64,000 bases of DNA, taken from Bdellovibrionota bacterium (lineage in GTDB: Bacteria; Bdellovibrionota; UBA2428). Each line of letters opens with the position of its first letter. Within the stretch, counting starts at the first letter, position 1. This document shows positions 1-64,000 of the stretch, in pieces. The position numbers and the translations under genes are program-made. The DNA lies in assembly GCA_964201665.1 (NCBI GenBank), contig CAXNEW010000004.1:11552-75551 (forward strand), written 5' to 3'. Below the pieces are notes generated by a model. That model did not search any database. It worked only from the letters and a program-made list of their open reading frames with translations, and had not been told where the DNA came from.

Positions 1-1
1 T

Positions 2-88
2 TTGAAAGTCGTCAATCGAGTTCAAGTTATTCCTCAGGGCAATACATTCAGCCTAGACGATGACGGGAATCTAAAGATTAGCAAATAA
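2..88 (+). CDS. 3' end of an unidentified CDS entering from upstream of the window (partial)
   Basis: Frame 2 is open from the window edge to TAA at 86-88 and reads ...LKVVNRVQVIPQGNTFSLDDDGNLKISK*. It is too short to assign a family. Confidence 0.3.
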   Translation: MKVVNRVQVIPQGNTFSLDDDGNLKISK

Positions 89-162
89 ATTCCGTTTATA
101 GGGACTTTTCTTAAACCTGATATCAGAATGTCCGGTGAATTTAGGCACCTGCAATCAAACTG

Positions 163-1779
163 TTAAATCTGAGATTTAAAATCTTTGGGGATATCAATCG
201 CAATGACTGTGGATTTGGGAAGGGATTTTCCGTCAAAGGCTGGAAAACTTGTTGTTAGTTTCTTTTCTGTTGATTGCGAACCTGGGTGTTGCACTGAGAG
301 AAGCAACTTTTTTCCGCCAGAAACAAAGCAGGGCCCCGTGAACTCTGCATCTGCTGGGGCCTCAGCCACTCGCATAAGTTTTCCTTTTTCTTTGCCAGAA
401 AGAGCTAAGAAAAAAAGAACATTACGCTGGTAGAATTCGTAAGGGGTTAATCCCAATTTTTTCTCAGAAACATCCGTCGTGATCCACAAATTTCCGTCAG
501 CATCGAAAATGAGATTATCGGGGCATGCGAGGCCATTTTCTGGAGAGCCTGCTATGACTTCGCGAAATTTAAATTTTTTATTGTTAGGGCTTTGGCCTTC
601 ACCTTCTTCAATTTCAAGAATCGAACCATAGGGCTTCTCGAATTTTTCAGCTCCCGTGAGAGCGACAAAAACATTTCCAGTTTTGGGATTAAGCGCCATA
701 CCCTCTGGCCTTGCCATCGGAGTTGCGCCCACAAGTTCTGCTGCATATTGGGCAAAAACAAGAACATCGAGTTGAGATTTAAACTCTTTTTGAAGTACCG
801 AATTTTTGGATCTTTCAAGCGGAACCCATTCGCCCTGGCCCTTAATAAAATCCATTTTAGCGCAGTACAGGATTCCTTTTTCTAGGGAGTTTTCACTATC
901 GGCCGCGAACTTAAACAAGGCTCCACCGGTTCTATCCTCGCCCATGTAAACAACAGTCTTGTTATCTTTTCGTCTTACAAACAGGGCCCCTTCGTGCCGA
1001 AACCGACCTAAAGAAACATGTTTTACCGCGTTCCCCGTTTTTGGGTTTATTTCAACCACCCACCCATAGTGCCGAGGTGAAAGTGGAAAATGCCTCCACC
1101 AATCAAACTCGGATTTCTCAAGTATTCTTGTGTTTTTATAGGGTTTAATTTCGCCATAAAAATCTTGGTAGTTTTCTTCACCACTCAAAAACGTTCCCCA
1201 ATCGGTGGTTCCACCGGAACAATTGGCGAGAGTGCCTACCGCGGTTTGTGAGCCATCAATAGTTTCCAGACCACTAAACGGAATTTGTGTACTGCCATCG
1301 AATCTTTTATTTTCAGAACTTTCTAAATCAATCGCAAAACCTTGAGCAGAATCATTTATTTTTAAAAGGGATCCCCCTACCCACTGTCTTTCGCGCGAAA
1401 CTGTTTGCAAATCAGCCACTCGGTCCCAGTTTCCATCAACTAACTGGCGAATATAGGCTTCGTGATTGACCCAAAGATAGCCGCTGCCTGCCCCCGTGTA
1501 TTGCACACCGAGAAAATCAGCACAGTCACCAAAACATAAACCCTGCCCAATTGCGTCGCCTGTTTTAATGAGAGTTTGATATTTAAATCCACGCGCAAGC
1601 TTTAGCTCGTCACTTTCTACTGCCAAACCCTCAAGTAAATTATTTTTAAGTCCCGCACATCCACCCAAAAGAATTGAGGCCCCTAAAAAGGAACCCAACT
1701 CAAAGGCCCGTTCTAAAAATTCGCGCCGAGACAAAACTCGGGGGTCAGATTTTAAAATCATGCGAGCAAAGATACACAA
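163..1779 (-). CDS. phoX: PhoX-family (DUF839) secreted alkaline phosphatase with a Tat-type signal
   Basis: N-terminal twin-arginine motif SRREFLERA followed by a hydrophobic stretch and GGCAG. The PhoX signature region is GTLANCSGGTTDWGTFLSGEENY, and the 538-aa length is typical. The track start is TTG; an in-frame ATG at 1761 is an alternative start. Confidence 0.85.
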   Translation of the reverse strand: MCIFARMILKSDPRVLSRREFLERAFELGSFLGASILLGGCAGLKNNLLEGLAVESDELKLARGFKYQTLIKTGDAIGQGLCFGDCADFLGVQYTGAGSGYLWVNHEAYIRQLVDGNWDRVADLQTVSRERQWVGGSLLKINDSAQGFAIDLESSENKRFDGSTQIPFSGLETIDGSQTAVGTLANCSGGTTDWGTFLSGEENYQDFYGEIKPYKNTRILEKSEFDWWRHFPLSPRHYGWVVEINPKTGNAVKHVSLGRFRHEGALFVRRKDNKTVVYMGEDRTGGALFKFAADSENSLEKGILYCAKMDFIKGQGEWVPLERSKNSVLQKEFKSQLDVLVFAQYAAELVGATPMARPEGMALNPKTGNVFVALTGAEKFEKPYGSILEIEEGEGQSPNNKKFKFREVIAGSPENGLACPDNLIFDADGNLWITTDVSEKKLGLTPYEFYQRNVLFFLALSGKEKGKLMRVAEAPADAEFTGPCFVSGGKKLLLSVQHPGSQSTEKKLTTSFPAFDGKSLPKSTVIAIDIPKDFKSQI

Positions 1780-1819
1780 AGTGAGGCCTTATCGAAACAC
1801 CCCTGAAAGAAAAACTCTC

Positions 1820-4800
1820 CTAACGTTTGGACGCTGTTGCCAAAAAGGTTTTCGAAGACGCCCTTAGAGCCGTAAGGGCCTGCGCAACTTTTGTTTTCTC
1901 AGTCTTAAATTTTTCCACAACCAGACGGGAATTTTCAATTTCCTGGGCAGTCTCAAACAAACCGGGTGCAAATTCTTCGCTTTCACTAGACCTCAGTAAA
2001 ACTTCTACATACGGCTTTAGGAGTTCTGTTTGCGCCAACAGGGATTTTCTAAATTCAGGATCCAATAAACTTTTTGAATTTTTTTCAAGCCAAGCATCGG
2101 TTCCGGGTCTGTTTTGTGAGCCCCAATACAAACTTAAAAATCGATCAAACAATCGGCTTTTTGGAAAAGTGACATAAGCCAAGCCTAAACTCGCAGCATA
2201 GGCCTCAGCATAGGCTCGCAGACTTGAAACTTCTCCAATATTTTTTCCGAACAGTTTTCGCTGCTCTTTTTTCAATTTTTTTAAGGCCTCACGGAGTTCA
2301 ATTTTGGGCTCTTTCGTTAAAACCTGGCCCAATTCATTTACAAAATCGGCCTCACTTTTTGCCAACTCATTGAGGGCGGTCAAAATGGGCGCCGATTCCG
2401 ACTGTCTCAACTCCTTTGAAAACTCTTGATAGCGGGCGACTTGGCCTTTGATTTGGTTCCAAGTATTTTCGTGTACTGTCATCGCCCATTTCGGATTTTG
2501 CCTTAAAAGTGTGGCAAGGGTTCGAGCGGCCTCTACAAATAGAAAGGGATTAGGAAGGTCGCGATACTTTGCAAAACGATTTACCTGACTCTCTGGAGTT
2601 CCCTCCACAATTCCCCTCTGGCTGAGTGACCAGCTCTCACCAAGCTCTGACCAAAAAGAAAGATTTCTTGAGGGCGATTTCAAGCTTTCAAAAGCCAAAT
2701 TCAAGAGACTGACCTCGCGGGTTTGGAAATCCACACCTAATACATTTCCGTTTACTCGATTTTTCAAATAGGCAAAACACTCTTCAAACTCAGTTAAGGT
2801 CAAAGTGCCCTGGAGTTTTTGATTGCAATCAAGGACCTTCTCAAGAAAATCAACTTGTTCTTGCCCCTCCTGGGCCTTAACCGAGGCTAAGTAATCTTCC
2901 ATCTGGCGGTTGTATTGGCTGTTCTGATGACTCATTTCCTGTTCAAGAGTCTCCACTTTTAAATTTTTTAAAAAATCTGTAGCCTCGCCTTTTAGGGTAT
3001 CCACACTGGCCCTGATTTCACTAGGAAGTCCCAAGGCGTTGGTCCGAATTTCATCTCGTGTAGATTTCAGGGCATCGGCCATCGTACTGATTTTTTCAAC
3101 AAACTCGGTGTGGTTTTTTGCCTGCTGCGAATCGAGAGATTCTTGGGTTTCTTTTCTGTCGGCTGCGATCTGAGCCCGCAAATTCTGCAATTGCTCAACG
3201 GACTCACCCTTATATTGAGCTAAAATTTGATCACGCTTTTCTTGATTTTCTAAAAATTTTTTCTCGAGATCCTTGCTTTGACTGGCTATGACGATGCGAA
3301 GTTCATCGATCCTTTTTTTAAATTCTTCGTTTTGTTTGGATGTGTATCCTGCCGAAGGACCGATTCCCTTTGCAAAACCCGGAGCAATCCAAAGCCCCTC
3401 CTCTAAGGCTCCGAGTTGATTTGAGATTTCGGTTCGGAACAAAGCAAAGGATGTTGCCAAGTTTTCAATTCCTGTCGAAGCCATAGATACTTTTTTCAAG
3501 GCGAGGGTTTGAGTTGCTAAAAGCTCAGCCAAAGCGAAATTTAACGAGGCCAAGTGCTCTATTGAAATATCAGACCCCGGCCCTTCCAAAAAAGACTCGC
3601 CTAAAAGGTTTTTAGAAATTTTGGCAATATCGTCAACAAAAACCTGGGTCTTCGGGGTATAAACAAAATTCGTCGAGTTATGAAATTCCGCCAACGAGGA
3701 CCAAAGATTTTTTAGAACTTCAGTAAACAATTTAACCTGAAAGTTTCGAACGCGGTTCTCGGCAGCGCTGTCAAACAGAACTCTTTCCTTTTTGCTACCG
3801 GCTCTAAGACCCAAATCGGAGTATCTGCCGCCGAGCTCATGAATCCATTCAATGCGTGTGTTGAGGATGGAAATCATTGACGAGGCACGTAAGAGGTCCT
3901 CAATGAATCGGCCTGATTCTTGGTAAACCAAATCTAATTTTAAAGAAGCTAATTGGGTTCTTAAAAAATAGTCCCACGACAAGGACGACAAATAAACTGA
4001 ATCGTTTTTGAGGTCGGCTGGAGGCAAATTCCGATTTTTTTTTCGTTGTGATTCTAATAAATCTTTTCGAAGAGGCTCAATAAGCTCGAAGGCTGCCTCC
4101 GCCCCTGGAAGTTCAAGTTTTGCATTCTTCAAAAACAGATTTTTTGAGTTTTCAGTCCATTGAGGGTCGCTTGATTTTCTATCCAATTGAATTTCATAAA
4201 TTCTACGACCAAGGGATTCGGGCTTTACCTGAGAAAAATAGGAATCCCCCCGAAGAGAATCATCTTCTGGCTTCGGCAGAAAAGCGACTATCATTTTTTC
4301 AAAGTCGATTTTTTTTTCCGGATTTGAAACGCTCACATTGTAAAACTTTTTAAGAAGGGCCGGGGTCAAACTTCGAAGCTCGTCAAACAAATGTTGAGCA
4401 AAAACCAAAAATTCGATCCGAATATTTAGAGGCATGTCCCAGTTAAGTGCCGGATCCATGAACGCCAATACACCCTTTAACCGGCCATCCTGAAACCCTT
4501 TTTGCGCAAAGGATTGTGGACTCTGCCCTAACCATCCCCAAGTTCGAATTTCGGGATCGACGATGTCGTGGGCTCGCTTTGCTAGTACTGCAATGCTTTG
4601 GAAATTTTCTTGGCTCAAACTAGGAAGTTTCGACCAGTCTATCTCAGTAGGGACTCCGGCGAACCTCGCGAAAATTGCAGCCTCAATTTTTGCGAAATCC
4701 GACACTTTAGAATTTTCGCTTGGCGTATCGTCGAGGTTTTCGACTAAAACGGCCACCATGGAAAGTGGAGCGTTTTCAAAATCCTTAAGCACCCTGAGTG

Positions 4801-4978
4801 TGAAAAGATGCTTTTGAAGGACTTGCTCGGGTTCTAAGACCTCTTGAGATGAGGGCTCTCTGGTCTGCAATTGGCGCAAACCCTTTTTCAGAGATGTCGT
4901 CCAGGTACAACCCCATGCAAAACTCAAGAACAACAGTAAAAAGGCATTCCAACTCAAGCCTGTTTTTATTGTTTTCAT
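1820..4978 (-). CDS. Large coiled-coil lipoprotein of unknown function (tandem paralog A, 1052 aa)
   Basis: Long uninterrupted ORF. Signal peptide with a lipobox-like FAWGC. The central region is E/K/Q-rich with a heptad-like character. The N- and C-terminal regions align by eye with the upstream 1069-aa ORF (for example LAKRAHDIVDPEIRTWGW vs LAKRAHDLVDPQIGTLGW, and LVVEKFKTEKTKV vs LVVEKFRTEKAKI). Confidence 0.8.
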   Translation of the reverse strand: MKTIKTGLSWNAFLLLFLSFAWGCTWTTSLKKGLRQLQTREPSSQEVLEPEQVLQKHLFTLRVLKDFENAPLSMVAVLVENLDDTPSENSKVSDFAKIEAAIFARFAGVPTEIDWSKLPSLSQENFQSIAVLAKRAHDIVDPEIRTWGWLGQSPQSFAQKGFQDGRLKGVLAFMDPALNWDMPLNIRIEFLVFAQHLFDELRSLTPALLKKFYNVSVSNPEKKIDFEKMIVAFLPKPEDDSLRGDSYFSQVKPESLGRRIYEIQLDRKSSDPQWTENSKNLFLKNAKLELPGAEAAFELIEPLRKDLLESQRKKNRNLPPADLKNDSVYLSSLSWDYFLRTQLASLKLDLVYQESGRFIEDLLRASSMISILNTRIEWIHELGGRYSDLGLRAGSKKERVLFDSAAENRVRNFQVKLFTEVLKNLWSSLAEFHNSTNFVYTPKTQVFVDDIAKISKNLLGESFLEGPGSDISIEHLASLNFALAELLATQTLALKKVSMASTGIENLATSFALFRTEISNQLGALEEGLWIAPGFAKGIGPSAGYTSKQNEEFKKRIDELRIVIASQSKDLEKKFLENQEKRDQILAQYKGESVEQLQNLRAQIAADRKETQESLDSQQAKNHTEFVEKISTMADALKSTRDEIRTNALGLPSEIRASVDTLKGEATDFLKNLKVETLEQEMSHQNSQYNRQMEDYLASVKAQEGQEQVDFLEKVLDCNQKLQGTLTLTEFEECFAYLKNRVNGNVLGVDFQTREVSLLNLAFESLKSPSRNLSFWSELGESWSLSQRGIVEGTPESQVNRFAKYRDLPNPFLFVEAARTLATLLRQNPKWAMTVHENTWNQIKGQVARYQEFSKELRQSESAPILTALNELAKSEADFVNELGQVLTKEPKIELREALKKLKKEQRKLFGKNIGEVSSLRAYAEAYAASLGLAYVTFPKSRLFDRFLSLYWGSQNRPGTDAWLEKNSKSLLDPEFRKSLLAQTELLKPYVEVLLRSSESEEFAPGLFETAQEIENSRLVVEKFKTEKTKVAQALTALRASSKTFLATASKR

Positions 4979-5019
4979 GCTTCCTTAAACCCCAGTTCTA
5001 TTAAAAAGAAATCCTCAAA

Positions 5020-8000
5020 TTACTTTTTTCTCGCGTTGGCTAAGAAACTTTTTGAGGACGTTTTCAAAAAGTTCAAGGCCTCGCCAATTTTTGCCTTTTC
5101 GGTTCTAAATTTTTCAACAACTAAACGAGAGACTTCGACATCTTGACCCACGTCATTGAGACCGAAAACAAACTCCTCTTCAGGCTGTGCTGAAATTTGC
5201 GCTTGGACATAAGACCTCAGGGCCTGAGTTGTTTCTCCATTGAGCCTTCGAATTGTGGGATCGGAGAAATTTTTCGCTGGACCTAAAAGCCAGGCATCGG
5301 TCCCAGGTCTCCTGTTATCGCTCCAATAAAAGCTAAACATGGGATCAAAAAATCGTGAGTTTGGAAATGTCACCGAAGCCAATCCAAGGCAAGCCGCATA
5401 ACTTTCAGCGTAGGCTCGCAAACTTGAAATTTCCCCCACATTTTGTCCAAAGAGCGTTCTCGGCGATATTTTTAACTTCTTCAAAGCGTCACGGAGTTCT
5501 ATTTTTGGATTCTGGTTATAAACAGAATTAAGTTCTTCAAAAAAACTGGCTTCATGGGTTTTAAGTTCATCAAGTGCAGCCAAAATTGGAGCCGAGTTGA
5601 CCGATCTCAACTCTCGAGACAGGTCTCGAAAACGGGCAATTTGGTTTTTGACTTCATTCCATCCGTTCTCGTCAACCTGAGTTGCAAATTTAGGATGGCT
5701 GCGCAGAAGTTTTGAAAGGGCTCGGGTAGCCTCAACAAAAACCTGCGGGTTGGGCAAATCTCTGTACTTATCAAATTTCTTTGCCCGTCGAGGCCATTTT
5801 CCGGAAGTCTTTGCTCCAGCGGTGCTCGCCCAGCTTTCTCCCATCTCAGACCAAAAAGAAAGATTACGAAGCGGAGATTTTAGAGTTTCAAAACTTATAT
5901 TAAGGGGACTCACGGCGCGGAGGGGATAGTCTATACCAGAATTTTTTCCGCTTATTCTGTTTTTCAAAAACGAAAAACAATTGTCAAATTGACTCTGGGT
6001 CAGAGCCCTCGATTCCATTTGTGCGCAAGCTGAAATGTTTTCAACAAAATCTATGTATTCGCTGCTTTCTTGTTCCCGAACCGTAACTAAGTATTCCTCC
6101 ATTTGGCGGTTGTATTGGTCGTTTTGGCGGCCCATTTCTTCTTCAAGTACTCGGGTCTCTACTCGCCGAACAAAATCAAGGGACTCTTTTTTAAGATCGC
6201 GTGCGCCTGCCCTGAGTTCATCGCCAACCTGCTGAGCTCCGGCCGTAAGTTCATCCTGAACTACCTGAGCACCAAAATTGAGCTCATCGCGCGTCTCCTT
6301 AAGTGTTTTGGCCACCAGTGCCAGTTGTTCAGTAAGGGCAATTTGCTGCTCCAAGGCCTGTTGGTTGAGAAAGCCCTTGAATTTATCTCGGTCGTCAGCG
6401 AGCTCACTTTTTATTTTTTGGATTTGTTCCTCGGATTCAACTTTGTAGTCTGTCATAAGGCCATCGAGTTTGTTTTGATTTTCAGCAATGCGATTCTGAA
6501 GTTCCTGACTTTGTTTACCGAGTTGAGTTTGAATTTCTTCAACCCTTTGTCTTAAGTCTTTATTTTGCTCGGCAACAGAGTTCACTTGACCCGACACACC
6601 AGCAACTTGGTCCGACACCCCGGCCACTTGCCCGGACACGCCGGTCACCTGTTGAGAGACCGCGGCAACTTGTTGGCTCAACCGACTTTCAGTCGCTGCC
6701 AGTTCAGCTAGAACTTCTTTTCGAAACTGAGCAAGGTTTTCGGTTAACACCGCCACCTGGTCGCCAACCATGGTGATTCTTTTTGTCATGAGAGTTTGGG
6801 TTGCAGAAAGTTCTGCAAGGCTTAAATGCAAACTTGCAATGTGTTCAACAGAAAGCCCCTTGGTCTCTTTTTGCAAAAAAGGATTTTCTAACATTTCGCG
6901 CGTCAGGCGTGAAATATCATCGACATAAACCTTTGTAAGATCAGTATAAGCGAATTCTGTTTGTGTGTGGAATTGGGCCAGGGAAGCCCAGAGGTTTTGT
7001 ATGACCCCAGAAAGAGTTTGAAGGTGAAGATTCCGAATCTCGTTCTTAGTATCAGTTTTAAAAACTATTGTTTGTAGTTCTTGGCCTTTCCCCCATCCTC
7101 GAGAAGCATAATAATCGTAGACTTTTTCAAACTGCGTATTGATCAAAGCAATCATTGAATAACTTCGAACAAGGTCATAAATAAATTTACCAGCTCCGGG
7201 GTGGGCCAATTCTAGCTTTAAGGACCCTATCTGGGTTCGTACAAAAAACACCGAACTTAAATGGGATAAAAACCCCTTATCACGATGGTACTCGACTTGA
7301 GAAGCACGATGCATGTCGGTCGCTTTCAAGTAATACTCCCGCAAAGGTTCAATCCCTAGGAAACTTTGTCGGGCACCACTATTTTCAGTATTCGCATTTT
7401 TGTTAAACCAATCGATGGCATTTTCAGCAGCGATGCCATTCCAATAAGCATCTGTATCGTCCTTCACAAATTTTGCCAAAAATTCTCGTGTAACGGGTGT
7501 GAAGTAACCTTCCCAGCGGGCCAACTCTCCTTTAGGCCTCGGGAGCTCGCTGAAAACTGTTTTCTCAAAATCAGCTTTTTTTTCATCGTTTGAAGAGGCT
7601 AACTCATAAAACTTGTGTGCCAACGCAGGCGCTAAACCTTGCATTTCTTCAAGAATAGAATAGGCAAACATGTAAAACCTAAATCGGTTGTCCGAAGGCG
7701 GAGGATTCACATCATCTTTGGAGTCAAGATCATTCAGTATCCACTTTGTGCGATCGTCAAAGAGCCACCTTTCGGTGATTGTGGGTTGAGAATGACCAAC
7801 CCACCCTAGTGTTCCAATTTGAGGATCGACCAGGTCGTGGGCCCTCTTTGCCAAAGCAGCAATCGTCTTGAAATCTTGAGAAGTCAATCTAGGAAGGACT
7901 TTCCATGTGCCTCGAGAGACTGCTTTCCCTAATCGAGAAACTAGAGCTGACTCAATGCGGATAAATTCCAAAATTTGAGAATTGTCGTTAGAAACACCAT

Positions 8001-8229
8001 CAATTTTTTCAACAAGGGCCGCAACCAACGAGAGCGGAGATTTTTCAAAATCAAAAAGAAGCCTAAGGGCGAAAAAATGTTTTTGAAGAGTTTGTTCGGG
8101 ATCCAAACTTTCCTGAGACGACGGCTTCCGGAACTGGGTTTTTGTTGCCCCTTTTTCGACAGAAGAAGTAAAGGTACACCCACCTGTTATCAAAACAAAA
8201 GAAAGTAATTGAATTTTATTTAATCTCAT
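5020..8229 (-). CDS. Large coiled-coil lipoprotein of unknown function (tandem paralog B, 1069 aa)
   Basis: Long ORF with lipobox ITGGC. It is a paralog of 1820..4978 and contains the heptad peptide repeat QQVAAVSQQVTGVSGQVAGVSDQVAGVSGQVNSV. Confidence 0.8.
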   Translation of the reverse strand: MRLNKIQLLSFVLITGGCTFTSSVEKGATKTQFRKPSSQESLDPEQTLQKHFFALRLLFDFEKSPLSLVAALVEKIDGVSNDNSQILEFIRIESALVSRLGKAVSRGTWKVLPRLTSQDFKTIAALAKRAHDLVDPQIGTLGWVGHSQPTITERWLFDDRTKWILNDLDSKDDVNPPPSDNRFRFYMFAYSILEEMQGLAPALAHKFYELASSNDEKKADFEKTVFSELPRPKGELARWEGYFTPVTREFLAKFVKDDTDAYWNGIAAENAIDWFNKNANTENSGARQSFLGIEPLREYYLKATDMHRASQVEYHRDKGFLSHLSSVFFVRTQIGSLKLELAHPGAGKFIYDLVRSYSMIALINTQFEKVYDYYASRGWGKGQELQTIVFKTDTKNEIRNLHLQTLSGVIQNLWASLAQFHTQTEFAYTDLTKVYVDDISRLTREMLENPFLQKETKGLSVEHIASLHLSLAELSATQTLMTKRITMVGDQVAVLTENLAQFRKEVLAELAATESRLSQQVAAVSQQVTGVSGQVAGVSDQVAGVSGQVNSVAEQNKDLRQRVEEIQTQLGKQSQELQNRIAENQNKLDGLMTDYKVESEEQIQKIKSELADDRDKFKGFLNQQALEQQIALTEQLALVAKTLKETRDELNFGAQVVQDELTAGAQQVGDELRAGARDLKKESLDFVRRVETRVLEEEMGRQNDQYNRQMEEYLVTVREQESSEYIDFVENISACAQMESRALTQSQFDNCFSFLKNRISGKNSGIDYPLRAVSPLNISFETLKSPLRNLSFWSEMGESWASTAGAKTSGKWPRRAKKFDKYRDLPNPQVFVEATRALSKLLRSHPKFATQVDENGWNEVKNQIARFRDLSRELRSVNSAPILAALDELKTHEASFFEELNSVYNQNPKIELRDALKKLKISPRTLFGQNVGEISSLRAYAESYAACLGLASVTFPNSRFFDPMFSFYWSDNRRPGTDAWLLGPAKNFSDPTIRRLNGETTQALRSYVQAQISAQPEEEFVFGLNDVGQDVEVSRLVVEKFRTEKAKIGEALNFLKTSSKSFLANARKK
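6584..6688 (-). repeat. In-frame 21-nt tandem repeat (about 4-5 units) inside paralog B
   Basis: Plus-strand units are acttgacccgacacaccagca / acttggtccgacaccccggcc / acttgcccggacacgccggtc / acctgttgagagaccgcggca / acttgttggctcaaccgactt. They encode 7-aa units of the VSGQVAG type. Confidence 0.85.
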
Positions 8230-8235
8230 GTGCCC

Positions 8236-8631
8236 TCACTTTTTTGATGCCAAGAGCTCGGCCAATGAATTGAGTTCAGATTCAAGAGCAAGTTCACCCA
8301 GCGAATAGCCTTGCACAGTGGCATCCCCTCGGGCCCCCTTTGCCACAAGGAATTTGGCAACATCTTCCTTTCCCTCAGCCAGGGCAACCATAAGAGGATT
8401 TAAAATCACGCCGTCAACTTCCACACTTTCATTCAAATCCGCTCCCTCCGCCAATAACTTTTTCACCCCTTCAAGGTCACCAAGCCCAGCAGTCAAGCTT
8501 AACTCCCCGACCGGAATCCCGGGCTTGGCCTGAGTACGCGGCGGCTCAACCACCACAACTTTTTTAACAGGTGTGTATTTCATGCAAGCCCCCAAAGAGA
8601 CTAAAGCACTTAAATAAATAATTTTTTTCAT
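8236..8631 (-). CDS. Small ankyrin-repeat lipoprotein
   Basis: Signal peptide plus lipobox SLGAC. Ankyrin-like consensus is visible in GDLEGVKKLLAEGADLNE and NPLMVALAEGKEDVAKFLVAKGA. Confidence 0.7.
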   Translation of the reverse strand: MKKIIYLSALVSLGACMKYTPVKKVVVVEPPRTQAKPGIPVGELSLTAGLGDLEGVKKLLAEGADLNESVEVDGVILNPLMVALAEGKEDVAKFLVAKGARGDATVQGYSLGELALESELNSLAELLASKK

Positions 8632-8648
8632 TTTAATTTTTCCTCAAT

Positions 8649-9071
8649 TTATTTTTTTCCGCTTGGATCAGCGGCAATGGCGACCTGTTTAATTCCCATT
8701 TCTCTAACTAAATCAACAAGAGCTAAAACTTGGCCGTGGCGCGCGTCTTTATCGGCAGCCACTATGGCATCAGAGAGTGGGTCAGAATTGAGCGCTTTAA
8801 GAATTTTGGGTTCCAGGCTTTTAAGATCGGCTATGTCTTCAGAACCTAGTTTAATTTGTCCATCGGCCGTTACAAAAAATCTCAAGGTGACGTGGTCAAT
8901 TTTTTCTGCCGAAGTGGCCTTGGGCAATTGAACCCGAACACCTGATTGGTAAACCACGGGAGCAGCGATCATAAAAATAATCAGAAGAACTAAAGTGACA
9001 TCCACAAAGGGAGTCACGTTAATTTCTGAGATTGAGTCATCACCGCCCGAATCTTTTGCACCACCGGCCAC
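8649..9071 (-). CDS. exbD: ExbD/TolR-family biopolymer transport protein
   Basis: Characteristic N-terminus INVTPFVDVTLVLLIIFMIAAP, a single TM segment, and 140 aa. It lies immediately downstream of the ExbB-like gene. Confidence 0.85.
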   Translation of the reverse strand: MAGGAKDSGGDDSISEINVTPFVDVTLVLLIIFMIAAPVVYQSGVRVQLPKATSAEKIDHVTLRFFVTADGQIKLGSEDIADLKSLEPKILKALNSDPLSDAIVAADKDARHGQVLALVDLVREMGIKQVAIAADPSGKK

Positions 9072-9073
9072 AA

Positions 9074-9703
9074 TTATTTCTCCGCCGTAATTAAAGCAGC
9101 CACACCCTCGACTCGAGTCATAACAGCCTTAACTTTTTTATTGAAATAGTTGAAATAAAACACCGCTGGAATCGCAACCATTAGGCCCACAGCGGTTGCC
9201 ACGAGGGCTTCAGAGAGGCCAACGCCGACAGTCTGAATGCCACCACTACCACCCTCGCCCGAGCCTCCACCTAAATCATGAAAGGCGCGAATAATTCCAA
9301 TGACAGTTCCAAAGAGTCCTATAAAGGGCGCGTTGTTTCCGAGGGTTCCAAGGATGCCCAAAAAACTTTCAAGCTTCAGGCGCTCTGAAGTTAAAAGTGC
9401 AGAAGCTCGCTTGTGGGGTTCAGCTCCACCTACAAGACTTTTCAAAACCCGAGTTTCAACACAAGGATACTGCGAGGCCCAGGTTTCAACCGACTTGCCA
9501 AGGTCAGCGGGTTTTTTTCCGCCCTCAACCCAGGCTGATAACTGATCAGTCCAAAAACGCGCACCGACTTTTTCTTGGGCCGAAAGTGAACGCATACGAT
9601 TTAGGATAATGCCCACAACCAAAACGGCGAGCGCAAGTAGCAACCATAGAACCCACTCTGAACCTAACTTTAAGAAAAACTGAAACAATCCATGAATCAA
9701 CAT
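9074..9703 (-). CDS. exbB: MotA/TolQ/ExbB-family proton channel
   Basis: Conserved segment NAPFIGLFGTVIGIIRAF and C-terminal TM segment ALVATAVGLMVAIPAVFYFNYF; 209 aa. Confidence 0.85.
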   Translation of the reverse strand: MLIHGLFQFFLKLGSEWVLWLLLALAVLVVGIILNRMRSLSAQEKVGARFWTDQLSAWVEGGKKPADLGKSVETWASQYPCVETRVLKSLVGGAEPHKRASALLTSERLKLESFLGILGTLGNNAPFIGLFGTVIGIIRAFHDLGGGSGEGGSGGIQTVGVGLSEALVATAVGLMVAIPAVFYFNYFNKKVKAVMTRVEGVAALITAEK

Positions 9704-9774
9704 TAAAAAACTCCTTCTTTTAAAAATCTAAACTTTTTTTGTTTATTAATTTTTTTAAATAAATAATGACTGTC

Positions 9775-10917
9775 TTACTGTGCAAAAAATCGCTCCCCTT
9801 TTAATAAAATCCCTTCAGCTCGGGGATCCACCCTTAGGCTTCCAAGAATTTCTTGAAGTCCCTGCTCAAGGACTTCAATTCCAGCGTCCGTGTAAGAACC
9901 TGTTGATTTAAATTTAATATCACCCAATCGACCATTTTTTTGAACCGTCGCTTGCCAGTTAACAGTCACTGAAAGAGTTCGATCAACTTTTAGAGCCCGA
10001 TCAAAAACCTGGGTCATTCGAGAGTTTTGGGAATCAAAAAGTTTTCTAATTTTAAGTTCGTCCTCTGAACTGAAACCTCGGCCTGCTCCTTTAAGATTGA
10101 TATCAACCTGGGCTGAATTCACGCGTCCGGATTTAACTTGCGCAAGTTGGTTCTTCATTTCTCCGGTAGCTTTGGCTAAGGCCTCAGCTCCCTTTGCAAC
10201 TGCTTGAGCCCCACCACCGGTTTGAATCTTAACCCCTGGACCCGAAGAAACTCTCTGACTTAAGTTTGAAAGCTGAGAAGCTAGCCCTTGAATTTTTGAA
10301 AGGTCGCTCGAAACCTTGTCCGTGACTGTTGCCGACTCATCGTAGGAACGTTTTCCGCGGAAGGCCTGTTCTGCAAGGCTCACAATAATTCCGGCGGTTT
10401 CTTTTGAGATTTCAGGAATCGTTTCAATAACGGGCACAGGCTCGCTTTCTTCAGTAGCGATTTTTTCTGTTTTTTCGCGGCTAAATTTTAAAAAATTTTG
10501 ACTCAATCCAAATGTGAGCCCCAAAGAAAGCAAAACAAGTAGCCCGAGCCCCCAGAGCAAATCCCGTCTCAGTTTTTCTGTTTTAAAGGTCGAAATCTGC
10601 CAACCTAATTTTCGTCTTAATGCCCTTAGTATAAGGGCTTCCGAAAAATCGGCCCCAGTTACTCGGTAAGTGCCAAAAATTGAAAGCTCGACTGAACTTG
10701 AACTTGAACCCGACAGAGTTTTCCAGCCGGTCGAATACATTTTTTCCACTAAAAGTGGGCCGGGCCCGCTCACATTCAAAATTAATTTCTCGCCCTTTAC
10801 ACTCACATTTAATTTAGACTTTTCTTTTTCTCCTGCAAGAAATTCAATTTTTGGATTCTCATAAACATCAAATGGGCTCCGAGTTGCATCTAACCAGATG
10901 CCAAATGTAGAGCTCAT
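9775..10917 (-). CDS. Membrane-anchored protein with a TonB_C / AgmX-PglI-like C-terminal domain
   Basis: Cytoplasmic N-domain, one TM segment (LLWGLGLLVLLSLGLTFGL), a low-complexity linker, and a C-terminal region of about 90 aa (MTQVFDRALKVDRTLSVTVNWQATVQKNGRLGDIKFKS...LEQGLQEILGSL) matching the TonB_C/AgmX pattern. An ATGA overlap joins it to the upstream gene. The domain call is by eye only. Confidence 0.55.
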   Translation of the reverse strand: MSSTFGIWLDATRSPFDVYENPKIEFLAGEKEKSKLNVSVKGEKLILNVSGPGPLLVEKMYSTGWKTLSGSSSSSVELSIFGTYRVTGADFSEALILRALRRKLGWQISTFKTEKLRRDLLWGLGLLVLLSLGLTFGLSQNFLKFSREKTEKIATEESEPVPVIETIPEISKETAGIIVSLAEQAFRGKRSYDESATVTDKVSSDLSKIQGLASQLSNLSQRVSSGPGVKIQTGGGAQAVAKGAEALAKATGEMKNQLAQVKSGRVNSAQVDINLKGAGRGFSSEDELKIRKLFDSQNSRMTQVFDRALKVDRTLSVTVNWQATVQKNGRLGDIKFKSTGSYTDAGIEVLEQGLQEILGSLRVDPRAEGILLKGERFFAQ

Positions 10918-13292
10918 CTTGTGTTACCTCCATCAATTTTAATTTCGGGCTGGGTTAATTCCTTTTCCAAATTCTCAAACTGGCTTTTATAAATTTGTGG
11001 AAGAAATTTTAGAATCGTAGAATCACTTTCGATAACTTTAAGCCCAGGCTGCCTAACCGTGGATTCCACATTGTCTTGCCCCATGTCGATCACACGGGGT
11101 TTTTCATCGGACAAACTCCCCGGTTGAATTTTTATTTTTGAATTTTTTGTATTTTCACTTTGGGGCCCCCGGACAGTCTCACTCAAAGTCTCAAGCTCAC
11201 TTGCTATTTTGGCCATTTCCTGGGTGAAGGCCATTTTTTCGGGTTCTCTTAAAACTTTGGGGGCCACAATAGATTTAATTTTTTTGGCAGCTTGTTTTTG
11301 GTGGGAACTTACAATTGTTGTCGCAATTGTAGCCATGCGTTTATGAAACCAGGGGCCTTCAGAAACAAAACTCACAAGATTTTGTGATTTTTTAACTAAG
11401 CCTGTAAGGGCTGCAACAAATTTATCTGAAAGGGGATTCAAGGCTAGGCCCAAATATCGGCTTGAGTTTTGTTCTAAACTTTCGAGTTTTTTAAAATCCT
11501 TTGCCCAATCCGAAACCAAAACATCTTCGGGCAAACTTGAAAAACTCGAACGTTGCGAAAGGACTCCTTTTCCACTTTCAATATTTGCCACAATTTTAAG
11601 GACAGTCTCGATTTCAGTTCCTGAAAACTCAAAAGTTAAATTCGAGTTACTGCGCTCGCCTAGCACTTTTCTAAGGGCCTGATTTGAAACCTCACTCAAA
11701 ATGGAAGCGAAACCGGGTTGGTTTTTAAGAGCGGCTCGAAACTCCAGGCGGTGTTTCCAGATCCAATCGGGTCGCCCCTTTTTTAGAGCCAAACCCGCAA
11801 GTCCAAAAGCATCGACCGGAGAAGACCATTTCAAAGTATCAAAAAACTTTATAAAAAGTTTGCCCGAAGGATCGATCTCGTCGACCTCGCGACTTAAAAA
11901 TTCGGTCCAAATCCAAATTCGCCTTTTTTCTGCCTTCTCATCGGCTAAGACACCTTCAGCAGGCAAATAGTTCTCAAGAATTTTCTGACGTGATGTTGAA
12001 TCTAATTCAGCAATTAAATTTTTAGCCTCAGAGGATAAAAGAATCTCAAGAATTTCAACCCACTGCCCGCTTTCAAAACCTCGCAAAGGTTTTGGAGCCT
12101 GCGCCATAAAAGATTCAAAAATTCTTTTCAAATCTCCCTGACGCTGCTCAAGGGGTAAATTTAAATTCTTTGCAGCCAGGACAGATTTTTCACAAGCTCG
12201 AGCCACACTTCCCACAATGCCTGCCAAGGCGGGGTCTTCCTTTGAGGCCTCCGAATACTGCAAACAAGATTTAGAATATTGATTTTGATCAAAATAAATT
12301 TCGGCTAGCGGCAAACGGTTGCGGCCAATAAGAGCAATGGCCTCAAACGAACTTTGAAGTTCTTTTTTTAGATTGCCTCCACCTGGCGATCGATAGCACC
12401 TCACTAGGGATTCAAAAACCAAAGGAGAGTCCAAACTCTGCGCCTGTAGGCCTATCGGGAACCAATCCAAAATAGAACAGGGCCCGGAGAGAATTAATTT
12501 TTCGCTTGCCGCCACACCCTCAAGAACCACAAGTGACAAAATTCCTTCACGGACTTTTAGTCGAAAATTTTCTAAATCCTGAGGCGACCGACTCGAGATA
12601 TATCGAACTCCAAGTTTGAGACCGAAAAGAAACTCCTCACGACTTTGAGGTTCAAGGATAAGTTCTGCAATTTTTGAATCAAAACGAGTCACTCCATTTG
12701 CAACAACCTCTGGCCAAACCCGCCCCAAATCTCGAAATATCAAATTTCCTAAAAACGAAGAGCGATTTTTGTTTTTACTAAGTTCAAAAATACTCATCCA
12801 ACTGTCCAGCGCCGCAACAGGGTTTTTTTCGTTTACCTCTATCCATCCCAATCGATAGGATGCGTATTCCGTATCCATGGGATTATTTATTTTTTTTAAA
12901 TTTAAATAACTTTCTCGAGCCTCTTTAAGTTTTCCTAAATCATAGCGAACATCACCCAGTTTTCGAAAAATTCTCGACAATGTTTCGCCGTTCTCATTTT
13001 TTAATCGCGCAACAGAATTTAAATATTCTAAAAACTGGCTTTGAGTTTCATTACCAAGAGTATCCGTAGGGAGGGAACTCAGAAGTAAGGCCGCATCAAA
13101 TTTTTCACTTTCATTTTGGGTAGTTGCAAACAATTGCTGAAGTTTTTGAATACCCACAACTCTTTGGGTTTCAAGAAGCGACAATATCTCAATAAGCCTT
13201 TCATCGGCCTGACTACGCAAGGGATTGAGGGCAATTGCAAAAAACACAACCCAACACAAAGGACTCTTCTTTTTGAAAAAAAGTGAAATCAC
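10914..13292 (-). CDS. Large exported helical-repeat (TPR-like) protein
   Basis: Long ORF. I prefer the in-frame GTG at 13292: it forms a GTGA overlap with the stop of the upstream gene and yields a classical signal peptide, (V)ISLFFKKKSPLCWVVFFAIALNPLRSQA. TPR-like segments include KLKEARESYLNLKKINNPMDTEYASYRLGWIEV. The track start at 13385 would overlap the upstream gene by 97 nt. Confidence 0.65.
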   Translation of the reverse strand: MISLFFKKKSPLCWVVFFAIALNPLRSQADERLIEILSLLETQRVVGIQKLQQLFATTQNESEKFDAALLLSSLPTDTLGNETQSQFLEYLNSVARLKNENGETLSRIFRKLGDVRYDLGKLKEARESYLNLKKINNPMDTEYASYRLGWIEVNEKNPVAALDSWMSIFELSKNKNRSSFLGNLIFRDLGRVWPEVVANGVTRFDSKIAELILEPQSREEFLFGLKLGVRYISSRSPQDLENFRLKVREGILSLVVLEGVAASEKLILSGPCSILDWFPIGLQAQSLDSPLVFESLVRCYRSPGGGNLKKELQSSFEAIALIGRNRLPLAEIYFDQNQYSKSCLQYSEASKEDPALAGIVGSVARACEKSVLAAKNLNLPLEQRQGDLKRIFESFMAQAPKPLRGFESGQWVEILEILLSSEAKNLIAELDSTSRQKILENYLPAEGVLADEKAEKRRIWIWTEFLSREVDEIDPSGKLFIKFFDTLKWSSPVDAFGLAGLALKKGRPDWIWKHRLEFRAALKNQPGFASILSEVSNQALRKVLGERSNSNLTFEFSGTEIETVLKIVANIESGKGVLSQRSSFSSLPEDVLVSDWAKDFKKLESLEQNSSRYLGLALNPLSDKFVAALTGLVKKSQNLVSFVSEGPWFHKRMATIATTIVSSHQKQAAKKIKSIVAPKVLREPEKMAFTQEMAKIASELETLSETVRGPQSENTKNSKIKIQPGSLSDEKPRVIDMGQDNVESTVRQPGLKVIESDSTILKFLPQIYKSQFENLEKELTQPEIKIDGGNTR

Positions 13293-13882
13293 AAATTCAC
13301 TGCAGCTTTCTGAAGCTCGCATAGATTTTGAGTTCGTACGCGAATAAATCTTAAGGGTGCTTTGGAGGTTCCCAAAAGCGGCCATTTGCGAATACGACTC
13401 CCCTCAACTTTCGCGATGTCTGCTTTTTTTGCTGTAGGCGGAATATATTTACTACTCAAACTCACCAAAGAATTTAGAGCTTTGCCGTAGGGGTCGTTTT
13501 TATTCAACAGGTCCTGCGTCACGGATTGGGCTTTTTCGGTATAACAAAATTTTAAAAGTGCAAGTGAATGCAATCGATCAGCAACTTCGCTACACCCCGA
13601 ACAGGCATAAAAAATTCCAAAAAGCCGGTCCCAATCTTCGGCTTTGTAGGACAGCTTGGCATATTCCCCTAAAAGATATTTTTTTTGTTCTTCTTGTGCA
13701 GTTTGATCAACAAGGGAGGCAACTTCATCCAAGACATCTTGAGACTGTTTTGTATAGGTGCCGTTTGTGCCATCTAAAAGGGATTCAAAACTTTCAAATT
13801 TTTGGTTGGGGCCACTGGACTGGCAGGCGCCAATGGCAAAGCAAACAATAGAAAACAAAAGCCCTGTCGCCTGTGACTTCAC
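13289..13882 (-). CDS. Lipoprotein of unknown function (first gene of the ExbBD-containing operon)
   Basis: Signal peptide with lipobox AIGAC; 197 aa; co-directional with and coupled to the downstream gene. Confidence 0.65.
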   Translation of the reverse strand: MKSQATGLLFSIVCFAIGACQSSGPNQKFESFESLLDGTNGTYTKQSQDVLDEVASLVDQTAQEEQKKYLLGEYAKLSYKAEDWDRLFGIFYACSGCSEVADRLHSLALLKFCYTEKAQSVTQDLLNKNDPYGKALNSLVSLSSKYIPPTAKKADIAKVEGSRIRKWPLLGTSKAPLRFIRVRTQNLCELQKAAVNL

Positions 13883-13958
13883 GCAAACCCCACCCTCAAA
13901 AAAAACGATAACATCACAATCACTTGACGAAAAGCCCCCAGGCCTTAATATTTATCAA

Positions 13959-14603
13959 GTGAAACTAAATTTGTTTATATCAACAGGAATTATTTGTGCC
14001 TTTGGAATCTCGATCCCTTGTTTTTCTCAAGACAAGGCTGGGCAAGGAAAATCCACTGACAGTTACCAAGAAATTTACACGGCCGTAAGAGACCAAAACC
14101 CTCTCTTGGACTTTAATCTCGCCTACCGATCAGGGGTTTCAAACCCCTTTAACTATTCGCACGGAATTGATTTTGCTTTAAGATTTTACTTTGAGAATAG
14201 ATTTTACACTCATGCAAGTTTTACCCAACATTTGGCAGGTTTTAATAATTTTACCGGCGCAGCACGCGCCGATCTTATTGAGTCCGGGTTTGGAGCCACT
14301 GTGGCCCAAACTAAAAATAAATATTCATTAGGTGGTGGAGTGGTTTTTTTAGATGGGGTTTTGAATTTTTTTGGCGCAAGAGTGGTTCCCTTTGATGTGT
14401 CTATGGGCTTGGAGCTTGGGCAAACCCGCTATGACACCCCAGAGACGCGATTTTCTTTTGGACCCCACCTTGATTTCAGAGGCTTGTTTGCAAAAAATTT
14501 TGGAGTGGCTCTCACCGCGGCTCCAATCTTTGAAGAGAGCCAACAATATGGAACCCTGCTTTACACCGACGTATCGTTAGGAATCTTCGCGCGATTTTAT
14601 TAG
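13959..14603 (+). CDS. Small outer-membrane beta-barrel protein
   Basis: An in-frame GTG at 13959 gives the signal peptide (V)KLNLFISTGIICAFGISIPCFSQ. The protein has alternating beta-strand-like composition and a C-terminal aromatic terminus LGIFARFY. The longer track ORF from 13758 is antisense to 13289..13882. Confidence 0.6.
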   Translation: MKLNLFISTGIICAFGISIPCFSQDKAGQGKSTDSYQEIYTAVRDQNPLLDFNLAYRSGVSNPFNYSHGIDFALRFYFENRFYTHASFTQHLAGFNNFTGAARADLIESGFGATVAQTKNKYSLGGGVVFLDGVLNFFGARVVPFDVSMGLELGQTRYDTPETRFSFGPHLDFRGLFAKNFGVALTAAPIFEESQQYGTLLYTDVSLGIFARFY

Positions 14604-14604
14604 T

Positions 14605-14740
14605 CGTTCGTGAAAAAGGCCAATTGCGTACCCATAATTTGATTGTTTTCTTCCGTCAGCACCAAGGAGGTGCCTTGACTCAAAAAAAAATCAAATTCTG
14701 CGCCGCCCTTGGCCTTTTTGACGAACGCCATCTTTTTTTT
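14605..14740. terminator. Long inverted repeat plus T-run between convergent genes (possible bidirectional terminator or structured element)
   Basis: Arms cgttcgtgaaaaaggccaa (14605-14623) and ttggcctttttgacgaacg (14709-14727) pair 18/19. There is an inner small hairpin, caagg-aggtg-ccttg, followed by an A-run, and a T-run at 14732-14740. Confidence 0.35.
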
Positions 14741-15965
14741 AAAGAGTCAACTCGGCTGTGCGGGGCCTTTCGCTCTCACTTACAAAGATAGGTTCGTGAA
14801 TCCAGCCGCCGCCAAGAACCATATTGCCGTCATAAAAAGTACAAGCTTGTCCTGGGGTTACGGCTCTTTGGGGTTCAAAAAAACGAATTTCAGCCGTATC
14901 GTCTGCAAGCATTCTTAATTCGGCCGCTGCGGGTTCAGCACGATGTCGAATGCGTACTGTAATTTTTCGAGTCTTGCGAAGATCAGGCGGCACAATCCAA
15001 TTTACTTGGTTTACAAGAAGACCCCAACGACGAAGATCTCGCTCGGTTCCCAAAACAACAAGATGCTTGATGGGATCCAAACGAATGACATAGAGATCAT
15101 CAGGATTTGCAATATTAAGTCGGCGTGCAGTTTCTAAGGCTTCGGTTAATCCTTTTCGTTGGCCCACTGTAAATTTGTAAATGCCATCGTGTTCGCCGAG
15201 AACTCGATTTTCAGTATTTACAATATAACCCTTGGCTCTTTGGGATTCTGAAGTTCGTTTTTCAATAAAATTTGAATAGTCATTTGCCGGAACAAAGCAA
15301 ATTTCTTGGCTATCAGGCTTACCTGCAACCGGAAGTTTATTTTGTTCAGCAATCCGGCGGACTTCTTCTTTTTTTAAATGCCCCACTGGAAATAGAGTTC
15401 GCTCCAGTTGTGCTTGAGTTAAATTAAATAAAAAGTATGTTTGGTCTTTTTCAAGATCCGTCGATTTCCACAGCACATAACCAAGCTCTGGCTCATGAGA
15501 GAGTCTGGCATAGTGGCCGGTAGCAACATAGTCGGCACCCAAATCCATGGCTTTTTTGTAAAGGTGATTGAATTTCACCTTGGTATTGCAAACCACGCAG
15601 GGATTGGGTGTGCGACCTTGCAAGTAATCATTTACAAAATATTCAACAACAGCTGAATCAAAAGTTTTTTCGGTATCTAATACATAAAAAGGAATTTCGA
15701 GTTGCTCACACACTCTGCGAGCATCATCCATGTCTTTAACCGAGCAACAATTACCGCCCGTTTTATCGTTGCGGTATTTTGAGTAGTCGGTTGTTTGAAG
15801 TGCAATTCCAACAACGTCATAACCTTGCTTTTTTAAGAGCAAAGCAGCGACAGAAGAATCCACGCCACCTGACATCGCAACCACAGCTTTTTTTCCGGTA
15901 CCTGCAAGCAAGCCTGACTGAGTTTTTGAACCCGAGGACTCAATTGTTTGATAAGGGTTGGCCAT
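14739..15965 (-). CDS. mnmA: tRNA-specific 2-thiouridylase MnmA
   Basis: PP-loop AMSGGVDSSVAA. Conserved NPCVVCN and GHYAR motifs. It is paired with an upstream cysteine desulfurase, as is usual. Confidence 0.9.
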   Translation of the reverse strand: MANPYQTIESSGSKTQSGLLAGTGKKAVVAMSGGVDSSVAALLLKKQGYDVVGIALQTTDYSKYRNDKTGGNCCSVKDMDDARRVCEQLEIPFYVLDTEKTFDSAVVEYFVNDYLQGRTPNPCVVCNTKVKFNHLYKKAMDLGADYVATGHYARLSHEPELGYVLWKSTDLEKDQTYFLFNLTQAQLERTLFPVGHLKKEEVRRIAEQNKLPVAGKPDSQEICFVPANDYSNFIEKRTSESQRAKGYIVNTENRVLGEHDGIYKFTVGQRKGLTEALETARRLNIANPDDLYVIRLDPIKHLVVLGTERDLRRWGLLVNQVNWIVPPDLRKTRKITVRIRHRAEPAAAELRMLADDTAEIRFFEPQRAVTPGQACTFYDGNMVLGGGWIHEPIFVSESERPRTAELTL

Positions 15966-15987
15966 ATTTCTTCAGTCTAACTAAATT

Positions 15988-17304
15988 TCAGTGTTGTGTA
16001 ACAAGTTCTGGTAAAATTTGTTTGGCCCTGGCCCTAGAAGCCCGAATTTGAGCCACATTTTTTCGAACGCACTCAACAAAGGCATCAATGTCTTCGTCGG
16101 GGGTTTCGGCCCCCAAAGTCGCCCGCAAACTTGATAGAGCAATTTCGGGAGAATATCCCATCGCCATGAGAACGCGGGAGGGTTTTAAGGAGCCCGAATT
16201 ACAGGCTGATCCACTCGAAACACAAACACCAGCCAAATCTAAACACAAAAGCAGACTTTCTTCGGGACAACCTTCAAAATGAAAGTTGATTGAATTACAA
16301 AGTCCCGGAAATTCTCCATCGGGCCCCACGCCATGCAAAACCAAGCCTTCGATAGTTTGAAGGCCCTCAATTAGCCTTTTGCGCTGTAAACTCATGCGGG
16401 ATCGAAATTCTTCACCTCGCGCGCGCCATTCACGAGCGGCCTCTAGAAAACCCAAAAGCCCCAAAGTGTTGGGAGTGCCTGCGCGACGTCTGCGCTCTTG
16501 CACCCCGCCTGTCATTTGACTCTTAAACGGCGCATCTGAACGCAGCCAAAGAGAGCCTATTCCTTGGGGACCTCCCATTTTATGGGCTGACATCGAAAAA
16601 TAGTCGGCAAAATGAAGGGCCTTGCGAAGACTTTCATCAGGCATTTTTCCGAGGGCTTGGGCGCCATCGCAGGCAAACCAAATTCGTTTAGGGCTAAGCG
16701 GAAATTTGCCACCCTTGATACGAGGCTTATCAGTTTCGGCCTTTGGGCCCCATTCCGCCTGAAGTTCCGTCAACAAGGAATCCAAATTATACGTGACACC
16801 TGTTTCATTATTGCAAAGTTGCAAAACGAGCAAAATATCAGCTTGGGGTGAGGTTAAAAGTGTGTTGTTAATTTTGCTAACTAAATTTTGTTTATCAAAC
16901 TGACCACAAGAATCAACAGGTTCAACATGAACCTCGACAAAAGAATTTTCTTTCAAGTCATTTACAGTATCGATCACCGCAGAATGCTCAACAGTGGTAG
17001 TGAAAATAATGGGTTTACGCCCGTGCACGTGGCGGTCCGAACAGAATCCGCGCAGAGCCAAATTTAAGGCCTCAGTTGCGCCTGAGAGAAAAATAAATTC
17101 ATCGCCATCAGGGCGTCCCAGCCACTCACAAAGTTCAGCGCGAAGTTCGGCAACCATTCTTTTTGATTGTTGCCCCACGCGGTGAATACTCGAAGGATTT
17201 GAAAGTCGAAAATCATCGGCCAATAGGGCCTCAGACAAGGACTTTCGAACACGGGTCAAAAGGGGGTGTGTAGCATTACAATCAAGATAAATCGCTTTTT
17301 GCAT
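15988..17304 (-). CDS. Cysteine desulfurase (NifS/IscS-like class V aminotransferase)
   Basis: PLP-lysine motif SMSAHKMGGPQGIG and catalytic-Cys loop SSGSACNSG; 438 aa. Confidence 0.85.
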   Translation of the reverse strand: MQKAIYLDCNATHPLLTRVRKSLSEALLADDFRLSNPSSIHRVGQQSKRMVAELRAELCEWLGRPDGDEFIFLSGATEALNLALRGFCSDRHVHGRKPIIFTTTVEHSAVIDTVNDLKENSFVEVHVEPVDSCGQFDKQNLVSKINNTLLTSPQADILLVLQLCNNETGVTYNLDSLLTELQAEWGPKAETDKPRIKGGKFPLSPKRIWFACDGAQALGKMPDESLRKALHFADYFSMSAHKMGGPQGIGSLWLRSDAPFKSQMTGGVQERRRRAGTPNTLGLLGFLEAAREWRARGEEFRSRMSLQRKRLIEGLQTIEGLVLHGVGPDGEFPGLCNSINFHFEGCPEESLLLCLDLAGVCVSSGSACNSGSLKPSRVLMAMGYSPEIALSSLRATLGAETPDEDIDAFVECVRKNVAQIRASRARAKQILPELVTQH

Positions 17305-17339
17305 GTTGAGAGGGGTTTTTTAGTAAATTTAAGGACTTG

Positions 17340-17858
17340 TCAAGGTTTTCGCGAGGGGAGGGTTTTTAACCCTAGCTCAAACAAAACATCAATTTTGTTT
17401 TCTCGCCGAGCCTGAACAACTCCTTTGCCAAAGCTTGTGTGTACAAAGACCTCACCCACATTGAAAAGGGTGTCTGAATTGAAGGGAACAATAGGTTTAT
17501 CGCCCCATTTTTTGAGTCCATCAAACCAAGTTTTTTCGAGAGCATCGCTTTTGGCGCTTCCCTTGCTCGAGGGTTCTCGCCCTGGACTTGTGGGGCCTTG
17601 GCGAACAGTTGATCCATCAGCCTTGTGAATCAATATAGGCGCTGTGGCTGATTTTTTTGGCGGAGCTGGGTTCAATAGTTTGTATTTATGTTCGCTCCCG
17701 CAAGCCTTACATTTGACCTTCTCAACGATGCCTTTGGCATTGTGATGCATAACTAAATGCCAGGTATCTGTTTTTTCTTTCGTGCAATAAGTAAGAACTT
17801 CTTGCGCTACGGGTGTTCGATCGGGGTGAGGTGTAGTTTGAATTTTAGTCACAGCCAC
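17340..17858 (-). CDS. Hypothetical protein with a possible zinc-ribbon (C...H..HH...CxxC) and a small C-terminal beta domain
   Basis: I prefer the GTG at 17858, which is preceded by GGAGGA 8 nt upstream. That start overlaps the CDF stop by 14 nt. Cys/His pattern: YCTKEK...HLVMHH...KCKACGSEH. Confidence 0.5.
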   Translation of the reverse strand: MAVTKIQTTPHPDRTPVAQEVLTYCTKEKTDTWHLVMHHNAKGIVEKVKCKACGSEHKYKLLNPAPPKKSATAPILIHKADGSTVRQGPTSPGREPSSKGSAKSDALEKTWFDGLKKWGDKPIVPFNSDTLFNVGEVFVHTSFGKGVVQARRENKIDVLFELGLKTLPSRKP

Positions 17859-18816
17859 TTTTACAATCCTCCGAAGCGCTTTCGGTTTCAAGTGTGATAT
17901 GAAAATCACCCCAGTTTTTTAGTATTTGAGTCATTTCGGCCTTTATCCGCGTCACTTGGCCCTCAAATCCGTCCTGAAGTCGCAGATGAACCGATAAAAT
18001 ATGGTGGCGGCCATCCAAACTCCAGACGTGCAGATCATGATAGCTTTGCACCCCTTTAATTTTGTGAACTAAATCCTTAAATTCTTGGGGTTTAAAATCG
18101 TCTGGAACAGCCTGCAAAAAGAGTTTGAGGGCAGACCACGAGTGTCTCAAAGCATTCACTAAAATAAATCCAGCCAATGCTAAGGCCATTGCGGGATCGA
18201 TCCAAACAATCCCGGTGAAGTGAATGATGATGGCCCCCAAAAGAACCAAAACCCATCCCATGGTGTCTTCAAACAAATGAAGGGTAAAAATTTTCTCATG
18301 CTGGGCCGCTGTTTTTTGATTCTGAAAAAGCTTAAATGTCGCAAAGCCATTAACCGCGACGCCTAAAACGGCTAGGGCTATCATTTCGGGGCCCTTTGGA
18401 ATTTGTGGATTAAAAAGTCGCCCGACGGCCTCGGTAAAAATAAAAATCGATCCCCCGATAATAACCCCCGCAGTCAAAAGGGCAGACAAAACCGAAAAGC
18501 GCGCATAACCATAACTGAATTTTTGATCGCGTGATTTTGCCGAAACTCGAACAAGAATCAGAGCCAGCCCCAATCCCAAGGTATCACCGGTGTCGTGGAT
18601 GGCATCGGCCAAGATTGCAACCGAGCCCGTCCAAATTCCGCCAAAAATTTCAATCAGGGCAAAAGCCCCATTTAAAACAAAAGCGAGCTTAAGCGCCGAA
18701 GTTTTTTGGGCAGAGGGCGGGTGGGAGTGCGAGTGATGCAAATGATCGTGGTGATCGTGAGAAGGCCCGTGACCCCGGCCATGACTGTGGCTGTGAATAC
18801 CTGACACAAAGGGCAT
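17845..18816 (-). CDS. Cation diffusion facilitator (CzcD/ZitB-type) divalent-metal efflux protein
   Basis: His-rich N-terminus (HSHSHGRGHGPSHDHHDHLHHSHSH), six TM segments, metal-site motif DAIHDTGD, and a C-terminal cytoplasmic domain. Confidence 0.85.
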   Translation of the reverse strand: MPFVSGIHSHSHGRGHGPSHDHHDHLHHSHSHPPSAQKTSALKLAFVLNGAFALIEIFGGIWTGSVAILADAIHDTGDTLGLGLALILVRVSAKSRDQKFSYGYARFSVLSALLTAGVIIGGSIFIFTEAVGRLFNPQIPKGPEMIALAVLGVAVNGFATFKLFQNQKTAAQHEKIFTLHLFEDTMGWVLVLLGAIIIHFTGIVWIDPAMALALAGFILVNALRHSWSALKLFLQAVPDDFKPQEFKDLVHKIKGVQSYHDLHVWSLDGRHHILSVHLRLQDGFEGQVTRIKAEMTQILKNWGDFHITLETESASEDCKSGCD

Positions 18817-18983
18817 TCTAACTGAGCCTAAGGTGATCCAAAAGACTTAAAGTCAGGATTATCGACCTAACCTTTCAACTCATCGATAGCTTCAGATTTT
18901 TTGGGGTCGGGCCTATCAAATGGCAATTTTAGTTGCAAATTTCCTAGTGTTTCTAATCTGGGAGAGCCCGGCCATAGCACCCC

Positions 18984-19217
18984 TCAAGTCTGGACTTTGG
19001 CAGAAATTTTTTCAATGAATTCCAACGGCGTAAACACGATATGAGTCGTTCCATCGTTGAAAGGTTTTTTGAGTTTCAACGTGACATCGCCATTTCGAGT
19101 GAGCGAAATGCGATCATTGGCAAACGGCGGCCTGGCAACATATTCGATCAGTCGTCGTAGTTTGTAGGATTCGTTTTCAGCCATGACTTTACCTAGCAGA
19201 TAGTTTTCAGTAATCAA
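18984..19217 (-). pseudogene. Remnant of an IS91-family (Y2 transposase) gene
   Basis: The 77-aa ORF reads ...RRLIEYVARPPFANDRISLTRNGDVTLKLKKPFNDGTTHIVFTPLEFIEKISAKV. This matches the conserved C-proximal block of IS91-type transposases (..YxARPPFAxxRL..dG.t.l.ltPlEfi.rl). The catalytic N-terminal part and the extreme C-terminus are missing. Confidence 0.5.
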
Positions 19218-19226
19218 TGTCTTGGA

Positions 19227-28050: not shown

Positions 28051-28155
28051 AATCCCAACACCCCTGTCATTCCCTAGAGAACGCAGGGAGGAATCTCCAA
28101 CGAGCTTGGCTGCCAAGAAACGAAGGGATCTCTCACTTCGTTCGAGATGACTGCC
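28051..28155. repeat. Palindromic REP/MITE-like intergenic element, copy A
   Basis: ctgtcattccctagagaacgcagggaggaatctccaacgagcttggctgccaagaaacgaagggatctctcacttcgttcgagatgac aligns with copy B at 31497-31600. The central core gcttggctgccaagaaacg is identical. The arms are mutually complementary (gtcat..c...gag.gatc). It overlaps the 3' end of the GT9 ORF. Confidence 0.75.
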
Positions 28156-29263
28156 CCGTTCGGGAGGACTTCAATCTCATGACTTGAAAATACGAATACA
28201 CTTCATCCGGACTCAAATCCTTCATGCATTTGTGGTGTTTTTTGGGGCAGACCTTGGGGCCGTGAATATGACAAGGCCTGCAACTCAAATCTTTGACTCC
28301 CAAGACTCGCGAACCCTTTCGCCACGGGGCAAAACCAAATTCAGGAAGCGTGGGTCCAAAAAGCGCCAGAACGGGAACACCAAGATCGCTTGCCGCATGC
28401 ACTGCTGCCGAATCTCCACCAATCAAAAAATCACATTTTGAAATTTGTTCAATCCATTCTGAAACTGAAGTTTTTCCAGTTAAATTTTCAAACAAAAGTG
28501 AAGACACCTGAGATTTTACTTGGTCCCCCATGTCTCGGGTTGAGGAATCTCCCAGAAATTTTATGGCGATTCCTTCTTGAGTCATTTTTTTAATCAGAGA
28601 GGTGGCATTTTCCGTGGGCCATCTTTTGGTTCCCCAGGGGCTGCCCAAACTCATTGCAACAACCAACTCATCATTTTTTTTATAAGGCAGATCCTGACTC
28701 AAGCGTTTTTGGTTGGTCAAAAGAGAAGAAGAATCTTGATGGACCCAAGAGGGGATTTTGGCCTCCGGAAAAGATGCGCGAAGGAGGTCCAGATTTTTTT
28801 CGATTTCGTGCCGGCCCTCGTCCCAACTTCTCACAACATTGTGGGTGTAAAAATAATTTCCACTACTGCCTGACGAAAAGCCCACCCGAGAGTTCGCATC
28901 CGAAAGCCAGGCTAAAAATCCAGATCGAAAACTTCTTTGAAGACAAAATACCTTCGAAGGAATTCCCCACTGTTCTTTTAACTGTCGAGCTAATTTTGCC
29001 ATTCCTAAGGGCGAACCTTCAAAAGTTTTTTTATTCCAAACCCGAACATGAATGCGATGCCTGGCTGTGGCCAGTGACCTTGAAAGACTTAAGTCCACAA
29101 TCTCTTTGCCCACAGCAGTTGTGATAAAAATAATGGGATTTTGATTTTCGCGGGTGACTCTTTCGAGTTCACTTAAAAAAGGTAAACTTAAAATGATATC
29201 GCCTAAAAAAGCTGTTTGAATAATCCAGAATGGCCTGGGATTTAAATTTTCTTTATTTTCCAC
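28133..29263 (-). CDS. Glycosyltransferase family 9 (LPS heptosyltransferase-like)
   Basis: GT9 C-terminal signature GGDSAAVHAASDLGVPVLALFGPT; 376 aa. The last roughly 7 codons are read from the repeat element, so the true C-terminus may be repeat-derived. Confidence 0.8.
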   Translation of the reverse strand: MENKENLNPRPFWIIQTAFLGDIILSLPFLSELERVTRENQNPIIFITTAVGKEIVDLSLSRSLATARHRIHVRVWNKKTFEGSPLGMAKLARQLKEQWGIPSKVFCLQRSFRSGFLAWLSDANSRVGFSSGSSGNYFYTHNVVRSWDEGRHEIEKNLDLLRASFPEAKIPSWVHQDSSSLLTNQKRLSQDLPYKKNDELVVAMSLGSPWGTKRWPTENATSLIKKMTQEGIAIKFLGDSSTRDMGDQVKSQVSSLLFENLTGKTSVSEWIEQISKCDFLIGGDSAAVHAASDLGVPVLALFGPTLPEFGFAPWRKGSRVLGVKDLSCRPCHIHGPKVCPKKHHKCMKDLSPDEVYSYFQVMRLKSSRTGQSSRTK

Positions 29264-29272
29264 CAGCGTGTT

Positions 29273-30121
29273 TTAAGAGGGGCTTTGTGCCCTTTCAACA
29301 AGTTCTCTTAACCTTTCGAGTCTCATTTTCATTCCGCGTGCCGATTCCCAACAAATAACGAGGCCAGAAATTCCGTCTAGGAATCCGAATTTGAAAATAA
29401 AATTTTCAATGAATTTAATACACGCTTTAATTTGAATATAGGCACGCCCTGGAAAAGCAATCTTGCCCTGGCGCTCCATTTGGTTAAATTTTGCCTCCGC
29501 CAAAAGAAGGGCATATCTTTTGTTGGTATCTCGATGCTCCTCAAGAGTCAGAAAGGGTTCATGATAAATAAAACCCTTAAACTCTAACGACTGATTTTCT
29601 CGCTCCCCTGTTGTTGGAAACAAATCTTCATGCACCTGCGCCCCGTCAGGCCCCCCCCTCCAAACAACTTTACCTGACCTACCGAGTCGATATTTTTTGT
29701 CAGGGAACCATCCACTATGGCGAATTGCGCGACCCCGATAAAAGGAAAGCCTAGGAATTTTTACACAAACTGGTTCCCTTTGTTTCAATTCGGAGAAAAA
29801 ATCTTTTAATTCTTGGCTTAACTCAGAACTGATCCACTCATCGGAATCGAGCCACAGGATCCATTTATGGCTTTGCGCCCAATCAAGAGATTCATTGCGG
29901 GTTTTCAAAAAACCCCGCCACTTTTGTGAAATGATCCAAAGATCGGACTGGCGGCGTCCGGCCTGCTTCCAAGTTTTGGCTACAATGTCTAGAGTGGCGT
30001 CTGTGGATCCGCTATCAAAAACAATAAGTGTTTGGGCAAGAGGGACTAAAGATTCCACGCACCTTCCGATACGCTTTTCTTCGTTCAAACTTAAGATAAC
30101 CGCAGCCAATCCCTCAATCAC
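29273..30121 (-). CDS. Glycosyltransferase family 2 (LPS core type)
   Basis: N-terminal GT-A motif AVILSLNEEKRIGRCVESL...VFDSGSTDAT and DSDE acidic motif; 282 aa. Confidence 0.8.
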   Translation of the reverse strand: MIEGLAAVILSLNEEKRIGRCVESLVPLAQTLIVFDSGSTDATLDIVAKTWKQAGRRQSDLWIISQKWRGFLKTRNESLDWAQSHKWILWLDSDEWISSELSQELKDFFSELKQREPVCVKIPRLSFYRGRAIRHSGWFPDKKYRLGRSGKVVWRGGPDGAQVHEDLFPTTGERENQSLEFKGFIYHEPFLTLEEHRDTNKRYALLLAEAKFNQMERQGKIAFPGRAYIQIKACIKFIENFIFKFGFLDGISGLVICWESARGMKMRLERLRELVERAQSPS

Positions 30122-30127
30122 AAATCC

Positions 30128-31267
30128 CTATTGAACCGAATTTGTAGGCAAATTCCAAGTAGTTTTCATTTTTGGAGGAGAAACAGCCATGGGCCGACCC
30201 GGTTCGTATTTTTTTAACTCTCCAAAAACTGAGCCCACTCGAATTTTTGCCGCAAACTGAACCATAACCTTGCTGGGGTGATCCCAAATCCAAATGGTAA
30301 CGTCTCCTTTGGGTGCAAGGTCTCCGGAGACTCTCGGAGACATCTGGAATTTATGAGTGGCAAACTCACCAGCAGGTACACGAACAGTTTCAGGCCCCAA
30401 ATAGGTAAGTTGGTTGGCCCAGTTTCGAAATCGATCATGAATTGGAAAATTCAAACTCTTTAAATCTGGAACAAATCGATAAAAGTAAAGTCCGCCAAAA
30501 ACATCCTGCGAAAAATCATACATTTTATCTTCTCGAGTAATGGTTTCTTCTCGACCATCCTCAAAAGTTGTAAATGAAAAATACCGGGCAATATGCTCTT
30601 GGTGTTTGAAAACCACGACTCTTTTACCAAAACGCTTACTTTCATTTTGATGAATTTCTTGACGTCGCGGCAGATGATCTTCAAGCCCGGTCCAGGTGTG
30701 CATCACGTCATTCACTTTATAAACAAGTTCCATTAACTTGGTACTTCTGACGCGAGCTGAGTAATGCAAAACTGTCTCGCCGTTTATGACCTGGGGTTCA
30801 CGTACCTCAAGCTCGGCCTCACCTGCTTCGATAGGCCCATAACGCAAAACCATTGTGATTTTTTCGCCAATTCCAAAGGGCCAAGTTTGCGGCTGCCAAG
30901 TTGCAACTTCTGGCGCCACCACCGGTGGGGGTACCGTCGCGCCCTTTTTTGTTTTCTTTTCAGGCTTAAAGGCCTGTGCTGGAGTTTGAATGGGGCTTTT
31001 GAAAAGTGGCAGGGGTTCGATGGCATCGTTTGGGGGTGGCGCCGGAGTCTGATCTTGTTTTGGAACGGCTGCGGGCGAAGAAATATTCACAGTTGGATCT
31101 ACCGCCGGCAAATCCTGCACTACAATTTGATTGAGTTGATCTTGTGAAACACTTTCAATGTTTTGGTTAAAATCTTGAGGCCCAAAATTGCCTGTGCTTT
31201 CGTCCTCACGAAGGGACCTCGCACAGGACGCGTTCAGTATAAAAATTGCGACAAAAAGGAATCTCAC
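30128..31267 (-). CDS. DUF3108-like lipoprotein
   Basis: Lipobox LNASC, a Pro-rich linker, then a beta-rich body (GEKITMVLRYGPIEAGEAELEV...) resembling DUF3108. The family call is by eye only. Confidence 0.5.
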   Translation of the reverse strand: MRFLFVAIFILNASCARSLREDESTGNFGPQDFNQNIESVSQDQLNQIVVQDLPAVDPTVNISSPAAVPKQDQTPAPPPNDAIEPLPLFKSPIQTPAQAFKPEKKTKKGATVPPPVVAPEVATWQPQTWPFGIGEKITMVLRYGPIEAGEAELEVREPQVINGETVLHYSARVRSTKLMELVYKVNDVMHTWTGLEDHLPRRQEIHQNESKRFGKRVVVFKHQEHIARYFSFTTFEDGREETITREDKMYDFSQDVFGGLYFYRFVPDLKSLNFPIHDRFRNWANQLTYLGPETVRVPAGEFATHKFQMSPRVSGDLAPKGDVTIWIWDHPSKVMVQFAAKIRVGSVFGELKKYEPGRPMAVSPPKMKTTWNLPTNSVQ

Positions 31268-31354
31268 AACCTTTCATTTTAACCGGGTCCGTGAAAGCAG
31301 CAATTGGCTGAAACGTTGCTTTTTTGGCTTACGGGGTCTTAGTACGGTACATCG

Positions 31355-31428
31355 AAAAATAAAAGAGACCCCTCCTCCAGGGGAAGAACCCGAGCCAGTC
31401 CCCTGGAGGAGAGGTCTCTTTTATTTTT
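31355..31428. terminator. Strong bidirectional rho-independent terminator
   Basis: Stem gagacccctcctccagggg (31365-31383) pairs with cccctggaggagaggtctc (31400-31418) at 18/19 positions, with a 16-nt loop. It is flanked by aaaaataaaa and ttttattttt. On the minus strand it follows the lpxL-like gene. Confidence 0.8.
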
Positions 31429-31496
31429 CTTTCCTTTGTAGAATTCCTGAAGGAACGTGTTGTCAGACTGAACGAAGGCCTCGGCCTCCTAGGGGA

Positions 31497-31600
31497 CTCC
31501 TGTCATTCCGACCGGAGGGAGGAATCTCTAACGTGCTTGGCTGCCAAGAAACGGGGGGATTCCTCACTCCGTTCGGAATGACGGGTGGATGTTGGGGATG
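31497..31600. repeat. Palindromic REP/MITE-like intergenic element, copy B
   Basis: Arm gtcattccgaccggagggaggaatc (31502-31526) pairs with gattcctcactccgttcggaatgac (31558-31582) at 23/25 positions. The loop carries the inner hairpin cttgg-ctg-ccaag. The outer flank gggtggatgttggggat is complementary to atcccaacacccc, which flanks copy A. Confidence 0.8.
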
Positions 31601-31604
31601 ACAA

Positions 31605-32576
31605 CTACAACTCCCACGGCAGGCTTGTAGAGTAATCAACTTGGCCTTTGAAGCGTTTGTGGATCCACAGGTACTGCTCGGGATATTGGAGAATCCATTT
31701 TTCCATATTTCGATTGCAGATCTCGATATGGGTGATGCGATCGGCATCTGTTTTTACCTGGGGTAAATCAAGAGCCGGTTCGATTGTCAGGTGAAAACAC
31801 CCATTGGCGTCGCGAACCATATAGGCCGGAATCACAGGGCAATCTAACCTTGAGGCCAAAATAGCCAAACCCTTAGGGCACCACGCATTTTTAACCCCTA
31901 AAAACTCCGCCTGATCTCCGTGGGGCGGCCCGGTGTGTTGATCCAAAATAAAACCCACGCCTTTATTTGACCGTATACACCGCACAATTCCCAAACCTGA
32001 ACCCGACTCTTCAAGGAGTTCCAGACCAAAAGATTTTCGACTTCGCACCCAAACGGCATCCCAAAAAGGGTTTCTGAGTGCCTTTGTAACAATAACCAAT
32101 GGAAATTTTAAAAAGACCCCTACCCGGGTAATTAACTCCCAGTTACCTAAATGAGCCGTCAAAAAGAAAAAGCCTTTGCCCTTGGCCAAAGCATTCCAAA
32201 CGTTCTCAACACCTGTGGCCTTCAATTTTTTTTTGACAATTTCTTCACTCCAATGAAAGCGCTCAAAAAGTTCTAAAAACATCCAACCGTAGTGAATAAA
32301 ATTTTTGAATGCGAGTTTTTTGATTCGTCTTTCAAATTCACTCATGGACTCTTCTTTTTTACGAGGAAAAACACGAGCAAGATTATGAAACACCACCTGC
32401 CGGCGAAAACCCAATATTTCCAAAAAAACAAAAGCAAAAACAGAAGCAAAAACACGTTTCGCCTGCAGAGGAGTTTTTAGAACTAAAAAACCGAGGCCCC
32501 AAAGGCAAAAATAAACCCCATGAGACAAGAGCGACATAAAAGAACGAATTGCGGCTTTAATAAAGTCAGACCTCAC
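31605..32576 (-). CDS. Lipid A biosynthesis late acyltransferase (LpxL/HtrB family)
   Basis: N-terminal TM segment, acyltransferase motif AHLGNWEL (HX4E/D), 323 aa, positioned directly after lpxK. Confidence 0.75.
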   Translation of the reverse strand: MRSDFIKAAIRSFMSLLSHGVYFCLWGLGFLVLKTPLQAKRVFASVFAFVFLEILGFRRQVVFHNLARVFPRKKEESMSEFERRIKKLAFKNFIHYGWMFLELFERFHWSEEIVKKKLKATGVENVWNALAKGKGFFFLTAHLGNWELITRVGVFLKFPLVIVTKALRNPFWDAVWVRSRKSFGLELLEESGSGLGIVRCIRSNKGVGFILDQHTGPPHGDQAEFLGVKNAWCPKGLAILASRLDCPVIPAYMVRDANGCFHLTIEPALDLPQVKTDADRITHIEICNRNMEKWILQYPEQYLWIHKRFKGQVDYSTSLPWEL

Positions 32577-33544
32577 TTAGACAAAGACTGTGGCAGCGCC
32601 GACAGAATTCGCGACCAAAACATTTCTTCATTTAAAAGCCAGAGTTCAAAGTCGGCAAAATAAAACTGGTAGGTTTTTTGCGGAGCAATTTCTTTTTTGG
32701 CATGACCTTCTTCAAAAAAGGATTGAAGCTCACCATAGGAAAAAATTTTCGTGGCTTCTTTGGCGCCTACGACCACCGGAACATCGGTTTCAAAACGTTG
32801 CAAATGCCGCACAATTTCTGAAAACTCTGCATGATCGCGCAGTTCAAGAAAAAAGGGGTTTCTACATTGTTCTTTAAAATAACGATGATAGTGAGGATCA
32901 GGAACTCGAGTAGTGAGAATGAGGGGGTCTTTGTCTTTAGGCAAACTGACTTTTAGAAAAGTTTTTTTCTGAAAGTCTTTAAGATCTTCTAAAATAAGAC
33001 TAGCTCGTCCTAGGGATGCAGGTTCCTCTCGCAAAAAACCTAAAGGTAAAAGTGATGCCTTGTAATCACTTTCGCGCAAAAGAACTAAATCAAAATCCCG
33101 GTGAAGATCCCAATGCTGAAAACCATCATCCAAAATGAAAACCATTTTTTCGGTGGCCAAGCGCCCTCGCAAAAAAAACAGGGCGTTTTGAAAACGCTTC
33201 GGCCCCACAAGAACTGGAATTCGGCTTCGAAAAAAAATTTCGAGGGCTTCGTCGCCGCAGATATCCGGTGAGAAATTTTTTTTTGATCCCGGCAGCAACC
33301 AAACTCTAAGATTGCGATCACGCCTGCCATAACCCCGAGTTAGAACGACGGGCTCAAAGCCTCGCGCTTTGAGCCCTTGGGCAATGAAATTCACAAATGG
33401 CGTTTTTCCGCGCCCCCCTGCGGCGATATTACCCACACTAATGACAGGTTTGGGCAACCGAATTGAACGCGTAAGCGAACGATCAATACGGACACCGATT
33501 TTATAAACAAAACCCAGTAAGGGTGTGATTAAGGGGATGTCCAT
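32573..33544 (-). CDS. lpxK: Tetraacyldisaccharide 4'-kinase
   Basis: P-loop VGNIAAGGRGKTP and the LTRGYGR motif; 323 aa. Overlaps both lpxB and the lpxL-like gene. Confidence 0.9.
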   Translation of the reverse strand: MDIPLITPLLGFVYKIGVRIDRSLTRSIRLPKPVISVGNIAAGGRGKTPFVNFIAQGLKARGFEPVVLTRGYGRRDRNLRVWLLPGSKKNFSPDICGDEALEIFFRSRIPVLVGPKRFQNALFFLRGRLATEKMVFILDDGFQHWDLHRDFDLVLLRESDYKASLLPLGFLREEPASLGRASLILEDLKDFQKKTFLKVSLPKDKDPLILTTRVPDPHYHRYFKEQCRNPFFLELRDHAEFSEIVRHLQRFETDVPVVVGAKEATKIFSYGELQSFFEEGHAKKEIAPQKTYQFYFADFELWLLNEEMFWSRILSALPQSLSK

Positions 33545-34761
33545 AAATCGAGGAGGTCAGCAGCAATGCGGCTTGTAACTCCAGGCTCTCCCATTTTTTT
33601 TGGTATCCATCTTAGATTTTTCCGTATCTCAGTCAGCCTAGGAGTGTTCCCTAGAATTTCAAGACTCTCAATGGCCAACCGTTTTGGAGTTAAATCTGAT
33701 TGTAAAAGTTCCGGAATCACTTCCCGCTCGAGCAAAATATTGGGAAGCCCCACAAAACCCCTTTTTTGGGGATTAAAATAATCTGACTGGCTTCGGATAA
33801 CAAAGGCCGAAAATCCCGAAAGTTTATAAACTAAGATATGTGGCAATTGATAAAACCCTGCCTCCAAAGTGGCCGTGCCTGATGCGATCCATCCAAAGTC
33901 TGCCGCCATTTGAGCAACTCGACTTTGGCCTTGGGGCAGAACAAAAAGTTTTTTTTGTTCAACGAGCCTTTTAAAGAGTTCATTTTTTTTTGTGTTTAGC
34001 CCGGCGGATTCAAGAAAGTCTTTCTCATTCCAACCCGGAGCAAGGGGCAAGAGAATTTTCCACCGCTCGATGTTTTTAAACGCGCCCACAAGCTGATCTG
34101 AATGCGCCTCAAAATAGGCCCAGCTTTCTAAGAAAAGACCTAAATGTTTTTGAATTTCATTTTTTCGGGAACCCGGCATCCAAAGTAGAACGGGTGAATC
34201 TGTATCTAAACTTAAATTTTCGCGAGCCCCTCTTCGATTGCGAGGTTCCAGAATATCTCTCATGGGATGTCCCATGTAGCGAGTGCGCAAACCCCTTGGA
34301 GAAAAAATTCCCTCCTCAAACCCAAGGGCTGGATACAAACTTCTCAGTGCACGAACAATCTGCGGAATTCGCCCGCTGCGCCAAGCCCAAACCTGGGGCG
34401 CAACAATTTGATCAACCGGAACTCCAACTTTCCTGGCCAAAGCGGCAAGTCTTAAATTGAAATCAGGAAAATCAACCAAAAGAACGCTTTGGCAAGTTCG
34501 AGCCACCTGCCCCAGCTTGCCTAAAATCCCGAAGAGTTTGGGCAAATTTTTAAAAACTTCTGAAATTCCCACCACGGCCACATCACGTGAATGTGCAACT
34601 ATTTTAACTCCCTGGGCCTCACTTGAGGGGCCACAAAGCCCAACAAATTCTAGATTGAGTCCTCTTGCTGGAGCTTGGGCCTTCAGAGCTTCAATGACGT
34701 GAGATAAAATTAAATCTCCCGAGGGGTCCCCCGCAGATACCAAAACTCGATGAAGACTCAC
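33529..34761 (-). CDS. lpxB: Lipid-A-disaccharide synthase
   Basis: N-terminal SAGDPSGD motif and GT19-like body. I prefer the GTG at 34761, which forms a GTGA overlap with the upstream stop; the track start is 34785. Confidence 0.85.
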   Translation of the reverse strand: MSLHRVLVSAGDPSGDLILSHVIEALKAQAPARGLNLEFVGLCGPSSEAQGVKIVAHSRDVAVVGISEVFKNLPKLFGILGKLGQVARTCQSVLLVDFPDFNLRLAALARKVGVPVDQIVAPQVWAWRSGRIPQIVRALRSLYPALGFEEGIFSPRGLRTRYMGHPMRDILEPRNRRGARENLSLDTDSPVLLWMPGSRKNEIQKHLGLFLESWAYFEAHSDQLVGAFKNIERWKILLPLAPGWNEKDFLESAGLNTKKNELFKRLVEQKKLFVLPQGQSRVAQMAADFGWIASGTATLEAGFYQLPHILVYKLSGFSAFVIRSQSDYFNPQKRGFVGLPNILLEREVIPELLQSDLTPKRLAIESLEILGNTPRLTEIRKNLRWIPKKMGEPGVTSRIAADLLDLWTSP

Positions 34762-35810
34762 CTCGTCTCCAAAACGCTCATGCAACTTAAAATTTCATCC
34801 ATGATTTCATGAGTTCGCAGAACATTCTGAGGAGTTGGCAAAAATGCCGCTGGCGAGCAAAGCCCTGTGGAATGCGAAGCGGAGTGAACTCGGGTGTCGA
34901 AATTTCCGCGAATTCTTTGAACAAAAGTTTCAATCTCGAGGCCCAGAGGATCACCTTCAGTCCACTGGTGTTCGCGGGCTTCAAAAACCGCAGGATTTGT
35001 TGCCGATCGCTCGAAGCGTTTCAAATTTTTGCGCATAAAATCAATGGAGGCATGCCAGTTGGGTCCGGTCATTTCCCAACTACGAGCCCCATCAGAGGCA
35101 AGCCGGGATGAAAAAAACCGGGCCATTCCGCCGTCTTCAAAATCAAGGGCTGCAATCGCTAAATCAAGGTTGGTAGAACGCAGCTTCCGTCCCCAAGCGC
35201 GAATTTTTTTGATCGGAGAAAATTTAAAAATTGAATCTAAAAGCACAAAAAGATCCACGTCATGAATCATTAAATCGTGAACCACATCGGTATCGGCCAC
35301 TCGAGGCACAAAGGGCCCCACCCGTGTGGCGTTAAGAGTCCATGGGCCCCTCTCGGGTTTCCAGTTACCCCAAAGATTCACCAAGCTCCATCGCTCCAAA
35401 AGGCCAACCTGCAAAAGCCTGTTTGATTTAATGGCCTGGCTGTTTAAATCCCTAACATCAAGGGCTGAAAAACCAAGAGGTTTTTCCACCAAGCAATGGA
35501 GTCCTTTGGCCAAACAAGCAGAAGTTGTTTCGTTATGAATGGAACTCGGGACGGCGACCACAGCAGCTTCGGGATAACTTTCTGCACCTAGCCGCCCAAC
35601 TTCACCCACGTTTGAAATGATCTCGGGGAGTTTTGCATCAGACTGTCGGCATAAACTTAAAACGTTTTTGGCCCTTTTTTCGTCTGGATCAACAACGGCA
35701 CTCACCACGGCTCCAATTTTGGGTCCGATGGCTAGAATTTTTTTAATATGTTGGGTTCCCATGTGACCGGCTCCGACCACCATGATGCGAACAGGAGATT
35801 GTTGTTTCAT
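34758..35810 (-). CDS. Gfo/Idh/MocA-family NAD(P)-dependent oxidoreductase (GnnA-like position between lpxA and lpxB)
   Basis: Rossmann N-terminus IMVVGAGHMGTQH and EKP motif LVEKPL; 350 aa. The family call is firm; the GnnA function is inference. Confidence 0.8.
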   Translation of the reverse strand: MKQQSPVRIMVVGAGHMGTQHIKKILAIGPKIGAVVSAVVDPDEKRAKNVLSLCRQSDAKLPEIISNVGEVGRLGAESYPEAAVVAVPSSIHNETTSACLAKGLHCLVEKPLGFSALDVRDLNSQAIKSNRLLQVGLLERWSLVNLWGNWKPERGPWTLNATRVGPFVPRVADTDVVHDLMIHDVDLFVLLDSIFKFSPIKKIRAWGRKLRSTNLDLAIAALDFEDGGMARFFSSRLASDGARSWEMTGPNWHASIDFMRKNLKRFERSATNPAVFEAREHQWTEGDPLGLEIETFVQRIRGNFDTRVHSASHSTGLCSPAAFLPTPQNVLRTHEIMDEILSCMSVLETR

Positions 35811-35819
35811 ATTTTTTTT

Positions 35820-36596
35820 TTACCGCTGAATTCCGATTCGAGTCGATTTAACAAATTGAACGAATTTAGCGGCAAAAGGAGCGTGCCCAAAAAGAGAATC
35901 AATTTCAATCATTGATTTTTCGGTGGTCTGGTTTGAAAGATAAAGAATTTTATACATCTCACGAGCCATTCGCATATCTTCCTCAGATATTCCGCCACGT
36001 TTAAGCCCTACAAGATTGGGTCCACTGACTTGTGAAAATTCCTTTGCACACATGTAAGGTGGTAAATCGCGTCTCATGACTGTTCCGGCCCCGATAAAAG
36101 AATATTCTCCGATACGAACCCACTGGGTCACTCCGGTTTGTCCGCCAATATTTGCATAATTTCCAATTTGCACGTGGCCCGCAAGAGCTGTTTGGTTTGC
36201 CATAATGATGTGATCGCCCAAAACGCAATCATGGGCAATGTGGCAATAACCCATAATGAAATTATTGTTTCCAATAAAAGTTTCCTGACGATCTTTTGGA
36301 GTGCCTCTGTGGATAGAGGTTCCCTCCCTAAACATATTCTGCTTACCGATCACAAGAGTTGTGGGTTCGCCCTTGTAACCCAAATCTTGAGGCTGTCCGC
36401 CAAAAACACAAAATGGGAAAAGCTCGTTGTCGCAATCGAGACGGGTATTCCCCTCAACCACGACATGAGAATGTAATCGACACCTGTCGCCCAATTTAAC
36501 GTCGGGGCCAATAACGCAATAGGGGCCAATTTGAACTTCAGCTCCCAGCTGGCATTTGGGATCAACGACAGCCGTTGGATGAATTTGAGTTCCCAT
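35820..36596 (-). CDS. lpxA: Acyl-ACP--UDP-N-acetylglucosamine O-acyltransferase
   Basis: Left-handed beta-helix hexapeptide repeats plus a helical C-domain; 258 aa; located in the lpxD-fabZ-lpxA arrangement. Confidence 0.9.
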   Translation of the reverse strand: MGTQIHPTAVVDPKCQLGAEVQIGPYCVIGPDVKLGDRCRLHSHVVVEGNTRLDCDNELFPFCVFGGQPQDLGYKGEPTTLVIGKQNMFREGTSIHRGTPKDRQETFIGNNNFIMGYCHIAHDCVLGDHIIMANQTALAGHVQIGNYANIGGQTGVTQWVRIGEYSFIGAGTVMRRDLPPYMCAKEFSQVSGPNLVGLKRGGISEEDMRMAREMYKILYLSNQTTEKSMIEIDSLFGHAPFAAKFVQFVKSTRIGIQR

Positions 36597-36598
36597 AA

Positions 36599-37081
36599 TT
36601 ACACGGATCCTTTTACAGCAGAGGCCTGAGAGGGGCCCATTTTAAGCCAAAAACTCCCGTCAGAAACTTTTTCATTCAGTTTTTTTGAATGCACCTGAAC
36701 TTCCCAGAGCTGCAAGCCAGCTCGGCCCTTTGACCATTTTCCTTTTAAGACTAGGCAATCGGGAGGAAACACCGGTCTACGAAATTTGTATTTGTCGACG
36801 GCAACAAACAAAACTTCTGGCAAGGGCGTACCCTCGGGCAATTCGCCCAAATGAATCCACAAACAAGCTTGGGCCACGGCCTCCATTTGCAGGACCCCCG
36901 GAAAAACCGGGCGACCCGGAAAATGCCCCTGAAAAACTTCGAGGTCCTCAGAAATATCGAGCTCAACAGATCCCTGATTGCCATCAGCAGACCTTTCGAT
37001 GAGTCGATGAACCCACAAAAAAGGTTCTCGGTGGGGCAAAGTTCTTTTGGGCAAATTTGAAAGCATACTTTTCTGAATCAT
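36599..37081 (-). CDS. fabZ: 3-hydroxyacyl-ACP dehydratase
   Basis: Hotdog-fold motif FQGHFPGRPVFPGVLQMEAVAQ; 160 aa. Confidence 0.9.
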   Translation of the reverse strand: MIQKSMLSNLPKRTLPHREPFLWVHRLIERSADGNQGSVELDISEDLEVFQGHFPGRPVFPGVLQMEAVAQACLWIHLGELPEGTPLPEVLFVAVDKYKFRRPVFPPDCLVLKGKWSKGRAGLQLWEVQVHSKKLNEKVSDGSFWLKMGPSQASAVKGSV

Positions 37082-38166
37082 TCTCCGGTGGACGTTTTTT
37101 CAAGTTTTTTAAGTCTTTTAAAAAAATCTGGCAAACGTCCCACGAGCGTTTGAATTTCAAGACTTTCTTTGAGAGGTCGAGGGGGATAGCCCTTCACAAT
37201 TTCACCATTTTCAATATTTCGACTGACTCCGCTTTGGGCCGCAATGGTGACATCGCTACCAATGTGAACTCCATCTTTGGTTCCACTGAGTCCCGCAATG
37301 GTCACACGATCTCCCAAAATAGTTGAGCCCGATAGGCCTACAAGCGAGCACAAAATCGCATTTTTTCCGACGACGCTGTTGTGCCCAATCTGAACGAGAT
37401 TATCTAAGGCCGAAAAATCTCCAATCTCTGTTGTTTCAAAAACCCCGCGGTCAACACACACACTCGCCCCTAAGCGAACTCCGCTTCCAATTTTCACAGC
37501 CCCACAATGAATGCGGGGTCTACGACTCGACTCGTGGGGATATTTTACAAAACCAAATCCAGGTCCACCTAAGGAAACATTTGGACCTATACTGCAATCA
37601 ACTCCGATTTGAGTATCGTCTGCGATTCGGGTGTTTGCACAAACTCGAGTTCCTTTTCCGATTCTCACCCGAGCCCCTAAACGCACTCCAGCTTCTAAAA
37701 TACAACCCTCTCCCAGCACACAGTCAGGTCCCAACACGACCCCGGCCTCAGCTTTGATATGGGGTGGGATTGAAGCTGAGTCGCCGCTCCAATCGGCTTC
37801 AATAATTTTGGAGCAAATGAAATCCATTGCTGCATCGGCACAGTTAACCTGGAGGACTCGAAAACAAGAACACTTTTCTAAAAGGTTTTTGTTTTTTGAA
37901 TCCACCAAAAGCAAACCCCAGCCTTGGCCAACAGAAATTTTTCCGCTGGCCGAAACGAAGCTAAAATCACTGACGTGGGCTTTTTCTGAAAGTTGAAGTG
38001 AACGTGGACGTTTGAGTGTGTGAAAAAATTCAAGGCTCCGTACAAGATCAGAATCAAGCAGGCCTCGGGGTACGGCTTCAAACCCCTGACGATTGAGATC
38101 TTCAAGAAGTGAAGAAAAACCGTCGGGCCAGACCTTAGAAAAACTTTTCAATAATCGCCCGGACAA
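37078..38166 (-). CDS. lpxD: UDP-3-O-acylglucosamine N-acyltransferase
   Basis: Extended hexapeptide-repeat region; 362 aa. It precedes fabZ with a 4-nt overlap. Confidence 0.85.
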   Translation of the reverse strand: MSGRLLKSFSKVWPDGFSSLLEDLNRQGFEAVPRGLLDSDLVRSLEFFHTLKRPRSLQLSEKAHVSDFSFVSASGKISVGQGWGLLLVDSKNKNLLEKCSCFRVLQVNCADAAMDFICSKIIEADWSGDSASIPPHIKAEAGVVLGPDCVLGEGCILEAGVRLGARVRIGKGTRVCANTRIADDTQIGVDCSIGPNVSLGGPGFGFVKYPHESSRRPRIHCGAVKIGSGVRLGASVCVDRGVFETTEIGDFSALDNLVQIGHNSVVGKNAILCSLVGLSGSTILGDRVTIAGLSGTKDGVHIGSDVTIAAQSGVSRNIENGEIVKGYPPRPLKESLEIQTLVGRLPDFFKRLKKLEKTSTGE

Positions 38167-38180
38167 ATTGGGACCTCAAC

Positions 38181-38759
38181 TTAGGGAGTGGCTTTAGTTT
38201 TTGAAACAGGATATTTTTTCTCAAAATCCTTAATGGCGTCTTCTGTTAGGTCAGTTCTGTCACTGGCAAAAAGAAGAGGGGGAGTTGTGCCACCGAGGCC
38301 TCCGGATTGAACTTCTAAAACAAGGTCCAAACTTTTTTTCTTAGACATTTCGCCAATCAAATTGCGCAGGTCAGACACGATGGGGTCATAAAGTTTAGCC
38401 CTTTCAGAGGCCAACTCTTTCTCGGCTTCCTGCATACGCATTCCAAGTTCTTCCATGCGACGCTGAATATCGGCAGCCTCTTTTTGTTTAGCGGAATTAT
38501 TTTTAAGATTAGCCCCAGCGCCTTTCATTAAATTTTCTTGGGCCACGGCAATGGATTGTCTCTCAGCCATCAGTTTGGTTTGCTTTTGCTTAGCGTATTC
38601 ACCGAGTTTTTCAGCGGCTTCCTTGCCACGCGCAGTGGAGTCAATGGCTTTGGCAAGGTCAAGTGTTCCGACTTTTATGGAAGCCCTAGCCGGGGAGGCA
38701 CAAAAAACTAAAAGACCCAAAAATAAAATACCGGATTTGTTGAATGTTTTTGTGAACAT
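38181..38759 (-). CDS. skp: OmpH/Skp-family periplasmic chaperone
   Basis: The ATG at 38759 is preceded by GGAG. Signal peptide MFTKTFNKSGILFLGLLVFCASPARA, then K/E/A-rich helical arms. It sits between bamA and lpxD. Confidence 0.8.
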   Translation of the reverse strand: MFTKTFNKSGILFLGLLVFCASPARASIKVGTLDLAKAIDSTARGKEAAEKLGEYAKQKQTKLMAERQSIAVAQENLMKGAGANLKNNSAKQKEAADIQRRMEELGMRMQEAEKELASERAKLYDPIVSDLRNLIGEMSKKKSLDLVLEVQSGGLGGTTPPLLFASDRTDLTEDAIKDFEKKYPVSKTKATP

Positions 38760-38839
38760 TTTTAAGAATTCTCCTTCAAGTTTAAAACCCAAGTTTCTAA
38801 CACAAGTTTTCCACTCGGTCCCAACTCTCACAAAAAGTC

Positions 38840-41173
38840 CTAAAATGGGGGTTGGATGGCAAAGATAAACTCGGGGCTCCTATCCGGCTTTTGCGGCGTT
38901 CTATTGAGCGGATATCCAAATTCGATTCTTAGGGGCCCTAGTGGCGAATACCAGCGGAAACCCCAACCGTAATTACTCAGCAGGGCTGGATTCCGGTCAG
39001 CCAATTCGTTCCACGTATTTCCAGTATCAAAAAACAAAACCCCTCGGATATCGGCTTCTGGAATAATGGGGAATTCAAGCTCCTGACTTAGAAGAACCTT
39101 TTTGGTTCCACCCAAAACATACGGAAATGCAGGCCTGCCAGCTGCGTCTGCTCGTGTGGGTGTTACCGTGACTGCAGGACCTACAGAACTGATGGGATAA
39201 CCTCGAAGGGTGTAGTATCCCAAAACATATCTTTCAGAAACGGGCACAGAGTCATTGTTGAATAAATTTGCCAAAACGCCCATTTCAAAATTTGTTCTAA
39301 ATGTGAATTTCCAGATGGGCCGCTGATAGTAACGCCAAATCAAGGCGTATTTTTGAAAGACTCGTCCACCAAGTCCTGCGAATTCCCCCGAGACCGTGCT
39401 GTAGATTCCTTTAAAAGGATCGAGTCGGTTGTTTCGGGTATCATATGAAAACGAGAGTGAAACCGAACTTACAATCGAGTCCAAATCTTTTTCGCTCGTA
39501 ATAATATCTTCTGAAATAGGATTTTTAATTTGCGACCTTGAAAGTTTATAACTTCCAAAAACCATCAGATCTTCAGACAATTCTCGCCCCGTTCTCAAAG
39601 TCGATCCAACTAGATTTTGATCATAGGTTCGACTGAAGCCTGAGCCGCCTATTTGAGAAATCTGATAAAAAAGATCAAAGCCCATGAGCCATTCGGTGTC
39701 GAAAGCCTTGGGATCGTTAAATGACAAATCAAATTGTTGAGCTGTTTTTTCGTGAGTCAAAGTCAGAGCCAAGTATTGGCCGCGGCCAAACAAGTTATTT
39801 TGAGAAACTTGACCTCGAAGGGTAAACCCGGCTCCGGTTCCGTATCCGGCCGAGACATTGAGTGAACCCGTTGGTTTTTCGGATACCTTAATTTCGAGAT
39901 CGAGTAAGTTCGTAGAATTTTTCGGAGTTGAAGTAAGAAAACTCACTTCCTGGCCAAAAAATCCGAGTCTTCGTACCTTTTCAACGCCTCGCTTACGCTT
40001 TGTTGCATTGTAGAGTTCGCCTTCAACAAAGGGTAACTCTCGACGAATAACTTTATCGTGGGTTTTTGAGTTTCCTGTAACAGCAATTTTGCCCCAATAA
40101 ACTTTTTCGCCTTTTTCGATATCTATGGCCAAATCCACAGTTTGGGTTCCCGGACGAATCTGGGGGCGAGGAATTACGTTTGCAAAGGCGTAACCTTCGT
40201 CTCCATATTTATCAGTCAGTTTTAAAATTTCTTCTTGAAGTTTACCTGTCGAAAAAACATCGGCCTCAGCCATCTCGAAGGCCTTACGCAAATCGCTTTC
40301 GCCAAACAATAGGCCCTCGCCTTGAAAGGCAACGCCTCCCAGGAAAAACTGCGGGCCTTCGTCGACCTCAATAAAGACATCAATGTATCGACGATCCTGA
40401 CTTAAAGAAACGCGAGGTTTCTCAAACTTGGCCTGAATATATCCTTCGTTTCCGTAAAAATAAGCTAAGACAGCGAGATCGCGTTCAAAGGCCCCTTCTC
40501 GATAGGTTCCGCCACCAGTCATCCACGAAAAAACATGGCCCTCGGCCGTAATCATGACTTGTTTTAAATCGCCTGAGGTAAATTTTTTGTTTCCTGAAAA
40601 AAAGACCCGCCGAACTCTTACTTTTTCGTTTTCGGTAATCTTGAATTTGAGTTCGATTTCGGTTGGCTTTTGGGCTTGAGAAATAACTTCGTAGTCAGCT
40701 CGAGCTAAATAATATCCTTTTTCTTCATATTTTGTCGCAAGGGCAGCTTGGGCTTGCCTAATTTTTGTGAGATTCAAAACTGTAAAGGGCTTGATGCCAA
40801 CGACTTCGTCTAGGTCCTTTTTTTCAAACTCATCAGCGCCTGCGTAGGTGATTTGAGTCACGATAGGGCGCTCTCTTACCTGAATTTTTAAAACTCCCTG
40901 GGGAGTCTGAAAAACTTTAATATCTTCAAAAAATCCAAGATCAAAAACTGAAAGAATATCGGCGCGAACTGATTCAGGAGTAGGAACCTGCCCCACCTTT
41001 AAAGTCAGTTTTTCTTTAATAGCATCAGCCTCAATTCGACTTTGGCCTTTAATTTCAAAACCCGAAATTGGAATCGGCAAAATTTCAGGGATCTTTGACT
41101 TGGGGCTTTGGGCCCCAACTGAATTCACAAACAAGCCCAAAATTCCAAACAAAAAAAGTTGTTTAATTTTCAC
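38840..41173 (-). CDS. bamA: Outer membrane protein assembly factor BamA
   Basis: Signal peptide, POTRA-repeat region, large beta-barrel and a C-terminal ...FAIQPPF terminus; 777 aa. Confidence 0.9.
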   Translation of the reverse strand: MKIKQLFLFGILGLFVNSVGAQSPKSKIPEILPIPISGFEIKGQSRIEADAIKEKLTLKVGQVPTPESVRADILSVFDLGFFEDIKVFQTPQGVLKIQVRERPIVTQITYAGADEFEKKDLDEVVGIKPFTVLNLTKIRQAQAALATKYEEKGYYLARADYEVISQAQKPTEIELKFKITENEKVRVRRVFFSGNKKFTSGDLKQVMITAEGHVFSWMTGGGTYREGAFERDLAVLAYFYGNEGYIQAKFEKPRVSLSQDRRYIDVFIEVDEGPQFFLGGVAFQGEGLLFGESDLRKAFEMAEADVFSTGKLQEEILKLTDKYGDEGYAFANVIPRPQIRPGTQTVDLAIDIEKGEKVYWGKIAVTGNSKTHDKVIRRELPFVEGELYNATKRKRGVEKVRRLGFFGQEVSFLTSTPKNSTNLLDLEIKVSEKPTGSLNVSAGYGTGAGFTLRGQVSQNNLFGRGQYLALTLTHEKTAQQFDLSFNDPKAFDTEWLMGFDLFYQISQIGGSGFSRTYDQNLVGSTLRTGRELSEDLMVFGSYKLSRSQIKNPISEDIITSEKDLDSIVSSVSLSFSYDTRNNRLDPFKGIYSTVSGEFAGLGGRVFQKYALIWRYYQRPIWKFTFRTNFEMGVLANLFNNDSVPVSERYVLGYYTLRGYPISSVGPAVTVTPTRADAAGRPAFPYVLGGTKKVLLSQELEFPIIPEADIRGVLFFDTGNTWNELADRNPALLSNYGWGFRWYSPLGPLRIEFGYPLNRTPQKPDRSPEFIFAIQPPF

Positions 41174-41218
41174 AAGTTCAAATTTCCTTACAAAGTGATT
41201 CTTAAAAAATCACAGCTA

Positions 41219-41932
41219 TTACGACAAATCCCAAATTTGCCCCTCTTGCAAACCAAAGCGTCTCTTATAACGCCGCGCGCTTGAATCATCGTGGGTCACC
41301 GATAAAAGGGTTGTTCCTAACTCGCTACACATTGAAAGTAAAAGATCCAAAATTTCGTGAGCCCTTTTGGGGTCTAGATTTCCTGTGGCCTCATCTGTCA
41401 AAAGTAAGGGAGGCCGGTTGGCCAGTGCCCTAGCGACTGCCACTCGTTGCTGTTCACCTCCGGAAAGTTGCCAAGGGAAACGCTTTTCTTTACCCTCCAA
41501 ACCCACTTTTTTGAGCAGCCCCGCCGCCTCACTTTTGAGATCTTCGCGGCCGGCTATTTCGCAAGGCAAAAAAACATTTTCGAGGGCCGTCAGCTCAGGA
41601 ATCAAATGATGAAACTGAAAAATAAAACCTAAATTTTTAAGTCTGAATTCTGCTTTTTTTTGAGCCGAAAGACCATTCACCGCTTTGCCCTTAAAAAAAA
41701 GAGTTCCGGAATCTAAATTTTCAAGCAAACCTAAACAGTAAAGAAGAGTTGATTTGCCCGATCCCGAGACTCCCACCAAACTCGCTGATTCTCCCGGGTA
41801 CAGACTAAATTGCGCACCACGAAGTACCTCAGAAGCTCCGCCTTTGGCTTCTTTATAGGCTTTGAATAAATTTTCTGCCCTAAGCAAGGGAGCCGGCGAG
41901 TTTTCCATCTTTTTGAAATCAATTGAAGTCAT
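41219..41932 (-). CDS. lolD: ABC transporter ATP-binding protein, LolD-type
   Basis: Walker A GVSGSGKST, signature LSGGEQQRVAVARAL, Walker B LLLTDE. Overlaps the upstream FtsX-type permease. Confidence 0.8.
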   Translation of the reverse strand: MTSIDFKKMENSPAPLLRAENLFKAYKEAKGGASEVLRGAQFSLYPGESASLVGVSGSGKSTLLYCLGLLENLDSGTLFFKGKAVNGLSAQKKAEFRLKNLGFIFQFHHLIPELTALENVFLPCEIAGREDLKSEAAGLLKKVGLEGKEKRFPWQLSGGEQQRVAVARALANRPPLLLTDEATGNLDPKRAHEILDLLLSMCSELGTTLLSVTHDDSSARRYKRRFGLQEGQIWDLS

Positions 41933-43206
41933 GCACGCCTGTTTCCGATCACTGTAGAAAAACTCATTCGCGATAGCTTATAGCCCAATGTTGCCGCCAC
42001 CAAAATGGATACTCCCAAACCCCAGGCAGAAAGAAAAATAAAATCCGGAAGATTCAGACGAATCGGCAAGTGATCAATATTGTAAATTTCCTGCGGGATT
42101 TTTAGAAAAGGCAATCGACTCAATAGAAAACCTAAAATCGGGGTCAGTAAAATACCAAACACTGTTGAAACCGCGCCGAGAAGACTTCCTAAAAGCAAAA
42201 CCCAGGCCCATAAAGCACGAGGCCCAAAGCCAATGGCATGCAAAAGCGCAATTTCTCGGTCTCTCTCTAAAAAGAGAACAATAAGTGTTGCAGCAATATT
42301 TAAGGCCGCAACTAAACTTAAAAAACCCAAAACCAAACTGAGTTCTATTTTGTTGTATCCAATTCCCTTAAACAAGGTCGATTTCATGTCGCGCCAGGTT
42401 TGAATGCGGGTTGATAAATCGGCCGGAAGAGCTGAGTCGGCGTTTGCAACTTTAAATTTCCAACCCTCGGCCCAAGCGTCCAATTTTTCTTCTCCCTCAA
42501 GTCCCTTAAAGGACTCATCAAAGAAAAGTCTAAACCCATGTGAATCCCCAATAAGTTCATTTAAACTTTCAGGAGACTTTTGTTTTAACCAATCCATGAG
42601 ACTTGGATTATCCAGAACCACAAACCGGGACTCCAGTTCGTAAAGACCCGGTTGGTGAGTTTCAAAAACTCTAAACGGAATCGAGGATTTTAAAATTCCA
42701 GGCAAGAGTATTCGAACTTCGTCTCCGGGTTTAACACCCAAAACATCGGCTAGCGCTTTGCCTAAAATAGCCCGCGGGGTGGATCCCTCCGGGCTAGGCT
42801 CATTTTTAAACAAATGACTTGAAATGATTTTTCCCTCGGAGTTTCGACTATGACGTCCCTCAATTAAAACTCCTCGACCCACAGTTTTTCCCACAATCAA
42901 ACCTTGTGTGGTCCAAAAAAATTCTGAAAAGTTGGGCCCCGGTTCGAGACTTTCTAAGATTTGAATTTCTTCAGCCTCAGTCACCCATCTGCCAAAATGA
43001 TGGAGGACTTCGCCTTGGGTATTGCCCAGGGCACGAGCGAGGGTAGCCTCAAAACCTGACACTAGCGATCTTGTAAGGCCCAGGGCCGCTAAACTTAAAG
43101 ACAAACTCAAAACCGCAATCCACAAAGAACCCCGCAGAAGTCCCCTTTTGGCTTCAGGACTTCTTGCTCCCAAACCCAACAACCATTTGAGGCCTAGACT
43201 CAACAA
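41929..43206 (-). CDS. Lipoprotein-releasing system permease (LolC/E, FtsX family)
   Basis: N-terminal TM segment, a large periplasmic loop and three C-terminal TM segments (FtsX-like); 425 aa; coupled to lolD. Confidence 0.75.
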   Translation of the reverse strand: MLSLGLKWLLGLGARSPEAKRGLLRGSLWIAVLSLSLSLAALGLTRSLVSGFEATLARALGNTQGEVLHHFGRWVTEAEEIQILESLEPGPNFSEFFWTTQGLIVGKTVGRGVLIEGRHSRNSEGKIISSHLFKNEPSPEGSTPRAILGKALADVLGVKPGDEVRILLPGILKSSIPFRVFETHQPGLYELESRFVVLDNPSLMDWLKQKSPESLNELIGDSHGFRLFFDESFKGLEGEEKLDAWAEGWKFKVANADSALPADLSTRIQTWRDMKSTLFKGIGYNKIELSLVLGFLSLVAALNIAATLIVLFLERDREIALLHAIGFGPRALWAWVLLLGSLLGAVSTVFGILLTPILGFLLSRLPFLKIPQEIYNIDHLPIRLNLPDFIFLSAWGLGVSILVAATLGYKLSRMSFSTVIGNRRA

Positions 43207-43209
43207 TTT

Positions 43210-44781
43210 TTAGTTTTCCTTTTTGAGTTGGGGAAACAAAATTACATCGCGAATGCTTGAAGAGTTGGTCAGCAACATTACGAGGCGATCAATACCAATT
43301 CCCTCACCCGCAGTGGGAGGTAAGCCGTACTCAAGAGCTCGAATATAATCCTCGTCGTAGTCGTTAGCCTCCAAGTTGCCCGCTGATTTTTCTTTTACCT
43401 GAGACTCAAATCGCGCTTTTTGATCGTCGGGATCATTGAGCTCATTGAAGCCATTTGCAATTTCTTGACCGCAAACATAAAGCTCAAATCTATCGGTAAC
43501 CTCGAGGCCCTCTGGCGAAAGAGAATCCGACCTGCGCGCAAGAGGCGAAACTTCAACCGGGTAAGAAGTTATAAATGTTGGCGCAATGAGTTTGTCCTCG
43601 ACATCAGTATCAAAAAGGAGAGTCAGCAAGGCACCCGCACCTTCTCGCCCCGAAAGCTGAACTCCTTTGGTTTTAAGATAAGCTCTGAGTGCGTCCAGGT
43701 CTGTGAACTTTCCTTTATAGGCTGAAAACTCGCGAACTGAAGCTTCCATGGAGAGGCGCTTCCAGGGTTGACCCAAATTTACTTTGTGGCCAAAAAATTC
43801 GACGTCAGTGGTGCCCAGAAGTTTTTGGGCGAGATTACGAATCAACTCTTCAGTCATGTCCATCAGGGTATGATAAGTGGCGTAGGCCATATAAAACTCA
43901 AGCATCGTAAACTCGGGATTATGACGAATACTCATTCCCTCATTTCGAAAGTTTCGATTGATTTCAAAAACTCTTTCAAATCCACCCACTACCAATCGTT
44001 TTAAATAAAGCTCGGGAGCGATTCTTAAAAAGAGTTCCATATCGAGGGTGTTGTGGTGTGTAACGAAGGGCCTCGCTGTGGCACCTGTTACAAGGGGATG
44101 CATCATGGGAGTTTCGACTTCAATAAAATCTTTCTCTAAAAAATACTCTCGAACTCCTTGGACAATTTGACTGCGGAGCTTGAAAATTTTTCGAGTCTCA
44201 TCGCTGGTCATGAGATCGAGGTATCGCCTGCGATATTTTTCTTCGATATCTGTCAGGCCATGAAACTTTTCAGGCGGCGCATGAAGGCACTTATTGAGTA
44301 AACGAAATTCGACTACCTCAAGACTGAGTTCGCCTGTTTTTGTTCGAAACAATGAACCCTGAGCCCAAACAATATCGCCCAAATCCAGAGTCTCAAAATC
44401 ACTAAAACTTTCTGTGGGCTTGACCTTGTCGCGAGCAACATAGAGCTGCAAAGTTCCTGAGCGGTCTTTAATTTTTACGAAACCCGCCTTGCCGAAGGAG
44501 CGGATAAAGGCAACCCTTCCGGCAATCACAAAGGATCCTGCGGAATTTAGCTTTACCGCGTCAGTCTCGGCCCCGAACTTCTTTAAGATTTCATCACAAG
44601 TATTTGAAACTTTTACAGAATGTGGGTAGGCGCGACCTGAGGCCCGCAAAGCCTCAAGCTTAGACCTTCGAACCTGGCTTTGTTCGTCCAATGTTATTTC
44701 CGGGACTGGAGCCCCCACAGGCAAGGGTTTTTCAGATTTAGTATCAGATTTATTTGGGGAACTCGGTTTATTTGAAGCCAT
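43210..44781 (-). CDS. lysS: Lysine--tRNA ligase (class II)
   Basis: OB-fold N-domain, class II motifs NRNFRNEGMSIRHNPEFTMLEFY and GEGIGIDRLVMLL; 523 aa. Confidence 0.9.
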   Translation of the reverse strand: MASNKPSSPNKSDTKSEKPLPVGAPVPEITLDEQSQVRRSKLEALRASGRAYPHSVKVSNTCDEILKKFGAETDAVKLNSAGSFVIAGRVAFIRSFGKAGFVKIKDRSGTLQLYVARDKVKPTESFSDFETLDLGDIVWAQGSLFRTKTGELSLEVVEFRLLNKCLHAPPEKFHGLTDIEEKYRRRYLDLMTSDETRKIFKLRSQIVQGVREYFLEKDFIEVETPMMHPLVTGATARPFVTHHNTLDMELFLRIAPELYLKRLVVGGFERVFEINRNFRNEGMSIRHNPEFTMLEFYMAYATYHTLMDMTEELIRNLAQKLLGTTDVEFFGHKVNLGQPWKRLSMEASVREFSAYKGKFTDLDALRAYLKTKGVQLSGREGAGALLTLLFDTDVEDKLIAPTFITSYPVEVSPLARRSDSLSPEGLEVTDRFELYVCGQEIANGFNELNDPDDQKARFESQVKEKSAGNLEANDYDEDYIRALEYGLPPTAGEGIGIDRLVMLLTNSSSIRDVILFPQLKKEN

Positions 44782-44876
44782 ACTTTGGCAGGCACGCTAC
44801 CAGCCCGAGGGGCGTCAATCAAAACGCTTGATAAATAGCCTAGTTATCGAAGAAAATAGAAGCACCGGAGGGGTTT

Positions 44877-46526
44877 ATGGATTTGTTGGGATCATTGCGT
44901 TTTTCTATTTTGCTTTTAAATGGGGCTTTTTTGGGGTTCGTTCTTTGTGTTTTTTCAGAAAAAACCATGGGCCAACAATCTCATATCTCTAGAAACTCAA
45001 ATACGAGGCCAGCTGAGGCCCTAGGCGCACCTTTAGCAAACGAAGAACTCTCTGAAAGAGTTTTCTCAAAAGACATATCGGCAAAAGACCGCATCAAAAT
45101 CATTGAACGCCTTTTGGAAAATCGATTTCAAATTCCGGAGTATCAAAAGGCTCAATGGCAAAATCTTTTTAAAAAAAATCGAATCGTATACACCGATGAA
45201 AAGGCTGAGGCTAAGGTGCTTTTTGAACTTTTCGCTAAACAAGAACAGTTTGCAGCCAAAACCTCTAATAAATCTTCTGATTGGACTCGATTTTTGTTTG
45301 ATTTATACGCTAAGGAAACTCAAGCCCGAAATGGGCAACCCTTCCCTTTGGATACCTATGAAAAACTGTTTCTAGAAAATTTTGAAAATTTTTCGGATTC
45401 CCAATTGTTCAATTTAGGTGATCCTTATTTTAATAAAACATTTGGTAAAGCCAATATTCACGAAACATTTTTGGATCAGCTAGAACAAGAAACAAATTTA
45501 AAAAATTTAGAAATCAGAACGAAACCCATCACTGCCCTTCGTGAACTTAACCTGGGCAGGGATCGACCCAAAGACGAACGTCTCAAAGAAATCATGGAAA
45601 CGCGTTATGTGAAGAACGCGAACACCATGTTCAACAGAGCCTTCGCCCCTTATGTCATTCCATTTTTGGGAAATGGAAATAAAGATCAAAATCCTCGAGA
45701 ACTGGAAGCTTTTCTGGATTCTGATAACCCCCATACCCGTTTAGTCGCGCTAGAGGAAATTGTGTCAGGCACCAATAGGAGGGATAGTTCTCACGGGCAA
45801 GCCTACAACCCCTTGGTCATTGGCAGCTTTAACCGGGCGACGAGATCTCTTGCGGAGGCCCAGGGTGCTGACGAATACCAAGAAAAATTTTTTCTTGAAT
45901 CCCTCAGGGGCCTCGCGAGCCTTTCGCGCAAAAATCTTGAAGACACCAAACCCTTTAATCATCTCGTTGACGGTTTTGTTTTTGCAAGCAAAACAAAAAA
46001 CGGTGATTTTAGAGACGATTCATTTTCGGAATCAGCCCTGAAGAGTTTTACTTTTGGCAATTTTTTAAATAGCGGAGATTATTTTTTTAAAGAAAACTAT
46101 AAAAGATTGCCTCTGGAAAAACAAAAGAAGCTTCTTTCGACTTTAGTTTCGTGGCTTCAGGGAAAGAATGAAAATGCCCGAAAAACGGCGGCCTTTGCCA
46201 TTCGCCATATTTTTGAAACTCAAATTCCTAAAGAAAATTTGGAAGCCACTTTGTCGCGAGTTTTTCCTGACTACAGTTTAGAAAAACTGAATCAGGATTC
46301 AGGAAGGGGTCGAAACGTCAGCCTAACCGCTTTCGTCAAAGCAATTTTTGGGCCTGCCCTCCTTTTGGGCGGAGCCCCCTCTGGTGCCAGTGGCAGCTTC
46401 TCAAAAGACGAGAGTGAGGACGACCCCGTTTTAAAAAAACTCGATCCTGAAGAAGTTAAAGAACTTACTGACAAACTTCTCTCAGTTTTTGAAAGGTATC
46501 CTGAGCCCATTGCAAAACCCAACTAG
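44877..46526 (+). CDS. Membrane-anchored hypothetical protein, possibly with HEAT-like repeats
   Basis: The ATG is preceded by GGAGGGG. N-terminal hydrophobic anchor LRFSILLLNGAFLGFVLCVFS. Helical segments resemble HEAT repeats (PHTRLVALEEIV, ENARKTAAFAIRHIF). No firm family. Confidence 0.5.
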   Translation: MDLLGSLRFSILLLNGAFLGFVLCVFSEKTMGQQSHISRNSNTRPAEALGAPLANEELSERVFSKDISAKDRIKIIERLLENRFQIPEYQKAQWQNLFKKNRIVYTDEKAEAKVLFELFAKQEQFAAKTSNKSSDWTRFLFDLYAKETQARNGQPFPLDTYEKLFLENFENFSDSQLFNLGDPYFNKTFGKANIHETFLDQLEQETNLKNLEIRTKPITALRELNLGRDRPKDERLKEIMETRYVKNANTMFNRAFAPYVIPFLGNGNKDQNPRELEAFLDSDNPHTRLVALEEIVSGTNRRDSSHGQAYNPLVIGSFNRATRSLAEAQGADEYQEKFFLESLRGLASLSRKNLEDTKPFNHLVDGFVFASKTKNGDFRDDSFSESALKSFTFGNFLNSGDYFFKENYKRLPLEKQKKLLSTLVSWLQGKNENARKTAAFAIRHIFETQIPKENLEATLSRVFPDYSLEKLNQDSGRGRNVSLTAFVKAIFGPALLLGGAPSGASGSFSKDESEDDPVLKKLDPEEVKELTDKLLSVFERYPEPIAKPN

Positions 46527-46539
46527 CAGGCGTTAGTCT

Positions 46540-47352
46540 GTGTCTATAGTGGCGTACAATTTATTTTTTTCGTTGGTAATGTTAGGTGTCTCTTTGTTTA
46601 CAGGTTGCATGACGGTTCCAGGAACCAATAAACGGGCTTTAAATATTCTTCCTCGTAGCCAGGAGCTGCAAATGGGTGAAGAGGCCTATCAAGAAATTCT
46701 CAAAAAAGAAAAGCGAAGTAAAAATCCCAAACTCACAAGTTTACTTGAGCGTGTGGGACAAAGGATTTCTCAAGTCACGGGAATAACCGATTTTAAATGG
46801 GAGTTTGCCTTAATAGAAAACCCCCAGATGAATGCTTTCTGTTTACCTGGTGGCAAAGTCGCCTTTTACACCGGTATTTTGCCAGTCCTCGAAAACGAAG
46901 GCGCAATGGCGATTGTCATGGGGCACGAAGTCGCTCACGCAGTAGCCCAACATGGAGCCCAACGGGTTTCGCAAGCTCTTGTGACACAGTTAGGATTGGC
47001 GGCCATAGATGTAGCCATTTTGAAGGATTCCAAATACCGAAACCTCACGTTGGGACTTCTCGGAGCAGGAGCCCAGTTCGGAGTTTTGCTGCCCCACTCG
47101 CGCTCCAATGAAACCGAAGCCGATAGCCTCGGCATTCGCTATGCGGCCCAGGCGGGCTATGATCCCGCCGAGGGTGCCGCTTTTTGGGAAAGATTTTCGC
47201 GCGCCACTGGCGCAGGCGGAAAACCTCCCGAATTTATGTCCACCCACCCCTCGGACACATCAAGAATTGAAAATCTCAAGGGCCTCTCACAAGAGGTCAT
47301 GCAAATTTATTTGGCCTCACCCCAGTACGGCAAAGGAGAAAAACTTTTATGA
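46540..47352 (+). CDS. M48-family zinc metallopeptidase lipoprotein (LoiP/YggG-like)
   Basis: Lipobox LFTGC, HEXXH motif GHEVAHAVAQH and a downstream glutamate in SNETEAD; 270 aa; GTG start in the track. Confidence 0.8.
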   Translation: MSIVAYNLFFSLVMLGVSLFTGCMTVPGTNKRALNILPRSQELQMGEEAYQEILKKEKRSKNPKLTSLLERVGQRISQVTGITDFKWEFALIENPQMNAFCLPGGKVAFYTGILPVLENEGAMAIVMGHEVAHAVAQHGAQRVSQALVTQLGLAAIDVAILKDSKYRNLTLGLLGAGAQFGVLLPHSRSNETEADSLGIRYAAQAGYDPAEGAAFWERFSRATGAGGKPPEFMSTHPSDTSRIENLKGLSQEVMQIYLASPQYGKGEKLL

Positions 47353-47819
47353 GCTCAGGAATCAGCAAGGACGATATTGATTTTGAAAATTTTAAGGTCG
47401 AAGAAGACCGAGCAGACGGAATTCGAAAAAACCTAGAAGCGCTTAAAGCCACAAATTTAATCACGGATTTAATTTTGGTTGTGAATGAATTGGGCGAAGA
47501 AAAAATTCCGAGTCTTTCGGGCTTTGCCCCCGATACAGCAGCCCGAATCTGGGCAGGCCCCGAAACGACTCCCCTTGCTAAACTCAATTTAGGCCTTCAG
47601 GGCCAAGAACTCCGCGGGCACTGGGGAGATCAACTTGTGTTTGAGGTCGCTTTTTTACCCAAAGGTGGCGATTTTGCACTGATGTTTCTGGATGAATCTT
47701 TATGGGCAGAACTCAACATGAATACCGAGTTTCAAGAAGCTCTCAAAGACATTTTGCGCCAGGCAAAGTCAGCAAAATCTTCGCGTGCTCAGGCCTGGAA
47801 AGATCGTTTTCAAAGTTAA
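47349..47819 (+). CDS. Hypothetical cytoplasmic protein (156 aa)
   Basis: ATGA overlap with the M48 gene. No signal peptide and no recognisable motif. Confidence 0.5.
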   Translation: MSSGISKDDIDFENFKVEEDRADGIRKNLEALKATNLITDLILVVNELGEEKIPSLSGFAPDTAARIWAGPETTPLAKLNLGLQGQELRGHWGDQLVFEVAFLPKGGDFALMFLDESLWAELNMNTEFQEALKDILRQAKSAKSSRAQAWKDRFQS

Positions 47820-47889
47820 ACTTTGGATTCCCGACAACCAAAAATTATAGTGACACGGACTTTCGTTTTGCTTTAGTACCAAAACCTAA

Positions 47890-50800
47890 GTGCGTTTTAT
47901 CACATTGTTTTTGTTTATTTTTGTGCCTCTTATTGAGACCAAACCTTTCGTGCCGATTTTTTTTGCAGGCCGGGAAACTTGGGCTAATGAAACCCCGCTT
48001 GAAATTCCGGAGAGTCCTAGTCAAGACTCACCGGAGGGTTGGACGAGCGGCAAAATCGTGTTTGTTGATCAACAAATGACAATTCAAATCCGCTCTCCTG
48101 ATCCCACACAGGAGCCCTTGATTTACTTCTTTGATGGCTTTTTTAAAGATTCAGAGACAGAAGACAACAGCAAACAACCCGACAAAATTACAGTATTGGC
48201 CCCCCGAACTAAAAATGGCACTGTAGTGGGAGAAGCCCAGTTTTCTTTTGCCGAATCCAAACATCAGGTCGTTAAAATTGAAGGTCAAAAACCCGGGGAT
48301 CCTATTTTTTTTGTAGTAGTGACAGAGGTCGGGGACCCTAAAAAAAACAATCCAAAGATTGCCGTTCAATTTTTAAAGTGGGAACAGACTCCCACCCGCG
48401 CTACGAGCTCCAAATCAAATCCGAAGACCAAAAAACCTCTTGCAACAAAAAAACGACTGGTAATTTTGCCTTTAAAAACAATTCCTGACAGTGAACTCTA
48501 TGAGGGGCCAGATTTTTCCAGATTTAGTCTAGACGATGCCGGCCTGCCTTGGATTCTTTTACTTGAAAAGGAAACAAACTCATTTTCATTTATACGCCTG
48601 GCAAGTGCGCCGGTAAAAGATTTTTCAAAGGATCCCCTCAAGATTGACAACTGGGAAACGACCTTTCCCACGGATTTAGGCGATTCCAGCGGCCTACCTC
48701 AGATTAGAATTGAGAAAAATTTTGCGGATATTAGTTTTGACCAGGAAGGCAACTACCGTACCCACCATGGTTTTTATGATGATGACCATCCCTCGCCCGG
48801 GGAAAATCCCTTACCAAATTCCTTCGAGGTTAGAAGAAATAGGCTTAACTGGTATTCAAAGCCTGAAGTTTTGAAGCACATAGGTCATCAGATTAGAAAC
48901 CCCATCGAACGTTTATCCGGGCAGCATTTGGGCGGTCAGCTAACTCATTCAACTTTTGATCGATTTTTTGGGAATTTTGAGGGAGGGAAACTTTTTGAAG
49001 ACACAGAGTTTTCCGATCTTGATGGTAAGTTTCGTAAACTGCATTTGTTTCCGTCGGCCACATTCAACCTCACTTTTGAAGGAATCTTAGGTGCCCTCGG
49101 CGGTCTCTTTGCGCCGACGACCACCGACCCTGCCGAGAAGGATAAGTTTGCTTTCATTAATTTTCCAAAAGACTACAAAAATAGTAACAAGAACAAACTC
49201 CAGTCGGTACTAGGGGGAGTGTCTGAGTATTTTTTTCCAAAGGACGCACAACCCAGCACTCGGGTTCGTAATTTCAACATCGTTGTCACGCTCCCAGACG
49301 ACATGGCTGACCCGATCAAAAAAAAGCTCGTGGAAGATATTGAGGCGGCGAGTTACTCCGAAGCCAGCAATGTTAAATCTCCGGTGCAAATTAATTTAAT
49401 TTTTGTTCACGGCCAGGAATCCGAAGAATTCGGCCTCGGCGATGAAAAAAACTTACTCGATAATTTTTTTGGTAAAGACTCAGAAATGAAGTTTTTGGAA
49501 TCTCGTGTTCGGTTGACACTCGGCAACAACTCACTAGCGACCACGGTCATTCAAGAAATAACAACGAATCCCGATCCGAGTCTCTGGACCGATCTTCAAA
49601 ATTTAGAATGGGCCCTTAAAGTTGAGTTGGGTCGGACCAAAAAATCTGTCGGCGAACTTAGTCAGCCTGAACAAAAACAATTTGCGAGCGAAGTTAAACG
49701 TTACCTTACAGGAACCGCCGGAAGCCCTGTGCCAAAATATCAAATCAATCAAATTTTAAATTTGAAAGCCACACTTTCAAGCTCAAGTCCGGTTCATGGA
49801 CCAGACCCGCTTTTTGGTTTGGATCATCAACTTGAACGACTACAAGATATTTTACTCGTAAACGCAATTGCCGGAAGACGCAGGGGAGCATCTCCCTTGC
49901 CGATTTGGATATCAGGGCCCTCCGGAGGCGGAAAAACCCTCGCTGTTAGGCGTGTGATTCAACATGTAAAGGCCGCCAGTAAATGGATTTCAAGTTCCCC
50001 TGACTTCGGTTCCCCATCCAATATCTTCACCGAAATTGACGAATTGAAAAAGGATCCCAATCCCTTAAAAATTCTAGTTATTGATGAGGTTGAAAAAAAT
50101 CTTGGTGTTTTGAAGGCGCTTTTCCCCAATATTGAAACCCAGGATGCGGTGTTAAACTCGGGAAAAATTGTGTTTCAAGGAATTCAACTCGTATTGATTG
50201 GCAACGTGCAAACGAGTTCAGATGCCTTCAAAAGACTAAACATGCCGGCGGGCGACAACAATGTTGATCCCAATACTGTTCACACACTTCTTGTCGACAC
50301 CCTGATAAATGAAATTAATGAAAAAAATGGTATTGCAAAAACTTTTCCTGAGGCTCTCGTGGGAAGATTTGCCCCTAGCATAATTTATTTTCCAAGAATG
50401 AGTTTGCCTGAAGCAGAGCAAAGAAATCTCTTAGTTGAGATTGTCCAAAAATATGCCTCCTCACAGGGACTTAATTTTCATTTACCTGAGGGTGTGGCCG
50501 AAAAAATGAACACCTTTGCCAGTAATAGTCCTGATAGTTTTCGTGGATTTGCAAAAGAACTCCAGAAAATTCTGGATGTCGCTTTGTCAGAACTGATTGC
50601 CGGCTCGCCCGGGGATCCTTTTGATCAAACTCGAGATTTTCAACTTATTATCAGTGGAAATACAAACTCGAGTCTTCGTGCCCAATTGGTGCCGCTAACG
50701 CCCCAGCAAATTTTATATTTTAAAAAAGTTTTTTTAAATCGAGAAATTTCTGATGAAATTGATTTTTTGATGCATCAAATGGAAACTTCAAATTCTCAGG

Positions 50801-51501
50801 CTTCCTCCGATGCGAGAATATGGCATCTCGAATTTTTCGAAAATTTTAAAAGGATTGGTCATTTTTTTTCGGCTCGTCTTGAAGACTCAAAACAAGGCCC
50901 TCCCCCTATGGGTCCCGAAACCATGCCCTCGGTTTGGGCATCCCTGGGCCACGGCTTACCCCAAGAAAGTCATCAGCTTTACCAAGAATTGAGGGATAGC
51001 GTTGATCGATTTCTACAGTACAGTGATGCCTTGGATTATCTTAGAAACCAAGGAACTCTGACCGAAGAAGTTTTTAGAACTCACTCTTGGATTATTCCGT
51101 TTACCTCGCCTGAAAACCTCAAACTTGAGAGGCGAAAGGAATTTCAAAATTTTTTCGCTAAACTCAAACAAACTCACAGGACTTTGGTTAACACCCTTGC
51201 CGAAGATAAAGATTTCGACGAACTCAAGGCCTCACTGCGAAGAATGGCCAAGCAGCATTTTCCAGAACTCGAGTTACCTGAAAAAGTAGGCAACTCGGAC
51301 CAATTTTTAGAAGAATCTGCAAGATTAATGACGGCCCAGGAATTGGGTGCACTTGAAGCCATCGAGGCCATTGCTCTTTTTGAAAGCGGCTTAACGTCCT
51401 ATTTACGAAAAATTAAGAACAGAAAACTTAAGCCAGTGCTTACATCAACAATCGTAGATGGCATTTGTCGAAGTGACCTCGGGCAAATAACGGGAACTTA
51501 G
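47890..51501 (+). CDS. 1203-aa protein with a single ClpB-D2-like AAA+ ATPase module flanked by large unknown regions
   Basis: Walker A WISGPSGGGKT (about 49914-49937), Walker B KILVIDEVEK (about 50071-50097), sensor/arginine region FPEALVGRF, and a D2-small-like helical segment. The N-terminus MRFITLFLFIFVPLIETKP is signal- or anchor-like; the start is GTG. Confidence 0.7.
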   Translation: MRFITLFLFIFVPLIETKPFVPIFFAGRETWANETPLEIPESPSQDSPEGWTSGKIVFVDQQMTIQIRSPDPTQEPLIYFFDGFFKDSETEDNSKQPDKITVLAPRTKNGTVVGEAQFSFAESKHQVVKIEGQKPGDPIFFVVVTEVGDPKKNNPKIAVQFLKWEQTPTRATSSKSNPKTKKPLATKKRLVILPLKTIPDSELYEGPDFSRFSLDDAGLPWILLLEKETNSFSFIRLASAPVKDFSKDPLKIDNWETTFPTDLGDSSGLPQIRIEKNFADISFDQEGNYRTHHGFYDDDHPSPGENPLPNSFEVRRNRLNWYSKPEVLKHIGHQIRNPIERLSGQHLGGQLTHSTFDRFFGNFEGGKLFEDTEFSDLDGKFRKLHLFPSATFNLTFEGILGALGGLFAPTTTDPAEKDKFAFINFPKDYKNSNKNKLQSVLGGVSEYFFPKDAQPSTRVRNFNIVVTLPDDMADPIKKKLVEDIEAASYSEASNVKSPVQINLIFVHGQESEEFGLGDEKNLLDNFFGKDSEMKFLESRVRLTLGNNSLATTVIQEITTNPDPSLWTDLQNLEWALKVELGRTKKSVGELSQPEQKQFASEVKRYLTGTAGSPVPKYQINQILNLKATLSSSSPVHGPDPLFGLDHQLERLQDILLVNAIAGRRRGASPLPIWISGPSGGGKTLAVRRVIQHVKAASKWISSSPDFGSPSNIFTEIDELKKDPNPLKILVIDEVEKNLGVLKALFPNIETQDAVLNSGKIVFQGIQLVLIGNVQTSSDAFKRLNMPAGDNNVDPNTVHTLLVDTLINEINEKNGIAKTFPEALVGRFAPSIIYFPRMSLPEAEQRNLLVEIVQKYASSQGLNFHLPEGVAEKMNTFASNSPDSFRGFAKELQKILDVALSELIAGSPGDPFDQTRDFQLIISGNTNSSLRAQLVPLTPQQILYFKKVFLNREISDEIDFLMHQMETSNSQASSDARIWHLEFFENFKRIGHFFSARLEDSKQGPPPMGPETMPSVWASLGHGLPQESHQLYQELRDSVDRFLQYSDALDYLRNQGTLTEEVFRTHSWIIPFTSPENLKLERRKEFQNFFAKLKQTHRTLVNTLAEDKDFDELKASLRRMAKQHFPELELPEKVGNSDQFLEESARLMTAQELGALEAIEAIALFESGLTSYLRKIKNRKLKPVLTSTIVDGICRSDLGQITGT

Positions 51502-51506
51502 GGCGA

Positions 51507-52451
51507 CTAATAAAGTTCGACTCTATCGCCCGGCAAAATTGAGCCGCCGCTTTGTAGGATTCCTATGGCGCTGTCGCCTCCAAAAAATTGTATGATTTTG
51601 AGAGTGCCTTTCATTCGCCCTGGGGCTTCGCCCATGATTTGTCCCGTTTGGGGGTCCAAAATTTGTCGCGGTCTTTCGACAATCTTTAAAATATCGCCCA
51701 TGGCTAGACCGGTTTTTCGGCCAGAATTTATGTAGACACGTCCGCCTTCGATGCGCAAAACGCGCCCACCCCAGGCAAGCTTTGTCGAAAAAGGAGCAAG
51801 CCTTCCGACAACGCTTTTGGCAATTCGAGCGGCCAGCGTGCGGGTTTTAGTTTCAACATCGTTGAGAGCAGGGGCGGCTCCTAAAAAGTCTGCCCTGGAT
51901 TCGGACAACTGTTGAGCATCTCGCCCCCGAACCACAGCTTTGCCTGTAGACGAATCATAAAGTTCATAGGTGGCCTCGAGTTTGAGACTCACTGTACGCA
52001 TTTTGAAAATTCCTTCGGACTGTTCGCCGTCTACACCCATTTCAAAAAGACTTGCACGGCCCAAAACAAATCCCGAAACCTCACTGCCGGCAAGATTTCG
52101 AGAAAGAGCAAGGGGATCGATTGCTTGGTCGCCCATTTGGGAAGCGGTCAATAGGGTTTTTTCCTCATCGCCTGACTGCACAGTAAAAGGGGAATTTTCT
52201 CCACCCAGAACTTTTTGAATCTCTTCTTTTAAAATTTCACCCACGGGAATTCCCTGCAAGGCAGGATGTGTAACCGTGGTCTCGTTTGCGAATTTAAAAA
52301 CCCAAACTGTTTTTTTTAGATCAGCTAAATCTTCGCGAGACAAATCCACAGGAGGTTTGGCGGGAGCCTCAACCACCGGCACTTCGTCTCTACGAACGGG
52401 TTCGGTACATTGACTCAAAAAAATAAAACTCAATAGAATTAAAATTTGCAT
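51507..52451 (-). CDS. Lipoprotein of unknown function
   Basis: Signal peptide plus lipobox FLSQC; 314 aa. The C-terminal beta-rich segment GRVYINSGRKTGLAMGDILKIV recalls LpoB/CsgG/FlgT-type lipoproteins, but I make no firm call. Confidence 0.55.
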   Translation of the reverse strand: MQILILLSFIFLSQCTEPVRRDEVPVVEAPAKPPVDLSREDLADLKKTVWVFKFANETTVTHPALQGIPVGEILKEEIQKVLGGENSPFTVQSGDEEKTLLTASQMGDQAIDPLALSRNLAGSEVSGFVLGRASLFEMGVDGEQSEGIFKMRTVSLKLEATYELYDSSTGKAVVRGRDAQQLSESRADFLGAAPALNDVETKTRTLAARIAKSVVGRLAPFSTKLAWGGRVLRIEGGRVYINSGRKTGLAMGDILKIVERPRQILDPQTGQIMGEAPGRMKGTLKIIQFFGGDSAIGILQSGGSILPGDRVELY

Positions 52452-52469
52452 AAATTCCTATTTCTCACA

Positions 52470-55400
52470 TTACATCACTGTTTCGACTTTTAGGGTTCCC
52501 GGAATCAAAATTCGGGTAGAAATTTCTTCAACAAGTTTTTTTGAAGGGTGCACTCGGAATTTATTTCCGGCATCAATTTTAGTCGAAAATTGTCCCGGAT
52601 TTGAAAGTGTAATTTCGACAGGAACTGAGCCCGGATGTTTTTGCAAAATACCCGCAATTTCAGTGAGCAGGGTTTGCACTGACATTCCCCCGCGACTCAG
52701 CGGCGCTAGGCCCACTTCGATAGCAATTTTTTTCGGCCATTTTTCTTCAATTTGACTTAAGTCCTCGACAGCCATGCGCCCCGCAATACTGATGTCGCCA
52801 CATAAAAGCTTGGGCTTGTCTTCTTCGAAATCAAGATTGGCCCGAACCACAAGGGGCCGCCCACTAGCAAAAAGTTTGGAGAATTCTTTAAAGTGATCGG
52901 GAAATGAAATGAGCTCAAGGGTGCCCGTAGAATCTTCGAGCTTTACAATTCCCATGAGCTCACCCGCGCGACGACCTTTTTTAACTCGAACCTCGCGCAA
53001 CTCCGAAACCCAGGCCGCAATCGTGACTTGGGTTTGAGGGGCTTTTTCGCCAAGATCAAAAATGTGAATACACCCTAGGGCCCGAGCTTTCTCAAGGTAT
53101 CGATCCATGGGAGTTCCTGAAAGGAAAATTCCCAATAGCTCTTTTTCCCAATCGAGCATTTGTTTTTGGGTTAGAGCTAACTGAGGTTCAGTGTATTTAG
53201 GGCGCGACTCTATTGAACTCTCACCCGGGCCTCCACTGGGGCTTGGACCCCCATCAAAAAGTGAAAACTGTCCGGCCTCCTTAGTTGCATTTTGATTTGA
53301 GGCCCACTCTAGAGCGAGCTCCACAGTGGCGAGATATCGCCCGCGAAGCTCCGTGGCATTTTCTGAAAGTGAATCAAAGGCTCCGGCCTGTATTAGGGCT
53401 TCCAGCATGCGCTTATTTACGCGACGGATATCTACGCGCGAAACAAAATCAAAAAGATCTGTGAACTTTCGATTGGGATCAATTTTACGAGATTCTAGGA
53501 TGGCTTCAACTCCGGCTTCGCCAACGTTTTTTACAGCCGACAATCCAAACCGAATTGTGGATTCGCCTACAATAGAAAAATCACTTCCCGATTCATTCAC
53601 ATCAGGAGGCAAGATTTTGAGGCCCCGAGCTCGCGCATCAGAAATATACCTTGAGAGTTTGTCGGTATCTGTTTTTTCAATAGTTAAAAGAGCCGTAAAA
53701 AATTCTGTTGGGTAAACAGTTTTCAGGTAGGCGGTTTGAACCGCCAAAAGCGCATAGGCTGCCGCGTGACTTTTATTAAATCCATAGCCTGCAAATTTTT
53801 CAATCAAATCAAAGAGCTCGCCTGCCTTAGCTGCGGGCTTGCCCATTTTGACAGACCCATCAACAAAGCCTGCTCTTTGGGCGTCCATCTCTTTTGCGTT
53901 CTTTTTGCCCATGGCGCGTCTCAAAAGGTCAGCGCCGCCTAACGTGAAACCCGCTACCAGACGAGCGATTTCCATGACCTGCTCTTGGTAAATGATAACC
54001 CCATAGGTTTCGCGCAGGCACTCTTCCATTTCTGGAAAAGGCACTTCAACTTTGGCACGTCCATGCTTTCTGTTTATAAAATCATCGACCATTCCGGCCT
54101 GCAGGGGGCCGGGTCTAAAAAGCGCGTTAATGGCGGCAATATCTGCAAAGCGATCGGGTTTCATACGCACGCATAGATTTTGCATGCCCGAACTTTCAAG
54201 CTGAAAAACTCCCAAGGTGTCGCCCGCAGCAATGAGTTGATAGGAGCGCGGATCGTGCAAGGGAATATTGTGATAGTAAAGTTTTTGAGCCTCAGGCTCG
54301 GGCCTTTTGCGAATCCACTGAGTGGCAAGATCCATCAAATCAAGGGTCACCAGACCCAGAAAATCAAACTTTACGAGCCCGGCTTCTTCGGACATTTTCA
54401 TGTCCCACTGGGTGAGAATATTTCCCTCGGCGTCTTGGCTTAGGGGGGCGACTTCAGCCACGGGTTTTGAAGAAATAATAACTCCGGCCGCATGAACTCC
54501 GGGTTGCCTTAGGGCGCCTTCAATTCGCAGTGCTAAATCCACGCACTGTTTGATTTTTGGATCATCGGCAACATTTTTTCGAAGTTCTTCAACTTCTTCA
54601 AGGGCCTCAGAAATCGTGAGAGGTTTTGCCTGCACACTTGGAATTAATTTAGTCAGCCGGTTGGTCTCACTAAAACTAAGTCCCAAAACTCGACCCACAT
54701 CCTTAAGAGCATTTTTTGACTGCTCCTTGGCAAAGGTCACAATCTGACAAACATGGTCTCGCCCGTATTTTGCAGTCACATAGCGAATCACTTCAGCACG
54801 TTTTTCTTGGCAAAAATCGACGTCAAAGTCAGGAAGCGAAACTCGCTCAGGATTCAAAAACCGCTCAAACAAAAGACCATGCTCGATGGGGTCAAGGTCG
54901 GTGATATCCAAAACATAGGCCGCAAGTGAACCTGCGCCCGAACCCCGCCCCGGGCCCACGGGAATATCGTGGGATTTTGCCCAACGGATAAAATCCGAGA
55001 CTATCAAGTAATAGCCTGCAAAACCCATTTTTTGAATGGTATCGATTTCATACTCTAAACGATTTTTATAGATTTCAAGCTTACGGGTATCGGTATCAAG
55101 GCCTAACTTTTGAAAGCGAGCCTCAAGACCCTCGCGACAATTATTGGCAAAAAGAATTTCTTGGCTTTGTCCCTGGCTTTCAAAACGGGGCAAATGAAAA
55201 ATTCGTTTGCCCTCGGAGTCTTTAAACTTAAGTTCAACATTGCAACGTTCAGCAATTCTTAGAGTGTTCTCGATGGCCTCGGGAATATGCGAAAAGGCCT
55301 CTTTCATTTCTTCAGGTGTCTTTAAATAAAAATCGCGTGGACTTAGGCGCGAGTGAGGATTTTCTTGCAGAGTCAGTTTTTGGGCCACCATCATCCAAAC

Positions 55401-56054
55401 TTCTTGGGCAGCGGCATCGTCGGCAGTTGCATAGTGAACATCGCTTGTTGCAACAAAGCCCAGACCCCGCTTGTTGCCCATATCCAACAAAATTTCTTGG
55501 GCCTTACGAATGGGTGAGAGCGAAGATTCTTGAAGTTCTATAAACAGATTCTCTTGACCGAGTTCTTTTTGCAAAAGATCGAGTGTGGATTCAGCAAGTC
55601 CCATCTGGTCTTGAATCAGAAACGAATTGAGAATGCCCTTGGTACCTGCAGTGAGAGCAATGAGGCCCTCTTTGTTTTTAAAAATTTCAGCCAGGGGTAT
55701 TTGAGGCCTTAAAACCTCACCGTCCCTGCCGAAATCCAAATGCGAACGGGTGACAATGCGAGAAAGATTTTCAAAGCCCTTTTTATTTTCAGCAAGTAAA
55801 ATGAGATGGCGAAGTCCGGGCCCTGCCCCCTCAACTGTTACCCCTAACTCAACTCCAAAAATGGGTTTAATTTTAGCTGCGCTATTTCCCTTGCAGGCCT
55901 TCCAAAAAGCCAGGGCTCCGTACAAATTTCCCCAGTCCGTAAGTGCCAAAGCGGGAGACCCCATGGCCCCCACGCGCGCAACCAGGTCGTCCATTTTAAT
56001 GAGACTCGATGAAAGGGAGTATTCCGAATGTACGTGGAGATGAACAAAAGACAC
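52470..56054 (-). CDS. dnaE: DNA polymerase III alpha subunit
   Basis: PHP domain start MSFVHLHVHSEYS, polymerase core motifs GPGRGSGAGSL and KFDFLGL, an OB-fold C-terminus; 1194 aa, contiguous with no intein insertion. Confidence 0.95.
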   Translation of the reverse strand: MSFVHLHVHSEYSLSSSLIKMDDLVARVGAMGSPALALTDWGNLYGALAFWKACKGNSAAKIKPIFGVELGVTVEGAGPGLRHLILLAENKKGFENLSRIVTRSHLDFGRDGEVLRPQIPLAEIFKNKEGLIALTAGTKGILNSFLIQDQMGLAESTLDLLQKELGQENLFIELQESSLSPIRKAQEILLDMGNKRGLGFVATSDVHYATADDAAAQEVWMMVAQKLTLQENPHSRLSPRDFYLKTPEEMKEAFSHIPEAIENTLRIAERCNVELKFKDSEGKRIFHLPRFESQGQSQEILFANNCREGLEARFQKLGLDTDTRKLEIYKNRLEYEIDTIQKMGFAGYYLIVSDFIRWAKSHDIPVGPGRGSGAGSLAAYVLDITDLDPIEHGLLFERFLNPERVSLPDFDVDFCQEKRAEVIRYVTAKYGRDHVCQIVTFAKEQSKNALKDVGRVLGLSFSETNRLTKLIPSVQAKPLTISEALEEVEELRKNVADDPKIKQCVDLALRIEGALRQPGVHAAGVIISSKPVAEVAPLSQDAEGNILTQWDMKMSEEAGLVKFDFLGLVTLDLMDLATQWIRKRPEPEAQKLYYHNIPLHDPRSYQLIAAGDTLGVFQLESSGMQNLCVRMKPDRFADIAAINALFRPGPLQAGMVDDFINRKHGRAKVEVPFPEMEECLRETYGVIIYQEQVMEIARLVAGFTLGGADLLRRAMGKKNAKEMDAQRAGFVDGSVKMGKPAAKAGELFDLIEKFAGYGFNKSHAAAYALLAVQTAYLKTVYPTEFFTALLTIEKTDTDKLSRYISDARARGLKILPPDVNESGSDFSIVGESTIRFGLSAVKNVGEAGVEAILESRKIDPNRKFTDLFDFVSRVDIRRVNKRMLEALIQAGAFDSLSENATELRGRYLATVELALEWASNQNATKEAGQFSLFDGGPSPSGGPGESSIESRPKYTEPQLALTQKQMLDWEKELLGIFLSGTPMDRYLEKARALGCIHIFDLGEKAPQTQVTIAAWVSELREVRVKKGRRAGELMGIVKLEDSTGTLELISFPDHFKEFSKLFASGRPLVVRANLDFEEDKPKLLCGDISIAGRMAVEDLSQIEEKWPKKIAIEVGLAPLSRGGMSVQTLLTEIAGILQKHPGSVPVEITLSNPGQFSTKIDAGNKFRVHPSKKLVEEISTRILIPGTLKVETVM

Positions 56055-56501
56055 TCTCTAGAATTAGCGGCCAGAGGTTGAGCTATCAACTCAAGCCACT
56101 AACACACCCGCTAAAGGCGACAAACACTGCGTTATTTGAGTTTATTTGAAAATGACTCGGCTTTTGTCAGGGGAATAAATCCTACAACATCGATTTGGCC
56201 CATTAACATTTTCAACAATGAGACTATAAACTCTTTCGATTTTTTTAGGGTTTGCGGTACCAAAATCGAGAAACCGATTGTTTCTGAGTGATTTTAGAGG
56301 CTTATCATAATCCACAAAAACGAACTCCTAAGCTACCCCAAAGTCCGACCTTTCAGACGGTCCATATAATCGGGCAAAAAGATGGCCTAAAGAGCGGTCC
56401 TAGGCTGGCCCAGTTCTTGCTCGGGCAGAGAACGAAGTCTCGTTTCGATGCTTCGCGAAAACAAAAAGGCACTCGTTGCCTCAACAAAAAGGAGTTTTAA
56501 A

Positions 56502-57215
56502 ATGAACGTATTCAACAAATTAAAAATGGGAGTCGCGGCAATTGCACTGAGCTCAGCGTCGCTGAGTTTTGCAGGCAATCCCGCTTGCCCCGAAGGCCAC
56601 TGCAGCCATGTCAACGCCACTATTAAAAAGTTTTGCGATGACAACGGTTTGAAAGGTCAATTTCCGGTTATTAAAGATGGAACTATTTGCGATTGCCCAT
56701 GTAGCTGCGTCATAGGCGACACTCAAATTTTGCTAAACACGAAATTTGAATCTACACCCATAAAAAACCTTCAAGTCGGAGACAACGTAGCTGTTGTTGG
56801 CGAACGCATGGGCACTTCAAAAGTGACAAGATTTATGGGAGATATTTCGCCCGTAACCCATAAAGTTGTTCGTCTACAAACAGATAGCAAACACGAACTT
56901 GCGGTAAGCAACAATCATACTTTTGTTAAACCTAGCAAAGTGCTTGTTCAGGCTGAACAACTTTCTGTAGGAGATGAAATTTTAGACGTAAATGGAAAAC
57001 CCGTTAAAGTCATAAATCTCACAAGCAACGACATGACAGCCCAGCTTTTCAATCTGGTTGTCAATGAAGGCAGCGACAACCCTAGTGACCACATCATAGG
57101 CACTCAAGGACTCATGTCAGGTGACTACATGCTGCAAGCGACACAAGATTCACTACAGTCTGCGATCAACGTCAGAACTGGAAAAGTCCAACCCCTTAGC
57201 ATTAACAACAAATAG
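56502..57215 (+). CDS. Secreted protein: signal peptide + 44-aa six-Cys module + Hint (Hedgehog/intein-like) autoprocessing domain
   Basis: The ATG at 56502 is preceded by AAGGAG. Signal peptide MNVFNKLKMGVAAIALSSASLSFA. Hint block A is C-VIGDTQILL (Cys codon 56706-56708) with VGDNVAV. The block B-like motif is AVSNNHTFV. The C-terminal block is LFNLVVNEG...HIIGTQGLMSGD. Confidence 0.65.
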   Translation: MNVFNKLKMGVAAIALSSASLSFAGNPACPEGHCSHVNATIKKFCDDNGLKGQFPVIKDGTICDCPCSCVIGDTQILLNTKFESTPIKNLQVGDNVAVVGERMGTSKVTRFMGDISPVTHKVVRLQTDSKHELAVSNNHTFVKPSKVLVQAEQLSVGDEILDVNGKPVKVINLTSNDMTAQLFNLVVNEGSDNPSDHIIGTQGLMSGDYMLQATQDSLQSAINVRTGKVQPLSINNK

Positions 57216-57271
57216 ATATCCACAATGGGGCTAATTCCTTGGAATTGGCCCCATCACATTTCGAGGTAAAC

Positions 57272-64000: not shown

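Follow-up and report, generated by a model that had tools for sequence, protein, structure and literature searches.

A probable divergent, compact Agl/Glt-type paralogue with appended lipoproteins in a lake-water lineage of Bdellovibrionota

Introduction

The Agl/Glt gliding machinery of Myxococcus xanthus is encoded by aglRQS together with gltD-E-F-G-H and gltK-B-A-C (Luciano et al. 2011, PMC3169522). Four 'expanded core complex' sets are described in Bdellovibrio bacteriovorus HD100 (Bd0413-0420, Bd0828-0838, Bd1474-1481 and Bd2369-2377; PMC3169522 supplement), where the gene order is gltC-gltB-gltG-(gltF)-gltD-aglS-aglQ-aglR and the GltG-like proteins of two sets measure 376-408 residues (PMC3169522). 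Throughout the HD100 and Myxococcus sets, aglR is accompanied by two TolR-like genes, AglQ and AglS (PMC3169522).

The window analysed here, a stretch of 64,000 nucleotides from the genome bin of an uncultured lake-water, genus-level lineage of the Bdellovibrionota, contains a locus that combines an ExbB/ExbD-type stator with parts of similar kinds. We conclude that the locus varies a gliding-type envelope machine already known and does not define a kind of its own; it probably encodes a paralogue, divergent and compact, of the envelope-spanning Agl/Glt-type machine, to which three lineage-specific lipoprotein genes have been appended.

Results

Architecture of the locus

The locus comprises eight tightly packed minus-strand genes (1820-13882), with the gene of a small outer-membrane (OM) β-barrel divergent to them (Table 1). 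Open reading frames and junctions read directly bear out the sequence-only reading, which had described eight co-directional genes with GTGA and ATGA junctions: the stop/start overlaps are GTGA at 13289-13292, read from TTGTGA, and ATGA at 10914-10917, read from AGATGAGC. The spacers measure 2 nt (exbB/exbD), 17 nt (exbD/ankyrin gene), 6 nt (ankyrin gene/giant paralogue B) and 41 nt (paralogue B/paralogue A), while 71 AT-rich nucleotides separate the AgmX-like gene from exbB, and a Shine-Dalgarno-like GGAG/GAGG precedes every start. Lipoboxes are present in the 197-aa protein, the 131-aa protein and both giant proteins. The conserved module described below and the giant genes recur, at 92-100% identity, on contigs of three lake-water metagenomes that are independent of one another; the locus is therefore not an assembly artefact.

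Table 1. Features of the locus, in coordinates of the window
Feature	Position	Strand	Basis
1052-aa all-helical lipoprotein, paralogue A	1820-4978	-	ORF; lipobox
1069-aa all-helical lipoprotein, paralogue B	5020-8229	-	ORF; lipobox
131-aa ankyrin-repeat lipoprotein	8236-8631	-	ORF; lipobox LGAC; Ank_2
TolR/ExbD-type stator plug subunit, 140 aa	8649-9071	-	PF02472
TolQ/ExbB-type stator channel subunit, 209 aa	9074-9703	-	PF01618
380-aa bitopic inner-membrane protein, GltG-like transducer candidate	9775-10917	-	NF033768, below cut-off
792-aa exported TPR-like protein (GltD/E-like)	10914-13292	-	weak TPR matches, hhalign
Fused CglF/GltF-like segment, last ~65 residues of the TPR protein	10917-11120	-	alignment
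197-aa lipoprotein, gene 1 of the operon	13289-13882	-	lipobox AIGAC; no family match
Small OM β-barrel, GltA/B/H type	13959-14603	+	TIGR04565, weak

A conserved seven-part module in the phylum

The core of the locus is a conserved module made of an OM barrel, a lipoprotein, a TPR protein of ~800 residues, a small CglF/GltF-like secreted protein, a protein with an AgmX/PglI tail, and TolQ-like and TolR-like subunits. Among 400 other genomes sampled from the phylum, 15 (families f4, f13 and f23) contain this module, and so does a close relative of the window genome (L031). A single order of its genes, which overlap or are tightly spaced, holds across the three other families and is complete where contigs are long enough. 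In L031 the order is mnmA, barrel, lipoprotein, TPR, AgmX-like, exbB, exbD, ankyrin gene and giant gene; the giant gene is single there and duplicated in the window genome.

Other parts of the window genome already encode related systems: contig C10 carries tolQ-tolR-tolA-like-tolB, C16 a Glt cluster of the canonical G1-like type and C19 an exbB-exbD-exbD set, and the locus is therefore an extra system. The GltG of the C16 cluster scores 100 bits on NF033768, and an FHA sequence is recognizable by direct reading in the canonical GltG-like protein of this genome.

The stator

Both stator calls of the sequence-only reading stand. ExbB matches PF01618 (E-value 3e-28) and ExbD matches PF02472 (1e-25), their top NCBIfam models being TolQ and TolR, respectively. 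ExbD, the sole TolR-type gene of the operon, has the transmembrane (TM) Asp (FVDVTL), and a single ExbD gene is likewise present in all 15 related loci. The identity to L031 (90% for ExbB and 89% for ExbD) and the retained TM Asp indicate a predicted functional stator under purifying selection. In the ExbB tree, the module proteins form a clade of their own (support 100/99), separate from TolQ (99/99) and far from the AglR-like copy of the genome's exbB-exbD-exbD set on C19. TolQ/TolR models are a closer match to the stator than this AglR-like copy is. Pairs of 'orphan' exbBD genes of the same clade occur in unrelated contexts in related genomes.

The TolQ and TolR model matches and the 47% identity between the C-terminal half of ExbB and the TolQ of the same genome could be taken to mean that the locus is a second Tol-Pal-like system, serving OM tethering or constriction for integrity or division and involving no surface movement. 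Its single TolR, as in Tol, and its association of a TPR (CpoB-like) protein with a lipoprotein, as in Tol-Pal, point the same way; the bitopic protein would then be the TolA-like part, and the OM lipoprotein and barrel would take part in the tethering. However, the tolQ-tolR-tolA-like-tolB run already occupies C10, the ExbB clade of the module is separate from TolQ, and homologues of TolB and Pal are missing from the locus. The module is moreover rare in the phylum (~4%), a poor fit to a housekeeping role, and the AgmX/PglI-type tail and the CglF-like and OMP_myx_plus-like partners are Glt hallmarks, so that we consider a second Tol-Pal-like system quite unlikely. As noted before on the basis of the window, tolA, tolB, pal and cpoB are all missing from it.

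The bitopic transducer candidate

The 380-aa protein, for which no Pfam match was found, is organized into a cytoplasmic β-rich N-domain, a TM helix (residues 120-138), a helical linker and an AgmX/PglI-type end (residues ~284-380) with a predicted α-β-β-α secondary structure in a low-confidence model. Its N terminus is placed in the cytoplasm because an Arg/Lys run precedes the TM helix. The protein matches NF033768, the AgmX/PglI C-terminal domain, with an E-value of 1e-4 (22.3 bits, against a cut-off of 40). The same model is matched by 10 of the 16 family members, all below the cut-off (best E-value 1e-6), and gliding_GltG by one of the 16. Family-level comparison by hhalign aligns the C-terminal domain, and that domain only, with canonical AgmX/PglI tails (probability 89.6%, E-value 2e-6; 84.8% in a second comparison), and the family profile also detects the tails of canonical ORFs of GltG/J size (600-700 residues).

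TonB_C (PF03544) matched neither the 380-aa protein nor any of the 16 family members. The 'TonB_C/AgmX-like' end described earlier thus keeps its AgmX/PglI half, at the level of the family (sub-cut-off NF033768 matches and hhalign), and loses its TonB_C half. FHA, one of the profiles named in the sequence-only reading, gave no Pfam match in any of the 16 members. The TM motif S-x-x-x-H is found in all 14 distant family members; the window protein reads G...L at the corresponding positions and its L031 counterpart S...L. Judged by the motif, loss of the TM His in this lineage could reflect altered or weakened motor coupling.

A genome-wide search found TonB_C on C35 and C10 only. The C35 protein (311 residues, with an S-x-x-x-H TM helix) is alone, without an exbBD pair of its own, and might be the partner of an ordinary ExbBD energiser whose receptors lie in the unrecovered third of the genome and whose neighbours at the locus are unrelated. 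Such a view draws further on the incompleteness of the genome (68%) and on the same-clade 'orphan' exbBD pairs in unrelated contexts of related genomes. It is at odds with the seven-part module, exbBD included, whose order and overlapping or tight genes are kept across three other families, and with the 380-aa protein just upstream, itself a TonB-like transducer candidate. It also conflicts with the search for TonB-dependent receptors: PF00593 has no match in the 1.81 Mb of sequence, in which controls do match, an absence unproven at 68% completeness that nevertheless extends to the genome what had been claimed for the window. We regard the ordinary-energiser reading as very improbable. A standard TonB system, named earlier among the outcomes that would refute the proposal, is not supported, there being no TonB_C match in the 380-aa protein and no PF00593 match in the 68%-complete genome, with the Tol cluster elsewhere. 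Plain TonB and Tol-Pal readings fail because separate tolQRAB, Glt and exbB-exbD-exbD sets exist and no receptor was seen in the 68%-complete genome.

The TPR protein and its CglF/GltF-like segment

The TPR gene is an 823-aa ORF from 13385, or 792 residues from the GTG at 13292 that overlaps the stop upstream. Matches of the 792-aa protein to TPR_2/TPR_11 are weak and under cut-off, and homologues of 650-860 residues occur in 14 module loci. A profile of 12 family members (A8) aligns by hhalign with the genome's own GltD-like 1231-aa protein (89%, E-value 2e-6, 89 columns), although likeness between TPR proteins can be generic. For the earlier 'TPR-like' label, the supporting matches stay below threshold.

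The ~65 C-terminal residues carry the motif RVIDMGxxxVESxVRQP...ELTQPE and align at 32-41% with separate secreted ORFs of 76-119 residues; in 12 other loci such an ORF follows the TPR gene and precedes the AgmX-like one. Two of these 12 small signal-peptide ORFs match NF033764 gliding_CglF (E-values 0.004 and 0.025; 17 bits against a cut-off of 90). The fusion of the TPR and CglF/GltF-like parts is also present in L031.

The outer-membrane barrel and the 197-aa lipoprotein

The ORF of the barrel opens at 13758, and its start is likely near 13959, where a divergent small OM β-barrel had been proposed. This call is in line with a weak match to TIGR04565 OMP_myx_plus (E-value 2e-4, 21.5 bits; cut-off 60) and with a 64% identical gene at the equivalent position in L031. 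Barrel homologues at other module loci give E-values of 3e-8 (33.9 bits) and 2e-5 (24.9 bits) against the same cut-off of 60, and the barrel gene adjoins the module in several further genomes. The 197-aa lipoprotein is 60-62% identical in L031 and has weak homologues at the same position in three other genomes (L050, L057 and L059).

The ankyrin and giant lipoproteins

The ankyrin call is confirmed above cut-off, with 28.6 bits for Ank_2 (cut-off 27.3) and 24.9 bits for Ank (cut-off 21.1). This lipoprotein is 64% identical in L031, whose copy has an in-frame TAG. The giant paralogues A and B are 44% identical to each other and ~26-27% identical to the single L031 copy, whereas neighbouring genes show 60-90% identity; relative to L031, the giants thus diverge far faster than the adjacent genes of the operon. 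An exhaustive HMMER search of 1.84 billion representatives with paralogue B returned only itself, paralogue A and the L031 copy, and paralogue A gave no family, PDB or fold match. Paralogue B contains a 21-nt in-frame repeat (6583-6648), and its AlphaFold2 model is all-α, with four long helices at residues 461-720, at low confidence (structure models reach pLDDT 43-44). In the giant family, residues ~480-620 match ApoA-IV (3s84; E-value 8e-8) and, in Pfam, Apolipoprotein (E-value 3e-4, 21 bits against a 90-bit cut-off). The helices are long and amphipathic and have a 3.5-3.7-residue period, and the apolipoprotein likeness is most likely compositional. The N-terminal (~450 residues) and C-terminal (~350 residues) domains match nothing.

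The sequence-only reading had set the giants and the ankyrin lipoprotein apart from the components of Agl-Glt, and both prove lineage-specific: none of the 15 other genomes with the module has their genes, so that co-occurrence of the giants with the ExbBD pair is limited to this lineage. The giants are therefore additions and not core parts. Their putative role, like that of the ankyrin lipoprotein, is probably that of accessory parts or cargo particular to this lineage.

The giants could be dispensable passengers, because they are absent from the 15 module genomes and the L031 ankyrin gene has an in-frame stop. A stronger form of this view accepts a Glt-like module and holds the ankyrin and giant proteins to be unrelated, fast-evolving surface or periplasmic passengers that landed where the operon is variable, at its 3' end. 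The same absence and in-frame stop speak for it, as do the 26% identity to L031, against 60-90% for neighbours, and the differing gene downstream of the giants (PhoX in the window, MntP in L031). Against it, in both known genomes of the lineage the ankyrin and giant genes directly follow exbD at distances of 6-19 nt, and the exbD/ankyrin/giant gaps showed no terminator-like site. Large unrelated lipoproteins, in or beside other module loci and directly behind exbD in L051 and L059, suggest a recurring pairing of module and lipoprotein. Unrelated passengers are on balance an unlikely, if arguable, explanation.

A proposed mode of action

In the Agl/Glt-type machine that we favour, the TolQ/TolR-type proton-driven stator (ExbB with one ExbD), placed in the inner membrane, would act on the GltG-like bitopic protein, by analogy with AglR-GltG and ExbB-TonB. 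The AgmX/PglI-type tail of that protein, on the periplasmic side, and the TPR protein with its CglF/GltF-like segment would connect this motor to an OM platform formed by the small β-barrel and the 197-aa lipoprotein. The resulting mechanical work may be exerted at the envelope or cell surface, as gliding-type movement or the moving of surface material, and would be neither TonB-type import nor Tol-Pal tethering. The ankyrin and giant lipoproteins may serve as accessory parts or cargo, for example an adaptor and a rod or adhesin at the surface or in the periplasm. We infer that the extra lipoprotein genes may be co-transcribed with exbD and that the parts may be physically linked.

Comparison with known systems

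The locus shares with TonB-ExbB-ExbD and TolQRA-TolB-Pal a proton-driven stator of the 5:2 type, whose ExbD/TolR subunit has the conserved TM Asp, and a single-pass transducer with a cytoplasmic N terminus and a C-terminal α/β domain. It differs from them in that neither TonB_C nor TolA_III of Pfam matches the 380-aa protein, in that the linker of this protein is not Pro-rich, in that S-x-x-x-H is missing in this lineage, and in that no receptor was found in the genome; unlike Tol-Pal, it has neither TolB nor Pal, and the Tol cluster of the genome is separate. Likeness to ApoA-I/A-IV/E-type repeats, in the form of long amphipathic helices, is confined to the central region of the giants.

Compared by published gene lists, the HD100 sets belong to the same phylum and contain the same kinds of parts, a GltG-like protein of similar size and operon-like packing with stator genes, whereas the locus has one TolR and another gene order.

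With respect to Agl/Glt of M. xanthus, the locus has one TolR instead of two, its stator belongs to another clade than the genome's AglR-like copy, its GltG-like protein has no FHA, and its TPR and GltF-like parts are fused. No GltI/J/C equivalents were recognized at the locus, nor is a cytoplasmic AglZ/MglA link evident there. Every match of the locus to a Glt-specific model lies under the curated cut-off. Canonical short GltG-like proteins of relatives reach ~110 bits on NF033768, in contrast to ~22-23 for the 380-aa protein. Despite these differences, the Agl-Glt logic proposed in the sequence-only reading is retained in sub-cut-off matches to AgmX/PglI-tail, GltD-like, CglF-like and OMP_myx_plus-type parts. 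The two systems have in common a stator of TolQ/TolR type, a small lipoprotein and, as candidate parts, a bitopic protein ending in an AgmX/PglI-type domain, an exported TPR protein of large size, a secreted small protein resembling CglF/GltF and an OMP_myx_plus-type barrel, and the order TPR protein - small protein - GltG-like protein mirrors gltD/E - gltF - gltG of M. xanthus.

Organization of the operon

The locus lies on contig C4 of a genome bin from lake water (1.81 Mb, 95 contigs, 68% complete), and contigs of three lake-water studies cover it, so that it represents real DNA. The eight minus-strand open reading frames of the sequence-only reading were all found at the coordinates it had claimed, and both of its overlapping junctions were confirmed by direct reading: the TGA of the 197-aa lipoprotein gene shares a GTGA with the GTG start of the 792-aa TPR-like protein, which carries a Sec-type signal, and the TGA of the TPR-like gene shares an ATGA with the ATG of the 380-aa gene. 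The remaining genes are separated by spacers of 2 nt (exbB/exbD), 17 nt (exbD/ankyrin lipoprotein), 6 nt (ankyrin lipoprotein/giant B) and 41 nt (giant B/giant A), the longest intergenic gap of the operon being 71 AT-rich nt upstream of exbB, and a GGAG/GAGG motif is present at every start of the eight-gene operon. Predicted promoters and terminators occur at the level of shuffled sequence, with no site in any intergenic gap of the operon, and an Rfam search of the window gave no match. The lipoboxes and the single TM helix of the 380-aa protein, with its N terminus in the cytoplasm, also agree with the previous description; the TPR matches of the 792-aa protein are all weak. A PhoX alkaline phosphatase gene follows giant A by 40 nt on the same strand and is not kept in L031, the contig of a close relative, where a convergent MntP gene is found.

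Features of the window, of related loci (L-numbers) and of other contigs of the same genome (C-numbers)
Feature	Location	Strand	Length (aa)	Match or remark
PhoX alkaline phosphatase	window 163-1779	-		PF05787, 5e-84; Tat-like SRREFL signal
Giant A lipoprotein	window 1820-4978	-	1052
Giant B lipoprotein	window 5020-8229	-	1069
Weaker 21-nt repeat	window 6091-6130
21-nt tandem repeat of giant B	window 6583-6648	-		In frame; 3.1 copies, 75% matches; VSGQVAG-type heptads
Ankyrin lipoprotein	window 8236-8631	-	131	Ank_2, above cut-off
ExbD		-		PF02472, 1e-25; TM Asp present, read from sequence
ExbB		-		PF01618, 3e-28
AgmX-like protein		-	380	Pfam: none; NF033768 E 1e-4, 22 bits (cut-off 40)
TM helix of 380-aa protein	window 10500-10560	-		S-x-x-x-H lost: G...L (S...L in L031)
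ATGA overlap	window 10914-10917
Small-protein sequence	window 10917-11120	-	~65	Last residues of TPR protein
TPR-like protein		-	792
GTGA overlap	window 13289-13292
Divergent barrel				TIGR04565, weak match
Ankyrin lipoprotein gene	L031 12272-12690			Single in-frame TAG (..ALAHD*DQVGQF..)
Three-gene set	L048 43-5674; L055 13485-18957		~786/753, 657/632, 432/442	First is a lipoprotein
Tandem paralogues	L055 4301-8731		718, 732	51% identical; signal peptides
tolQ-tolR-tolA-like-tolB	C10
Canonical Glt G1-like cluster	C16 19761-29074		243, 517, 1231, 131, 688, 283
Barrel, then exbB-exbD-exbD	C19 269-3952
Lone TonB_C gene	C35 3035-3970			S-x-x-x-H TM helix

A compact module class in the phylum

When a two-sequence profile of the AgmX-like protein was run over 400 genomes of the phylum, C-terminal matches were obtained in 15, all belonging to other families (f4, f13 and f23). 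The surroundings of the matched genes display one recurring order, which runs from a barrel (210-250 aa) through a lipoprotein (165-210 aa), a TPR protein (650-860 aa), a small signal-peptide protein with the motif VIDLGxxxVEGxxRRP (76-119 aa) and the AgmX-like protein (247-438 aa) to exbB and a single exbD. The small secreted protein, which is CglF/GltF-like, has a gene of its own in 12 other module loci (L046-L059); in the window and in L031 its sequence ends the TPR protein, and the two genes have therefore been fused. The locus defines a distinct, compact Glt-like module class. Found in ~4% of the sampled genomes of the phylum, the class is recognized by its single TolQ and single TolR, by a stator that branches as a separate clade, by a weakly scoring AgmX tail and by its fixed gene order. 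A 16-sequence profile recovered no extra full-length members in the sampled genomes and also matched the tails of 600-700-aa ORFs, the size of canonical GltG/J. In family f1, to which the window belongs, the module is absent from all 19 of the other genomes sampled.

An ExbB tree places the module copies in one clade (100/99), together with some solitary exbBD pairs of other families; this clade is separate from that of TolQ (99/99) and remote from the exbB-exbD-exbD copy of the same genome. The window stator groups with members of family f13, a position in a genome of family f1 that suggests either horizontal transfer of the module into the lineage or its loss in relatives. The orthologous exbBD genes of five nearer relatives (G033, G025, G040, G022 and G026) revealed no further module: the pair stands alone there among unrelated genes. 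Three of these pairs (L024, L025 and L026, from G033, G025 and G040), members of the clade of the module stator, are flanked by sulfatase-like and methyltransferase genes beside an FHA-domain/T2SS-F-like run, and have no AgmX-like or TPR partner.

Probable homology to Glt parts

The AgmX/PglI assignment of the 380-aa protein has profile support at the level of the family, since NF033768 is matched by 10 of 16 members (gliding_GltG by one) and hhalign aligns the family with canonical AgmX/PglI tails of the same phylum (89.6% probability, E 2e-6). Alignment with full-length canonical short GltG-like proteins (84.8%) is confined to the tail region. Pfam TonB_C, like Pfam FHA, is matched by none of the 16 proteins. 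The AgmX/PglI domain is itself ubiquitous among relatives, and the two Cys of its canonical tail are kept in several family members and lost in the window protein. The TPR family aligns with the GltD-like 1231-aa protein of the same genome (89% probability), gliding_CglF is matched weakly by two small proteins, and the module barrels match OMP_myx_plus. The transducer tail, TPR protein, small protein and barrel are probably homologous to Glt parts, which supports the Agl/Glt-type interpretation of the sequence-only reading.

A system additional to Tol, Glt and TonB

The TM helix of the transducer carries the TonB/TolA-like motif S-x-x-x-H, the role of which has been described (PMC12204202), in 14 of 14 distant family members; its His is lost in the window protein and in that of L031. 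A Tol-like tether is improbable for the present locus, as the genome holds a separate set of tol genes and the module stator lies outside the TolQ clade. That the exbB-exbD genes are instead a generic pair serving a distant TonB, for which the lone TonB_C gene of contig C35 would be a candidate, is very improbable: the pair sits beside a transducer candidate, and the 68%-complete bin yielded no match to PF00593, the TonB-dependent receptor family. In the canonical Glt cluster on C16, a 688-aa protein combines an FHA domain with an AgmX tail (100 bits on NF033768), and a further exbB-exbD-exbD set lies on C19. With these sets elsewhere and no receptor, the locus is an extra system in this 68%-complete genome, neither the cell's Tol nor a receptor-feeding TonB system. 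The seven-part module is conserved, has its own stator and stands apart from the sets for Tol, canonical Glt and TonB.

The giant and ankyrin lipoproteins

With the 380-aa protein as query, a word-indexed search of proteins returned one homologue (63% identity), on the 30-kb contig L031, and scans with the two-sequence profile found no further members of this lineage. L031 repeats the order of the window (mnmA, divergent barrel, lipoprotein, TPR, AgmX-like, exbB, exbD, ankyrin lipoprotein, giant), with one giant only, of 994 aa, followed by an unrelated convergent gene. Identity to the window is 90% for ExbB, 89% for ExbD, 86.5% for mnmA, 67% for the TPR protein, 64% for the barrel and for the ankyrin lipoprotein, 63.5% for the AgmX-like protein, 60% for the 197-aa lipoprotein and 26-27% for the giant, so that the giants diverge far faster than all surrounding genes. 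Homology of the L031 ankyrin gene resumes beyond its in-frame TAG, which a sequencing error, a polymorphism or recent pseudogene formation could explain. Giants A and B are paralogues (44% identity), and because each is closer to the other than to the L031 copy, their duplication probably postdates the split of the two lineages. The 21-nt tandem repeat of giant B is missing from giant A. Strain-level hypervariability of the giants was considered and rejected, as the giants share 92-98% identity with contigs of two other lakes, about as much as the rest of the locus, at low coverage.

Beyond the paralogue and the L031 copy, no homologue of the giants was found in 40 relatives, in 5.8 billion proteins searched by word index (one sequence or a three-sequence profile), by scanning genome and metagenome collections for patterns, or by exhaustive HMMER search of 1.84 billion representatives; the remaining matches (P0006-P0009) were discarded as coiled-coil or repeat noise. 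The ankyrin and giant lipoproteins are lineage-specific orphans, in keeping with the earlier observation that they are not known as components of the gliding system. Hydrophobic residues of the giants recur every 3.5-3.7 residues, and an AlphaFold2 model of giant B (three sequences; pLDDT 43.7) is all-helical, with four helices of 50-75 residues at 461-720 and moderate confidence in the C-terminal third only. The C-terminal domain of the giants (residues ~740-1069) is conserved. The model of the 380-aa protein (two sequences) is likewise of low confidence (pLDDT 43.5), and no PDB entry matched either model below E 0.07 in Foldseek. Sequence-profile searches of the PDB revealed for the giants only a compositional, apolipoprotein-like amphipathic similarity in their centre, and no matches for the AgmX-like family.

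Other module loci carry large lipoproteins of different and unrelated kinds, perhaps by chance in a phylum with lipoprotein-rich genomes, either directly behind exbD (L051, 522 aa; L059, 415 aa) or upstream (L056, 1064 aa; L050, 588 aa; L046/L047, ~500 aa; L048/L055), and hhalign relates the giants to them at a probability of 0.2%. The giants co-occur with exbBD in L031 but not at the other module loci. That the giants are unrelated passengers, as this absence would allow, is unlikely; they keep their place in L031. The three-gene set of L048 and L055, kept in two f13 genomes and divergent from the module, may comprise further module-associated parts. The tandem paralogues of L055, convergent to exbD, are a second instance of duplicated large exported proteins adjoining the module.

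Proposed mechanism and comparison with Agl/Glt machines

The stator would drive the GltG-like protein, whose tail, together with the TPR/GltF-like protein, would couple the motor to the outer membrane barrel and lipoprotein; the ankyrin lipoprotein and the giants would be co-transcribed accessory parts or cargo. A bolder and doubtful reading is that the giants, docked via the ankyrin lipoprotein, receive the force of the TolQR-driven Glt-like machine as its output; they would be motor-driven rods or adhesins of a class not seen before, with a role like that of CglB in Myxococcus Glt. It holds further that the module class would pair with interchangeable, fast-evolving lipoprotein 'cargo' cassettes across Bdellovibrionota. 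If true, this would provide a handle on gliding, namely its adhesins and its force path, in a phylum where Glt-type clusters are known in Bdellovibrio and where, according to a 2026 review, motor, adhesins and force path remain unidentified (PMC13104615). Were the large lipoproteins machine outputs, the module would also offer a small, tractable system for the rewiring of TolQR-type motors to new surface cargo; even if they are not, the annotation is useful, as the locus is neither TonB nor Tol.

Comparison with the Agl/Glt machinery (Luciano et al. 2011; PMC3169522) supports the proposed kinship in its types of parts, the module sharing the gltD/E - gltF - gltG - barrel plus aglR/Q/S logic of Myxococcus xanthus, but not in its stator composition: the Myxococcus and B. 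bacteriovorus HD100 sets each combine one AglR with two TolR-like genes (PMC3169522), whereas the window module has one TolR.

What the first reader, a model, noticed from the sequence alone, without database searches (positions are those of the whole stretch)
56502..57215. Hedgehog-like architecture: small six-Cys secreted module fused directly to a Hint domain
After the predicted signal peptide (cleavage after SFA), the mature N-part is only 44 aa: GNPACPEGHCSHVNATIKKFCDDNGLKGQFPVIKDGTICDCPCS. It has six Cys, enough for three disulfides. It ends exactly at the Hint block-A nucleophile Cys (C-VIGDTQILL). Established Hint chemistry (an N-S acyl shift at that Cys) would release the 44-aa module as a thioester. 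That thioester could be hydrolysed or captured by a nucleophile, as happens with cholesterol in Hedgehog. A bacterial secreted knottin-sized peptide matured by a dedicated Hint domain would be unusual. The tail after the Hint domain is only about 25 aa, so this is neither a classical intein within a host protein nor a large toxin.
Basis: partly seen in the sequence, partly recalled or inferred. Interest (0 to 1): 0.7.

Follow-up and report, generated by a model that had tools for sequence, protein, structure and literature searches.

The report
Secreted cysteine-rich peptide fused to Hint domain
This gene encodes an exported 237-residue protein in which a 44-residue six-cysteine module runs straight into a self-cleaving-type (Hint) domain; it belongs to a large, uncharacterised bacterial family whose Hint type was briefly noted in the literature in 2008, so it is real and interesting but not a wholly new kind of thing.

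Summary
Window 56502-57215 (+) is a real gene with an AAGGAG ribosome-binding site. It encodes a signal peptide, a 44-aa module with six Cys and one His, a Hint domain that starts at Cys69, and a 29-aa tail. The Hint assignment is solid. The AlphaFold model has pLDDT above 95 over residues 70-220, Foldseek matches BIL domains, mini-inteins and Hedgehog at probability 1.0, and the family profile hits BIL structure 2lwy at E 2.5e-10. The gene is not an orphan. A full HMMER scan found 290 cluster representatives. In 46 full-length relatives C29, H33, C34, C63, C65, C67, C69, H139 and D208 are invariant. Block B is S/T-x-x-H. Asp208 replaces the intein terminal Asn. Longer relatives carry the same module and Hint domain fused to an M48-like HExxH domain, and some of these lack a signal peptide. 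The short forms sit in a conserved cassette with a secreted metzincin-motif protein, whose motif is degenerate in this window, and a membrane-anchored protein. The most likely mechanism is an N-S acyl shift at Ser68-Cys69 that releases the module; this is inferred, not shown. The same Hint subgroup, with signal peptide, conserved upstream Cys and the "GD...Q" end motif, was noted by Bürglin in 2008. It is probably the "C-type BIL" of 2009. I rate it a new variant of a known kind.

The parts
56489..56494 (+). Ribosome-binding site AAGGAG, 7 nt upstream of the ATG
   Evidence: Read directly from the sequence
56502..56573 (+). Signal peptide, residues 1-24, with predicted cleavage after S-F-A
   Evidence: Sequence layout. 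Of 54 short family members, 46 have a signal-peptide-like N-terminus. No signal-peptide predictor was available.
56574..56705 (+). Cys/His-rich N-module, residues 25-68. Family motif: C-x3-H-C-x10-C-x17-29-C-x-C-x-C-S.
   Evidence: Invariant C29, H33, C34, C63, C65 and C67 in 46 of 46 relatives. Free-standing or tandem copies occur in P0061, P0069 and P0074. No Pfam or PDB match was found. AF2 pLDDT is 65-74.
56706..57125 (+). Hint domain, residues 69-208. It runs from the block-A nucleophile Cys69 to the invariant Asp208, which sits where inteins have their terminal Asn.
   Evidence: AF2 pLDDT is above 95. Foldseek probability is 1.0 to BIL, intein and Hedgehog structures. The family profile hits 2lwy at E 2.5e-10. 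hhalign gives 97.3% to a PT-HINT domain.
56706..56708 (+). Cys69 codon (TGC), the predicted nucleophile for the N-S acyl shift at the Ser68-Cys69 bond
   Evidence: Invariant in 46 of 46 relatives. It aligns with residue 1 of inteins and of Hedgehog HhC.
56907..56918 (+). Block B, S136-N-N-H139 (the S/T-x-x-H motif)
   Evidence: It aligns with TFDH, SEEH, THHP and TVNH of solved BILs and inteins. H139 is present in 70 of 72 relatives.
57123..57125 (+). Asp208 codon, within the motif G-x-x-S-G-D-[WYF]-x-x-Q
   Evidence: D208 is present in 72 of 72 relatives and Q212 in 70 of 72. By manual alignment, IGTQGLMSGD matches VGQSGVLVHN of P0049.
57126..57215 (+). Conserved C-terminal tail, residues 209-237, plus the stop codon. 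Residues 209-225 are predicted to form a helix.
   Evidence: AF2 predicts helix 209-225 with pLDDT about 87-97. The median tail length in short forms is 28 aa. Q212 and D216 are conserved.
57225..57254 (+). 13-bp hairpin between the Hint gene and the next gene
   Evidence: RNA fold gives -20.5 kcal/mol, z -2.8, with no U-tract after it.
57272..58009 (+). Partner A: a secreted 245-aa protein. Its homologues carry HExxHxxGxxH, but this copy is degenerate (AHEALRNLGYEE, residues 197-208).
   Evidence: It lies next to the Hint gene in the 5 loci compared by blastp (window, L004, L010, L011, L013; E 2e-9 to 3e-54); P0153 shares contig length 5240 with P0005, likely a sixth. Alignments A3 and A4. 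Reprolysin/ADAM hits are weak only. The fold search was uninformative.
58006..58656 (+). Partner B: a 216-aa protein with an N-terminal membrane anchor
   Evidence: Homologues lie downstream of the Hint gene in L001, L004 and L013.

Best explanation
The gene encodes a Sec-exported precursor of a self-processing protein. After the signal peptide is removed, the Hint domain (residues 69-208) is predicted to convert the Ser68-Cys69 peptide bond into a thioester. It would do this by an N-S acyl shift that uses Cys69 and the block-B Ser136/His139 pair. Resolving that thioester, either by water or by another nucleophile, would release the 44-residue Cys/His-rich module (G25-S68) as a separate small extracellular or periplasmic peptide. 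The invariant Asp208 sits where inteins have their terminal Asn, next to the active site. Together with the conserved tail helix, it is proposed to help resolve the thioester or, alternatively, to cleave the tail. The released module probably works together with zinc metallopeptidases. The short forms are encoded next to a secreted metzincin-motif protein and a membrane-anchored protein, and the long forms have an M48-like HExxH domain fused after the Hint domain.

Shown here: the gene, the domain architecture, the Hint fold, residue conservation, family size and conserved gene neighbourhood.
Inferred: cleavage itself, the fate of the thioester, the roles of Asp208 and the tail, and any link to protease function.
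For: - Hint fold: AF2 mean pLDDT is 86.6, and above 95 for residues 70-220. Foldseek against the PDB gives 70 hits at E<=1e-3. The top hits are BIL2 6y75 (E 4e-10), C. thermocellum BIL 2lwy (TM 0.84), mini-inteins, and Hedgehog 1at0/6tyy (TM 0.77).
- Profile evidence: family profile against the PDB gives 2lwy at E 2.5e-10 and gp41-1 intein at 3e-7. Profile position 68/69 aligns with residue 1 of inteins and HhC, and 'vSeNHtf' aligns with their T-x-x-H. hhalign to a bona fide PT-HINT domain gives 97.3%. Hint-clan Pfam hits occur in 12-16 of 46 members, best 6e-10.
- Catalytic residues under selection: C69 is present in 46 of 46 relatives, H139 in 70 of 72 and D208 in 72 of 72.
- Family size: 290 representatives at E<=1e-3 and 69 at E<=1e-10.
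- The N-module is an autonomous unit, because extra or tandem copies occur without a Hint domain.
- Export: 46 of 54 short forms have a signal-peptide-like N-terminus.
- Protease link: partner A lies next to the Hint gene in the 5 loci compared directly, and probably a sixth, with HExxHxxGxxH intact in 5 of 7 homologues. In the long forms, 15 of 22 have HExxH and Pfam M48 scores 24.8-25 bits against a cut-off of 20.3. RefSeq annotates such proteins as 'M48 family metalloprotease'.
- Established knowledge: Cys1 plus the block-B Thr/His pair suffice for thioester formation in inteins, BILs and Hedgehog.
Against: - No biochemical evidence for cleavage exists for this protein or, as far as I could read, for this exact subfamily.
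- The single-sequence Pfam and NCBIfam Hint hits are all below the curated thresholds.
- Residue -1 is Ser, not the Gly of Hedgehog.
- The block-F Asp is replaced by Asn184 and the penultimate His by Gly207, so the catalytic environment is atypical.
- The CxCxCSC string places Cys67 two residues from the nucleophile, so a Cys67-Cys69 disulfide or metal ligation could block the reaction.
- Some relatives lack a signal peptide, so 'secreted disulfide peptide' cannot be the universal description.
- Partner A in this window has lost two of its three zinc-ligand His residues.
- The partner A fold could not be confirmed.
- Partner A is not detectably homologous to the C-terminal domain of the long forms.
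Confidence: 0.6

Rival explanations
1. Cleavage occurs at the C-terminal junction, or at both junctions. Under this reading the invariant Asp208, which occupies the intein terminal-Asn position, cyclises and cuts the Asp208-Tyr209 bond. This is how A-type BIL and PT-HINT domains release their C-terminal cargo. In the long forms this would free the M48-like peptidase domain. In short forms like this one it would only shed the 29-aa tail, and the N-module would act as a targeting or anchoring domain.
For: - D208 is present in 72 of 72 relatives, and the sequence just before it aligns with the '...VLVHN' end of PT-HINT domains.
- The long forms place a peptidase-like domain exactly where polymorphic toxins place their cargo.
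- From my own knowledge, unverified here: inteins that end in Asp or Gln can still cleave (Amitai et al. 2004, J Biol Chem).
Against: - Penultimate His is replaced by Gly207.
- C-terminal cleavage does not need Cys1 or block B, yet both are invariant.
- The tail is itself conserved (Q212, D216) and is modelled as a helix packed on the Hint core at high pLDDT. That fits a functional part of the domain better than a leaving group.
- The short forms have no cargo.
Confidence: 0.2
2. The Hint domain does not cleave. It is a structural or binding scaffold, and the seven Cys plus His33, including Cys69, form a metal cluster (for example two zinc sites) or a fixed disulfide network. The protein would then act as an intact unit.
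For: - Cys plus His add up to eight potential ligands.
- H33 is invariant in the core family.
- The same module occurs at the extreme N-terminus of proteins with no signal peptide in Bacillus, Streptomyces and Burkholderia, where disulfides are unfavourable.
- The alternating CxCxCxC pattern puts four thiols on one face of a strand.
Against: - Block-B S/T-x-x-H is retained in 70 of 72 relatives, and it has no known role other than catalysing the acyl shift.
- His33 is replaced by F, Y or K in the duplicated modules of more distant relatives.
- Free-standing copies of the module end at the sixth Cys and lack a seventh, so Cys69 belongs to the Hint domain and not to the module.
Confidence: 0.12
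3. The gene is a classical mobile intein, or the pretoxin Hint domain of a polymorphic toxin.
For: The best single-sequence Pfam hit is PT-HINT, at E 8e-5.
Against: - There is no host protein. The N-flank is a conserved 44-aa module and the C-flank is 29 aa.
- There is no His-Asn end and no +1 nucleophile.
- There is no toxin domain and no homing endonuclease.
- The PT-HINT score is below the Pfam cut-off, 23.3 against 27.7 bits.
- Length and architecture are conserved across hundreds of relatives.
Confidence: 0.02

Closest known systems
Bacterial 'novel Hint-like' secreted proteins described by Bürglin 2008 (BMC Genomics 9:127, PMC2362128). Examples are Myxococcus MXAN_6253, Stigmatella STIAU_1829, Reinekea MED297_11140, Photorhabdus plu1731, and Serratia and Yersinia proteins. 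The paper says this group was also detected earlier by Dassa & Pietrokovski.
   Same: - A signal peptide is present in some members.
- The N-terminal region has conserved cysteines.
- The Hint-like domain sits at the C-terminus and has motifs A and B.
- The junction is x-[GS]-C-[IVM].
- The end motif is the same: [AN]G-x-x-V-G-D-x-x-x-Q (FAGGILVGDNNLQ, FANGIAIGDLGYQ) against GTQGLMSGDYMLQ here.
   Different: - That group was described as having only two conserved upstream Cys and weakly similar N-regions. This family has a sharply defined module, C-x3-H-C-x10-C-x17-29-C-x-C-x-C-S.
- No partner genes or M48 fusions were reported for that group.
- I could compare only OCR fragments of its alignment, not full sequences.
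C-type bacterial intein-like (BIL) domains with the PPS-1 domain, from Bdellovibrio and other predatory bacteria (Dori-Bachash et al. 2009, Funct Integr Genomics 9:153, PMID 19153786)
   Same: - It is a third BIL type in proteins of predatory delta-proteobacteria.
- It is associated with a new flanking domain (secondary citation in PMC9185962).
- The only named short-form relative of the window protein comes from an Oligoflexia MAG.
- Myxococcus and Stigmatella appear in Bürglin's group.
   Different: The paper is not held in the library. I therefore could not compare motifs, architecture or the PPS-1 domain, and identity with this family is a lead from memory and secondary citation only.
Hedgehog/Hog proteins (Hh, nematode Warthog/Groundhog, choanoflagellate Hoglet)
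   Same: - The layout is signal peptide, N-terminal module (often Cys-rich), Hint domain starting with Cys, then a C-terminal extension.
- The Hint fold matches HhC structures 1at0 and 6tyy at TM 0.77.
- There is no terminal Asn, so N-terminal cleavage without splicing is expected.
   Different: - The junction is S-C-V, not G-C-F.
- The tail is 29 aa, against a sterol-recognition region of about 70 aa.
- Pfam Hint (PF01079) scores only 17.1 bits against a cut-off of 29.7.
- The N-module is unrelated to the Hedge domain.
- The Hedgehog general-base Asp46 equivalent was not identified.
- No adduct is known.
A-type BIL / PT-HINT domains (for example C. thermocellum BIL, PDB 2lwy, and polymorphic-toxin pretoxin Hint domains)
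   Same: - These give the best sequence-profile and structural matches.
- They occur in secreted bacterial proteins.
- They have no +1 nucleophile.
   Different: - A-type BILs end in a conserved His-Asn (PMC7765530). This protein ends in Gly-Asp.
- They lie inside large variable proteins upstream of cargo, not directly after a 44-aa module.

Membership tests
HINT superfamily (Hedgehog/intein fold) | Horseshoe-shaped all-beta Hint fold | tested here: met
   The AF2 model has pLDDT above 95 over residues 70-220. Foldseek gives probability 1.0 and TM 0.72-0.86, normalised to the target, against BILs, mini-inteins and HhC.
HINT superfamily (Hedgehog/intein fold) | Block A: a Cys/Ser nucleophile as the first residue of the domain | tested here: met
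   Cys69 is invariant in 46 of 46 relatives. It aligns with residue 1 of DnaE inteins and of HhC.
HINT superfamily (Hedgehog/intein fold) | Block B: T-x-x-H | tested here: met
   S136-N-N-H139 aligns with T-x-x-H of 2lwy, 6qaz, 8w20 and 6y75. H139 is present in 70 of 72 relatives. The long forms have T-x-D-H.
HINT superfamily (Hedgehog/intein fold) | Autoprocessing activity (thioester formation and cleavage) | not testable with these tools
   This needs expression and mass spectrometry.
Canonical intein | Terminal (His-)Asn followed by a Cys/Ser/Thr +1 nucleophile | tested here: not met
   The end of the domain is S206-G207-D208, followed by Y209.
Canonical intein | Insertion within a conserved host protein | tested here: not met
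   The flanks are a 44-aa module and a 29-aa tail. The architecture is conserved as such in 54 short relatives.
Hedgehog/Hog | G-C-F cleavage junction and a match to the Pfam Hint module above threshold | tested here: not met
   The junction is S-C-V. PF01079 scores 17.1 bits against a cut-off of 29.7. More distant relatives do have a C-G-C-F junction.
Hedgehog/Hog | A sterol-recognition region of about 70 aa after the Hint domain, and a sterol adduct | tested here: not met
   The tail is 29 aa here, with a family median of 28. Adduct chemistry cannot be tested with these tools.
A-type BIL / PT-HINT | Conserved C-terminal His-Asn | tested here: not met
   Gly207-Asp208 replaces it. PF07591 scores 23.3 bits against a cut-off of 27.7. 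The feature definition is taken from PMC7765530.
B-type BIL (Pfam Hint_2) | A match to PF13403 above threshold, with intein motifs except the C-terminal one | tested here: inconclusive
   The window protein scores 19.3 bits against a cut-off of 28.4. Twelve of 46 relatives hit Hint_2 at E<=0.01, best 6e-10. The B-type end motif was not available for comparison.
Bürglin-2008 bacterial Hint-like subgroup | Signal peptide, an N-region with conserved Cys, and a C-terminal Hint-like domain with motifs A and B | tested here: met
   for this protein. The group is described in PMC2362128.
Bürglin-2008 bacterial Hint-like subgroup | Shared C-terminal end motif [AN]G-x-x-[VS]-G-D-x-x-x-Q | tested here: met
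   The window protein has GTQGLMSGDYMLQ. The OCR alignment of Additional file 17 has FAGGILVGDNNLQ, FAGGFLVGDKSMQ, FANGIAIGDLGYQ and YAAGVLVGDSTMQ. The comparison was by eye on OCR text.
Bürglin-2008 bacterial Hint-like subgroup | Significant full-length sequence similarity to the named members (MXAN_6253, plu1731 and others) | not tested
   Their sequences were not obtainable here, and my one genome-contig scan was wasted on a mistyped pattern.
C-type BIL (Dori-Bachash 2009) | C-type BIL motifs and the associated PPS-1 domain | not testable with these tools
   The paper is not held. Only a one-sentence secondary description was available.
Metzincin metallopeptidase (partner A, 57272-58009) | HExxHxxGxxH zinc-binding motif | tested here: not met
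   The window copy reads HEALRNLGYEE, so the second His is Arg and the third is Glu. The motif is intact in 5 of 7 homologues. The fold could not be confirmed: pLDDT is 68 and there were no Foldseek hits.

The most novel reading that the evidence does not exclude
Under this reading the family is a bacterial counterpart of Hedgehog-type processing. The Hint domain, its invariant Asp208 and the conserved tail helix would not simply hydrolyse the Ser68 thioester. They would transfer the Cys/His-rich peptide onto a specific nucleophile such as a lipid, a cell-wall component or a partner protein, or onto one of the peptide's own thiols or amines to give a thiolactone or cyclic peptide. The resulting modified small peptide would regulate the associated zinc metallopeptidases. 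The process might be gated by redox state through the Cys67-x-Cys69 pair.
Probability: 0.15. Interest if true: 0.85.

Novelty: new variant of a known kind. Interest (0 to 1): 0.5.

Why it matters
Hint domains are the only known protein modules that turn a peptide bond into a thioester without cofactors. In animals this chemistry attaches cholesterol to Hedgehog, and where that arrangement came from is still unknown.

This is a large, sharply conserved bacterial family with three parts: an exported mini-domain that ends exactly at the Hint nucleophile, a Hint domain with an unusual invariant Asp at the intein-Asn position, and a short conserved tail. It offers a compact, tractable system of 213 mature residues. 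With it one could ask what bacterial 'Hog-like' proteins do, whether bacteria also use Hint thioesters to attach adducts, and how such processing connects to the zinc peptidases that are fused to it or encoded beside it.

It also exposes an annotation gap. The N-module has no Pfam model, the Hint part falls below Pfam thresholds, and RefSeq labels the long forms simply as 'M48 family metalloprotease'.

Tried and rejected
1. The word-indexed homologue search found only 2 to 5 relatives. The full HMMER scan was needed to see the family.
2. The genome-contig scan for taxonomy failed through my own error. The pattern had 58 N instead of 57, which put it out of frame. As a result the taxonomic range rests only on one named Oligoflexia MAG and on plasmid hits in Bacillus, Streptomyces and Burkholderia. 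The organism of the window is not identified; the cluster look-ups carried no names.
3. I asked whether partner A or partner B is homologous to the C-terminal M48-like domain of the long forms. hmmsearch gave nothing, with all scores below 1 bit, and pairwise BLAST gave only a 33-residue stretch at E 0.03. The idea is rejected. The link between the Hint family and zinc peptidases is by association, not homology.
4. The structure of partner A was modelled from only 4 sequences and reached pLDDT 68. Foldseek found nothing at E<0.78. The metzincin assignment therefore rests on the motif plus weak reprolysin/ADAM hits.
5. The original C-type BIL paper and the related proteome paper are not held. 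Searches for 'C-type BIL', 'predator-specific domain' and 'BIL domains' with 'predatory' gave only one secondary mention.
6. The promoter and terminator scan of 56000-62600 found no more than the shuffled controls.
7. Model coordinates are not exposed, so Cys-Cys distances and the packing of the N-module could not be measured.
8. No second copy of the family is present in the window.
Full report
**1.

The ORF at window 56502-57215 (+) is present as described. Its ATG is preceded by AAGGAG (56489-56494) at a 7-nt spacing. The same start was called independently on two public contigs that carry the identical protein.

The product has 237 residues:
- Residues 1-24 (MNVFNKLKMGVAAIALSSASLSFA) look like a Sec signal peptide: Lys residues in the n-region, a hydrophobic core, and S at -3 and A at -1. 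This is my reading; no predictor was available.
- Cys69 follows immediately (C-VIGDTQILL).
- 29 residues follow the end of the Hint core.

**2. The Hint assignment is robust, though not from single-sequence Pfam**

On its own, the protein hits four Hint-clan Pfam families and TIGR01445, all below their curated cut-offs: PT-HINT at 8e-5, Hint_2 at 1.5e-3, Hint at 4e-3 and Intein_splicing at 0.07.

Family-level evidence is decisive:
- A profile of 46 relatives hits the C. thermocellum BIL structure 2lwy at E 2.5e-10, the gp41-1 intein at 3e-7 and Tetrahymena BIL2 at 3e-6. In those alignments the profile's Cys column falls on residue 1 of inteins and of Hedgehog HhC, and 'vSeNHtf' falls on their T-x-x-H.
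- hhalign to a bona fide PT-HINT repeat gives 97.3% probability.
- An AlphaFold2 model built on that alignment has mean pLDDT 86.6, above 95 for residues 70-220.
- Foldseek against the PDB returns 70 hits at E<=1e-3. All of the 50 listed are BIL domains, inteins or mini-inteins, or Hedgehog autoprocessing domains, at probability 1.0 and target-normalised TM of 0.45-0.86, mostly above 0.7.
- Twelve to sixteen of the 46 relatives individually hit Hint_2, PT-HINT, Vint or Intein_splicing, with a best E of 6e-10.

**3. It is a family, not an orphan**

The word-indexed search saw only one homologue, from an Oligoflexia MAG at 29% identity. The exhaustive HMMER scan of 1.84 billion cluster representatives found 290 at E<=1e-3, 69 at E<=1e-10 and 7 at E<=1e-30.

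I aligned 46 full-length relatives, chosen by length and coverage and not by motif. The invariant residues are C29, H33, C34, C63, C65, C67, C69, H139, N184, D208 and Q212. C45, S68, S136, N138, G207 and D216 are at least 90% conserved.

The module motif is C-x3-H-C-x10-C-x(17-29)-C-x-C-x-C-S-C.

In a wider set of 72 relatives, which was selected by the Cys motif and is therefore informative only for the other residues, the counts are D208 72/72, H139 70/72, Q212 70/72 and T74 65/72.

**4. What the motifs say about chemistry**

Block A (Cys69) and block B (S136-x-x-H139, or T-x-D-H in the long forms) are the residues that inteins, BILs and Hedgehog use for the N-S acyl shift. This is established knowledge. 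Their invariance is the main argument that the Ser68-Cys69 bond is activated.

The C-terminal end is atypical. By manual alignment, IGTQGLMSGD208 matches VGQSGVLVHN of PT-HINT repeats. The invariant Asp208 therefore sits where inteins have their terminal Asn, and Gly207 replaces the penultimate His. The next residue is aromatic or hydrophobic and is not a nucleophile, so splicing is excluded.

Asp208 could have either of two roles:
- It could act in resolving the thioester, since it should lie next to Cys69 in the horseshoe fold.
- It could cleave the downstream bond.

The tail is itself conserved (Q212, D216, median length 28 aa). It is modelled as a helix over residues 209-225 at high confidence. 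That favours the tail being a working part of the domain.

**5. The N-module is an autonomous domain of unknown fold**

- It has no Pfam or PDB match.
- Its pLDDT is 65-74.
- P0061 carries two extra copies at its C-terminus that end at the sixth Cys. P0069 and P0074 carry tandem copies upstream of the Hint domain in which the His is replaced by F, Y or K.

Forty-six of 54 short forms look exported. However, 7 of 22 long forms in the metagenomic set start directly with the module. So do complete RefSeq genes in Bacillus sp. AR4-2, Streptomyces canus and Burkholderia pyrrocinia, which begin MVRECESAHCS....

**6. Architectural variants and neighbours point to zinc peptidases**

Twenty-two of the 150 best representatives are 400-900 aa long and carry the same module and Hint domain followed by a C-terminal domain. 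Fifteen of these have HExxH (LVLAHEVGHH). Two pass the Pfam M48 threshold, at 24.8 and 25.0 bits against a cut-off of 20.3. RefSeq annotates such proteins as 'M48 family metalloprotease'.

The short forms sit in a conserved cassette:
- The gene after the Hint gene (window 57272-58009, partner A) has homologues in the same position in L004, L010, L011 and L013 (E 2e-9 to 3e-54). P0153 probably sits likewise on P0005's contig, judged only by the matching contig length of 5240.
- The next gene (58006-58656, partner B, membrane-anchored) recurs in L001, L004 and L013.

Partner A proteins are secreted. In 5 of 7 homologues they carry YWAGVIAHEFLHNLGYxHP, which contains the metzincin zinc signature HExxHxxGxxH. 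The window copy reads AHEALRNLGYEE, and the L011 copy is also degenerate.

Support beyond the motif is weak. Reprolysin hits are at E 0.02-0.1 and ADAM8/BaP1 at E about 0.4. The structure model was too poor for a fold match. Partner A is not homologous to the M48-like domain of the long forms.

**7. Mechanism**

My best reading, at confidence 0.6, has four steps:
1. The precursor is exported.
2. The Hint domain forms the Ser68 thioester.
3. The thioester is resolved.
4. The 44-aa module is released and acts together with the associated peptidases.

The architecture, fold, conservation and synteny are shown. Every chemical step is inferred.

The rivals are:
- C-terminal or dual cleavage at Asp208 (confidence 0.2, and not mutually exclusive with the main reading).
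- A non-cleaving scaffold in which Cys69 is a metal or disulfide partner (0.12).
- A classical intein or toxin module (0.02, refuted by the architecture).

A Cys67-x-Cys69 redox trap, as known for some inteins (for example PDB 3nzm, which appears in the hit lists), is a plausible gating layer.

**8. Comparison with what is known**

The protein fails the defining end motifs of canonical inteins, A-type BIL/PT-HINT and Hedgehog. It lacks the G-C-F junction, the sterol-recognition region and a Pfam Hint score above threshold.

[quoted passage not shown] The OCR text of that paper's alignment shows the same end motif: FAGGILVGDNNLQ, FAGGFLVGDKSMQ, FANGIAIGDLGYQ and YAAGVLVGDSTMQ, with junctions YGC-I, NSC-M and YSC-V.

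More distant relatives in my own hit list bridge the two groups. They have CPCGC-F junctions and VGDLxWQNSL...RQ tails.

This subgroup is probably the 'C-type BIL' with a 'PPS-1' domain that Dori-Bachash et al. reported in 2009 for Bdellovibrio. That paper is not held, and I know it only from a secondary sentence and from memory. Membership is therefore untested.

**9. Verdict**

This is a real, strongly conserved and biochemically uncharacterised family. The kind of protein (secreted N-module plus C-terminal Hint-like domain ending in GD...Q) has already been noticed.

New here are:
- the defined six-Cys/His module that abuts the nucleophile,
- the invariant Asp at the intein-Asn position,
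- the M48-fused and leaderless long forms in cultured Bacillus, Streptomyces and Burkholderia,
- the conserved cassette with a metzincin-motif partner.

I rate it a new variant of a known kind, with interest 0.5.

Noticed in passing
window 57225-57254: A perfect-looking 13-bp hairpin (GGGGCUAAUUCC..GGAAUUGGCCCC; -20.5 kcal/mol, z -2.8) lies in the 56-nt gap between the Hint gene and partner A. No U-tract follows it. It could set the ratio of Hint transcript to downstream transcript, or stabilise the upstream mRNA.
   Followed up: partly
window 57863-57895 (partner A residues 198-208): The window's partner A has lost two of the three zinc-ligand His residues of the HExxHxxGxxH motif that its homologues keep (HEALRNLGYEE against HEFLHNLGYxH). 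It is likely a pseudo-peptidase. The L011 copy is degenerate too.
   Followed up: partly
window 52470-56054 (-): This is the dnaE gene (PHP, DNA_pol3_alpha and related domains), divergently oriented from the Hint cassette. Public gene calls start 20 codons downstream, giving 1174 aa. The GTG at 56054 gives the canonical PHP N-terminus MSFVHLHVHSEYS, so the public start is probably wrong.
   Followed up: no
L016 (Burkholderia pyrrocinia plasmid NZ_CP150851.1) 4998-6707: A leaderless long-form relative, annotated 'Ig-like domain-containing protein', lies between a neuraminidase-like-domain gene and an SpvB/TcaC-N-terminal-domain gene. That is a Tc-toxin-like locus. Bürglin's group also includes the insect-associated genera Photorhabdus, Serratia and Yersinia.
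   Followed up: no
L015 (Bacillus sp. AR4-2 plasmid pl192) 6408-7964: A gene annotated 'cysteine desulfurase family protein' lies immediately downstream of the module-Hint-M48 gene on a conjugative plasmid. This is a single case and its relevance is unknown.
   Followed up: no
window 58653-62376: Three further exported proteins without any Pfam match follow the cassette on the same strand. They are 456 aa (with a lipobox-like LNSC), 371 aa and 407 aa (the last with only a weak DUF5081 hit). L013 has an LRR protein at the corresponding place.
   Followed up: no
window 46540-47352 (+): This 270-aa ORF falls in a 90% cluster whose JGI member is named 'predicted Zn-dependent protease'. It is unrelated to the cassette and was seen only while trying to identify the organism.
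   Followed up: no
P0061 residues ~545-651: One long-form relative carries two extra free-standing copies of the Cys module after its M48-like domain. They end ...CLCRCYG and ...CYCTCH, with no Hint domain after them. This shows the module can function without being cleaved off.
   Followed up: partly
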